A stretch of DNA of 64,000 bases from Chiloscyllium plagiosum (taxonomy: Eukaryota), in contig NC_057718.1 in assembly GCF_004010195.1 (NCBI RefSeq), forward strand, positions 63,140,225 to 63,204,224, read 5' to 3'. Position numbers and translations under genes: made by a program. The notes beneath the pieces were generated by a model, which was given only the letters and a program-made list of their open reading frames with translations, ran no database searches and was not told where the DNA came from. Shown in pieces: positions 1 to 64,000 of the stretch (position 1 is its first letter; every line of letters begins with the position of its first letter).

Positions 1-788
1 AAGGTGGAATTTGAATCCGTATCCCAGGGCATTAACATGGATTACCAGCCCAATTACATTTCTACTATGTCACTGCATCCCTTTGGTTTAAAAATGTTCC
101 TGTGAAGCCACTAGGTCACATCCAGTATTTTAAAGAGGCACGACATAGTTGACCAACTATCTTTTGAGAAGCTTACACATTCCACTTCCATCCGCTCCCC
201 TTTATCCGTCTGACTCGATACATTTGCCTTTGTTAAATTATTTTTGTTTTTGATCATACTATGACTTTTTTAAGTGGATTTCTTAATTATAATTTCAGCA
301 ATTTCTGATGTTTAATTTCAGGCTAACTGGTCTATACTTCCCTGATTTCTCTTGTTTTTTTAAATTAGTAGTGTTTAATATAATTACTTTTAAAACAACT
401 GGGCCTTTCAGCAACTTTGGGGAATCAGACCAGTGCATATACCAATCACAGAAACTCCCTCTTACAGAATCTTAGGACATGTGTCAACAAGTCCATGTGA
501 TTTGTCAGATTTTAATGTTCAGATTTCTCTCTCCTATCAGCTCCATGGTTACCTTCGCGATCTGGGTATGAAATTTCTGTCTTCTAAAATAACAAAATAT
601 AGGTTCAACATGTCTGACATTATTTACCTTGTCTCCTGTTGTGAAAAAAACAGATACACTCACACAATGTGTGTTTATATTCCAGATTAGTTTGCTCTTG
701 ATACATGCCCACCCAACAAAGCCCATATGACCAGAACAATTTAAAATTTTTTTAAAATGTAAGCCTCTTTTGATATATTATCATACTT

Positions 789-791
<3 letters not shown>

Positions 792-829
<38 letters not shown>
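792..829. repeat. (GA)n microsatellite
   Basis: About 19 GA units just inside the intron after exon 10. Confidence 0.95.
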
Positions 830-835
<6 letters not shown>

Positions 836-846
836 GATTAACATAC

Positions 847-975
847 CTGTTTCAGTTGTATCATTGTTAGTGTAAACAGAGTAACAAACTGCTCTTCATA
901 CTGGCTGACACTCACTCCAGCAATCTCTGTCAGGCACTTCAGAGTCACATTTCTGAACATAGGCACATTCAGAAA
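847..975 (-). CDS. XPO1: Exportin-1 coding exon (exon 10 by human numbering), FLNVPMFRNVTLKCLTEIAGVSVSQYEEQFVTLFTLTMIQLKQ
   Basis: 129 nt, AG at 976-977 and GT at 845-846 (minus); translation matches vertebrate CRM1. Downstream exons lie outside the window. Confidence 0.97.
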
Positions 976-1069
976 CTAAAACACAAAAGCCGTATGTTAT
1001 TTAAATGTTCTTACCTAGACTAGCTTAAAAGAGGTTTCTACAAAACCTGAAAATAAAGAATGCACATAC

Positions 1070-1189
1070 CTTATATATCAGTGTACTGATCAATTTTGTT
1101 TCAAAGATATATCCAAGTGGAATCCAGTTCAAGAATCTCAACAATGTTTCCAAGGTAGCTTGAACAAGTGGAGCATTTTGAGAGTTTTC
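1070..1189 (-). CDS. XPO1: Exportin-1 exon 9, ENSQNAPLVQATLETLLRFLNWIPLGYIFETKLISTLIYK
   Basis: 120 nt, canonical AG/GT, phase 0-0, recognisable CRM1 sequence. Confidence 0.97.
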
Positions 1190-1267
1190 CTACAATGGAA
1201 AATAGTTTGTTGAAATCTACCTAAATTAGCAAAACTGCCAGATTTAAAAATTAAATGACTTATTTAC

Positions 1268-1316
1268 CATGACAAACTGGCACAGCTGGAATATCTGAGA
1301 GAATTCATTGCACATG
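1268..1316 (-). CDS. XPO1: Exportin-1 exon 8, (S)MCNEFSQIFQLCQFVM
   Basis: 49 nt, AG/GT, phase 2-0 completes the split codon from exon 7. Confidence 0.97.
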
Positions 1317-1413
1317 CTGCAAAGAAAGAACAAGTTATATTTATGTATGAGAATAAGTTAAGAATATTGTTGGACCAAAGTTGACTTAAATGAAGTACAA
1401 GTCCAGATTATAC

Positions 1414-1595
1414 CTGTCCTTCAAATGCTTTGCTTTAACCTGGGTCATCTGTCCACTGGAGAAATCAAACACTTCCTCACTCAGCAATTTAAGAATAATC
1501 ATGTTGTTCTGGCACAAGCTCTCACTGGTTCTACTTGCACCAACAATGTCACTGATGAATGTGGGCCAATGTTTTGGCCACTCCTGCTTCAGTAT
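1414..1595 (-). CDS. XPO1: Exportin-1 exon 7, [60 protein letters not shown](S)
   Basis: 182 nt, AG/GT; lies in ORF 1386..1625; hallmark CRM1 sequence. Confidence 0.98.
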
Positions 1596-1890
1596 CTGTG
1601 TAAATAATGATACCAAATTATGCATTTACTGCAAAATTAAACATCGAAAAGAAGGACAGTTAACATTTTCCTCTGTCAGTTAATACAGCTAGTCAACCTG
1701 AAGACAATAAAAAGATCGACGTTCTATAGGTTATAATTCTGATCAAATTGTCGTCTGTCTACAAGTGCAGAATCCCCATTAACAGGTAGTTTAAAAAAAA
1801 GCTATATAGCTTCGCTATCCCTTGCAATCATTGCCCTCCACTCAAATCTCAGGAGAAGCTAGCTTTAATGTCATTTAAACACTAATCAAT

Positions 1891-2005
1891 TTAGATTAGA
1901 TTACATTCCCTAGTGCGGAAACAGGCCCTTCGACCCAACTAGCCCACACCGACCCATTTCCCTCTGACTAATGCATCTAGCACTATGGGCAATTTAGCAT
2001 GTCCA
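1891..2005 (-). mobile_element. HE1-type SINE 3' fragment
   Basis: Matches the tail of the full copies at 22875 and 35317 (ttagattagatt...ggaaacaggccc...gggcaatttagcat). Confidence 0.7.
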
Positions 2006-3961
2006 TTTAATTTAGCGAGTTTTTTTTTGGAAGCTCTTGTACTAATATCTCTACTCAGTACGGATAATGCAATCTATTCCAGAAGTAAAATAAGTCTATA
2101 TTGAAAAATCCAGACAGTGCAATGATTTTGGTATGTTAAAAGATTGCATTGCATGCGAATACAATTTCTATTGCTGCCTTGTTTTATTTCTAACAAAGCA
2201 GCTGAATTTGTTTTGAATGAAGAGAATCTGGATGGGTCTCCTGTGAACTGAATCTACAGCCAGTTGTCACCAAGACATCATCTTCAGAAACTGCAACACT
2301 GTGAAAGAAATGTACTAGTCCATGTGAGAGTGTAACTTGAATTCTAGTTTGTTTTAATAACATTTCATGTGCCAAGTTTCCAATTATAAAATTTGAAGCT
2401 ACATTTTTGGCAATATAGTTTCCTTTCACACCCTAATTTTTGTTTAGTGTGACCACTGCAAATACACAATAGACAATAGGTGCAGGAGTAGGCCATTCTG
2501 CCCTTGGAGCCTGCACCACACAAATTGACTTTTATTCCATAAACTTAAAAATATTCAGGGTGATTTGATCTAATTTTTCAAGATAATACGGTGAATTGTT
2601 CAGGTTAATTGGTAGAAACTATTTCTGATTGGGACATCAACAAGGAGAGCATAGCCTAAAATTTAGAACCAGACCTTTCAGGTGAATTTAGGAAGCATTT
2701 CCATATGCCGTGATTGAGGTTTGGAATTCTTGCTTACAGATAACAGTTTGATACAAAGTCAATTGTTAGTTTTTAAGTCTGAGTTGATTTTTGTTAAGAA
2801 AAGGTTTAGGGAAATTGTGAGTATATGGAGTTAGGTTACAAATTGGCCTTTGATTTCACTGGAATTAAAGGGATTAACTGGCTTACTCCTCTTCAAGTGT
2901 TCTTTAAAAAGTCACAGGTATTCAGAAATTAATGAGATGTGGGGTCAGAATTAAATGTATGGTTTAGTTACTGCTCATGCATTTCAGCTGATTCCTAATG
3001 CAACTTGCCAAACTGGTGGTTTGGGTAAATTCTACATCAGCATTTGTTCTTCATGTTAAAGAACAGCTAAATTCCCACATTTACAACATTTAAAAGGCAT
3101 TTGGACAATGCATGGAGAGGAAAGGTTTAGAAGGATATGGGCTAATTGCAGAGAAATGGGGTTAGTGTGGCTGGTCACTTTGGTCGACATGGACCAGTTT
3201 GGGCCAACAGGGCCTGTTTCCATGCTGCAGGACTCTGAGTCAGATATTTAGCAGACAGTATATTCACTAAAGGTCAACACATATAGTGTGTTAACACTAA
3301 GTTCGCCTTTCAAGAAACACCATTCTGTCTATAAGGAATGAGACCCCAATTAAAATATATATTAGAGTTAGAGAACAGTCTGCTGCTCACCCTTCTTTTT
3401 AGATTGCAAAGTCAGGGTTAGAGAGTTTCCAACCAGCAATGTGCAGATACTTATTATTCAATTGTACATTACACCCACTTCCTCCCATTTTGGCAAAAAA
3501 GTTCAATTCTATGTGGGAAGAGGTGTCTTTGTTTTGCACCAACCTGAAAAGATTCAACAGGAAAATAAAACCACCAATTTACAATCAGAACAAATTTCAA
3601 ATTTTTAATTTCAGAGTACAGAACCTTCTTGTCCCCTGGTAAAAACATTCAAAACCCAAGAGATAGTAGTACCGGAGAGCAAAATAATTCTTGACATCTC
3701 TCTTGGGGTACGGAGCACAAAAAGGACAGAATGATCAAGATAAGAGGTGTGTTCAATTTGTAGCCTAGGTTTACATCTTATGAACATGAAGGGCATTGAA
3801 CAAACAATATCCCGTGCCCTAGTATAACTCCAGAATCTTATGCTAAAGTAAAAAATAAATTAGAAATCAATTGAGAAACAAAATAAGCACAAAGTTTGTG
3901 CGAAGATTTGTAGCTCGGGTGCTCGTTGTTGTGGTTCTGTTCGCCGAGCTAGAAGTTTTTG

Positions 3962-4006
3962 TTGCAAACGTTTCGTTCCCTAGCTAGGCGACATCATCAG
4001 TGCTTG
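3962..4006 (-). ncRNA. Minimal type I hammerhead ribozyme motif (Penelope type)
   Basis: GCA CTGATGA TGTCGCCTAGCTAGGGAAC GAAA CG TT TGC: core boxes, GCA/TGC stem I, palindromic ACGT stem III. Confidence 0.7.
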
Positions 4007-5245
4007 GGAGCCTCCTGCGAAGCGCTTCTTTGATGTTTCCTCCGGTGTTTATAGTGGTCTGTCCCTGCTGCTTCTGGTTGTCAGTTTCAGCTGTCCGCTG
4101 TAGTGGTTGGTATATTGGGTCCAGGTCGATGTGTTTGTTGATGGAGTTTGTGGATGAATGCCATGCCTCTAGGAATTCCCTGGCTGTTCTCTGTCTGGCT
4201 TGCCCTATGATAGTAGTGTTGTCCCAGTCGAATTCATGTTGCTTGTTGTCTGCGTGTGTGGCTACTAAGGATAGCTGGTCGTATCGTTTCGTGGCTAGTT
4301 GATGTTCATGTATGCAGATTGTTAGCGGTTTTCCTTTTGTCCTATATAGTGTTTTGTGCAGTCCTTGCATGGTATTTTGTACACTACATTAGTTTTGCTC
4401 ATGTTGGGTATCAGGTCCTTCGTTCTGGTGGGTTATTGTCTGAGCGTGGCTGTTGGTTTGTGTGCCATTGTGAGTCCTAGGGGTCGCAGTAGTCTGGCTG
4501 TCAGTTCTGAGATGCTCCTGATGTATGGTAGTGTGGCTAGTCCTTTTGGTTGTGGTATGTCCTCGTTCCGTGGTCTTTCTCTTAGGCATCTGTTGATGAA
4601 GTTGCGCGGTATCCCGTTTTTGGCGAATACCTTGTATAATACCCGCGCAACTTCATCAACAGATGCCTAAGAGAAAGACCACGGAACGAGGACAAACCAC
4701 AACCAAAAGGACTAGCCACACTACCATACATCAGGAGCATCTCAGAACTGACAGCCAGACTACTGCGACCCCTAGGACTCATAACGGCACACAAACCAAC
4801 AGCCACGCTCAGACAACAACTCAACAGAACGAAGGACCCGATACCCAACATGAGCAAAACCAATGTAGTGTACAAAATACCATGCAAGGAATGCACAAAA
4901 CACTATATAGGACAAAAGGAAAACCGCTAACAATCTGCATACATGAACATCAACTAGCCACGAAACGACACGACCAACTATCCTTAGTAGCCACACACGC
5001 AGACAACAAGCAACATGAATTCGACTGGGACAACACTACTATCATAGGGCAAGCCAGACAGAGAACAGCCAGGGAATTCCTAGAGGCATGGCATTCATCC
5101 ACAAACTCCATCAACAAACACATCGACCTGGACCCAATATACCAACCACTACAGCGGACAGCTGAAACTGACAACCGGAAGCGGCAGGGACAGACCACTA
5201 TAAACACCGGAGGAAACATCAAAGAAGCGCTTCGCAGGAGGCTCC

Positions 5246-5290
5246 CAAGCACTGATGATGTCGCCTAGCCAGGGAACGAAACGTTTGCAA
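5246..5290 (+). ncRNA. Minimal type I hammerhead ribozyme motif (Penelope type)
   Basis: CTGATGA 5252-5258, GAAA 5278-5281, followed by CGTTTGC; mirror copy of 3962-4006. Confidence 0.7.
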
Positions 5291-5434
5291 CAAAAACTTC
5301 CAGCTCGGCGAACAGAACCACAATAAAATAAGCTAACAAGTTTATTTTCAATAAAAACTTTGATACAAATTTAGAAATACAAACACATCTAAAAGAACTA
5401 AGTGAATCTACTCACAAACCATCTTGAATCTCAC

Positions 5435-5479
5435 CTGAACCAAAATCATATTTAGTTTTCCAATGTAAACCTTCTCCTT
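5435..5479 (-). CDS. XPO1: Exportin-1 exon 6, KEKVYIGKLNMILVQ
   Basis: 45 nt, ttttag acceptor, CAG|gtgaga donor. Confidence 0.96.
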
Positions 5480-5561
5480 CTAAAACAAAAAGAAACAACT
5501 CAGTAAACAATTATGGACTGAATCCAGAAAATCTGCATAATACAATTTAGCGAAAACTTAC

Positions 5562-5623
5562 CTCAATGTTAACAGGATCAGATGAAGTTTTTATAATCAA
5601 TCCAACAACGTATTTTTTAATGC
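5562..5623 (-). CDS. XPO1: Exportin-1 exon 5, (G)IKKYVVGLIIKTSSDPVNIE
   Basis: 62 nt, AG acceptor, GAG|gtaagt donor, phase 1-0. Confidence 0.96.
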
Positions 5624-5985
5624 CTAGATGCAATGGAAAAGGAACAATAAAGTCGATAAGTGACATAGGTGGTTCATTTATTAGTAGCAATTACATTTGA
5701 CTTTAAAAGATGAAAATATTAAACACCTAATCAACATACTATTTCTTAAAAGCTGCACGTCCTATATTCAAGAGCTCAAATTTGCAACACAACAGTGATC
5801 TATTTTCACATGCTTAGTACCAATTAGAGCTGGAAAGAGAAATAATGCTGGAGAAACTCAGCACGTCTGACAGCCGCTGTGGAGAGAGAAACAGAATTAA
5901 CACTGCAAGTCAAGTATGACTCTTCTTTAGAACAGGGGAGACTTTACTTCCATAAAATTGGACATTGGAGTAAACGAATTACTCA

Positions 5986-7527
5986 AACCCTCTCCGTGAA
6001 AATGTTGCCCCTTAGGTCTCTTTTATATCTTTCCCCTCTCACCCTAAACCTATGCCCTCTAGTTCTGGACTCCCCGACTCCAGGGAAAAGACTTTGCCTA
6101 TTTACCCTATCCATGCCCATCATAATTTTGTAAACCTCTATAAGGTCACCTCTCAGCCTCTGACGCTCCAGGGAAAACAGCCTCAGTTGTTCAGCCTCTC
6201 CCTGTAGTTCAAATCCTCTAACCATGGCAACATGCTTGTAAATCTTTACTGAACCCTTTCAAGTTTCACAACATCTTTCCGATAGGAAGGAGACCAGAAT
6301 TGCACGCAATATTCCAACAGTGGCCTAACCAATGTCCTGTACAGCCGCAACATGACCTCCCAACTCCTGTACTCAATACTCTGACCAATAANNNNNNNNN
6401 NNNNNNNNNNNNNNNNNNNNNNNNNNNNNNNNNNNNNNNNNNNNNNNNNNNNNNNNNNNNNNNNNNNNNNNNNNNNNNNNNNNNNNNNNNNNNNNNNNNN
6501 NNNNNNNNNNNNNNNNNNNNNNNNNNNNNNNNNNNNNNNNNNNNNNNNNNNNNNNNNNNNNNNNNNNNNNNNNNNNNNNNNNNNNNNNNNNNNNNNNNNN
6601 NNNNNNNNNNNNNNNNNNNNNNNNNNNNNNNNNNNNNNNNNNNNNNNNNNNNNNNNNNNNNNNNNNNNNNNNNNNNNNNNNNNNNNNNNNNNNNNNNNNN
6701 NNNNNNNNNNNNNNNNNNNNNNNNNNNNNNNNNNNNNNNNNNNNNNNNNNNNNNNNNNNNNNNNNNNNNNNNNNNNNNNNNNNNNNNNNNNNNNNNNNNN
6801 NNNNNNNNNNNNNNNNNNNNNNNNNNNNNNNNNNNNNNNNNNNNNNNNNNNNNNNNNNNNNNNNNNNNNNNNNNNNNNNNNNNNNNNNNNNNNNNNNNNN
6901 NNNNNNNNNNNNNNNNNNNNNNNNNNNNNNNNNNNNNNNNNNNNNNNNNNNNNNNNNNNNNNNNNNNNNNNNNNNNNNNNNNNNNNNNNNNNNNNNNNNN
7001 NNNNNNNNNNNNNNNNNNNNNNNNNNNGGTCAGGTCCTGGGGATTTATCCACCTTTAACCGTTTCAAGACATCCAGCACTTCCTCCTCTGTAATCTGGAC
7101 ATTTTGCAAGATGTCACCATCTATTTCCCTACAGTCTATATCTTCCATATCCTTTTCCACAGTAAATACTGATGCAAAATATTCATTTAGTATCTCCCCC
7201 ATTTTCTGTGACTCCACACAAGGCCGCCTTGCTGATCTTTGAAGTGCCCTATTCTCTTCCCTAGTTACCTTTTTGTCTTTAATATATTTGTAAAAACCCT
7301 ATGGATTCTCCTTAATTCTATTTGCCAAAGCTATCTCATGTCCCCTATTTGCCCTCCTGATTTCCCTCTTAGTATACTCCTACTTTCTTTACACTCTAAG
7401 GATTCACTCGATCTATCCTGTCTATACCTGACATATGCTTCCTTCTTTTTCTTAACCAAACCCTCAATTTCTTTAGTCATCCAGCATTCTGTATACCTAC
7501 CAGCATTCCCTTTCACCCTGACAGGGT
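5986..7527 (-). mobile_element. HER1/CR1 LINE ORF2 fragment spanning an N gap
   Basis: ILNEYFASVFT, KSPGPD, LVRPLLEYCVQFWSP, RLRGDLIEVYKI, TRGH motifs. Confidence 0.9.
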
Positions 7528-9772
7528 CCTAGGTATTAACTCAAGACATACTACTATTCCAGATATGTAACAGAGGGGACTGATTTGAACATGCATTTCC
7601 ACTGCTGTTTAAGGTCAATGCTATTACACTTATACAACTCTTCCTTGAGAAAGTTTTTTTCCCTGCCTGGTTGATACTATGAAACTACAATACTAAAAAA
7701 AAATCCTGTTTTGTTAAGAGCTTCCAGCTCTCAGAGGCAGCTTCAGGCCAATCCAAATCCAACATAATCATATTTGACAGCTGTGAAAAATTGCACTACA
7801 GGAAATGAGACAACCCACAACATCCTTAAAGAAAAAGTCAACTCCACCTCTTGGTGTTAGTGGATCCTTTAAAAATTACCAAGATCCAAATCCACAGCTT
7901 TACTGAAACAAATCAGTTCTGCCTTGAGTCACACCAGGTGTACCCAGTTTTGTTGAAATCTATCTGTAAGGTATATATTGGTTAACAAACAAGGGCAAAA
8001 ACATTACCTCTGCCCATTTTCAGTGGCAAGGGAGGGGGATAGTATACCATAGTCTCAGCATTTTACAGCATTCTGAACATTGGATCCATCGATCTTCACA
8101 CTTTAGACAAATTTAACAATCACCTTAACAGGTCATAGCTAAGAATGACATCTACCTATGTGAAGCTGCATATTTAAGTTCAAGCAGTGCATTCCATCCT
8201 GGCATATATTTAGAACCTCTTACAATAAACATATTTACAGTACAGGTAATGCAGTTCATACTCCCAATAGGTACATGGAAACATAAATAAGATTAGCATT
8301 GCTAAGGTTTTACAAACCCACAAAACAATCTAATTGCATAATAGTATACCTTTACTAATGGATTAAAATCAGGGGATTTCCTACCAAAATCATGGATGCA
8401 TCCTTAGCATACCAGTAGCAGCTCAAGACGGCTCACCATCACCTTTAAGGGCAATAATGAATTGCCAATAAGGCATGGTTTTGACACACTCACCCACATA
8501 TCAAGAATGATTAAAACAAAAATTCATTTGATTCCATTTTGACATGTACATTTTACAGTTTCCTCTGATGTCAGGGTGACTGCTCAGTTGACATTACCAG
8601 TGTTGCTCAAACCAAACAGCACCATAATTCATGGCTGAGAGGCTAGGTGCTCGGCTGAGCAAAGTGATCTCAGTTACAATTTTCATGCAGTGCTAGATTA
8701 TCTGGTCCTGAAAAGCTTTGCACAGCCATGGGCAAATGAAAGGATTAAATGGATAGCTGTTGCTAAGAGGAATCCTTCTCAGTTTTCATTCAATTAAAGC
8801 ATGACAATGGAATTCAGAAAGACTAACTACAATGAACTTCTCCTGGATATTAGATGTTGTTAATTAAGGCCAAATGATGCAACTTGGGATTGGTAACATC
8901 CTGGACTCCACAGTTTGCATCCAGTGTACGTTAAGATACACAGAGAAAATTGTGTAAGTGTGAGCTGGACCATAATCCTTTTAAACATTCTAAGCTTGCT
9001 TTGTGCCATTTCACAGCAAAATTATTCAAATATTTGGAAGGGTGGGAGAGCATGCATCCAAGCAACTGTTGGTCAGTCAGTTAATCAATTCTGTGGATAT
9101 AACTAGAATCTGTTAATGAGTATGTTGTATCTGGAAAATAGGCTACTGAACACCAAAGAGATTTAGGACTCTTTGGTACATGCAATAAGCTTAACCAAAA
9201 GGCTTTTACTTCAAAAGGGCTGCACTACAAAAAGGGAGGAAAAGGCAGTATGGATTGCCAAATCTACTGGAGCTTCATTCAGCTGCCATGTGAGCCTCAG
9301 GAGATATTGACCTAACAGAATAACACATTAATTAGAATAATACCATACTTAAGAGTTAGATGCGTATAGTTGCATAAATTTGGCTAGCATTCCCTTGAAC
9401 ATATACAATTAAGGAGTGGTCTAATTGAGGTAGCTAAAATGTTAAAAGGAGTCAGTATGTTAAACAAGAGAAAATATTCCCTGAAGAAAGGAATGCAGAG
9501 GGGACAAAATTTGAAATCCGCAACTCTACCCAAATCATACGGATTCTGGGACAAGCTGGGAGCTTTCAAAACTGAAGCCAACAAATTTTTATTAGGTGTC
9601 GATATCAATGAATATGGAGCTACAGCAGGTAAATTGAGGGAGCTATACAAAAATAATGATCGAAAAGAACAGTAAACACACAGGACAGTATATAGTTAAA
9701 TTGTGTACTGTCCTCAAGTTAGGAGAGGAAGTGGTTTCCATCTTAATGGAGATATTAATTACAGTAATTTAC

Positions 9773-9845
9773 CTTCACATTGATTTCTGGGCAGAATCTT
9801 CCATCTGGTTTTTATTACATTTTCCAAGATTTGCAGGGCATAGTA
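9773..9845 (-). CDS. XPO1: Exportin-1 exon 4, YYALQILENVIKTRWKILPRNQCE(G)
   Basis: 73 nt, tacag acceptor, AAG|gtaaat donor; importin-beta N-terminal domain. Confidence 0.97.
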
Positions 9846-12362
9846 CTGTAATTAGATAAAGGCAGTATGAAAAAAATTAATTTTCACACATTTAAAAATA
9901 GTATCAACCACATTCTCAAAATGCTTGTTTTCCATTTCTCTAATTTCTAATGAAAGTCTTTTCTGTTAATGTAAAAAATTTAAAGCAAAATCTGATGTAC
10001 TACAGTACTTTATGCTTGAGAATTAATATTTCATGCAATTGCTACAGCTATTTCATAAAGCTATAAATATTAAACTGTCAAGAAGTCCTGCTGTTGGTCA
10101 GGGCTCACACCAGCGAGAAATGCGGTAGGTATAGCTCAGCAGTACTAAGTCCCACAGTCTGAAGTTTCCAACAGTTTGTAAACAAAGCGCTCACTTATCC
10201 CCCTGGTGTTGCTCTTCATGAACAGCAAGACAACCCACAGAATTGTTTACATTGGAGATCTCAATTTCCCCAGATAACAGTACTAAGTTAGGATTCATAA
10301 ACATTTAAATCTTAGTTATCAGTTAATTTAAGTAACACCATATTTCAACCATAGGGATCAAATGATTAGTGAAACAATGAAACAAGTACAATATCAAAAA
10401 TGTTATATATTGCAATGCAAGTACAGCAATAGATTTGATTCTTTAAACATAAGCTTTTAAACAAAAAGCTGGACCAAGCATCAAGCACGTTTTTGAATTA
10501 CAGAATTAGCTCATCAGAAGCAAGTAATGTTAAATGATAAGATAATAAATTTTGAGACTTATTAAAAAGTAAAATTTTCTGGACATTTCTCTAAGACAGG
10601 CTAAGGTAGAAATTAAGATAGTTATATTAGGTTTCAAGTCTCATCGAGATTAATAGAGTGCAACATACTAAATAATGGTCCACCCCCCCATATCACCATG
10701 AATTTGAGTCATGCAACCCAGAGGGAAGTGGGCCACCATGCATCATTTACTGCAACATAGCCTAAGATCCAAACATTCACCTGACCAAGTTCAGTGAAGG
10801 AACAGTGCATGATGGCAAGGAGAGATTTAAACTTAAATATCCATTTGAATTAAGAAAAAAAAAAGGATTGTATAATTGTACTTGAACTGCACTGAAATTT
10901 GGATATATTAATTTGAATTCAATGTTTGGTGTACTTCAATTGTACAGGTTGTATCCTCACAATCTAAATCTTAAAATTTGTCATACTGCCAAAATCACAT
11001 CAGCAATCAAATTGGTTAGTAACTTGGCATCAGTTACAAACTTTGTGTAGTCTGGTTGCTTAATGTCAAGAATAAATCTATTGGCGAGTGAGTAAAAGAA
11101 TAGCAGAAATAAATAAATAGGACTACTGATCCCTACAGGAGAAATAATACACATTTATTCCCTATCTACTAATTCCTTCCCTTAAAACAAAATAACTGAT
11201 GAACAGAATGTAGTAAAAGGGAATCAAAAGGGGAGACCTTGTGGAGGCCTGCCGCCAAAGCCTAGCTGTGTCAGTTGCACAGGAAGACACCCCTTTTCTT
11301 CCTGTTACAATCAACATAATGGAATATTAAGATTAATGTCAAATAACATTAACAATTTGTATAAAAATCTAAAAATAAAGTGACGCATAAAACTGAATAA
11401 AGCCAAATATCAGCGCATAAAATTTAGCAATGATTTTAATTTTAGGTATTCAAGAAATTCTTTACCTTCAGTTTTGTCTGTTCCTCTAATCATCTCATTT
11501 GTCACAAGATACAATTTTGAGAGTTTTACAAATACTGTTGACAAATCGGCTTAAAAATTAGTAATAACTGTCAGTAACAAAGCAACGTAACAGGCAAGAA
11601 AACAAGGCAAACACCTGCATTTCATTTAGACCGAACTTTGAGGAAGTCCTAGATGTATTCAACATCAAGCTTAACTTTTGCAAAAATATTAAATAGAGCA
11701 GATCCCCTTCTAATTTTTTTATAAATCTTTGCCAATTCATTTGACAGGTATTAAAATTAGATCATTTAAAAGTACTGTTTTGTGCTAGACCCCCATGAGC
11801 AAATCACACAAAAAAGTGAAATAAAAATAAAATGCTGGAAATACTCAATGGGTCCGGTAATATCACTTTTAGCTATGATTTCCAGCATCTTCTCTATTCT
11901 TAGGAAAAAAAATGCATTTTCTTGGAAAATAAAATCAGTTAGTTCACTACAAATTACCCTTAAAAATCAATGAGTGGTGGTGCTGTGCTTCCAAACAAGA
12001 CAACTATTGGAAAAGATGATCCAAAATAAGCCTACATTCCACTGGATTGTTTGGCAAGAGTGAAGACTTTTTTCAGAACCCACACTGCTGTCCAGAATAT
12101 TATCAATACAATAGCTAATTATATTTTAGGTTCACTTCATACCTGTACAGCCAGTTTTCTGAGTTCAGAAACGGAAACAAAATGTATCTTAGCGCGATGG
12201 TACTTTTTTTTTAAAAAATGGCTCACACAACTGCTATGCTGCCATGCAAACATCTAAACCCCTTCAAACCTAGTACAAAAACAGCTTAAAATTTGCTAAA
12301 TTGTATTTCCCAAACATTTACCAAATTCAAGATTCAGAAGATTTCTTCAACATATCACTTAC

Positions 12363-12464
12363 TTTTGTGTTCATATTTTGTGAAAATTCCAAAATAGTGT
12401 CAACTCTAGTCCATGCATCAGGATGCTCCTTTAAATGAGTTAAGACCTCCTGTGCCATTCTTTG
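12363..12464 (-). CDS. XPO1: Exportin-1 exon 3, QRMAQEVLTHLKEHPDAWTRVDTILEFSQNMNTK
   Basis: 102 nt, AG acceptor, AAA|gtaagt donor. Confidence 0.97.
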
Positions 12465-13394
12465 CTATTAGAAGAAAAAATCCTACAATTACTTCAAATG
12501 AAGGTACAAAACAAAGTAACATAAGAAGTCATTAACCATTATTCCATACAGTTATAAAGTCACTATAACCACATCAAATCAACAAAATATAGCATTAGCA
12601 AATCCTGCAGAGCAGATAACATAGCTTTGGATGTTTAAAGTCAGGGTAGCACTAATTACCATAGAAGAATTATTGGCCACTGCAAATGTTCACAACACTG
12701 AAAACAATTTTTCTTTAAGAGCAACAATAATTACCTGAAAATTTATAATTCTATTTGGTGGGGTCTCTGACTCAGAAACAGAAGCTTGGACTAAAGGAGC
12801 AAGAAACTACCAAACAAACTTGAATTACCCAAGGTCTTTGAAAAAATTTTAAGTTACTGTCAAGAAAGACTCCCACACTTATTCAAGGTATCGAACATTA
12901 CATCAAACTGGTGAAACAGACTTCCAAACCAACTGGTAGATTTGGAAGGAAAGCATTAACTGTCTGAACCTTGCCTCTCAGCCATAAGATGTTCATGTTT
13001 AGCAAACTCTTATAATTTCTCCTTTACCAATTTCACCTGTGTGGGTGGGGTTTAGCAACATCTCAAACAAACCTACCGAAAACACGGCAAGTTTGTTGCA
13101 AAGTGGTGATTTCAAAATTTAGAATGTTTAGAGGAATGCACAATTCATTTACTGATCTTGCAGCTTTGTGCTCATAATATGTAAAACATCATTCCTATGA
13201 ATATCAATCCATTATCTACAAAATATCATTAAGACAGCAAATTCAATTTCCGCCAGGTTTCACTAGACACAGTTCGAGTGGCCTGTTAATGAGGACTTTG
13301 TTAAGTAACACTTTACTCTATCATAAGATGGGCATGTGTGACATCCCTAATTGCTCTTGAATGGAGTGGCTTGCTAGGCTAATTCAGAGGATAG

Positions 13395-13515
13395 GAGAAG
13401 GTGATGGCTGCAGATGCTGGAGATCAGAGTTGAGAGAGTGGTGCTGGAAAAGCACAGCAGGCCAGGCAACATCCAAGGAGTAGGAGAATTGACATTTCCG
13501 GAAGGAAACCTTTGA
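13395..13515 (-). mobile_element. Degenerate copy of the short hammerhead-bearing element
   Basis: ctgcagatgctggagatcagag...gctggaaaagcacagcagg...ggagaattgacatttc matches 54827-54951; core decayed. Confidence 0.7.
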
Positions 13516-13616
13516 CTTCGATTCAGAGGAGAGTTGAATCAACCACATTGTTATGGATCAAGAATCACATTTGAAGACGACCAGGTAAGGGTGACAGACT
13601 CTCTTCCTTAAAAGGG

Positions 13617-15700
13617 CATAGAGTCATAGAGATGTACAGCATGGAAACAGACCCCTCAGTCAAAGTCATCCATGACCACTAGGTATCCCTACCCAATCTA
13701 ATCCCACCCATCAGCACCTAGCCCATCCCTCCAAACCCTTGCGATTCATACACCAATCCAGATGCCTTTTAAATGTGGGAATTGTATGAACCTCCACCAC
13801 TTCCTCTGGCAGCTCATTCCATACACATACCACCCTCTGCGTGAAAAAGTTGCCCCTTAGGTCTCTTTTATATCTTTCTCCTTTCACCCTAAACCTATGC
13901 CTTCTGTTTCTAGTTTCCCCCTCTCCAGGGAAGAGACTTTGTCTATTTATCCTATCCATGCCCCTCATGATTTTATAAACCTCTGTAAGGTCACCCCTCA
14001 ACCTCCAATGCTCCAGGGAAAAACAGCCCCAGCCTGTTCAACCTATCCCGATGGCTCAAACTCTTCCAACCATGGCATCATCTTTGTAAATCTTTTCTGA
14101 ACCCTTTCAAGTTTCACAACATCTTTCCGATAGGAAGACCATAATTGCACGCAATATTCCAACAGTGGCCTAACCAATGTCCTGTACAGTCGCAACATGA
14201 CCTCCCAACTCCTGTACTCAATACTTTCTGACCAATAAAGGAAAGCATACCCAACAGCTTCTTCACTATCCTATCTACCGGTGACTCCACTTTCAAGGAG
14301 CTATGAACCTGCACTCCAAGATCTCTTTGCTCAGCAACACTTCCTAGGACCTTACCATTAAGTGTATAAGTCCTGCTAAGAATTGCTTTCCCAAAACAGC
14401 ACCTCACATTTATCTAAATTAAACTCCATCTACCACTTCTCAGCCCATGGCCCATCTGATCAAGATCCCATTGTAACTGAAGTAACCTTCTTCGCTGTCC
14501 ACTACACTTCCAACTTTGGTGCCATCTGCAAACTTATTAACTATACCTCTTATGCTCACATACAAATCATTTATATAAAATGATGAATAATAGTGGAGCC
14601 AGCGCCAATTCTTGTGGCACTCCACTGGTCACCTTGCTGATCTTGGAGGGGCTCTATTCTCTCCCTAGTTACTCTTTTGTCCTTAATGTATATGTAAAAA
14701 CCCTTTGGATTCTCCTTAACCCTATTTGCCAAAGCTACCTCATGTCCCCTTTTTGCCCTTCTGATTTCTCTCAAGTATATTCCTATTGCCATTAGACTCG
14801 AAGGATTCATTCAATCTATCTTGTTATACCTGACATGCTTCCTTCTTTTTCTTAATCAAACCCTGAATGTCTTTAGTCATCCAGCATTCCCTACATCTAT
14901 CAACCTTTCCTTTTATTCTAACAGGAATATATGGTCTCTGGATTCTCGTTATCTCATTTCTGAAGGCTTCCCATTTTCCAGCAGTCCCTTTACCTGCGCT
15001 CCGCCACTGACACCTCAGTCACCTGCCCTGTCTTATTTACCAAGAGCAGATCTAGTTTTGCACTCTCTCTAGTAGGTACATTCAGGTACTGAATCAGAAA
15101 ATTCTCTTGTACACATCTAAACCCTTAACACTATGGCAGTCCTAGTCAATGTTTGAATTGTTAAAATCCCCTACCATAACCACCCTAATACTCTTACAGA
15201 TTACAGAGATCTCCTTACAAATTTGTTTCTCAATTTCCCTCTGACTATTAGAGGGTCTATAATATAATCTTAATAAGGTGATCATCCCTTTCTTATTTCT
15301 CAGTTTAACCCAAATAACTCCCCTGGATGCATTTCCGGGAATATCCTCCCCCAGTACAGCTGTAATGCTATCCCTTATCAAAAAGGCCATTCCCCCTCCT
15401 CTTTTGCCTCCCTTTCTGTCCTTCCTGTAGCACTTGAAGACTGGAACATTAAGCTGCCAGTCCTGAGCCACATTTCTGTAATTGCTATGATATCCCAGTC
15501 CCACTTTCATAACCATGCCTTGAGTTCATCTGCCTTCCTTGTTAGGCTTCTTGCACTGAAATAAATGCAGTTTAATTTATCAGTCCTACCTTGTTCGGTG
15601 CTTTGTCCCTGCCTGCCCTGACGGTTTGACTCGCTTCTTTTCTCAACTGTACCAGTCTCAGACCGATCTCGTTCCTCACTACCTCCCTGAATCCCAACCC
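13617..15700 (-). mobile_element. HER1/CR1 LINE, endonuclease + RT with internal deletions
   Basis: CIYFSARSL, RKDR..KRGGG, YYRP, GDFN, KFADGTK, RGDLTEVYKI; (ctatgact) 3' tail at ~13617; deletion junction ~14630. Confidence 0.9.
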
Positions 15701-15884
15701 CAAATTCAAACAACGGCTGCAGACAGATCTCAACTGATGTCCACAGAGCAGAAGGGGCATTTGGACAACTAGACCAGTGGCATTGCCAGTATATCCCCGA
15801 CATAACAAATGTATTGGCGACACCAACATTTTCGACCGTAAGACACAGAAGCAGAAATTCAATTTTGGCTGATAAGTTTCTCAA

Positions 15885-18800
15885 CCCCATTCTCCTGCTT
15901 TCTCCCTGTTAACCCTTGATCCTCAAGAACATATCTATCTCAGTCTTAAATATACTCAATGACCTAGCCTTCTATGGCAATGAATTTCATAGATTTACAA
16001 CTCACTGGCTGAAAACATTTCTCCTTATTTCTGTTCTAAAAAGATCCACCTTTTACTCTAAGGTTGTGCCCTCAGGTCCTAGTTTCTCCTACCATTGGAA
16101 ACATTTTCCCAACATCTACTGTGTCCAGGGCATTCAGTATTCTGTAAGTTTCAATTAGATTCCCCCTTATCCTTCTAAACTCCATTGAGTACAGGCTCAG
16201 AGTCCTCAAACTTTTTTTTATATCCTTCAACCTGAGCAAATGCAAGGTCTTGCATTTTGGAAAAAAAAAATACAGGGATGGACTATTTTCTGAACAGTGA
16301 GAAAATTCATACACCCGAAGTATAAAGGGATCTGGGAGTGCTAGTCCAGGATTCTGTAAAGGTTAACTTGCAAGTTAAGTGCGTTATTAAGAAAGTGAAT
16401 GTAATGTCATCATTTATCTCAAGAGAGTTGGAACATAAAAGCAGCGATGTGCTTCTGGGACTTTATAAAGCTCTAGTTAGGCCCCATTTGGAATACTGTG
16501 CCAAATTTTGGGTCTCACGCCTCAGGAAGGACATAGTGGCACTGGAGCATGTCCAGCGGAGATTCACAATATGATCCCTGGAATGGTAGGCCTAACCTAC
16601 AATGAATGGATCACGATCCTGGGATTGTATTCATTTGAGTTTAGAAGGTTGAGGGGAGATCTAATGGAAACTTAGATGATGATGCACAATTTAGAAAGGG
16701 TGGACACTCGGACATTGTTTCCATTAGGCAGGGAGACAAGGACCAGTGGGCACAGCCTTAGAATTAGAGGGGGTAAATTTAGAACAGAAATGAGGAACAT
16801 TTCTTCAGCCAGAGAAGAAATGGGCCTGTGGAATTCATTGCCACGGAGCGCAGGACATTAAATGTCTTCATGGCAGAGTTTGACAAATTCTTCATCTCGC
16901 AAGGAATTAAGGTCGATGGGGAGAGTGCGGGTAAGTGGAGTTGAAATGCCCATCAGCCATGATTAAGTAGTGGAGTGGAGTCGATGGGCTGAATGCCCTT
17001 ACTTCCTCTCCTACATCTTATATGTCAAGCTTTTCATTCCTGGGACCATTCTAATGAGCCTCCTCTAAGCACACTCCAGGGCCAGTACATCCTGAGGTAT
17101 GAAGCCCAAAACTGTCCATGGTACTCCAAATGTGGTCGGACCAGAACATTATAAAGCCGCAGAAGTACATCCCTGCTTTTATATTCAAGTCCTCAAAATA
17201 AATGCCATTGTTGCATTTACCGCCCTAACTACTGAAGGTAAACTTACAGGTTGAGTCAGAGAATCTTGGACTAGAACTCCCAAGTCTCGTTGCACTTCAG
17301 ATTTCTGAATTTTCTCCCCATTTAGAAAATAGTCTGTGCCTCAATTGTTTCTACCAAGTGCATGACCTTACACTTTCCCACATTGTAATCCATCTGCCAC
17401 CTCTTTGCTCATTCTCCTAACCAGTCCAAATCCTTCTGCAGCCTCCCCACCTCCTCAATGCTACCAGTTCCTCCATCTATCTTTGTACTGTATACAAATG
17501 TAGACAGAATACCTTCAGTTCCTTCATCTTAGATCGTTAATTTATAAACTGAAAAGTTGTGTTCTGAACACAGCCTTGTAGAACACCACTTGTCACCAGC
17601 TGCCACCCTGAGAAGGACCCTTTTATCCCCACTCTCTACTTTCTGCCAGACAGACAAGCTTCTATCCACGTTAACATTTGCTTCTAAAACCATGGGCCCT
17701 TCTCTTACACAGTAGCCTCCTGCGAGGCACCTTGTCAAAGGCCTTCTTGACATCCAGGTAGATAATATCCATTGGATCTTCTTGGTCCAACATGCTCATT
17801 ACTTCCTCAAAGAATTCTAGCAGATTTGTCAGGCATGACCTCCCCTTGATGAAACCATGTTGACACTGCCCTATTTTACCACACACTTCCAAGTATTCAG
17901 AAATCTCAGCCATCACAATGGATTCCAAGATCTTACCCACAGCAAACGTTAGGCTAATCAGTCTGTAATTTTCCATCTTTTGCCTCACTCTTTTTAAACA
18001 GGGATGTCACGTTATTGGTTTTCTAGTCGTCTGGGACCCTCCCTGACTCTAGCGATTCCCAAAGATCACCACTAATGCCCCTATTATCTCTTCAGCTATC
18101 TCCCTTAGAACTCTGTGGTGTAGTCCATCTGGTCCACGCTATTTATCCACCTTCAGGCAATTCAGTTTTTCTAGCACCTTCTCCTTGGTGATGGTCACCA
18201 TACTCAGATCTGCCTCCTCACTTGAATTTTTGGGATGTTACTCATGTCTTCCACCGTGAAGACTATTGTGAAGTAATTTTTCAGTTCTTCAGTCATTTCC
18301 TTGTTCCCCACTATTTCTGTAGCGTCATTTTCCAGCAGCCAAATATCCACTTTTTCCCTTTATATATCTAAAGAAACTCAAATCTTCCTTTATACTACTG
18401 GCTAGCTTACCCTCATATTTAATCTTCTGCCTCACTTTTTTTTTTGTTGGTCTTTGTAAGCTTCCCAATCCCCTTAGCCACATTTTATGCTTTCTCTTTT
18501 GCTTTTATGCTGTCCCCGACTTCTCCAGTCAGCCATGATTGCCTCATTCTCCCTGTATTTTTCCCCATTGGGAGGAATCTCTGCTGTGTCGCCTGAATTA
18601 CTCCCAGAAATCCTGCCACTGCTGTTCCACTGTCTTTCCTGTTCGGCTCCTTTCCCAGTCAATTCTACCCAACTGCTCCATCATGTCTCTGTAGTTGCCT
18701 TTATTCAGCTTTAATACCATCACCTCTGATTCTATCTTCTCCCTCTCAAACTGCAGTGCAAATTCAATCATATTATGATCACAGCCTCCGAAGGGTTCCT

Positions 18801-19420
18801 TCACCTTAAGGTCCCTTATCAAGTCTGCCTCATTGCACATTACTAAATCCAGTCTTGCCTGTTCCCTAATGGGGTCCACCACAAGCTGCTCCAAAAAGCC
18901 ATCTTGTAGGCATTCCACAAATTCCTTTCCTTGCAATCAACTACCAACCTGATTTTCCCAGTCCACCTGCATATTGAAATCGCATACTGTGATCACTGTA
19001 ACTTTGCCTTTCCTACACATCTTTCCTATCTCCTTGTGCCCCAGCTCCTGATTACTGTTTGGAGGCCTAAAAGTAACTCCAACTATGCTTTGCTTTACCT
19101 TTGCAGTTCCTCAATTCTACCCACAAATCCTACACCATCCGACCCTACTTCGTTTCTTACTATTGATTTAATTTCATTTCTTACTAATAAGGCAACTCCA
19201 CCCTCTCTGCCCACCAGCCTATTTTTTCAATAGGATGTATATCCTTCAATATTCAGCTCCGAATCCTGATCCCCTTACAGCCACGTCAGGATTGTCTTTT
19301 TTTGCCCCCATCATACCTGCCAATTTTGATCAATGCCGCAAGCTCATTTACTTTATTCCTTATACTGTTTGCATTCAGATATAACACCTCCAGTCCTGCA
19401 TTAACAGCCCCTCTTTTCAT
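15885..19420 (-). mobile_element. Older CR1 LINE (EN+RT), interrupted by an opposite-strand CR1
   Basis: LDLVMCN, DHNMIEF, NYRLISLT, QHGFIKGRSCLTNLLEFF, YLD..KAFDKVP; 3' part at 15885-16225. Confidence 0.85.
16230..17025 (+). mobile_element. CR1 LINE 3' fragment nested in the previous element
   Basis: LYKALVRPHLEYCAKFW, TSGHSL motifs, 3'UTR-like end. Confidence 0.85.
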
Positions 19421-19669
19421 TGTCCAATGTGCTTGAAGTTTAATTGCAAACCCTTTCCAAACACTATTTTGCTGTCAAATCAGAGGTCCAGTAACATCAA
19501 GTAATAGAATTTTTAATTAAACTTTGTCATTTGTTCCAGTCTGCACCTATGTGCAAAATTCTAACCAAAATGTTCACAGATCTGTTAAGAATGATATTTC
19601 ATAGCTCGACATATTTTTATAGTGGCCATGTGCACTGTGGCTACTGACTCCTTTACGGGACTGATTTAT

Positions 19670-21400
19670 TTTAAGTCACTCATGGGATATCAGTGTCACT
19701 GGCTGAGCCAGTATTTACTGCCCATCCCTCGTTGCCTCTCAGAAGGTTGGGGTGAGCTGCTTTTTTGAACTGCTGCAATTTATTTGGCATTGGTACAACC
19801 ACAAAGCCATTACAGGAGGACATTCTAGGATTCTGACCCAGTGACACTGAAGGAATGACACTTTTATTTTCTCACCACTGTCCTGCAAGACCATAGGGGT
19901 GCTCTCTCAAATCAACCTGATTAACCCGAGTGTCACTATCCCTCAGGCAAGGGGAAAGCTTGAAAGGGATAGCCCTTTAGAGTAACCTCAATCAGTTTGA
20001 GAACTGAACCTGTGTTATTGGAACCACTCTGCATCATAAACCAACTGCCCAACTGAGAACCCTATTTCTAAGTCAGGATAGTATCTTGGAGGAGAACATG
20101 CAGGTGGTGACATTCCATTTTATCTGTTGCCCTTGTCTTTCTAAATGGCTGTTTGCCATGGGTTTGGAATGTGCTGTCAATGGAGCCTTAGTAAATTTCT
20201 GCATTGTGTCTTCTGGTTGGTACACGTTGGGTGCTACAGAGCATCAGTTGAGGAAATGAATATTTGTGGACACGGTGTAAATCAAGTAGACCACTTTTGG
20301 CGATAGCACTGTCTGGGGCATTGTTTGCAAGGAATAATTCTGAGAGTATGACTATGTTAGGCTGCAGCTTGGCCAGTCGGAGACAGCTCTCCCAATTTTG
20401 ACATCAGCCCCCCCCCAGATGTTAATAAGGACTTTGCAGGACTGACAGGGCTGTTTGCCATTGTTGTTTCTGGTACCTTAAGTCAATGCCAGGTTGTTCA
20501 TCCAGTTTTATTTCTTTTGTCCTTTCCAGAGGTAAATGCAACTGGCTTGCTAGGCCTTTTGGGAGGGCAGTTAAGAGTCAACCTCATTCAAGTGAGACTG
20601 GAGTCACACGTAGGCCAGACAAGGCAAGGTCATGCATGAACCAGGCGGGTTTTACAACAATCTAGAGTGTTTTCACGGTAATTTTTATTGGATTCAAATT
20701 CCACCACCTGTTGTGGGGAGATTCAAACCCAGGTCCCCAGCATATTAACTAGGCCCCTAGATTGCTGGTCTAGCAATAATATCACTGGACCATGCACCCC
20801 ATTTTACATTTTATAGAAGAACAAAATACGCTGCTCCTTTTGTACCACCTACCAAAATGAATAACCTCACAATTAACCTGCCCAAACACACAGCCTAACT
20901 TCCCTTGAAGCTTCTGCAACCTCCATACAACTCATTTTCAGATATTATAAAACTCGGTGGAAATTTGAAAACAGTACATTCTACAATGAAATCATTGACA
21001 TAAACCATGAAGACCTCAGGAGTCCAAGTACTGATCCTTCTGGTATCCCACTAGTCATATCTGGCCAACCAGAGAAAGCTTTCTGCCCGTTAACCAATCC
21101 TCAATTTATACTAGTATACAAATCGCAGTCTAACGCAGTTTGATTTTGTTAACCAACCTCCCTTTATCTGAAAGTCCAAATACATCACATCAACTGCTTT
21201 CCCTTATCCATTCTGCTAATAATAAAAATTTCCCTTCATTTATCCATATTGATACTGTCCAATTAGACAATTATTATTTTTACATATCCTGTAATCACAT
21301 CCTCTATAATCGCTTCTAGTATTTAACCTCTTGATATCGCACTAGCAGATCTGTAGTTCCCAGTCCTCTCTCTGTTTTAAACAATGGGATTAGATTTGCA
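19670..21400 (-). mobile_element. Cluster of decayed LINE 3' ends / SINE-like fragments
   Basis: Recurrent gcccatccct..ttgcc.. motif (also at 13340 and 56800; inverse at 8400-8500) and CR1-like RT relics. Confidence 0.5.
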
Positions 21401-22084
21401 TAAAGGAGATTTCTGACCAGCAAGACAGGATAATAAATCTCTAACAATGACTTTGTAGTTCCATAGTCAGCATAACCTCAGGACACCTTTAAAGGATTGC
21501 ATAGCAAATTAAAATTTTTGAAATGTTATCACAGCTACATAATGGAGTATCACAGTTATTTGTGCACAGCAAGGTGATAAATTACCAGATAATTTGTGCT
21601 TGTACAGTTGGCAGAAATGGAGTTAAAGGGCTCTGTCCAACAAAGAAAAATGCAATAGGCTTTAATGTTTAATAGCAGTAAATGCCAAGAGTCTTGCCAT
21701 TATTTCTGCTCCAAAATTTCTATTACATAATTGAGAATAGGTTCTTCTGCCGTTCCTATTATCAACATTAACCCACCTGGTTTATAAATTCTAATACTTG
21801 TTCAAAATATGCTAACCTAAATTCTGGCATTATTCAACCTCTCTCTCTTTCCAAGCTACTATGAAACGCACTTGTCATATATTGCTAAAAAGGACAGATT
21901 ATGACGTGCACTCATCAGGACAACTCAAGACTACCAATAAACAGGGAACCCAGCATTTTTACTGCATGGCACTGCTGATTGGTTGGCAAGTGGACTCTGG
22001 TTGAAAGCGATATCGCCATTGAGATTTGTTGGCATTAATGCCAACTAATCAGCATTCTGATGATTAAGGGACTGATAAGGGGGG

Positions 22085-24020
22085 GGGGAAAATAGCATGC
22101 AATTAAGCGAGTGTGAAATCTTCTACAGGTGTGTGAAGAGAAAAAGAACAGTCAATATAAATGCAGGTACTCTACAGACAGAAGCAGAAGTGTAATAGGA
22201 AATAAAGAGATAGCAGAGCAATTAAACACATATTTTGGTTTGGTCTTCATAAAGGGGAGACAAAAATACCATCCCAAAAATATTGTAATTGAGAGGAGGA
22301 ACTGAAGGAAATCTGTATTAGTGGGGAAACTACAGGGGTAAAATTGATGGGATTAAAGGCTGGTAAATCCCCAAAACCCAATAATCTCAATACCAAAGGA
22401 AATGGCTCGAGATATTGTGGATGCCAAGTTTCAAGATTCTATACACTCTGGAATAGTGCCTATGCACTGAACAACATGAAACAGGAATCATTCTTGACAA
22501 ATATATTGAAATTTTTTTGAGAATAAAACTATTAGAGTAGGTAAGAGGGAGCAGTGGTTGTGGTTTATTTGAATCTTCATTCAAAAGGCTTTTAATAAGA
22601 TGCCTCATAAGAGACCAGTATGTAGAAGTAAACAGCATGGGATTATTGGTATGCACTGAGATAGAAAACCGATTGGTAGTTAGGAAACAAAATAGGAATA
22701 AACAGGTTTTTTCTCGAGTGGCAAGCAGTGCCTACTGCGGTACTGCAAGGACTAGTACTAGGACCCCAGCTATTCACAGTATATATTAAATGATTTAGGT
22801 AAGTGAAATAAACACGATATCTCAAGAGTTTGAAAAAGACAACGCTGGGTGGGAGAATGAACTGAGAGAAGAACGGCGGCACTGTGGCACAGTGGTTAGC
22901 ACTGCTGCCTCACAGCGCCAGAGATCCGGGTTCAATTCCCGCCTCGGGCGACTGTCTGTGTGGAGTTTGCACGTTCTCCCCGTGTCTGCGTGGGTTTTCT
23001 CCAGGTGCTCAGGTTTCCTCCCACAATCCAAAGATGTGCAGGTAAGGTGAATTGGCCATGCTAAATTGCCCGTAGTGTTAGGTAAGGGGTAAATGTAGGG
23101 GTATGGGTGGGTTGCGCTTCGGCGGGTCAGTGTGGACTTGTTGGGCCGAAGGGCCTGTTTCCACACTGTAATGTAATGTAATCTAATCTAAAGAACGCAG
23201 AGAGGCTTCAGTTTCTCTGGTCAAGTTGACCGAGTGGGCAAACGCATAACAGATGAAGTATAATGTGGATGAATCTGAGGCTATCCACTTCGATAGCAAA
23301 TGACAGGAACTCAGCTTATCTGAATTGCGACAGATTAAGAACGGGGAGGTGAAACTAGACCTGGGTATCATTGTACACCAGTTGCTGAAAGCGTGCAGAT
23401 ACAGCAGGTAGTGAAGAAGGTAAATGATAAGTAGGATGTTGGCTGGCATAGCAAAAAGGATTCAAAAAGAGAAGCAGCAATATCATGGTGCACTTGTACT
23501 GGGCCTCAGTCAGACCACACCTGCAGTTTTGGTCTCCTTATCTGAAGAAGGATTTTCTAGCTTAAGTGCGAGTGCAACAAAGTCTGATTCCTGGGACAAC
23601 AGGACAGAGGTATAGAGAAATTCAATCAGTTAGGACAATATTGGATGGGGTGGGGAAAAGCTTGCAGAAACTTTTAAAATTCTATTATGGCTAGACAAGA
23701 TAAAAGGTAGGAAAAATGTTCTTGATGACTCAGTTTACTGCCACAAGTCACAGTTTAAAAATATGGGGTGGACCATTTAGGACTGAGACGAGGAAAAATT
23801 TCTTCAGAGTGATGAGCCTGTGGAATTCTCTACTCCAGAAATCTTAAACACAATGTTTTCAAGAAGGAGCTAGATTTTGTTCTTAGGGCTGAAGTGATCA
23901 AAAGCTATTGGAAGAAAGCAGGAACAGGTGATGAAGCTGGATGATCAGCCACAATCATACTGAATGGCATTGCAGGTTTGAAAGGCTGAATGACTATTCC
24001 TGCTCCTATTTTCCATGTTT
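22085..24020 (+). mobile_element. Decayed CR1 LINE with nested SINE
   Basis: KSP, KAFNKMP, QGLVLGP, VRPH-like relics and a CR1 3' end. Confidence 0.75.
22875..23190 (+). mobile_element. Full-length HE1-type tRNA-derived V-SINE
   Basis: A box TGGCACAGTGG, B box GGTTCAATTCC, V-domain tgtgtggagtttgcacgttctcccc, (aatct)n tail, AAGAAC TSD (22869-22874, 23191-23196). Confidence 0.92.
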
Positions 24021-24074
24021 TATGTCTTCGCATACAGCATAAATGTTCATTTCTCCCAATGAATTGGTATTCAT

Positions 24075-24347
24075 AAAATTCCTACAGTTTAGAAAGAGGT
24101 TGCTCAACCCATCGAGTCTGCACCGACCTTCTGAAGAGCATCCCATCCAAACCCAGATCCCCACCCTATCCCCGTAATCCCACATTCACCATAATTAATC
24201 TGTCCAGCCTGCACATCCCTAGACACTACGGACAATGTAGCATGTCCAATTCACCTAACTTGCGCATTTTTGGATTGTGGGAGGAAACCGGTGCACCCAC
24301 TAGAAAATCACGCAAACACAGGGAAAGAATGCAAACTCCACACAGTC
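24075..24347 (-). mobile_element. Degenerate HE1-type SINE lacking the tRNA head
   Basis: tgtgggaggaaaccgg...tgcaaactccacacag V-domain. Confidence 0.8.
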
Positions 24348-24508
24348 ATGTGAATTTCGAATATTCTTGTGAATTATCCTGATAACTACAAGACTAAAAG
24401 CTTTAACAGTTTTTTTTTCAGCAAAACTCATTTTGCATTACTAAATGTTCATTTATTAAAATAAACTGATATTAACTGGGTGAATTTAATTTAAATTGAC
24501 TGTGTTAC

Positions 24509-24634
24509 CTGTGCACCTTCTCCGTGATACAAGCAATTCACCACATTATCCAGAAGATTTATATCAAGCTTCTGAGTGAAGTCCAGCAGCTGGCGAGCTG
24601 CATGGTCTGCCAAAATTGTCATTATGGCTGGCAT
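24509..24634 (-). CDS. XPO1: Exportin-1 first coding exon (exon spans 24509-24640), MPAIMTILADHAARQLLDFTQKLDINLLDNVVNCLYHGEGAQ
   Basis: ttcttgcag|TAATCT ATG start at 24634, CAG|gtaaca donor; N-terminus of CRM1. Confidence 0.98.
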
Positions 24635-26439
24635 AGATTACTGCAAGAAATAACTTGATGCAATTCCTAAATAAATTAAAACAAAAACAGTTAAACATTT
24701 GTTGACAAACACACAGGTGACAGTCTTCAATCAGAAAGCAACAAAAGAAAAAAAAGTTACAGAAACAAAGAAGCCAAGATGACAACAATACCAAACTTAA
24801 AATCAAAACGCAGCCAATCATTATCCTTTTAAACTGTATCACAAGACTCACCGTCTTGTTCAAATGTACCATATTTGTATAGATTGCAAACCTACAGTCA
24901 AACTGGAGGCAGAAGAGATAAGAGTGAAGATAAACAAGAGTTTATCTTAGAATACTTTTTTTTAAAAATACAAACAGACATTAAACACAACATAGAACCA
25001 AGTTCCAAGTCACAAGCTGCCTTGGAAACTTTTCACTACTGACTGAACAACCGCCAGTCAAGAATTCTTCCATCTGAACTACAATATCATTAGGTCACTT
25101 CTGGCCACCAGATACAGTTCATTAAGGATGGGAAGATGCCCTACTTGCAACCAACTAACTTTTCCCTCTATTTTTATAACGTCTACTTAAAAGTTTAAAA
25201 AATAAACTGGCATGCACAAGTGGGTAAACTCATGAACCAAATGTTCTTTTGAAGAGTTTCCACCTGCAGTTTACTAAATTACTTGATTTCAGACGAGGTT
25301 TTAACACTGTTTAAAACAAGCTAAAGGTCACTTCCCTGTTTTACAACTATCCCAGCATCCCAGGACAATAACAGGGAGAAAAGAGGACACAACAAAAACA
25401 AAACAAAAGGAGTCTCACTCCTGTCAAAGTGCAGTGACTCCGACTGGAATGTACACTGTGGATGTCAGGCAAGGACAGGACTGCATTCAGATGTGATACC
25501 CCACAGTGAAATAGCCTGCCAACACTCACTGTCTAGGCTGGCACTGAACAGTAGCCACTTGGGCAAGATACCAGAGGATGCCCAGCGCTGTGGAACAGTA
25601 CCCCCAGTACGAGTCAACATCTTCAGGAAAAGGTGTAAACTGGAAAAAAACGTTGGCAAATGTACACATTTTAAATTAAGTTATGCACAAAGTTGAATTA
25701 ACAAATATATTATAGATAACAACAGGCTGCAAAATGACCTCCCCCAGCCCCGAATGGGATTGAGGGTGAGAAAATTACTCTGAAAGTCTAAAAACCTAGC
25801 CACCTGCATTACAATACTATGAAATTCAACATTCTGCTAGACACCAAGTCATCAATTCTGTACTTGAATGTGCAGAAACATGTTAAAGAAAGAATTTACA
25901 TCTAACTCTCAAAGTGCTCCAATGTTTGAATTCTCCATTACTGCACATCTTACTTTAGCCGGAGCATGGATCAACTCAAAGAAACAACCCCCCTTAAATC
26001 AACTGAAGGCTTTGCGCATACAGAAGGAACTTTGGTAAGATTTAATGTATGAAGCAAAAGATCAGCTTAAACGACAAATATTCTGATATACACAATGTGC
26101 CATTGTCCAGTTTCTTGCTCCACTTAAATGACTTTAAATGTAAGCAGTTATAAATTGACAATTTATAACTGCTAAAGAAATTTCTATACTAAACCGCTTA
26201 CAAAGTACCTCAAGGCCTACCCATCTTACCTGAAAAGTGATGGCACTAGCATGATCGAGCTTGCTTTATAACTTGCTTTATATTAATAATAAAAAGCATC
26301 CAGAACCTAGACTTGTCAATTAGTCAAGTGTGCTTTAAAAGGAAATTCGCAATATTAAAGAGTCCAAAAACTGTTTACCAAAACACGGTATACGTATACA
26401 CCGTAGTAATAATGCCTCTTAAAATAAACACACTTCCTA

Positions 26440-27680
26440 GGAGTCCCCTCCCTCAGAATCGGAGCATGGCGAGACCATCACGTGATTGGTAGGTGCAGTG
26501 ATTCCGCAGCCGAACCTCGGCCGTTATTTCTGGAACGTTCCACTCCAGATCTCAAAAAAACCAGTGGTCAGACGCACTCAGTAGGATTTAAATGTTTATA
26601 GTTATAGCGACATAAAGTGATCAACTCTCCATGCCAGTGTTTACTATCTCCTTCCCACCAGCCCCACTCCCCAATCCCATTCGACTTTTTTGGTGGTCGC
26701 ACAACCCCCACACAGCGGCTCCGTGTGGTAAACTCGGGTCGTGCAGGCCTTTCCCTCGGCACAGTTTGAGTTTGCAGCCAGGCCTCGGCGGCAGCAACCA
26801 GCGTAGAAAGAATCTTAAAACTTATTAACACTCACCCAAAATTGTTTTGATTTGGTTAAACTGCTAGCCTCCTTCAGTCTAATTGAACGAGCTTCCACCA
26901 CACACCGACTCAGCAACCTTTTTTAAAGATCTTACCCAACACACAGTAGTTCGGTTGAACAGGGGAGGGAAGGGGGCAAGACGAAAAAAAATCAAATGGC
27001 GGGAATTTAAAAAAAATACAAGCACACGCTCAAGGTTCGCTGTTCCCTTTTTTGCTTCTCTTGGTCCAAACACGAAAAGCATAAAAAAGGAAAGTACTTG
27101 AGCTAATCAGCCACAATTTGGAACACTCACTCCTCTGCAAATTTGTTAAACTGTGCGAGTTAATAATTATAACAATTTAACAAAAATGAAAACAACCGCC
27201 ATGCCCGATGCTTAATTTACTTTTTTTCAGAAAGATTTTTTATCTCTTCCGATTCATGTTTCGAGAGCGTTTTTGTAGCAGACCGTGTTCTACTAACAAC
27301 CTCGAAAGCTTCTCTGGCAAAACTAGTAACTGGTTGTAACCGGTTCAGACTGGGAGATTCCATCTCGGTTTAGTTTTCTGCCGATAGGGCGTCAGTATCA
27401 CAAACAGACCAGTCGCGCCGCGTCCTACGTAACGACGCACAAGCGCTGTCAAACAGACGTTCAGGAACATGAGGCTCGACCGCATGTACGCGAGATTACT
27501 TAAAAAAACATTGTCCTCAGGTTGCTCCTTGAGAGCAGTTGTCTGCTGCGTTTTTGCTGGGAGTCGACCTCTGGAGTTGGAGTTGTTACTGAGCATTATT
27601 TGACTGAGCAAAGATGTGGACCTGGCAAATTCATGTTTCGACTACCGGGAGAAGCATAAGTTTATATCGTCACAAACGGA
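26440..27680. promoter_or_regulatory. CpG-enriched XPO1 promoter / first-intron regulatory region
   Basis: CpG density is visibly higher than the flanks (e.g. gtcgcgccgcgtcctacgtaacgacgc ~27412); E2F/YY1-like TTCCCGCCATTT (minus, ~26994-27005); E-box TCACGTGA next to ATTGG (CCAAT) at ~26478-26489. Confidence 0.6.
26836..27350 (-). other. XPO1: Probable XPO1 non-coding exon 1 (3' end well defined, 5' end uncertain)
   Basis: Strong donor TGG|gtgagt at 26836; splicing gives ...TGG TAATCT ATG, resembling the vertebrate XPO1 leader as I recall it; repeat-free and CpG-enriched. Confidence 0.6.
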
Positions 27681-28199
27681 AACAGAAAGTGCTGGAGAAA
27701 CTGAGCAGCTCTGGCAGCGTCTGTGGAGAGGAAAAAACGATCAGATTTTCTCTTCACTAATGCTGCCAGTTCCACCAGCACTTTCTGTTTTTGTTTCGGA
27801 TTTCCAGCACCCGCAGTTCTTTATTTTTATTTTAGTTGACATAATCAGTTGTGCGTGTCTATTTAGATGAGTAGCCAGTTCCCCAATCCCCGCCCTGTTT
27901 ACTTTTTAAAAGCCTCACAGTACTTTAGAGGTCTGTGCGCAAAAAAAGATTCAGCAATGCAAAGTTTGACCGATTTTATTGGTATCTGTGTGTAGATATT
28001 GATGGTGAATAATGACATTGCCTTGGAAATAGAGTTCCCCGTAGTGTTTCTGTACCGTTTTGTGCATTCGATCTTGAATTGTTAGCTTGAATATATTATT
28101 TTTTCACATTAATTCCTTGAAGAGTAATATGACGTGTTGTCAGAATTTGCAGGCCGATTAACCAGTCCACGCATATCTTTCTTTTCCTTCTCTGCTATG

Positions 28200-28860
28200 G
28201 TTCCTCTTTTCCGAGGTCATCTTGTCCAGGAACTCTCCTATTCCCTTGATCCTATTCCCACTTGCTGCTGATCATGCATCTTTTGTTGCTGGTCCCGATG
28301 TCAGCCAATATATCTCTTCACATGTTATCTTTTCGCCTTTAAATCAGGCATTACCAAACCACACCCTTCTCATGTTGATTCCATCTTCAAATTACCATCA
28401 ACATCCCTTCCCTATCCTTGTTAACGTCTCAAATACCTGTCTAGCTTTCCAGGAACTAAGTTTGAATCGCTACAATTAGCTTTCGCCCCTGCTGCAGTTT
28501 CAAAATGGTTCTTATCAAAGTCATAATTAGCAACCTATGCGACTGACAAAGATAACCTCTTCCTCCTTGTCATTCTTGACTTGTCTGCAAGTTTTGACAT
28601 AATTTGCCAACATCTTCCTACAAGACCTCTTCACTGTTATCCAAGTGGGTGAGAATACTCTCTCACCAGGTCCTATTCTAATCTATTCAATCATAGCCAG
28701 AGAATTACTTGCAATATGCTTCATTCATGTTCCCAAGGTTTTTTCCTTGGTTTCTTCCAAATGTGTATCATGTTTCTCATCTGCGCATTGCTTGATCTAA
28801 TATCTCCTTATGTGGCTCAGTGTCATACTTTGTTTTATTTCTCCTGTGACTTGGATCATT
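28200..28860 (+). mobile_element. L2-clade LINE RT relic
   Basis: LIKV....D....FLLVILDLSASFD relic at ~28510-28600. Confidence 0.65.
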
Positions 28861-29149
28861 TATTACCATGTTGAGACTCATGTAATGGCCAGACTCATGT
28901 AAAGGTTGACTTGGCCAAAACATGGTTAATTATTAATATGCCATGTTTATAATTTTCAGCCAAAAATTCCAAGCTCTTTGTTCTTAACATCTGCTGACTA
29001 CTGAATTCAAACTTTTCTTGGTGCAAGCCTAGCTTTTTATATCATGGAATAGCACAGTATTGAAAGTGACTAGTCAGCTCGCCATGTCTGTGCACATCAA
29101 CATATGATGTACACACTATGTTCCTACCCATTTCACCCTTTAAAATGAC

Positions 29150-30960
29150 AGTACGGTATCAAGTGTGGTAGATACTACATAGTTCAATTCAAAATTGAAG
29201 TCAATGACATTGCAGACCAGACAAATAATTTTGCAGCAGGTAGTGAATTCAATGTATTAGAGAAGGACATTGGAGTTTAGAGGAAGTTCCGACACAACTT
29301 ATTCAGGTGCCCAGAAATAAATGTGCAAAACGTGGAAAGCCTAGTAAGTGGTTACAATTGTGAAACAAATTTGCAAAAATAAAGCATTAAAATTCTCAGA
29401 ATATGCCCTTAGTTTCTTGAAGATCTATTTGAATCTTTGCTCTGAAACAAACAAGGAAATCAGGCATTGCAGATTTCAAAGCCAGTCCTAAAAGGAGTAA
29501 CAGGCTTATGAAGACAAACAATGTTGTAATAGAAGATTTGGATTTCATAGTATTCTCCCAGGAGAACGTGACAACAGCTTTACTACATTTTAGTGATTTA
29601 TAACTGTTAGGAAGTCGAAAGGGTGTATGTTCACTTTAAGAAGGGAAGTGTTTTCTGAATTTGAAAATAAATTTAAAGTACAGTCTTTGCTGCTAGAACA
29701 AAACAGCTAAGGGGTGGGCTTTTCCAAAAATAGAGACATGTAACAATTGGCTGTTAAATGGACTTTAGATTGCTGTTTTGACAACAATTCAAATTTAACC
29801 AATTAATTTAAATTGTGTCCAGGATACTAAAATTCAACTGAGTTTGGACTTATTGTATTGACAACATCGGACCAATGAGAGGGAACGATATTGGGGGGGT
29901 GTAAAACCAGGCATTTTGAAAATTTTCAGAGCAATTGCCTTAGAACTAACTGCCCATCTAATATGAAAAGCTCTCAAAGAAACAGAAGGCACTATCTATC
30001 AAAAGATATCTTTTTATGTAAAAAGATTTTGCAGTATAAAGAAAGAAGATCCAGGGAGAAGACAGCAGAATCAGAAGATCAGAAGGAAGATAGCATACGA
30101 GACTTGAGATTAACTTAATGTAATATTTAATAATTGCGCAATTGGACCAGCATTTTGATGGGATTGTGTTCAGTTAAGGGATTGTGGTTACTTAGGGGAA
30201 AGAGTGGTTTGTTAATAGTTTAGTGTTCACTATTAGAGTTAGGAAAATAATCTGTTATTTTTGTTTAACTAGTGGAAATTAGGAGTTGTAGTCACTGGCA
30301 CATATTTTAACAGATTCTGAGGTGATCTTTTCTGGGTTTGAATTATCATTGGAGTTCGACCTCCGCGTCATAAAAATAACAAACATCAACAAAAGAGAGG
30401 ATAGAGATTGGCCTACATTGGAAATATGGATGAGACTCCCATTTGACATGCAAGCCAGTCAAATGGTAAGCAAATTTGGTGAGAAAGTAGTATTAATGAA
30501 GATAATGGCCCATGAAAAGAGAAAATTCACAATTGTGTTATTGTCTGTGTCCAACAGGACAAAAATTAAATTGATGTTGATATTCAAGAGAAAAAAATCC
30601 AAAAACAGCAATTTTCAAAAGGACTAGTTGTTCATATTCATGATAAAGGATGGATGAGTGAAGATGACTTCAAAAATGGTTGAGAAAAGTTTCAAGCTTC
30701 CAACCAGAAGGATTATGTGGAGAAAATGTCTTCTCATCTGGGATATGTTCATAATCACGCACATTGTTGATGCTGTTGCTGAGATTGGCTCATAAAATGG
30801 TCACACTGCAGTGATTTATAGTGATCCAACCAACTTTAATCAACCGTTGGATGTCTTTGTGAAGACAAACACTTAAAAGATAATAGAATGACTAGATGAT
30901 TGGAGGGTAATCAAAGGAGGCAAAATACTACCTCTGACATTATTAATCCGATATGAGTAG
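29150..30960 (+). mobile_element. pogo/Tc2-like DNA transposon transposase relic, split by an LTR-like insert
   Basis: GNMDETP (30420), HEKRKFTIVL..KLMLIFKRK, KGWM, LLIWDMF, AVI..QPLDV; N-terminal HTH-like TNNFAAGSEFNV and DFKAS at 29220-29490. Confidence 0.75.
29522..30375 (+). mobile_element. Probable solo LTR
   Basis: Non-coding block interrupting the transposase; starts TGTTGTAA and ends GTCATAAAA, similar to the ..CATAATA end of the LTR at 58785. Confidence 0.4.
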
Positions 30961-31126
30961 ACTGTAAAGATCTGAAATGAAATCAGAACAGTGATTGTCA
31001 GCAATATTGAATGCACAGACATAAATATTTTTGGAATAATATAGCTGATAATGACATGAATGGTGATGAATATGGTGGCTGTTTTCACACTGTAGGGATT
31101 CTGTGAAAAAATATGAAATATAATAT

Positions 31127-31583
31127 TTGGAGTGCAGGTTCATAACTCCTTGAAAGTGGAGTCGCAGGTAGATAGGATAGTGAAGAAGGCGTTTGGTATG
31201 CTTTCCTTTATTGGTACAGGAGTTGGGAGATCATGTTGCGGCTGTACAGGACATTGGTTAGACCATTGTTGGAATATTGTGTGCAATTCTGGTCTCCTTC
31301 CTATCGGAAAGATGTTGTGAAATTTGAAAGGGTTCAGAAAAGATTTACAAGGATGTTGCCAGGGTTGGAGGATCTGAGTTAGAGCTGCCAGAGGATGTGG
31401 TGGAGGCTGGTACAAAATTTGAGCATTTAAGAGGCATTTTGGATGGGTATATGAATAGGAAGAGTTTGGAGGGATATGGGCCGGGTGCTGGCTGGTGGGA
31501 CTAGATTGGGTTGGGATATCTGGTCGGCATGGACGGGTTGGACCAAAGGGTCTGTTTCCATGCTGTACATCTCTATGACTATT
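31127..31583 (+). mobile_element. HER1 LINE 3' end with deletions
   Basis: VQVHNSLKVESQVDRIVKKAFGML; tail gtacatctctatgact. Confidence 0.9.
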
Positions 31584-32848
31584 TAAGAAGCAGGTTGAAA
31601 GAAGCTACTTAATTCTGAGAAAAAGTTGGTAATTTAATATTTTTTAAAGCTGTTGAGTACATGCTGTTCTAATAATTATTATTCTTTCCATTCTCACTAA
31701 GGTTCAAAATGCTGTGTTGTCTTTGCTGCAAAGTTTCAAACTCATATCTTCAGCTGTTTTTGGGAGGTGGTTTTAAAAGTAAACGTTTGATTGTAACTCC
31801 AACTAATAACTTATGCCATGGGTTGACTCAGTCCAAAAAAGATTACCCTTATGTGTCTTTATTCCCTCCACTCAAAGGTTATAAGATTATTTTAAAAATG
31901 CGAAACATTGGAAATTCCTTGTTCCTACTTAATTCAATGTGGACATATTGCCTGACTCTGATGGCATGTCTTCAGCCTTTTGAAAGAATGCAGTGTGGTG
32001 ACACTGGCTTTGTTTACAATTTTCTAGTGTTCCATAATGAATGTGCTCTTGGAGAGCCTGGAATGTAAACACCTTTGTTAAAATAAGCAGATTAACTTCA
32101 TAACTGTACACAAGTTAGTAATCAATTAGTATCAATTGTGAGTAAACTTTTGGAATCTCAAATCTGAGATGAAATAACCTGGTATTAGAAATGAATAGGG
32201 TTAACAAAGACAGCTAACATTGATAAACAGAATTTGGTTTTTAGTGAAGTCAATGATTGAATAGTGTAATAAAATGCATATTTATTTTGAAGGCATTCTA
32301 GAAGAAGCCTCACAAAAGCTCATTAGAAAATACCTAAATATAGTATGTGAAGAAGTTTGGCACTATGGATAGAATAGATATAAAATACTGTGGATGTTGG
32401 AAATCTGAAATAAACACCAAGAATACTGGAGAAACTCAGTAGGTGTGGCAGCATCTCAGGGAGAGAAATAGAGTAAATGTTTTAAGTCCACTACGACTGT
32501 TAAGAACCAGATAGAAAATTGTTTGATGTTCAAGAGCCAAAAATTTAGAATAACTGGATGTTCCTGGCATTAGATAATGTGAAAATTTATGTATTCGGGA
32601 TGATTTGTGATCCCAGATTCACTTTTCTTGATTTTTACTGATGATTTGGACTTGGTTCATGGGAACGTAACCTTAAAACTTACTGATGATAAGAATAATA
32701 GGGGAATTCATAATCAACAAAGAGGACAAAAGGCTGCAAAGTAGAGACTGGATTTTACAGAGTCAGTTGGAGCCTATAAATGCCCCACCCCTTTCCAGCC
32801 AATATAGTTTTTGGAGAAATGTGGTGAATCTAGTTGTTTTAAATAATG

Positions 32849-32976
32849 GAGAAAGTGAGGACTGCAGATGGTGGAGATCAGAATCAAGGATGTGATGCTG
32901 GAAAAGCACAGCAGGTTAGGCAGCATCCAAGGAGCAGGAGAATCGACATTTCGGGCAAAAGCCCTTCATCAGGAAT
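32849..32976 (-). mobile_element. Short hammerhead-bearing element
   Basis: Minus strand AGATTC CTGATGA A GGGC TTTT GCCC GAAA TG TC GATTCT, followed by the same body as 54827-54951. Confidence 0.8.
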
Positions 32977-35316
32977 CTGGGTTTGCATCCATTGTAAAAA
33001 GATTAATTACAATTTCCTTGGGTAATAGGAAGCAGTGGTCCATGTGGTCTGATAAAACTTGATCTAGAAAGAGAACCAGCAGGAAATAAGTTAATTAAAC
33101 CTTATGGCTAGCAGACAAAGTAGAGCTTCAGATATAAGGGAAGCATACAGAGTGAGAAAGAGAAAGACAAAAACATCTTGTGAGGAGAAGAAGCAAACCA
33201 CCTCTTCGGAGGTCAGTTTTGCTTAATGATTTTCAGAAAAAGAGACACAAGCTGTTTGAGGTATGATGTGAGATACCTTAGTGATGCAAAGAACAGCATA
33301 TTTTGTCAGCAGTGGTTAGAAATATATTGGTCCCTTCACCAATTTACCATCAAGACCACCTTGGCCTGAAAGAGAGAGAGAGAGTTTATTAAAATGCAGT
33401 TGGCAAATTATAAGTGTACCTATTAAATGTTGAAGGTGAAAGCTTTTATCAAATCAGATTGCTGACCTATCTGATCTGAGAAAAAACAGTATATTGTCAA
33501 TATTCCTACACGGTTCCACATTCATGCAGCAAGTTACGTAAATATTTGAAGATGCATAATACATAATTGTTTTATTGACTAATGTGGAACTCTCTTATTT
33601 GAAGTACTATAGGTGTGCTACTTCTTGTTTAATTTATGTTGTTTGTGATCTCTGTTAAAGTAAAAGTTACAAAATGTGAAATCTTGTTTGGTAGTTTTTT
33701 CATTCATTTAGGTAAATGTGGTTATTTTGGTTTACATTTCCTCCAATTAGGATATCATAACATTGAATAGAAGGTTGTGTTAATAACATATCAACCCATT
33801 TGAAGGATTTTAAAATCTTCAAATAGATATCATAATTAGGAGTTTATTTCTGTATCACATGTGCATGAGTGAGAGCCCTATTTGACTGTAGGAAGTTTTT
33901 CCTATTTCATTTCCCCCAGCACCTAAAGACCACCTGCAGTGGATACTGGACACGTGGCTATGGAGGTGGCATGGCAACATGAGGTATCGTGGGGCTGTAA
34001 GGTGGGATGAGGCATATGAGTTTGCATTGTGGTAACATACGAGTGTGTGCTTGCATGGGTGGGGCATTGGGGTGGGATGGGGGGGTTGAGGTGTGAGGGC
34101 AAAAGGACTGAACAGACTTTTATGAAACTGGACCAAAGTCTTAGACAACTGAAGTTAGCCTTCTAACTATCCCAATAAAGAGACCATATGCCTCCATGGC
34201 CACCTCTGAACTTCCTCCTGAAGTTTAACTCAACCATGCCGTCAGCTCCCGCAAAGAACCATTTTGTGTAACAGGGCCTTTGCTATCAAAATTAGGGCAA
34301 AAACTGCTCTTTGAAAGGCACAATATAATTTTAAATTCCTTACATTCTCTCTAAATTACATTCTGTCTACAGGTGACATAGGTGTGGGGAATAGCCAGAA
34401 ATATGGGAAATACAACCCATTTAGATAAGAAAAGTAGTATCATGGAAAGTAAAAGAATCAGAGTATCAAAGAATGCAAGTACATACTTAATGAAAAGGAC
34501 TGAAAAAATATAAATGAGGTGAAGACTTAGGACTTCAAATGCACAATCCATAAAAGTACAAATGCATGTAGATAAAGCCATAGAAAGGCTAACACAATTT
34601 TAGATTTATTGATATAGACATGTAGACAGACATGATGAATTTATGATGGATTTACCAAGATTGGACAATAACTAAGGGATACTGAGAAACTAAGGCAAGC
34701 CTTGATCAAAGTGACTGTGCTAGTAAACATGCTTAGAATCCAGAAAGGCTGCAGCCACCAACAGACAGTTTGCAACCAACCTGGTAGCTGCAGACCCTAC
34801 AATACACACCCCAATTTGGGTTTGAATGGAGTCAATGGAATGTCATCCCCAGGGTGATCGGAAACATCAAGGTGAATATCAGACATGGAGGTACCTCACA
34901 TAATTTGGAGGAGGTTACGTACACCGAGCACCTCCAGGAATGCCTAAGGACCACCCTGCCATCAACATGCCAAGGCCTGGTTGGGTCCAATCGATGAGGA
35001 TGATCTAGCCTGATTGATCTATTGGAAGACATTAAAGTCTCTCCCAAGAAGGCAAGAAGATTTTGCAGTATAAGAATCATTGCAACACCACCCTCAGTGC
35101 AATAACTCGAGACCAACCACTGGGAAGGTATCCCTGAGATCAATTAGAGAAGACGACCAGACAATATCACCACATGCAGCATGGCCAAGTTCTAATGTGG
35201 TGGTATGTGATCATCCAGAGTTAAGTTAAAGCATAAGATAGATTACTAGTGTGAATAGTTAATTTATAGTATATTTTGTTGTGATCGTATTAATTGTGTC
35301 AAATAAATGAGTATTA

Positions 35317-35620
35317 TTAGATTACCTACAGTGTGGAAACAGGCCCTTTGGCCCAACAAGTCTTCACCGACCCTCCGAAGAGAAACCCACCCCTCTATAT
35401 TTACCCCTGACTAATCCACCTAACACTATGGGCAATTTAGCATGGCCAATTCACCTAACCTGCACATCTTTGGACTGTGGGAGGAAACCAGAGCACCCGG
35501 AAGAAACCCAGACAGACATGGGGAGAATGTGCAAACTCCACACAGCAGTTGCCCGAGGCTGGAATTGAACCCGGGTCCCTGGCGCTGTGAGGCAGCAGTG
35601 TTAACCACTGAGCCACCGTG
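35317..35620 (-). mobile_element. HE1-type SINE
   Basis: tRNA head with A/B boxes, V-domain and aatctaa tail on the minus strand. Confidence 0.9.
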
Positions 35621-35624
35621 AGTC

Positions 35625-36565
35625 AAGAATTTACATGTACCTGGATGGACAAGGACTGATTAGAGATAGTCAACATGGCTTTGTGTGTGGGAAATCATTT
35701 CTGACTAACTTCATTAAGTTTTTTTAAGAAGTAACAAAGAGGATTGATGCAGGCAGAGCAGTGGATGTGATCTATATGGATTTCAGTAAGGCGTTCGACA
35801 TGATTCCTCATAGTAGACTGGTTAGCAAGGTTAGATCACATGGAATACAAGGAGAACTAACCACTTGGATACAGAACTGGCTCGAAGATAGAAGACAGTG
35901 GGTGATGATGGAGAGGTGCTTTTCAAACTGGAGACCTGTCACCAGTGATATGCTACAAGGATCAGTGCTGGGTCAATTGCTTTTTGTCATTTATATAAAT
36001 GATTTGGATGTGAACATAGCAGGTATAGTTAGTAAGTTTGCAGATGACACCAAAATTGGAAGTGTAGTGAACAGCGCAGAAGCTTACCTCAGAGTACAAT
36101 AGGATCTTGATCAGATGGGCCAATGGGCTGAGGAGTGGCAGGTGGAGTTTAATTTCGACAATGCAAATCAGGGCAGGAATTACACACTTAATGGTAAGGT
36201 CCTGGGGAGTGTTGCCAAATAAAGAGACCTTGGAGTGCAGGTTCATAGTTCCTTGAAAGTGGATTCTCAGGTGGATAGGATGGTGTAGAAGATGTTTAGT
36301 ATGCTTTCCTTAATTGGTCAGAGCATTGGCTTTATGAGTTGGGAGGTCATGTTCCGGCTGTACAGGACATTGGTTTTTGAATACTTTTTGAATATTGCGT
36401 GCAGTTCTGGTTTCCCTCCAATAGGAAGGATGTTGTGAAATTTGGAAGGGTTCAGAAAAGATGTACAAGGATGTTATGCAGACTAGGATGGTTTGAGCTA
36501 TAGGGAGAGGCTGAATAGGCTGATGCTGTTTTCCCTGGAGCATTGGAGGCTGAGGGGTGACCTTA
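35625..36565 (+). mobile_element. HER1 LINE RT fragment
   Basis: DVIYMDFSKAFD, QGSVLG, YINDL, KFADDTK. Confidence 0.9.
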
Positions 36566-36744
36566 CATTAAAACATTTCATAGATTGAAGAGGGAAATGC
36601 TGTTTTTCTTGTTTTGGGAATCATTGACAAGTCATCATGAAAATTAATTGCTTGTTAAGAATAAGGGAAAAGCTTGCAAGAGTTTCTTGTTGGATTATTG
36701 GCACGTGAAATACTCTGCGATAGGAAGTTATTGAAAAATAGAAT

Positions 36745-37950
36745 CAGAAAATTTACTGCACAAAAGGGGATTAATTAGTCCATCATACCTGAGTCAATCG
36801 AAAATGAGTTATCTAGCTTCTTCCTACTTTCTGCTTCTTAATGCACAGCTTTATGTGTTACAGCACTTCAAATGCATATCTAAGTATTTTGTAATGTCAA
36901 GAGGTTTGCTTCGAGGCAGTGAGATACCAACGCAGTTATCCACTGGGTGAAATCATTTTATCTCAATATCCCTCCAATCTCGAGACCAATTGCTTGAAGT
37001 CTATGACTCCTGATTAATGATTTCTGCTAAAAGGAATAGGACCTTCCTATTCATTCTATCCAGGCCTATTACAATTTTATGTACCTTAATTAATCATCCC
37101 CCATCCTTTACAATGATAGAGTCATGCAGCATGGAAGAGGCTCTTTCGCCCATTGAGTCTGTATCATCAAAAGTACCTACTACCTACACGAATCCTACTT
37201 TACCACACCAGGCCCACAGCCTTGATTGTGCCTTCAAGTGCCTATCCAAGTACTTTTTAAACATTGTGAGATTTCTTGCCTCTACTGCCTTCTCAGGCAG
37301 TGAATTCCAGACCCCCACCACACTCTGGGTGAAAAAAAGGTTTTCCTTAATTCTCTCTAAACCTGCTATCTTTCACTTTAAAATTATGCCCCATTGTTAT
37401 TGACTCATCGAATACTGGGAACGGCTGCTTCTCATTCCCCTTGTCTGTGCCACTCATTATCATATATGTTTCTGTCAGGTCCCCCTTCAACTTTCTGTAC
37501 TCCAGAGAGAACAACCCAAGCTCATCTAGACTTTCTTCATAACTGAAATGCTCCGTCCCAGGCAATATCCTGGTAAATTTCTTTGCAACCATCCAGTGCA
37601 TTCACATCTTCCCTATAAGAAAGGTGACCAGAACTGCACACTGTACTCCGGCTGTGTACTAATCAAAGTTCTGTACCACTCCAACATAATCTTCTATGAT
37701 CTTGTTTCAAAGAAAACAATCCTAATTCCACTCTTTACAATCTTCCCTCATACATAGACTTCAAGGTAGCAGCATTGTAAAGCTGATATATTCACTTTCT
37801 AATGCACTCACATCCTTCTTGTAATGTATTAGTTATAATCTAACTAGTGTTTGACACTTTTTAGTATAACATCTCTGCTGCTAAATCTATTCCTCAGCTA
37901 ACAAAGAATTTATTCCGTTAGACTCAGGAATCTGTGGTTATGTACTCTTG
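36745..37950 (-). mobile_element. CR1 LINE 3' fragments
   Basis: SYEESL..LGLFSLEYRKLKGDLTETY, MGHNFKV. Confidence 0.75.
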
Positions 37951-38009
37951 GATCCCTCAAGTCTCAGGACAAGCAGGACAGATAAGGGAGGACCAGTAGA
38001 TGTAATATA

Positions 38010-38650
38010 TTAGAATTAGGTTTATTGTCATATGTACTCAAATACATAAGTACAGGAGTACAGTGAAAAGTGTACAAAGTCACCATTCCCAGTGCCATCT
38101 TAGGTACAAGAATACCAAGGCACAAAATCTGAGGTACGAAGTAGAAAAATAAAGAAATACCGTTAAAAGTTCAACATTACACTCTTATAACCTTGGGCTA
38201 GCAATCACTCCATGCTGGGCTTTCCCCACAAGACCATGCTCTCCCCAACGCTGGACTGGGTCCCTCACCACCAACTGCCATCTGGACTTGCCAGCAACTT
38301 TGTCATGGACTGCCATCCGGGCTTGCCACTTGCTTCACCTCTAGCCGCCATCTGGACTCACCAGCCGTTCTGCCAGTGAATGACATCTGGGCTCGCCGGC
38401 TGCTCCTCTGCCAATTGCCAAAGTCCCCTGGCCCCAGCCACTACCACACTCCAAACTCCAGAATCTGACACTGTTGCCACGCTGCCTCCATGACTCAGTT
38501 CTCTCCGGAAGGCATATAAAAAACACAAACTAAAAAATTTAAAGAAAGAGAAAAAAGACGAGGAAAGAAAAAATACAAGGAAAAGCAGATGGAATGGATG
38601 ACCTTTGGTCTCAAGAGACCAGATGCTGTCTACTCTGCCATTGTCATCTT
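38010..38650 (-). mobile_element. Non-autonomous repeat, copy 1
   Basis: Termini and blocks shared with 39361-40161. Confidence 0.6.
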
Positions 38651-39360
38651 AATCTTTTAATAGTTTGGATTTTCAAAAAACGTTTGATAAGGTATTGCAC
38701 ATAAGGCGACATAATAGTATATTAGCATGTATAGAGGATTGACAGACAGGATAACAGATGTATTTTCAGGATTTTAGTTTGTGTCTGGTGGAGTGCCACA
38801 CAAATAAATGCTGGGCACCACAAAATACTAATGATTTGGATGTCAGAATTGAATGTACTTTGTACTATTGCCTGGTTTGCAGATGATACAAAAATATGTG
38901 GGGTGCAAGTGGTGAAGATCACTCAACCTGTGCATATCTCTCTGTAAACTTTAAGTGAGTGGGCAAAACTTGACAAGTGGAATGTAATGTAAGAAAATTA
39001 AGTTTGGTGGGAAGAATAGAGGAGTTAAATATTATTGAAATGGGAAATAAACTGCAGAAAGCTTGCAACGGAATACGATTTTGGGGTCATCATACATGAT
39101 TCGCAAAATGTTCATCCAAGTTCAGCAGGTAATAGGAAAGTCAAGTCAAATGTTCGTCCTTAATTCAAAGGGAATGGAGTATAAAAATAGGGAAGAGTGG
39201 CTAGATCTATGCTATGCACCAGTCAGAATTCATTTGGAATACTGAGAGAAGCTTTGGTCCTGTTATCTAGGAAAGATATACTGACATTGGAGGTAGTCCG
39301 TAGAAGGTTCAGTAAATTAATCCCGGGTTTGGACTGATTTTCTCACAAGGAACAGTTGAA

Positions 39361-40161
39361 TTAGAATTAGGTTTTACTGTCACATGTACTCAAGTACAGG
39401 GAAACAGGAATACAGTGAAAAGTTTACAATTAATGGCGCCACTTCAGGTACAAGATACATAGGTACAAAATCATAGGTAGAAAGTAGATCAATAAAGAAA
39501 TAAGTTAAAAGTTCAGCAATACAGTCTTTCTTCAGCCATGGGCTTATAGTCATCCATGCTGGGCTTTCACCATGACAGCTTGCACACGCCATGAGGGATC
39601 AATCTCTCCCCACATTGAATTCAATCTTGCAAACCCCCCCCGAAACCGATTTCTCCCCCATGCTGAGCTCAATCTCACACTCACCATGAGGGATTGATCT
39701 CTCCCTTGTGTTGAGCTCAGTCTCTTCCTCATGCTGGGTTCCATCTCTCTCTCTCTCTCTCTGTCTCTCTTGCATTGGGCTCGATCTCTCTCCTGCATTT
39801 GACTTGATCTCTCGAGCTCCACACCTCCAAGCTGCTATCTGGGCTCACCAGCCACCTCACCACAGTCCGCTAGAGTCCTGCTCTCGTACTGTTCCAGACC
39901 CCCAGCCACTTCCACAATCTAGACCTTGAAGAAGCTGCAATATTTTTGAGCGCCAGAATTCTGTTCGGGCACACCAGCCACCTCATGGTTGACTGCCAAA
40001 GTCCACACTGTGGGCCTCCAGCTGTTGCCCAGGCTATGCTCCCTCCAGAAGGTAAGTAGGGGAAAAAAGCTAAACAAAAAAGAAAAAAGCAACAAAAGAA
40101 GAAATAAAAGTGGTCTGAGTGGATGATCTGTGACTCAGGAGCCCTACTGTGCCACCATCTT
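39361..40161 (-). mobile_element. Non-autonomous repeat, copy 2
   Basis: Termini and blocks shared with 38010-38650. Confidence 0.6.
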
Positions 40162-41789
40162 GAACATGGAGTAAATTGGGCCTGTACTCAATGGAGTTTA
40201 GAAGAATGAGAGATGGTTTTAGTAAAACATAGAACAATCTTAGGGAGCTTAACAGGGGAGCTGTTGAGCGGTTGTGGAAGAGTCTATGACCACAGTCTAT
40301 AATCTCAGAATAGGGGATCACCCAATGAAGACAGAGATGAGGAGGAATATCTTCTCTCAGAGGATAGGGAATCTACGTAATTTCTTATTGTAGAGACCTG
40401 TTGAGGTTGGCTGAGTAAGAATATTTAAGAAACATTTTTAATCAGTAAGATATGAAGTAAGGTATAATCAAGAAGTATGAGGAAAAGGGTAGAAATTGGA
40501 TTTGAGGATAATTAGATCAGCAATGATCTCTTTGAATGGTGGAGCAGACTCAATGGCCTATTTCTGCTCCTATGTTTTATGATCTTATGTGGTGGAATCA
40601 TAGGAATCTGAGTGATGTGGGCTGTGGTATGTTTGTAGCCGAATCAGACAAGAAATCTGGCAAGGCCAAAAGCGGTAGCATCTTGTTCCACTTTTTGTGC
40701 TTTTGCGAAGTGAGGAGATGAGTCTCTTCCTATGTGATGGCAAGTTGCCAATTAAAGAAATTATAGCTTGTTAAAAGCTTATTAATGTCACAACTTGCCT
40801 CATTAGTATTCTGCTTCCTATGTTACCAAACAGGCCAAACAAGATAGATGTTGAGAAATAGAAATCAAAGTGGGCGCCTGGGGATTTCAGCTCACCATTG
40901 GCTGTAAGGAGTCTCCATATTGCTCAGCACGAAACAGTATCTCAGAGCATGATCCATGGGCACCAGCTTGCACACACTTCTCATCCACAGACATTAACAT
41001 CAAACACTACTAACCCTTCATGGCACCTGTCCAATCCACCAGCAGGCAGTTTAAGAAACACTGATCAACATGACACATGGACAGCTAGCATGGAGAGGCT
41101 GCTGCTAGGATGTTTTGCAAGCAGGGATAGGCATCTAACTCCGAGATTGGAGCCGGCTGCTTTCTTGCTCTCTTAGAGATTGTTCACCTAGTGGCATGCC
41201 TTGTCTTGCCTCTCATACCATGCTTATTGTCTCTTCAGTCAGTGTAAAAAAACTGTCAATACTGTGACATACTTGTGTTTTTTGTGCAGACGCACAGGTA
41301 GGCTGCTTGTCAGTAAACTACAAGAAGGGATTTTTGGCGGTGACCTTCATTGTAATCAACACATACTAAGTATAGAGGAACAGGGTGGGCATCATTTCAG
41401 TATAATGGAGGACAGGGTGATGGGTCGAAGGGGTAGTTGGGGTAGTATGAAATAAAAGGGGACATGGAGGTTCTGGGGTATATCTGGTAGCCAGCTGGAG
41501 CTCAGTGTCGATGGTGTCCACTGTGAACTACACTTCTTATCATTACTTTCCATTCTTTGGACATGAAGTGTGACTAGAAAATGGTAGGGACTATGTTGAA
41601 GATGGGTACAGTTAGTGTCACTTTGGCAAAAACACAGGATCCACATCTGCTGGATAATAGGACATATCTGGGGGCAATCCAAGATGGCAGTGATCGAGGA
41701 CGATCACAATTGCTGGGCTCCATGCCACAACATCGGCAGAACAGAACTAGAACCCATCCCATCCATATTATTGTGAGTAAAAAATCAGT

Positions 41790-43272
41790 ATAGAATCATA
41801 GAGCTATAAAGATGTACAGCATGGAAACAGACCCTTCGGTTCAACCTGTCCATGCCAACCAGATATCCCAACCCAATCTAGTCCCACCTGCCAGCACCCG
41901 GCCCATATCCCTCCAAACCCTTCCTATTCATATACCCATCCAAATGCCTCTTAAATGTTGCAATTGTACCAGCCTCCACCACATCCTCTGGCAGCTCATC
42001 CCATACACNNNNNNNNNNNNNNNNNNNNNNNNNNNNNNNNNNNNNNNNNNNNNNNNNNNNNNNNNNNNNNNNNNNNNNNNNNNNNNNNNNNNNNNNNNNN
42101 NNNNNNNNNNNNNNNNNNNNNNNNNNNNNNNNNNNNNNNNNNNNNNNNNNNNNNNNNNNNNNNNNNNNNNNNNNNNNNNNNNNNNNNNNNNNNNNNNNNN
42201 NNNNNNNNNNNNNNNNNNNNNNNNNNNNNNNNNNNNNNNNNNNNNNNNNNNNNNNNNNNNNNNNNNNNNNNNNNNNNNNNNNNNNNNNNNNNNNNNNNNN
42301 NNNNNNNNNNNNNNNNNNNNNNNNNNNNNNNNNNNNNNNNNNNNNNNNNNNNNNNNNNNNNNNNNNNNNNNNNNNNNNNNNNNNNNNNNNNNNNNNNNNN
42401 NNNNNNNNNNNNNNNNNNNNNNNNNNNNNNNNNNNNNNNNNNNNNNNNNNNNNNNNNNNNNNNNNNNNNNNNNNNNNNNNNNNNNNNNNNNNNNNNNNNN
42501 NNNNNNNNNNNNNNNNNNNNNNNNNNNNNNNNNNNNNNNNNNNNNNNNNNNNNNNNNNNNNNNNNNNNNNNNNNNNNNNNNNNNNNNNNNNNNNNNNNNN
42601 NNNNNNNNNNNNNNNNNNNNNNNNNNNNNNNNNNNNNNNNNNNNNNNNNNNNNNNNNNNNNNNNNNNNNNNNNNNNNNNNNNNNNNNNNNNNNNNNNNNN
42701 NNNNNNNNNNNNNNNNNNNNNNNNNNNNNNNNNNNNNNNNNNNNNNNNNNNNNNNNNNNNNNNNNNNNNNNNNNNNNNNNNNNNNNNNNNNNNNNNNNNN
42801 NNNNNNNNNNNNNNNNNNNNNNNNNNNNNNNNNNNNNNNNNNNNNNNNNNNNNNNNNNNNNNNNNNNNNNNNNNNNNNNNNNNNNNNNNNNNNNNNNNNN
42901 NNNNNNNNNNNNNNNNNNNNNNNNNNNNNNNNNNNNNNNNNNNNNNNNNNNNNNNNNNNNNNNNNNNNNNNNNNNNNNNNNNNNNNNNNNNNNNNNNNGG
43001 CACCTCACCAGTGACTATTGATGATACAAATATCTCAGCAAGAGGTCCAGCAATCACTTCTCTAGCTTCCCACAGAGTTCTCGGATACACCTGACCAGGT
43101 CCTGGGGACGTATCCATCTTTAACTGTTTCAAGACATCCAGCACTTCCTCCTCTGTAATTTGGACATTTTGCAAGATGTCACCATCTATTTCCCTACAGT
43201 CTATATCTTCCATATCCTTTTCCACAGTAAATACTGATGCAAAATATTCATTTAGTATCTCCCCCATTTTCT
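41790..43272 (-). mobile_element. Young HER1 LINE spanning an N gap
   Basis: GEILNEYFASVFTVEKD..SPGP; 3' tail at 41790; near-identical to 7028-7205. Confidence 0.9.
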
Positions 43273-44850
43273 CCCCCATGGCTCCACATAAAGGCCACCT
43301 TGCTGAGAAAATTTCATTTACCTTCCCTTTTGCTGCGGGAGAATGCCGAAGAAAGGAGGAAGCTTGTCCGGGGCCAGGGCCGCGGCTCAACCCACCGAGG
43401 CGGCAGGCTTGCTTACTTACCAGGCCCTGTTTGAGGAGCTTGCCAAATCCCGCGAGGTCTTGGGAAAGCAAATTGAAGAGAAAATTGAGGAAAAGCTGGC
43501 TCCACTCTCTGCTATGCTGCAAGACCTGGGGAAAAGGACTGATGAGCTTGAACGCCGGGCCACAGGGTGGAGGCAGAGGCTGATTCATCCAAGATCAGAT
43601 TGAATCTCTGGAAACAGAGTTCAATGGCATGCTGGATCTGGTGGATGGTCTTGAGAACGGGGCAGAAGAAAAAACATCTGTGTTGGAGGCATGCCGGAGG
43701 GACGGAAGGTGAGTGGCCAGTGGAAGTTTTTGAGAAGTGGTTCCTGGATTTCCTTAATTTGGGAGCTTTCAGAGCCCAAGGGAAGGACCCAAGGACATTG
43801 GTTCAAGGGTTCCAAGGTCATGTTCTTCCAAGACATTTCAGCGGCAGTAATCCAGACAAGGAAGTCCTACAATGGCATCCAGAAGAGATTGAGAGAGCTT
43901 GGGATCCAGTACTCTCTAAGATATGTAGCGGTGTATCAGGTTCATTATGATGGATCTGTACATTTATTTGACTCACCAGAGAAAACAAGGAACGTATGTG
44001 AACACGCTGACTTAATAGGCACAGACAACAGGGTTGTTCAAGTTTGTTTTTCTTAAGAGAGGACTTGGTGGAGTTTCCTTTTGTTGGTAATTATGCTCGG
44101 GATGGATAGAGTATTTACCTTTAATTTCTAAGTTATGTTATACCGAGGGATGGGTGACATATTTATTTTTAACTTACTTGTGTATATTACTAACCTTGTT
44201 CTTTTTCCCCAACTGGATTGCTTATGTGTGTGGCGCAACCCTAACTGGTGTGAGTTAAGAGGGTGGTTGGGATAGTCAGTAGGGTTTTGGGATGTGTTGG
44301 TGCCCCCTTTGAATGGGGGGGTAAATTCCTCTAATCAGTGCCTTTGGCACTTTCTTGTTTTCATTTTTGGTGTACATAATTTTTGCAAGGTTTGTGGGTT
44401 TGTTTGTTGTAGCTGTTTTAGATTATGTAGTTTTTGTGTTTTGTGGACTCTCTTGTACTGAAGCTCAGTGATTTGTAGTTTGAGCTCTCCCTCTCTGGAG
44501 TCTAAATGGTGCTGTAGAAGGTTATGGCTAAGGATGTGTTCAAGTGGTACTTGCAACATTAAGGGGAGTCACTCACCCGTCAAGAAGAAGAAGAAGGTAC
44601 TTTCCAGTCTTAAAAGAGATGTTGCTCTATTGCAAGATACACACCTAAATGATGCAGAGCATCTGAAACTGCAACAGAATGGGTATAACCTGGTTTTATT
44701 TCTCATCTTTCAATACTAGGAGTAGGGGGGTGGCCATTCTGGTTAGGAAGAATCTCCCATTTAAGTTGTTATATTGTATTAAAGACACAAACAGTAGATT
44801 TATAATCCTTAAAGCTTTGATATATGTGGAAGAATTCAGGATCTTAAATG

Positions 44851-46620
44851 CTTGGAGTCTGACGAGATAGGAGAAGCGCTAAATGAATATTTTTTGTTGG
44901 TATTCACACTGGGGAAAAAAAATGTTGCCGAGGAGAATACTGAGATACAAGCTACTAGACTAGATGGGATTGAGGTTCACAAGGAGGAGGTGTTAGCAAT
45001 TCTGGAAGGTCGGCTGGATGGGATTTGTCCTTGCATTCTCTGGGAAGCCGGGGAGAAGATTGCAGAGCCTTTAGCTTTGATCTTTATGTCATCATTGAGT
45101 GCAGGAATAGTACCAGAAGACTGGAGGATAGCAACTGTTGTCCCCTTGTTCAAGAAGGCCTTTAATTATATGTGAGCCTTACTTCAGTTGTATGTAAAGT
45201 GTTGGAAACGGTTATAAGAGATAGGATTTAAAATCATCTAGAAAGGAAGAGCAACTGTTGTCCCCTTGTTCAAGAAGGCCTTTAATTATAGGTATGTGAG
45301 CCTTACTTCAGTTGTATGTAAAGTGTTGGAAACGGTTATAAGAGATAGGATTTAAAATCATCTAGAAAGGAAGAAGTTGATTAGGGATAGTCAACACAGT
45401 TTTGTGAAGGATAGGTCGTGCCTCACAAACCCTATTGAAATCTTTGAGAAGGTGACCAAACAGGTGGATGAGGGTTTTGATTTGGTGTATATGGATTTCA
45501 GTAAGGTGTTTGATAAGTTTCGGTAGGCTATTGCACAAAATACAGAGGCACAGGATTGAAGGTGCTTTTGTGATTTGGATCAGAAATTGGCTAGCTAAAA
45601 GAAGACAGAGGGTGGTGGTTGACAGAAAATGTTCATCCTGGAGTTCAGTTCCTTGTGGTGAACCGCAAGGATCTGTTTTGTGTCCACTGCTGCTTGTCAT
45701 TTTTATAAATGACCTGGATGAGGGCGTAGAAGGATGGGTTAGTAAATTTGTGGATGCCACTAAGGTCAGTAGAGTTGTGGACCATGCCGAAATATGTTGT
45801 AGGTTGCAGGAGGATATAGATAGAGTTGGGCTGAGAGGTGGCAAATGGAGTTTTATCTGGAAAAGTGTGAGGTGATTCACTTTGGAAGGAGCAACAGGAA
45901 TAATGGTAAGATTCTTGGCAGTGTAGATGAGCAGAGAGATCTCGATGTTCATGTACATAGATCCCTGAAAATTGCCACCCAGGTTGATAAGGTTGTAAAG
46001 AAGGCATGCAGTTAGCTTTTACTGGTAGAGGGATTGATTTTCGGAGCCACCAGGTCATGTTGCAGCTGTACAAAACTCTGATGCAGCCACACTTAGAGCA
46101 CTGCCTACAGTTCTGGTCACTGCAATATAGGAAGGATGTGGAAGCTTTGGAAAGGGTGCAGAGGAGATTTAATAGGGTGTTGCCTGGTATGGAGGGAAGG
46201 TCTTATGAGGAAAGGCTGAGGGACTTGAGGCTGTTTTCGTTAAAGAGACAAAGGTTGAGAGGTGACTTAATTGAGACATACAAGATAATCAGAGGGCTAG
46301 ATAGCTTGGACAGTGAGAGCCTTTTTCCTCAGATGGTGATGGCTAGCATGAGAGGACATAGCTTTAAATTGAGGGGTGATAGATATAAGACAGATGACAG
46401 AGATGGTTTCTTTACTCAGAGAGTAGTAGGGGCATGGAACACCCTGCCTGCAACAGTAGTAGACTCATCAACTTTAAGGGCATTTAAATGGTCATTGGAT
46501 AAACATATGGATGAAAATGGAATAATGTACGATAGGTAGGCTTCAGATTGGTTCCACAGGTCAGTGCAGCATTGAGGGCTGAAGAGTCTGTACTGCAATT
46601 TATTGTTCTATGTTCTATGT
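44851..46620 (+). mobile_element. CR1 LINE (RT and 3' end) inserted in the L1 endonuclease
   Basis: PEDWRIATVVPLFKK, PQGSVL, FINDL, LYKTLMQPHLEH, (gttctat)n tail; L1 frame ILN|YCPP resumes after it. Confidence 0.9.
45130..45373 (+). repeat. ~120-bp tandem duplication
   Basis: 45130-45249 is repeated at 45250-45373, differing by a 4-nt indel (ggta). Confidence 0.9.
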
Positions 46621-49107
46621 TTATTGTCCTCCGGTCCACCTCTCAAGATCTTGCATGTCAGCATATTATTATGGGGAGGATTTTAATTGTCTAATAGATC
46701 CTACGGTGGACAGATTGCCTAAAAGGCCCCGCAATATCTTCTTCACAATCTAAGCAATTAAAGGATTTGTGTGTTGAACTAGGATTGATAGATGTTTGGA
46801 GGCACCTTCATCCTACTGGCAAGGATTTAACATTTTTCTCGAATCCGCACAAATGCCATACCAGGATTGATCTCTTCTTGACTCCCACAGTGTGTTCAGT
46901 GGTGTCATGTACACTTGGCAATATCACTACTTCTGGTCGCGCTCTAGTGTATCTAATGGTCAAGAGTAAGGATACTATGGTAGGTTCGAGGCATTGCTGA
47001 CTGGATCCCTTCATCCTTAAGGATAGCAAATTTACTGAATTCTTTTCTACTGAATTTAGGACTTTTTTTAGACATTAATTCATGCTCGGTCAGTAACCCA
47101 TCCCTTCTCTGGGATACTGCTAAAGCCTATGCGAGGGTTTAGTAACTTCCTATTCTGCCAATAAGAAATGGCAGAAGGATGAGCAGCAATGCTTCTCGAG
47201 ACATGTCTGAAGGTAGCTGAAAAGGCATACTTTGATAGGCCCTCATTGGCTAAACTGCAGAGGATCACAGCACTTCGGTCCACACTGAACTCCATGCTCA
47301 CACAGACAGCTAAAAGGGAGCTTCCATTTGCAAACCAAAGGCTTTTTGAGCATGGAGATAAACTGGGCAAGTACCTAGTGTATCTTGCCAGGAAAAGGAG
47401 TGCTGCCCAAGCCATTACCTCGATCAAGGAAGATACTGGAAATTTAACACATGATTCTAAAAGGATTAACGTGGCATTTTGGAAATTTTACTTCGAACTA
47501 TACCATTCTGAAAGTTGTGAGGATAGGCAGGTTAGGATGGAGTCTTTTTTTAAGAATCTGGCCCTCCCAGGAGTGACCTCTGAGCAAGAGTCTCTCCTTA
47601 ATGCCCTATTGTCAGTGCAAGAGGTGGAGGAGGCTGTGAGGCAGCTTCAGAATGGAAAGGCTCCTAGTCCTGACAGACTTGCCAGAGAGTTTTATAAGGA
47701 ATTTATAAGTATACTATAAGGACTGATGCTTAGTATGTTTAACACTTCACATAGCCGTGCCCTCTTCCCGCCATCCATAAGACAGGCAAACATCCCTCTT
47801 ATTCTTAAAAAGGGAAGGCCCCGGAGGACTGTGCTTCCTATAGGCCCATTTCAATCCTGAATGTTGATTTGAAAATCCTATCTAAGATTCTTGCACTCAG
47901 ACGAGAAACTGTGCTGCCCTCCATCATTAAGGAGAATCAGACGGGCTTTATAAAAGGTTGCCGGTCATCGAATAATGTCAGGAGGTTACTTAATATGATC
48001 CAAATATGTCAACAACGATTGGTATGGGGATTAGTGATCTCTTTAGATGCAGAGAAGGCATTTGACCGGGTCAAGTGGCCATATCTTTTTTATACTTTAA
48101 AGCGGTTTGGTTTGGGAGAAGCCTTCATCAGATGGGTAAAGGTTTTGTATAGTGACCCTCTTGCTGCAGTCCTCATCAATGGTGTGCGGTCAAGCAATTT
48201 CAATATCCTGAGGGGCAGTCAACAGGGCTGTCCCTTATCACCATTGCATTTTACATTGGTGATTAAACTGCTGGAGGAGGCAATACGTAGGGATCCCAAT
48301 ATATCCGCACCAGAAGTGGGGACAAAGTCGCAGAAAATTGCATTGTATGCAGTTGATGTTCTTATCTTTTTATCGAACCCAACAGTTTTGGTGCCTCATC
48401 TGATACAATGAATTAATTTGTTTGGTGTTTTTTTGGGTTACAAGATCAACTTTGTAAAATCAGAGGCCATGCCCATGGTGGGGTCTCCCGAAAATGCCTG
48501 GTCCTGACGACAAATCTCAATTTTCATTTAGATGGTCATAGGAGGGCTTTCTGTACTTAGGTGTATTCATTTACTCCCGTCTTTGATCGGCTATTTAAAA
48601 CCAATTATCCCTATTTGTTTGACAGAATCAAACAAGTCCTTCGAAGTTGGGAGGCATTTCCGATCTCTTGGTTAGGTCAGATAGCCCTCATTAAAATAAA
48701 CATTCTCTCCCGCCTGTTGTATCCTATGCGAATGCTCCCTTTGCTTTTTACCAAGCAAACATTTAGAAGACGGAATGGTTGGTTCAGTTCCTTTATCTGG
48801 TATCGCAAGCAACCCCTTATTAAACTAACTAAACCACAGCTACCACACAGACTGAGAGGAGTGGACCTCCCAGATATTAAAAACTATTGACTAAACTCGT
48901 TGATATCTTACATGAATGACTGGGCCTGGAGGGACTCTCATTCACTATGTGTGGACATCGAAGCATCTCAGGCAAGTTGCCCCCTTACGAGCTTGCTGTT
49001 CTTGGACAAAATGAGGACAGTTAAGGAATATTGTCATAGCCTAATAGTTATTAATACTGTTAAGGTGTGGAGGGCAATGCGTCAGAGTAAGGGCAATATT
49101 GCCAAAT

Positions 49108-50420
49108 AGAGTCATAGAATCATAGAGATGTACAGCACAGAAACAGACCCTTTAGTCCAACTCATTCATGCTGATCAGATATTCCAACCCAATATACTCC
49201 CACCTGTCAGCATCCAGCCCATATCCCTCCAAACCCGTCCTATTCATATACCCAACCAGATGGCTTTTAAATGATGCAATTGTACTAGTATCCACCACTT
49301 CCTCTGGCAGCTCATTCCATACTCGTACCGTCCACTGCGTGAAAAAGTTGTCCCTTAGGTCTCTTTTATATCTTTCCCCTCTCACCCTAAACCTATGCCC
49401 TCTGGTTCTGGACTTCCCCACCCCACAGAAGAGACTTTGTCTATTTATCGTATCCATGCCCCTCATGATTTTATAAACCTCTATAAGGTCACCCCTCAGC
49501 CTCCGACATTTCAGGGAAAACAGCCCCAGCCTATTCAACTTCTCACTATCGCTCAAATCCTCCAACTCTGGCAACATTCTTGTAAATCTTTTCTGAACCC
49601 TTTCAAGTTTCACAAGAGGCGGCACAGTGGTTAGCACTGCTGCCTCACAGCGCCAGAGACCCGGGTTCAATTCCCGCCTCAGGCGACTGACTGTGTGGAG
49701 TTTGCACATTCTCCCCGTGTCTGCGTGGGTTCCTCCGGGTGCTCCGGTTTCCACCCACAGTCCAAAGATGTGCAGGTCAGGTGAATTGGCCATGTTAAAT
49801 TGCCCGTAGTGTTAGGTGAACGGGTAAATGTAGGGGTATGGGTGGGTTGCGCTACCCGGGTCGGTGTGGACTTGTTGGGCCGAAGGGCCTGTTTCCACAC
49901 TGTAAGTAATCTAATCTAATCCTTCTGATAGGAAGGAGACCAGAACTGCACGCAATATTCCAAAAGTGGCCTTACCAATGTCCTGTACAGCTGCAGCATG
50001 ACCTCAATACTGTGACCAATAAAGAAAAGCATACCAAACGCCTTCTTCACTGTCCTAGCTACCTGCAACTCCACTTTTAAAGAGCTGTGAACCTGCACGC
50101 CAAGGAATCTTTGTTCAGCCACACTTCCCAGGACCTTACCATGAAGTGTATAAGTCCAGCTAAGATTTGCTTTCCCAAAATGCAGCACATTTATCTAAAT
50201 TAAACTCCATCTGCCACTTCTCAGCCCATTGGCCCATCTGGTCAAGATCCCGTTGTAATCTGAGGTAACTTTCTTCGCTGTCCATGACATTTCCAATTTT
50301 GGTGTCATCTGCAAACTTACTAACGATACCTCTTATGCTCACATCCAAATCGTTTATATAAATGACAAAAAGTAGTGGACCCAACGCCGATTCTTGTGGC
50401 ACTCCACTGGTCACAGGCCT
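49108..50420 (-). mobile_element. HER1 LINE 3' half inserted in L1 ORF2
   Basis: GVPQESALGP, YINDL, KFADDTK, RLRGDLIEVYKI, ctatgattctatgact tail. Confidence 0.92.
49616..49919 (+). mobile_element. HE1-type SINE inserted in HER1
   Basis: Highly similar to 22875-23190; interrupts the KD|VKLERVQ frame. Confidence 0.92.
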
Positions 50421-51495
50421 TCATCATAATTTTTTACACCCATAGGTGGGGTATGCCAGGTTTTCGCTGGGGTGATGGACTCGGGGATTAAACTATGGGC
50501 AGCTAGTGCGTGTCTTGCCTGAGTGACTTATTCAAGGGGGAATATACTGATGTCTTTTGACCAGTTGGTTCAGAAATATGGGTTGCCCAGTATGGACGAC
50601 TTCTGTTTTTTTTTTCAAATTAAAAGTTTCATACAAAAAGAGACCAGACTTCTAATCGATCCTTATAGATCTGACATGGAGAAAAGGGTCCTGAGTGCTG
50701 AGAACACACTTTCTATCAGCAATATCTATCACCTATTGGGAGAGGGTCCCTCGGACGAGTCGGACCAATTCTGTAAGGTGTGGGAGAGGGAGCTGGATGT
50801 TGAAATCTGTCCTGAAGTATGGGAGGATATCTGGGAAAATGCAAGGAGGATCTTCATTTGCAACAGGACCATGTCTCGCAATTGAAAATTCTCCATAGGG
50901 TCCACTTGGATCCAGACCACCTTTCAAAATTTAAACTGTGAGTATCTCCAATGTGTCCTAAATGCAAAATGAGTATGGGTATGCTCACTCATTGTCTCTG
51001 GTCCTCCCACAGGTTGTGGGTATACTGGAGTGATGTGGTCAGTGAAATAGAGAGGGTCTTGAATGGGCAGGTGGAGTTGGACCTGGTATCTCTTCTTCTT
51101 GGTCTTATTAACCCTCTTCCATTGGATGTGCACAAAATAAAGCGTTTCCGTATCCTCACTTTTTGTGCATGAATAAACATTCTATTAGGTTGGGTGCCCC
51201 AAAAACCCCCAGGGGTGTCGGGCTGGCGTATGCTCGTCATGGAGCACATCCTCTGGGACGTTCTTACAAGTATGGTGCACCATAAAACTGAGAATTTTTA
51301 TAAGATGTTGGGGACTATTTTGGACTACTCGGGTGCGGATTTGTTTGCCATTCTAATAAGTGCCTTTATATAGCCATGACAATGCTGTTTAATGAGTCTG
51401 GTATCCAGAGAGGAGGAGCTACAAACACGTGAATATGTAGAAATTTACGCTCTCGATAGTCGAGTGCTATTATTATGTTTCGTTGAGCTGTATTG

Positions 51496-51519
51496 TTATT
51501 ATTATTATTATTATTATTA
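51496..51519. repeat. (TTA)n microsatellite
   Basis: Eight TTA units in the L1 3'UTR. Confidence 0.9.
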
Positions 51520-52559
51520 CTGTCTTTTAATTACTAGTTATTGTTTATTTAATTATATAATTTGTGGGTTTCTGTGTATTGTTTTGAATCGTTTTGGTTT
51601 GTATTTGTTGTGATATTCAAGAAATTCTTTCTTTTTTCTTTAATAAAAATATATTTAAAAGAAAAGGACATATCTATGAAGCAGCCATTTGAAATCCCCA
51701 GCTACATTTATTTTGTAATCATTTCATTGCCCATGCAATTATACATGCAGATTGAAGGTGCATAAGGATAAAATACTCATCAAAGGCCATTTCCATCCTG
51801 CCATTGGTGCTTACAAATTGAATATTTGCATCTCAGTGCTGAAGAAGTTAGCAGCAATTACTTAAAAACAGGCTAAGACTGGTCAAAGAGTAAATCATAA
51901 TCTTCCAAGTATTTGTGAGAGGTGGAGATGATTTTTCATCATCTATTATGTAAATTTAACAATTATCTATACTGACTACAAAGAAAAGTTGAATGAGTAA
52001 TATGAGTCTGGGATGGTAAGATTGTTGGAGCACAGCAGGCATCCCATTTTAATGTACTGTGTTGTTCACACAGCCAGTATCACACCCTCACCAAGTTGGT
52101 GCACTTACTGAGGCCCTTGTTATCAGGGTGCTGCTTGTCTTGTTATATGGAGGAGAGTGCAACTGTCGTCTGCAGGGTGTGCCACCAATCCACTTCTGAG
52201 ACCTAAGAACCTCTTTCACTCCTTGTGTTCTCAACATTGATTGTTTCCAGCAAGAGTCCTGTGCCCATTTACTGATAGGATGCTAGTCACTGTGGCTGCC
52301 TTCATAAGAAGGTAAAGGTGGATGCAGAAGAACCAGGGCTAACAGCAAGCTCGAAAGCAGTAGCAGTCCACTGTAAAGGGCGAGGAGTACCTAGCTTAGA
52401 GAGATGTTACATCATTCAGGGTGCATGGGTTCCACAGGAGGTTCAGAGCTTTTTGGCTCTGACTCCATTTCCTGGGGATGAATGAGGTACAGTGTCAACA
52501 CAAGCTGCATATGCTCAGGGCCACTATGAAAGAATTTTGCTGGATGCTGGAACACGACT

Positions 52560-53020
52560 TGAGGTCTGCAGGAGAGGGAGGCCATCCTCTGCTGGCAAAT
52601 GTAAAGGTGACAGCTGCTTTGAAATTCTATGTGACTGGCTACTTCCAAGAGTGACAGGAGACCTTGTGAGATCTCTCAGTCACACATCTATAAATGCATC
52701 AGGACAGTGACCAATGGTACTTTTGCAAGAACACATGTTTTATTCATTCTGTTTCTCCCTAATGAGGTCAGTGCTGCAGCTCAGGCAGTACAATTCAAAA
52801 TGTAATTGGTTCCTCCAAGTACAAGTTGCCATTGACTCCACACACATGCCATTGAGAGGATCACATTACAACGCTGCAGAATTTATTAATATGAAGAGAT
52901 TTCAACCAGTGATATCACGGTTATTGGTGATCACCCTTATCACCTCTTGGAGGTGTGTCCCCTCTCACCCTGCCGTCCTAGAGCACTCTTGTGTTCCTGG
53001 TGCATTTGATAAGATACAAT
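52560..53020 (+). mobile_element. PIF/Harbinger (HARBI1-like) transposase relic
   Basis: FLQVQVAIDSTHMPLR....EFINMKRF resembles the family motif FPxVxGAIDCTHxxI....YxNRKGF. Confidence 0.65.
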
Positions 53021-53129
53021 GCTAAATCTTGCTGGGCCTCATAGTGAGAATACCTCCAAAACACTTGATGCAATTCGCACTTAGCCAAAAGAACATAAGA
53101 TTCAGGTCATGGCCTCTGTTCCTGTACGA

Positions 53130-54210
53130 TTTTCACTGTCTCACCTGTTTCAGGTTTTCTTTTTCTTGTTGGCATACCTCACACTTTACCAGACTCAATT
53201 TCCACTTTCCACTTGCTGCAAACTTGACATTAATAATCCATTGATAGTTCCCTGCAATTTACAGCTTTATTTTCTCACTATCAACTGCATAGCCAATTTT
53301 TGTTCCATCTGCAAAATTCTTAATCATGCCTCCTGTTTTTCAGTCTAAATGAGTGATATATACCACAAACGTCAAGGGGCTAGAACTAAGCCAATGAAAC
53401 TTCACAAGAAATAATTTTCAGGATAATTAGAGGCTACTACATCTATTAAGAGAATGCTGTATCACTATACGAATTAAAGGATTATATAGGTTACAAAATG
53501 AGATGTGAGCTATAGGGTTGCTACCGTAAATAATCTGATGGACCAAATGTCATTTGTCTGTGTTATAAAATTCAACGGTGATGTTATACATGTAATTCCT
53601 GCACATTTATTTTGTTATGTGTTATGAACATATGAATTTGGAGCAGAAGTAGTTATTCAGTCCCTCATGGCTGCTTCACCACTCATTAGGATCATGAATG
53701 ATCTGTTTGTGTTTTGAATTCCACGTTTCCATTTATCCTAGTAATGTTTGATTCCCTCACGTAACAAAACTATTTCTGCCCCCACTTGAAACTATTCAAT
53801 GTTGCAACTTCCGCTGCCTTCCACTGCCTTCTGAGGCAGACAGTTCCAAAGTTGCCTAAACTGGAGGAAAAACGACACCTAACCTTTGTCCCCTAAAAGG
53901 GCCACCCCTATCTTTGATTAGAGCCCCCAAGTTCTGGACTTGCCCACAAGAGGAAAGCTTATTTCTACGTGAATCATGCAGGATTTTATGTACTGCAATC
54001 AAGTCACACCTCACTCTTCTAAATTCCAGTGAAGATCCAACCTTACCCCTTAAGACAATCTGTGCATTTCAAGAATCAATCTCATAAACCTCCTCTAAAC
54101 CACTTCCAAAATATTTACATCCTTCCATAAATAAGGAGATCAAACCTGCATACAGTATTTGAGATATGGCCTCATCAATGCACAATATGACTGTAACATT
54201 CTCCCTTTTA
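53130..54210 (-). mobile_element. Old CR1 fragments
   Basis: KILQMEQ/FAD-like relic and CR1 3'UTR (atgaacatatgaatttggagcagaagtag). Confidence 0.6.
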
Positions 54211-54822
54211 TATTAACAGAAAATTCTGATGAAACTCAGCAAGTCTGAAGCATATGTGGAGCAAGAAACAGAGTTAACATTTTGAGTCCTTTATGACTTC
54301 TTCTGCAATTACCTATGTCCTCTTTACAGCATATTTTCCTACCTTATCTTTTGCATCATCTCAACTTCAGCTGTCATACCTTAGTTCCTTTCATTTGGTC
54401 TTTGATATAAATTATAAAAACTGAGACTCCTGCATCACATCCTGCCAGTTAGAAAAATCACTCATTGACACCAATGACATAGGTCAAAAGAGAGATGGGA
54501 TCTTGAGGCAGAAATTCAGGGGGCTAGGGTGGAAGCTTAGAGCTAGGACAAACCAAGTTTTTTTCTCTGGTTTGCTGCCCGTGCCGTGTGCTCGTGAGGT
54601 GAGGAATAGGGAGAGAAAGGAGTTGAACACGTGGATACAGGGATGGTGCAGGAGGGAGGGTTTCAGGTTTTTGGATAATTGGAGCTCTTTCTGGGGTAGG
54701 TGGGACCTCTACAAGCAGGATGGTCTTCATCTAAACCAGAGGGGTACCAATATCCTGGGTGGGAAATTCGTTATAGCTATTAAGGTAGATTTAAACTAAT
54801 ACAGCAGGGGGATGGGAACCAA

Positions 54823-54861
54823 AATTCCTGAAGAAGGGCTTATGCCCGAAACGTCGATTCT
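54823..54861 (+). ncRNA. Minimal type I hammerhead ribozyme, intact core
   Basis: CUGAAGA 54828-54834, stem II GGGC/GCCC, GAAA 54848-54851, ACGU palindromic stem III, GUC cleavage triplet ending at 54855. Confidence 0.8.
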
Positions 54862-54951
54862 CCTGTTCCCTGGATGCAGCCTGACCTGCTGCGCTTTTCC
54901 AGCAACACATTTCCAGCTCTGATCTCCAGCATCTGCAGACCTCACTTTCTC
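54827..54951 (+). mobile_element. 125-nt hammerhead-bearing retroelement with 10-bp TSD
   Basis: AACCAAAATT at 54817-54826 and 54952-54961; begins C CTGAAGA A GGGC TTAT GCCC GAAA CG TC GATTC. Confidence 0.88.
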
Positions 54952-55634
54952 AACCAAAATTGTAGGACAGGTACAGAAGAGGATGAGAGTAGGGAGTTCC
55001 AAAATCAAGTATCTGACACTGGCAAGTGAGAACTTGGTTTGAAGTGTGTGTACTTCAACGCGAGGAGCATCCGAAATAAAGTGGGTGAACTGGTAGCGTG
55101 GGTTGGTACCTGGGACTTCGATGTTGTGGCCATTACGGAGACATGGATAGAGCAGGGACAGGAATGGCTGTTGCAGGTTCCGGGATTCCGATGTTTCAGT
55201 AAGAATAGAGAAGATAGTAAAAGAGGGGGAGGTGTGGCATTGTTGATCAGGGACAATAGTACAGTTGTAGAAAGGATGTTTGGGGACTTGTTAACTGAGG
55301 TAGTATGGGCTGAGGTTAGAAACAAGAAAGGAGAAGTCACCATGCTGGGAGTTTTCTATAGACCTCCGAATAGTCCTAGAAATGTAGAGGAAAGGATAGC
55401 AAAGATGATTCTTGATAGGAGTGAGAGAGGTAGGGTAGTTGTCATGGGGGACTTCAACTATCCAAATATTGACTGGGATCACTACAGTACGAGTACTATA
55501 GATGGGTCCGTTTTTGTCCAGTGGCTTCCTGACACAGTATGTAGACAGGCCTACAAGGGGCGAAGCTACTTTAGATTTAGTACTGGGTAACGAGCCTGGC
55601 CAGGTGTTAGATTTGAAAGTAGGTGAGCACTTTG

Positions 55635-55704
55635 GAAACGTCGCTTCCTGCTCCTCGGATGCTTCCTGATCTGCTGTGCTTTTCCAGCATCACACTTTTC
55701 GACT
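55635..55704 (+). mobile_element. Truncated copy of the hammerhead-bearing element
   Basis: gaaacgtcg..ttcctgctcctcggatgc..ctgctgtgcttttccagc. Confidence 0.7.
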
Positions 55705-55749
55705 ATTGTACTGTACAGTCTTCACATATGGAGAACAAACTAACTTGGA

Positions 55750-56560
55750 GTTTGACTTGCAACAAACACAGAGTCAATTCTTACTTATCCACCATACTAT
55801 TTACATGTATTTGAGGCACCAGGAGGGTCTGAGACCTGAATAGACTTTCATTATACTTTGGCAGAAAGCCCTTAGATAGTGGTCTTTTCCCATTGCACTT
55901 TGGCAGCAACTGTGCCAAGCTTTAGTGCATCCCTCAGTATGTAGTCCTACCTTGGAACATGCTAGCCTGCAACACAGGTTGAAGTCAACTCTTTGCACTG
56001 GAAGACCAGCAAAGTTTGGGCAGACCAAAGAGTGTCTTTCACTGAATTGATGGTCCTCCAGGCACAGTCAATGTTTGTCTCAGTGTGCATCCTGGGGAAC
56101 AGACTGTAGAACACAGCGTCCTGCATCTCAGAGCTGCCTGGGATGAACCTCAACAAAAACCACTGCAACTTTCTCCAGACTTTCTTTGCACTGGCAGTGT
56201 ATGGTGGTGGAGACAGTCTGGGCATACACGGAGGATCTCATGGGTAGCGAATGCCCTTCTTACCACCGGCCAAGCAATGTCTTGGTGCTTGTTGCAAAGT
56301 TCTGGCGGTGACACAGTTGGCTCAAGGAACAACTTGACAGGGTCCACCCTCTCGTCTTCCTGCAGGGTCTCATGGATGTTATATGCTGACCACTGCCTGA
56401 TAGACTTTTGGTCAAAGGTGTTTCTTTCACAAATTTTTCACAAAGGACAGATGATACAGAAAGACCAGGCTCATCCTTCACAACACTGTGGACAGGTAGA
56501 ACCTCAGTATGTAGCAACACTTGGGATATGAGTGATGCTGGCAAAGCCACATTTTTTTAA
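55750..56560 (-). mobile_element. Tx1/L1-like LINE ORF2 3' relic
   Basis: ELCNKHQDIAW, AKKVWRKLQ, WRTINSVKDTLWSA; AT-rich tail. Confidence 0.6.
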
Positions 56561-58203
56561 CCATTTTTTACTTATTTTAAATGAGGTGACAATAAGCATT
56601 CTCCTTAAACTACCTTTGATGTTATTGCTATGGTGCTTGTGTAATGGTGTTAGGAAACAACAGATCAGTGAGAATATATGTCCAGGATGATCTATTACTT
56701 GGAAGCAATTGGTGTAGCCACAGTTTAAATTTGCATTGGGTTTCAAAATAACAACAAAATCAAATTTTTATATAATTTATTCATAGGATGAGGATATCCC
56801 TGTTTATTGCCCATCCTTAATTGCCCTTGGATGGTCAAAAATGTTTTCTCATTTTCTTAATAATTTAGAAGATCAAAATAACTTCAATTTACACAACACC
56901 AGGATGTTCAAAAGATTTCACAATGTAGCCACTGTTAAAACACAGCAGTGACTTTGTATGCAACATCTAAACTAAGTAGATGCTATTTTTGGAGTAATGT
57001 TTCAGGGTTAAATAATGATCTGGCAAACTCCTCTGCTTGTCTTAGAATAGTTTGTTAGTTACTTCTGAGAAGACATGTTTGCCCTGACAATAATTATCTT
57101 TCAAACTTTGTCTTCCCCAAGTCGCCTCTTTAATGATTTGAATGGTCCCAACCCACAGCTTATGCTATGACTTTATGCTGGGATCGTACAAGGAAGTAGA
57201 CCCCAAGTTTACCTCAGCTGGAAAGTGTTATTCTGAACCACATGCCAGCTGTCTAACCAACTGAGTTAACTGGCTTCCTGCTATCTTAATTATCATCTTG
57301 AAATGCTGACCTGAATTATGTACTGAAGTCCTGGAGTGAGTCTTGAACCAATGAATTTCTAACTCAAGGAAGAGTATTGCCAATGAACCAAGACTGATTT
57401 TGAAATTTAGCAATAAATATTCAATAAATAAATGCATTTGCTAATTTAGAACTGACACCTTTTTCATGACTTACTCTAAACCCTATATAGGAAACCATGT
57501 AAACTGAATTCAAAATTGAAGATGCATTAACATAAAAAGACCAGCATGTGTCATTCAATATCTGCATTAATTCAAATTGCAAATTTAGAGAAACATCAGT
57601 TTGGTTCTAATTTGGATTTCTTCCAATCTGCCGGAAGTACAATCTACTAATACAAACATGCATATTTTCACTTGTCTAGTTTTGCCATGGCAATTTGAGG
57701 AGAATTTGAAGAATTCAACTCAGTGTGATAGAGGGGCTAAGTTCAAAAATTTAGGATTGAGATTTAAAATACTCCCATCATTCTCCTTTCCCAGAAACTA
57801 TTTGAAGGAGTTTTTGCAGGACACAAACTTCTTTTACAGTCCAGGCTTAATTCATAGCATTGCATAATACCTCTAACGCAAAAAAATCTGGCCATACAAT
57901 ACAACCTGTTTTATGTTACTATTTATATTGCATGGGCTAAAACTTCATTTCCCAATGTTTGCTCAGATTTGCAACTTGCTTACGCCAGTTCCATTAGAGG
58001 TGGACAGCACAAGGATTTAGTGCTCCTTCCTCAATTATTTGACAGTAGTGTAGTTCCAAGTGGGTTCCCAGTTATTGGTATCTTCTTTGCATTGCTCACT
58101 ACCTATACTCAGCAGAGCACTGAATAGTCTTTACTGAACTCACCCTGTAAAGAGTCATAGAATCAAATAGCACAGAAATCAACCCTTCAGCCCTTGTCCA
58201 TGC

Positions 58204-58785
58204 TGTGATGACGCTGCTCCTTTAACAAGGTTATGTTGTCCTTGGTATTTTGTTCAGAGGGATCATAAAGTCATGGGTTTATCTACTTGAAGAAGCTTTT
58301 AAGTTTTAAAAAAATACTTGTACAATGAAAAAGAGTGACTAGTTTTTCCAGCTGCTTTTCTCTGGTTTGGTTTGGTTTGCTTTAGCAATTGGTCTATTCA
58401 GAGCTGTGGGGTCCATTTAATCTGGGAAATCCAAAGAAACAGCTACAGTAGAAGGAGGTTCCATGCTAAATCTCTCTGCCACCTCTCCCTCCTGGAAGAA
58501 CCTGTGTCTGATTTTACCTTTTTGCCAAGGAGGTATTTATGTTGCAGACATTTGGAACAGCATCATTAAGTTGGGATAGTCTATTGGGTTTTTGGATAGG
58601 TTAAGTTCTTCTATATTCTCTTCTCTTTTGTTTGTATTTCATTCGGTACTCTGTAAATAAATTCTGTTTTGTTTAAAACAGAGGGGTTTTGACCAGCTGC
58701 ATCAGTCCTGGACTATCCACTGTACACCTACTTAAAACAACTAGCTTCCGAAATGTTTTGAGGGGGTCTGGCCCAGCCCATAATA
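58204..58785 (+). mobile_element. 5' LTR of the Gmr1-type element
   Basis: Starts TGTGATG, contains AATAAA (~58656), ends CCATAATA; followed by a PBS-like GATTGAGGGCTC and gag. Confidence 0.6.
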
Positions 58786-61700
58786 GATTGAGGGCTCTTT
58801 ACAAGATTTGTTCTATAATTTCAATTTGGGATTAGGGTTGCTGGACTCAAAGGCAGCGAGCGGTAGGTGTTAGTGTCTTTTGTTCTGGGTGCTGATTTTG
58901 GTTGTTTAAACAGTGCTTGAGATAGCAATGGCTCTTTCAGTCATTAGGAGTTTTCTGGGGGTGGATGAAGTGACTTTGGGGGTTTTACAAAAGGTAAACA
59001 AGACAACACTGTTGGAATTGGTAATTCTGAAAATGACAGTGCCACCAAAGAAAATGTGTCTTTTACCGAAATAGCTTAACATTTAAATGTGCTGGAAAGG
59101 CCATTACAATCTTTAACATTGCTGAAAAAGTTCTAGAGTTTGAAGATGCTTCCCAAATCTGCCAAGAAAATTTTTAGAAAGACAGAGGAAAGATATACTT
59201 TTAGAATTAGCAAACACTTATGAATTGGGTTTAACTTGGGACAAAAGGAAAGCTGAAATTGTAATGTAGTTGGTCAAGTGCTTGGATATATCAAAGAAAC
59301 AGAGAAATGCAGTGGAGTTAGAAAAACCTAAATTGCAAGTGAGGCAACAGGAGTTCGAAGATAAAGAAAGGGAACGAAGAGCCATGTTAGAAGATAAAGG
59401 AAGAGAAGGTTTTTAGCTTCACAAAAAGAAAGGAGAGGAAGGCCCTAGTAGATGAAAGAGAAAAAGAACAACTCACGTTAGCAGAACAGAAAGAAGGAGA
59501 GAGAAAAGGAGAGAGCAGAAAGGAAGAAAAAGAGAGTTTGAACTTTAGAAATTGGCACTTAGACAGGAAAGTCAGCTTAAGAGGATGGAGATGAAGGCTG
59601 AAGGTAAGTTTAATGAAGAAGAGAGTGAGGTTAAGCAAATCCATAGTAGCCAAAGGCCTGGTGAGAATCAGTTTAAATATATTCAATCATTGCCTAAATT
59701 TGATGAGAAGGATATGGAAGCCTTTTTCCTCTCATTTGAACAGGTGACTAAACAAATGCAGTGGCCAGTGACCATGTGGGTTTTATTGATCCAAACAAAA
59801 CTTGTGGGTAGAACGAGTGAGGTATTTGCATCACTGCCAGAAGATGTATCTGGGGCATATGAGGAAAGCCATCTTAAGTACATATGAGCTTGTGCCAGCA
59901 GCCTACAGATAATATTTCAGGAATTTAACGAGGGACCCTGGTCAAACAACATTGAGTTTGAAAGGATCAAACAAAGTGCTTATGATAGGTGGATAAATTC
60001 ACTTCCTAAGGTAGTGAGAACTCATGTGGAAGAGCAGAGAGTTAAAATGGCATGATGAACAGCTGAAATGGCTGATGATTGTGAGTTGGTCCATAAATGA
60101 AAGTTTGGTTTCCAACATCAATTTCGATCCATGAGGGATAGAAATTGGGGAAAAGAGAAATCCTCACGTGGTAAGGGAAAAGTAGATCTCAGTGAAGATC
60201 ATAAGGATAACCTATCACAGGGTGAAAAGGAAGCCCTTGAAGGGAAAGAGAAGTTAAAAAGCTCTGGTGTTTTCACTGCAATAAAGTAGGCCACTTGAAA
60301 TCACAGTGTTAGTGGTTAGAAAAAGCACTGGCAAGTCAGATGTAGGAAAATAGGATAAGCCAGTGAATTTTGATGGAGTGGTAATGGAAAACACAGTGGA
60401 GCCTAAAAAGCTGCACCAGAATGTATGACCTGGTCAGAGGTTGGTTAAAGAGGAAGTGTCAGATCTTCTAAAATCATATACTTGTGAAGGTAAAGTTTAC
60501 TTGTGTAGACCAGGAACAACAGGGAAAGAGGTTACAATATTAAGAGATACAGAATCCTCTCAATTTTTGAAGTTGAAAGATGAGAAGATATGTAACTCTG
60601 AAGGACTATTGCCAGAAAAGGTGCTAGTAATGGGAATTCACAGTGAGACAAGAAGTGCTCAATCATATAGCCTGAGGTTAGCGTGTCCAGTAAGGAGTGG
60701 AGAGGGAGTAGTGTGGTAGGAGTGCTGGACAAACTCTCAGCTCCAGGAATATATTTTGTCCTTGCTAATGATATAACTGGTTCACATATGGGAGTGCTGG
60801 CTACTGTAGTTGAAAAGTTAATGGAAATTCAGGCAACTGAACTATTAAAAGACAAATATTCTCAGATTTTTCCTGACTGTGTGGTAACAAGGTCATAAAG
60901 TCACCTGTTGAAACAGGAGAGATCAAAGAGTATAGATAAGAAAGTTGAAATAGAATTAGCAGAGACCGTCTTTGATCAAATGGTTGACGCAAAACAGGAG
61001 CAAATAACTGACAAAGTAAAAATATTTAACTCAGATAAATTAACTGAGTTACATACAGCAGAAAGATGAAAATTTAAAGCAAATGTATCAAAAGGCATAG
61101 AACATAGAACATAGAACATAGAAGAATACAGCGCAGTACAGGCCCTTTGGCCCTCGATGTTGCGCCGATCCAAGCCCACCTAACCTATACTAACCCACTA
61201 TCCTCCATATACCTATCCAATGCCCGCTTAAATGCCCATAAAGAGGGAGAGTCCACCACTGCTGCTGGCAGGGCATTCCATGAACTTACGACTCGCTGAG
61301 TGAAGAACCTACCCCTAACTTCAGTCCTATATCTACCCCCAAGATGAAGGAGACCCAGGACCTCCATGTCCTCGGCAGAGTGGGAGAGGGAGTTGAAATG
61401 TTGGGCCACAGGGCAGTTGGGTGTCAACTAGCCTAGTAAGTTCCCAATATTATCTACAGGACATGTGCATATACTTCTGACTAGAGGGGTGTCATTTGCT
61501 ACCTATGGAGAGGGAAAGAAATACCTCAACGGCCTAACTCATGTAATGTAAGCCAGCAATCCCAAAAAAATAAAAAATAAAAAAAAATTTAAAAAAAAAT
61601 AAACGGAAGAAGAATCTGAATGTATCCCTGAATACTACTACCTTAAAAATGATGTCTTAATGAGGAAATGGAAACCATTATGTATTCAGGCAGAGGAGAA

Positions 61701-64000
61701 ATGGGCAGAAGTTCATCAAGTTGTATTGCCAGTGGACTATAGAAAGGAGTTGTTGCGGGTGGCGAATGAACTACCAGTGGGAGGTCATTTAGGGGTAAGA
61801 AAAACCCAAGCTAAAATACAAAAATATTTTTACTGGCCTGGACTGCACAAGGATGTTGTTGAATTTTACCAGACATGTTATACATGTCAGGTAATTGGAA
61901 AAACACAGGCAGTAATAAAATCTGCACCTTTAATACCTATTCCTGCATTTGACAGACCTTTTTACGAGGATCTTAATTAATTGCATAGGATCCCTACCTA
62001 AAACAAAAACTAGGAGTCAGTATTTATTAACAATAATGGATGTGTCCACTAGACTTTCAGAGGTTATTCCATTACACAATATCATAGCTAAAAGGATTTT
62101 ACAGGAGTTAGTCAAGTGCTTCACTAAATAAGGACTACCCACAGGGATATAATCAGATCAATGGTTAAACTTTATATCAAAATTATTCAAGGAAGTTATG
62201 GACAGCTCAGGAATAAAACAATTCAAATCTACTGCATACCATCCAGAATCGCAGGGAGCGCTAGGAGGTGGCATCAGACATTAAAGACCATGTTGAGGGC
62301 TTATAGTCAAGACTATCCATTTGATTGGGATAAAGGAATTCCATTTGTACTTTTTTGCGATCAGAGATGCACCAAATGAATCGACTAAATTGAGTCCATT
62401 TAAATTAGGTTTTGGGCATGAAGTGAGAGGACATTTAAAATTGATTAAGGAGAAATTGGTAAGTTATAATTCAGAGACCACATATTTGGATTGTGTGTCA
62501 GATTTAAGGGCGTGATTAAATAGAGCTGGGGAGGGTGTTAGCTACACAGCATTTAAAAGTACCACAGTATACAATGAAATGGGAAGCAGACAGGAATTAA
62601 AAACTCACAATTTTGCTATTAGAGATAAGATGTTAGTGTTACTTCCAGTGGTAGGTGAACCTTTAAAAGCAAGGTTTAGTGGACCTTACCAAGTCGAAAG
62701 GAGATTGAGTGAAGTGAACTATTTGATAAGGACTCAAGACATAAAGAAACCTCACAGGGTATGTCATGTGAATATGCTTAAAAGGTATTTTTACAGGGAA
62801 GGAAAGCCAAAGGAGACTGTGTTATTGGTTACAACACAGAGTGAAAACCAAGTTTATAAGATTCTGAATTGGACATTCCTCAAATTAAGTTGGGCAATGA
62901 GGAGCTTGTCAAAAATTGGCATACATTTTTGAGTTACCTTCCAGAGGAGAATCAAAATAACCTGAAAGAGTTATTGCTCACACAGGGAGATATGTGGAAA
63001 TAAGCTGGGTAGTACTAACCTAATTATGCATGATGTAGATATAGGAAATGCTGTTCCAATTAAACAACTTTAGAAGGCATAACCTTCTAAAGTTGGCACA
63101 GGTTGAAAAGGAGTTTGAACGCATGCTCCAAGGCGACATAATTGAAGTGAGTTACAGTGACTAGAGCTCACCTATAGTAATGGTGCTAAAGCCACATGGT
63201 ACCTAGTGGTTATGTGTGGACTATTGCAAAGTCAATGCAGTTACAAAAACTGATGCATATCCAATTCTACATTTGGAAGACTGTGTTGAAAAGGTGGGAA
63301 AGCAACTTACATTTCTAAATTGGACTTGCTCAGAGGATATTGACAGGTACCTTTGTCCAAAAGAGCAAAGACTATTTCAGTTTTCGTAACACTAAACGGA
63401 ATATATCATTTTAAAGTCATGCCGTTTGGTATGAAAAATGCACCAGCCGCATTTCAAAGACTAACCGATAAGGTAATTTCCGGGTTACCCAATTGTGTCA
63501 CGTGTATAGATGACCAATGATTTTTAGTCTAATGTAGAAGGAACATTTGCAAGTTTATCAGAATTATTTGATGGACTTCAGGAGGCAGGCTTGGTGATAA
63601 ACCTGGTTAAAAGTAAATTTGCAATGCCCAAGTCACCTTCCTGGGCCATGTTATTGGACATGGAGAAACAACCCCATGGAATGCAAAAACAATGGTAATC
63701 GGGGAATTTCCCATGCCATCGACAAAAAGAGCAGTACTATGATTCCTGTGATTGACTGGATTTTATTGGATATTCATACTAAATTTTAGCATTGTGGCTG
63801 CTCCACTCACTGAATTACTAAAGAAAGGCAAGAAGTTTCAGTGGATAGCAGACTGTCAGAAGGCATTTGACAGTCTGAAAGCTGTTCTAATCACTGCACC
63901 AATGTTAGCCACACCTAATTACACAAAGCCATTCAAGATGGCTATCGATGCGAGTGATGTGGGTGTCGGTGCTGTGCTCTTACAGGAAGATAATGGGAAG
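58786..64000 (+). mobile_element. Decayed Ty3/gypsy LTR retrotransposon of Gmr1 type (gag-PR-IN-RT-RH), runs off the window
   Basis: gag from ~58928, LPKFDEKDMEAFFLSFEQ; CFHCNKVGHLKSQC 60268-60309; ILRDTESS; GHLGVRKT..CYTC integrase 61660-62790; RT LCVDY, LDLLRGY, MPFGMKNAPAAFQRL, CIDD; RNase H IDASDVGVGAVLLQE; many stops and frameshifts. Confidence 0.9.
61097..61603. mobile_element. Composite insert in the LTR element (CR1 3' end + Penelope GIY-YIG scrap + poly(A)-ended segment)
   Basis: (catagaa)x4 CR1 tail to ~61340, PVAQHFNSLSHSAEDMEVLGL (minus) 61341-61427, A-rich tail 61564-61603. Confidence 0.7.

What the first reader, a model, noticed from the sequence alone, without database searches (positions are those of the whole stretch)
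54817..54961. Tiny non-coding mobile element that starts with an intact hammerhead core and has a clean 10-bp TSD
Seen: a 125-nt insert between ORF1 and ORF2 of a CR1, flanked by AACCAAAATT, opening with CUGAAGA / GGGC-UUAU-GCCC / GAAA / CG / UC. It has no ORF and no tRNA-like A/B boxes. Related copies are at 32849-32976, 13395-13515 and 55635-55704, i.e. four in 64 kb. Inference: an abundant ribozyme-containing non-autonomous family (solo Penelope pLTR or retrozyme-like) mobilised via RNA. It may be known as a repeat but not as a ribozyme carrier.
Basis: partly seen in the sequence, partly recalled or inferred. Interest (0 to 1): 0.7.

Follow-up and report, generated by a model that had tools for sequence, protein, structure and literature searches.

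The report
Penelope retroelement stub with minimal hammerhead
This 125-base insertion is the ribozyme-bearing end piece of a very abundant Penelope-like jumping gene in a shark-type genome, a known kind of element and not a separate non-coding one, although such stubs share a sharp start point that likely marks where the copying enzyme ran off the front of the element's own RNA.

Summary
Observation confirmed. A 125-nt insert (54827-54951) with an exact 10-bp TSD sits in a CR1; 24 of 24 other CR1 copies have the site once. It opens with a complete minimal hammerhead. It is not a separate non-autonomous family: it is the pLTR of a Neptune-type Penelope-like element (PLE). It follows the GIY-YIG ORF end in 30 of 30 loci picked by that ORF end, also precedes the ORF start, and is not tandem. 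Short and long copies intermix on a tree. Density is about 126 segments/Mb. Hammerheads in PLE pLTRs are published (PMC4209133). Beyond that: coverage steps about fourfold at the ribozyme's 5' edge, 30 nt before the cut site, and near-full-length copies start there too. This suggests run-off from internal priming on the 5' pLTR (inferred; no RNA start seen, no cap-G signal). Only 2 of the 4 window copies keep the core. The scan reported this PLE-stub and run-off reading before, in this genome and others.

The parts
54817..54826 (+). Left copy of the 10-bp target-site duplication; its last 3 nt also match the element's own positions -2..0 (microhomology)
54827..54951 (+). 125-nt insert: solo pLTR of a Neptune-type Penelope-like element; the same unit is the element's 5' leader and its 3' end
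54824..54859 (+). Minimal type I hammerhead: stem I 5' arm 54824-54827, C3-A9 54828-54834, bulged A 54835, stem II 54836-54839 with 54844-54847, GAAA 54848-54851, 4-nt palindrome 54851-54854, C17 54855, stem I 3' arm 54856-54859 (3 pairs and one U.U)
   Evidence: cleavage not tested
54919..54951 (+). Optional 3' 'tail' of about 33 nt (this copy also lacks up to 3 further nt seen in many copies); boundary approximate
   Evidence: 3' ends are bimodal: 17 of 30 at 123-125, 12 of 30 at 89-102; following bases
54842..54922 (+). 26-codon ATG frame starting in loop II (possible upstream ORF; function not tested)
   Evidence: translation frames
54952..54961 (+). Right copy of the target-site duplication
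54425..54799 (+). Host CR1, 3' part of ORF1 (GDSL esterase-like)
55030..55590 (+). Host CR1, ORF2 fragment (AP endonuclease domain)
32849..32976 (-). Older solo copy (85%), starts at position -2, core kept, palindrome decayed at CpG
13395..13501 (-). Older copy (82%) without the hammerhead core
55635..55697 (+). Older tail-less fragment (82%), starts at the GAAA box, no CUGA box or stem II

Best explanation
The insert is a solo terminal repeat (pLTR) of an abundant Neptune-type Penelope-like retrotransposon, likely pasted in by that element's own reverse transcriptase and GIY-YIG nuclease, and it is likely a dead-end copy. Shown: the same 125-nt unit stands at the 3' end of RT/GIY-YIG copies and directly before the ORF; TSDs are variable (8-17 nt); there are two 3' ends about 33 nt apart; many copies begin within a few bases of the hammerhead's 5' edge. 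Inferred steps: (1) the nuclease cuts A/T-rich DNA with a stagger; (2) RT primes inside the RNA at one of two fixed sites (about +92 or +128), as shown in vitro for the Anolis PLE; (3) when it primes on the 5' pLTR it would run off the RNA's 5' end after about 130 nt, giving stubs like this one, while priming on the 3' pLTR gives longer, raggedly truncated copies, and priming on both DNA strands gives head-to-head pairs with one tailed arm; (4) the RNA would start at the A of an initiator-like motif (position -2), making the hammerhead the first 35 nt of the transcript. The hammerhead has no helix III and is predicted to work only as a dimer or with protein help; the template for this copy was uncut. 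Confidence: PLE pLTR identity about 0.95; run-off from the RNA start about 0.55.
For: Linkage: unit downstream of the GIY-YIG ORF end in 30 of 30 loci picked by that ORF end (one is the query's own), about 155 nt after the stop; downstream and in sense in 20 of 30 loci picked by RT (the rest end in N runs, lie out of range or are rearranged). Pfam: GIY-YIG E 7.4e-06, RVT_1 E 7.8e-08, both above cut-off in their best copy. One N-free locus (L142) holds RT, thumb, linker and the unit. 5' end: of 16 stretches fetched upstream of N-terminal ORF hits, 7 run from the unit into the ORF (6 events): 3 start at +2, +4, +5 and 3 are partial tandems. Boundary: coverage rises from 30 at -10 to 128 at +4 in 1.35 Mb; 10 of 14 solos with a TSD of 8 or more have the left TSD ending at -3..+2; loose ends at -2 are among the best supported in independent DNA contigs and RNA reads. 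A/T-rich motif kept 31-33 nt upstream of A(-2) in 5 otherwise diverged upstream types; a second family has TATAAA 30 nt before the start of its short copies (by eye). 30 of 32 head-to-head pairs have exactly one tailed arm. Ribozyme kept by selection on source elements: 0 of 27 constrained positions carry a shared non-CpG variant against 13 of 57 downstream (one-sided Fisher p=0.004); four families keep the core with different, compensated stems. Literature: internal RT start sites matching the tail, both strands cut and extended, uncut RNA as template (PMC11167929); internal pLTR promoter (PMC2377424).
Against: No RNA start or cleavage end was seen: 2132 reads of one poly(A) single-cell run lie on both strands, 92% run on into unlike sequence, and no place stands out where molecules begin or end; a second run laid 0 reads (such a library is poor for 5' ends). 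No cap signature: 0 of 14 TSD-defined solos have a lone G before the start; G at -3 in 8 of 28 solos against 0 of 79 long copies is about what flank DNA would give. Part of the coverage step is an alignment effect: by eye about 7 of 48 'solos' are long copies of diverged subfamilies and about 4 are missed inversions. Among young copies (88% or more) only 5 of 15 solos start at -6..+4. A third hammerhead family (C) shows almost no short copies. Partial tandems need template upstream of -2, so a jump, read-through or circle must be added. No single intact full-length copy was seen; the map is pieced from overlapping loci. The conservation test needs alignments reaching position 3, which favours matches there.
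Confidence: 0.8

Rival explanations
1. Same element, but the shared 5' boundary is a stall or joining hotspot: RT copying from the 3' pLTR stops or switches at the hammerhead (protein-bound or paired), and the cDNA end is fixed by microhomology with ATT-ending cut sites.
For: The window copy has 3 nt of microhomology at the junction. Inversion joints scatter over -6..+17, across a near-palindrome and stem II. The Anolis PLE nuclease prefers ATT (PMC11167929). No cap G and no RNA start seen.
Against: Copies end after the whole motif has been copied, not on entering it. Near-full-length copies start at the same place. An A/T-rich motif sits 31-33 nt upstream in diverged subfamilies and a TATAAA box at -30 in family B.
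Confidence: 0.3
2. A separate short non-autonomous element (SINE-like or non-LTR retrozyme) derived from the pLTR amplifies by itself using the PLE enzymes in trans.
For: Short forms greatly outnumber long ones (128 segments span +5..+20, 16 span -150..-120) and have a defined start. PLE-derived retrozymes are reported in one chondrichthyan (10.64898/2026.07.22.740005).
Against: Tree of 48 young copies: 14 label changes against a shuffled mean of about 16.3 (70-87 of 500 shuffles as low), and 2 sets of identical rows span both labels (the tree is poorly resolved). The window copy is 1 change from ORF-linked copies. No tandem arrays. No tRNA-like head.
Confidence: 0.1
3. The stub's 5' end was made by hammerhead self-cleavage of the RNA.
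For: The motif is conserved as a ribozyme; 5 of 83 solos start at 24-34.
Against: The cut is after position 29, yet this copy and 42 of 83 solos start at -6..+4. A competing self-complementary duplex over the cut site is predicted more stable than the double hammerhead (-21.9 against -9.5 kcal/mol, helices only).
Confidence: 0.03

Closest known systems
[quoted passage not shown]
   Same: Core boxes, one unpaired base before stem II, G10.1-C11.1 pair, palindromic 15.2-16.2, no helix III, short helix I; thousands of single motifs tied to truncated PLEs, some pairs on opposite strands; several families per genome.
   Different: Sharks are not named in what I read. Stem II here is 4 bp, not 7-8. 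Copy number (about 100 insertions per Mb) is far above the 4,000-9,000 given for coelacanth and Xenopus. A shared 5' start at the ribozyme edge is not described.
Endonuclease-positive PLEs, Neptune clade (Craig et al. 2021, PMC8557442; passages read)
   Same: RT then CX2-5CxxC linker then GIY-YIG with two cysteines between the motifs; heavy 5' truncation, partial tandems, inverted copy at the 5' end, 30-40 bp tail on one end, variable TSD.
   Different: No microsatellite targeting seen here; clade rests on the linker motif, not on a tree with named references.
Poseidon PLE of Anolis, PAc (Frangieh et al. 2024, PMC11167929; parts 1-2 of 4 read)
   Same: Two RT start sites bounding the tail, both strands cut and extended, ATT preference, uncut RNA as template, protein-assisted ribozyme.
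   Different: Other clade; its ORF starts inside the hammerhead, whereas here the likely ORF start is near +164, after the tail. The paper does not address 5' ends of short genomic copies.
Non-LTR retrozymes (Li, Clavereau, Pollet 2026, 10.64898/2026.07.22.740005; parts 1-3 of 5 read, supplements closed)
   Same: pLTR-derived, non-coding, type I hammerhead, many monomers; reported in one chondrichthyan.
   Different: Defined by tandem units each with a hammerhead; none seen here. This unit carries a TSD and shows no lineage of its own.
Solo and inverted pLTRs of Adineta Penelope (Arkhipova et al. 2013, PMC3846280; passages read)
   Same: Solo pLTRs, inverted pLTR with tail, 8-10 bp TSDs, TATA and initiator-like motifs in the pLTR.
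   Different: Low copy number; solo pLTRs there lacked TSDs and were ascribed to recombination or deletion, whereas these are primary insertions.

Membership tests
Endonuclease-positive Penelope-like element | RT domain linked to the repeat | tested here: met
   RVT_1 E 7.8e-08 in L141; unit downstream in 20 of 30 RT-picked loci
Endonuclease-positive Penelope-like element | C-terminal GIY-YIG nuclease with two cysteines between the motifs | tested here: met
   PF01541 E 7.4e-06 in L057; E 4.4e-04 (below cut-off) in L038; no hit in L095; motif read
Endonuclease-positive Penelope-like element | Same repeat at both ends (pLTR), partial tandems and inverted copies | tested here: met
   32 head-to-head pairs
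Endonuclease-positive Penelope-like element | Optional 30-40 bp tail on one end | tested here: met
   bimodal 3' ends; 30 of 32 pairs have one tailed arm
Endonuclease-positive Penelope-like element | Variable-length TSD | tested here: met
   18 of 30 young loci show an exact repeat of 8-17 nt
Endonuclease-positive Penelope-like element | One intact RT-EN reading frame in a single copy | tested here: inconclusive
   no intact copy seen; loci are truncated, deleted or broken by N runs; relatives of about 800-900 aa with both domains exist
Neptune clade | CX2-5CxxC linker between RT and nuclease | tested here: met
   C-X4-C-X2-C in L038, L095; criterion from PMC8557442 (shared with Nematis)
Neptune clade | RT groups with named Neptune references | not tested
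   no named reference sequences in hand
PLE minimal hammerhead | Core boxes, bulge before stem II, G10.1-C11.1, palindromic 15.2-16.2, short stem I | tested here: met
   features from PMC4209133
PLE minimal hammerhead | Self-cleavage as dimer or with protein | not testable with these tools
   folding only; reads show no cut end
Non-LTR retrozyme | Head-to-tail tandem units, each with a hammerhead | tested here: not met
   1 of 171 segments has a same-strand neighbour within 300 nt; rare arrays elsewhere in the genome are not excluded
Non-LTR retrozyme | Circular RNA | not testable with these tools
   poly(A) reads only
SINE-like non-autonomous family | Own lineage apart from the autonomous element | tested here: not met
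   labels intermix on a 48-row tree; identical rows in both groups (weak resolution)
SINE-like non-autonomous family | tRNA-derived Pol III head | tested here: not met
   ARAGORN 0 genes, Rfam none; weak tests for a decayed head, but the unit is wholly pLTR

The most novel reading that the evidence does not exclude
The hammerhead is the first 35 nt of the PLE transcript, and hundreds of thousands of stubs are integrated 'strong-stop'-like cDNAs: RT primes internally on the 5' pLTR and runs off the RNA start. If that cDNA end can re-anneal to the 3' pLTR and go on, as a retroviral R region does, one mechanism would give solos, head-to-head pairs and partial tandems without a circular RNA, and the genome would record the element's start site and both priming sites at base resolution.
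Probability: 0.4. Interest if true: 0.6.

Novelty: new member of a known kind. Interest (0 to 1): 0.3.

Why it matters
As a thing, it is ordinary: PLE pLTRs are known to carry minimal hammerheads and to litter genomes as truncated singles. It matters modestly in two ways. First, scale: about 126 segments per Mb would mean some 450,000 segments in this 3.56-Gb genome, which Rfam does not see. Second, the ends of the copies give testable predictions for the poorly understood PLE cycle: a transcript start at the ribozyme's 5' edge, two priming sites used one per strand, and an uncut template. These match in vitro results from another clade and could be checked with one CAGE data set.

Tried and rejected
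Rfam scan of the window at E<=1: no hammerhead family; the one hit (mir-3910, 49 bits, below its 95 threshold) is the hinge of an unrelated inverted PLE. Genome search with the 3' 80 nt alone returned nothing because common words are skipped; no information. Sequencing runs: no RNA holder listed; one RNA run laid 0 reads. Pfam gave no meaningful hit for the L096 and L095 pieces and a sub-threshold RT hit for L109. Cap-derived extra G: looked for, not found. Cleavage-made 5' ends: 5 of 83 solos, rejected as the main route. Splice-acceptor origin of the boundary (as the intron end meets helix I in D. virilis, PMC4209133): rejected because solos share no upstream exon; mean identity of upstream flanks 0.26, 4 of 1128 pairs above 0.6. 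Tandem retrozyme and separate short lineage: rejected. A first TSD search in old copies was weak (18 of 48 with 7 or more nt against a null of 22 of 240), so a stricter one was used. Paper searches: shark + Penelope + hammerhead gave nothing on point; run-off/strong-stop + pLTR gave 0 papers; some searches gave the papers cited. Lunse et al. (PMC5785218) is not held; I saw only its title in a reference list, and it may list shark motifs. No structure prediction was run.

Full report
Numbering. Position p of the element is window base 54826+p, so +1 is 54827 and -2 is 54824.

1. The observation. The 10-mer at 54817-54826 recurs exactly at 54952-54961 around 125 nt. I searched the genome with the left flank: of 25 loci, one is the window itself and the other 24 have the 10-mer once, followed by the window's right flank. 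The host is a CR1-type element: GDSL esterase-like ORF1 and AP-endonuclease ORF2; the insert is 28 nt after the ORF1 stop, where the ORF2 frame reads open in many empty copies. The hammerhead boxes are as described, with one extra A before stem II. Stem I has three pairs and a U.U; its 5' arm survives because the TSD ends in the same three bases as the element's -2..0. Three related copies lie in the window at 82-85%; only 32849-32976 passes a minimal-hammerhead descriptor.

2. What it belongs to. The best 30 genomic matches (94-100%; 611 candidates, 40 scored) fell by eye into three kinds: about 10 continuing upstream into a shared sequence, 12 with an inverted partial copy head to head, and 8 solos. 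The upstream sequence ends a reading frame with a GIY-YIG nuclease. Searching with that ORF end, 30 of 30 loci carry the unit about 155 nt after the stop; 17 end at 123-125, 12 at 89-102, 1 at 55. Walking upstream gave a C-X4-C-X2-C linker, an RT thumb and RT core (RVT_1 E 7.8e-08); 20 of 30 RT-picked loci hold the unit downstream in sense. Of 16 stretches fetched upstream of N-terminal ORF hits (16 of 40 hits), 7 run from the unit straight into the ORF, with a likely ATG near +164; two share flanks, so 6 events: three start at +2, +4, +5 and three are partial tandems preceded by the nuclease end of another copy. Overlaps add up to about 3.8 kb; no single intact copy was seen. The nearest named RT relatives are Chiloscyllium punctatum proteins (87% and 80%), so the host is likely a bamboo-shark relative. 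All of this is the published architecture of endonuclease-positive PLEs, with the linker of Neptune/Nematis (PMC8557442, passages).

3. Abundance and ends. In 140 stretches of 10 kb taken at fixed places on large contigs (1,353,016 non-N bases), 171 segments match, 126 per Mb, 51 of them at 88% or more. Of 32 head-to-head pairs, 30 have one arm with the tail and one without; none has two tailed arms. TSDs in young copies are 8-17 nt in 18 of 30 loci. Coverage climbs from 30 at -10 to 128 at +4; 42 of 83 solos start at -6..+4 and 5 at 24-34, around the cut site. Caveats: by eye about 7 of 48 inspected solos are long copies of diverged subfamilies and about 4 are missed inversions, and among young solos only 5 of 15 start in the peak. 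After stricter sorting of 180 core-bearing copies from all loci (not a random set), 14 of 52 solos had a TSD of 8 or more and 10 of these end at -3..+2. Independent DNA contigs and RNA reads show loose, mutually unlike ends at -2.

4. The ribozyme. The descriptor gives 67 hits against 0-2 in five shuffles; they fall into at least four families with the same core and different, compensated stems, and a bulge before stem II in 64 of 67. Among 116 copies of this family, shared non-CpG variants (15% or more) occur at 0 of 27 constrained positions, 2 of 7 free positions and 13 of 57 downstream positions (p=0.004; the alignment filter favours the left end). So source elements kept the motif. There is no helix III; the palindrome allows a dimer, but a competing duplex over the cut site scores -21.9 against -9.5 kcal/mol (helices only). 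That fits low activity of such motifs (PMC4209133) and protein help (PMC11167929). Activity is untested.

5. Mechanism. Shown: linkage, two 3' ends, variable TSDs, one tail per pair, a shared 5' boundary upstream of the cut. From the literature: the Anolis PLE protein cuts and extends both strands, starts RT at two internal sites that bound the tail, prefers ATT, and uses uncut RNA (PMC11167929); Penelope has an internal pLTR promoter (PMC2377424, passages). Inferred: priming on the 5' pLTR and run-off at the RNA start makes the stubs. For: near-full-length copies start there too; the A at -2 sits in an initiator-like context (consensus recalled, not from a call); an A/T-rich motif stays 31-33 nt upstream in 5 diverged upstream types; family B has TATAAA 30 nt before its short copies' start (by eye; 7 of 22 copies short or inverted). 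Against: no RNA start in poly(A) reads, no cap G (0 of 14), family C has almost no short copies, and partial tandems need an added jump. I put the run-off step at about 0.55 and a stall or microhomology hotspot at about 0.3.

6. A separate family? On a tree of 48 young copies (25 with the upstream UTR, 23 without; 6 duplicate loci left out) the label needs 14 changes against about 16.3 shuffled, two sets of identical rows span both labels, and the window copy is one change from ORF-linked copies (resolution is poor, and one site skews to short copies, likely because the window copy was the query). One of 171 segments has a close same-strand neighbour. So neither SINE-like lineage nor retrozyme.

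7. Novelty. Minimal hammerheads in PLE pLTRs, mostly as scattered singles, are published (PMC4209133; also reviewed in PMC6765202 and PMC6155905, passages). pLTR-derived retrozymes are reported in one chondrichthyan (10.64898/2026.07.22.740005; its supplements are closed and may list this family). Solo pLTRs are noted in PMC3846280 (passages). My searches found no paper on a shark family or on run-off stubs; one supplement file of PMC4209133, Lunse et al., Dfam and Repbase were out of reach. I had written the run-off reading in my notes before looking at earlier scan findings, which report the same reading in this genome and others; they are not independent support, and their extra-G claim did not show in my sample. 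Verdict: new member of a known kind; interest 0.3.

Noticed in passing
window 3892-5325: A second PLE, head to head: arms 3926-4609 and 4642-5325 are 97.7% inverted repeats, with a GIY-YIG end lacking the cysteine linker (Poseidon-like) and hammerhead boxes at 4000 (-) and 5252 (+); one arm has a roughly 34-nt tail. The Rfam mir-3910 hit (4576-4676) is its hinge.
   Followed up: partly
L168, L186, L196, L243, L253, L254, L265, L270: Family B hammerhead (different stems and palindrome) with a canonical TATAAA 30 nt before the start shared by its short copies; two of these have a G just before the start.
   Followed up: partly
L154, L182, L201, L260, L274, L301, L306: Family C hammerheads: TATAAA about 48 nt before the core, and nearly all copies keep the upstream sequence, unlike families A and B.
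   Followed up: no
L134:oriented 920-1140; L146, L169, L174, L189: A subfamily with a fully paired 4-bp stem I and a different loop II; a natural comparison for cleavage tests against the U.U form.
   Followed up: no
L234:950-1560, L215, L230: The PLE ORF has a long Ala/Thr/Pro-rich N-terminal region with variable tandem repeats before the RT.
   Followed up: no
L024: Two copies of this family are inserted, each with its own TSD, into another PLE's coding region.
   Followed up: no
window 55635-55697: The CR1 fragment ends exactly where a core-less pLTR piece begins; no TSD was looked for.
   Followed up: no
window 45130-45374: A 120-nt tandem duplication at 96.8% identity.
   Followed up: no
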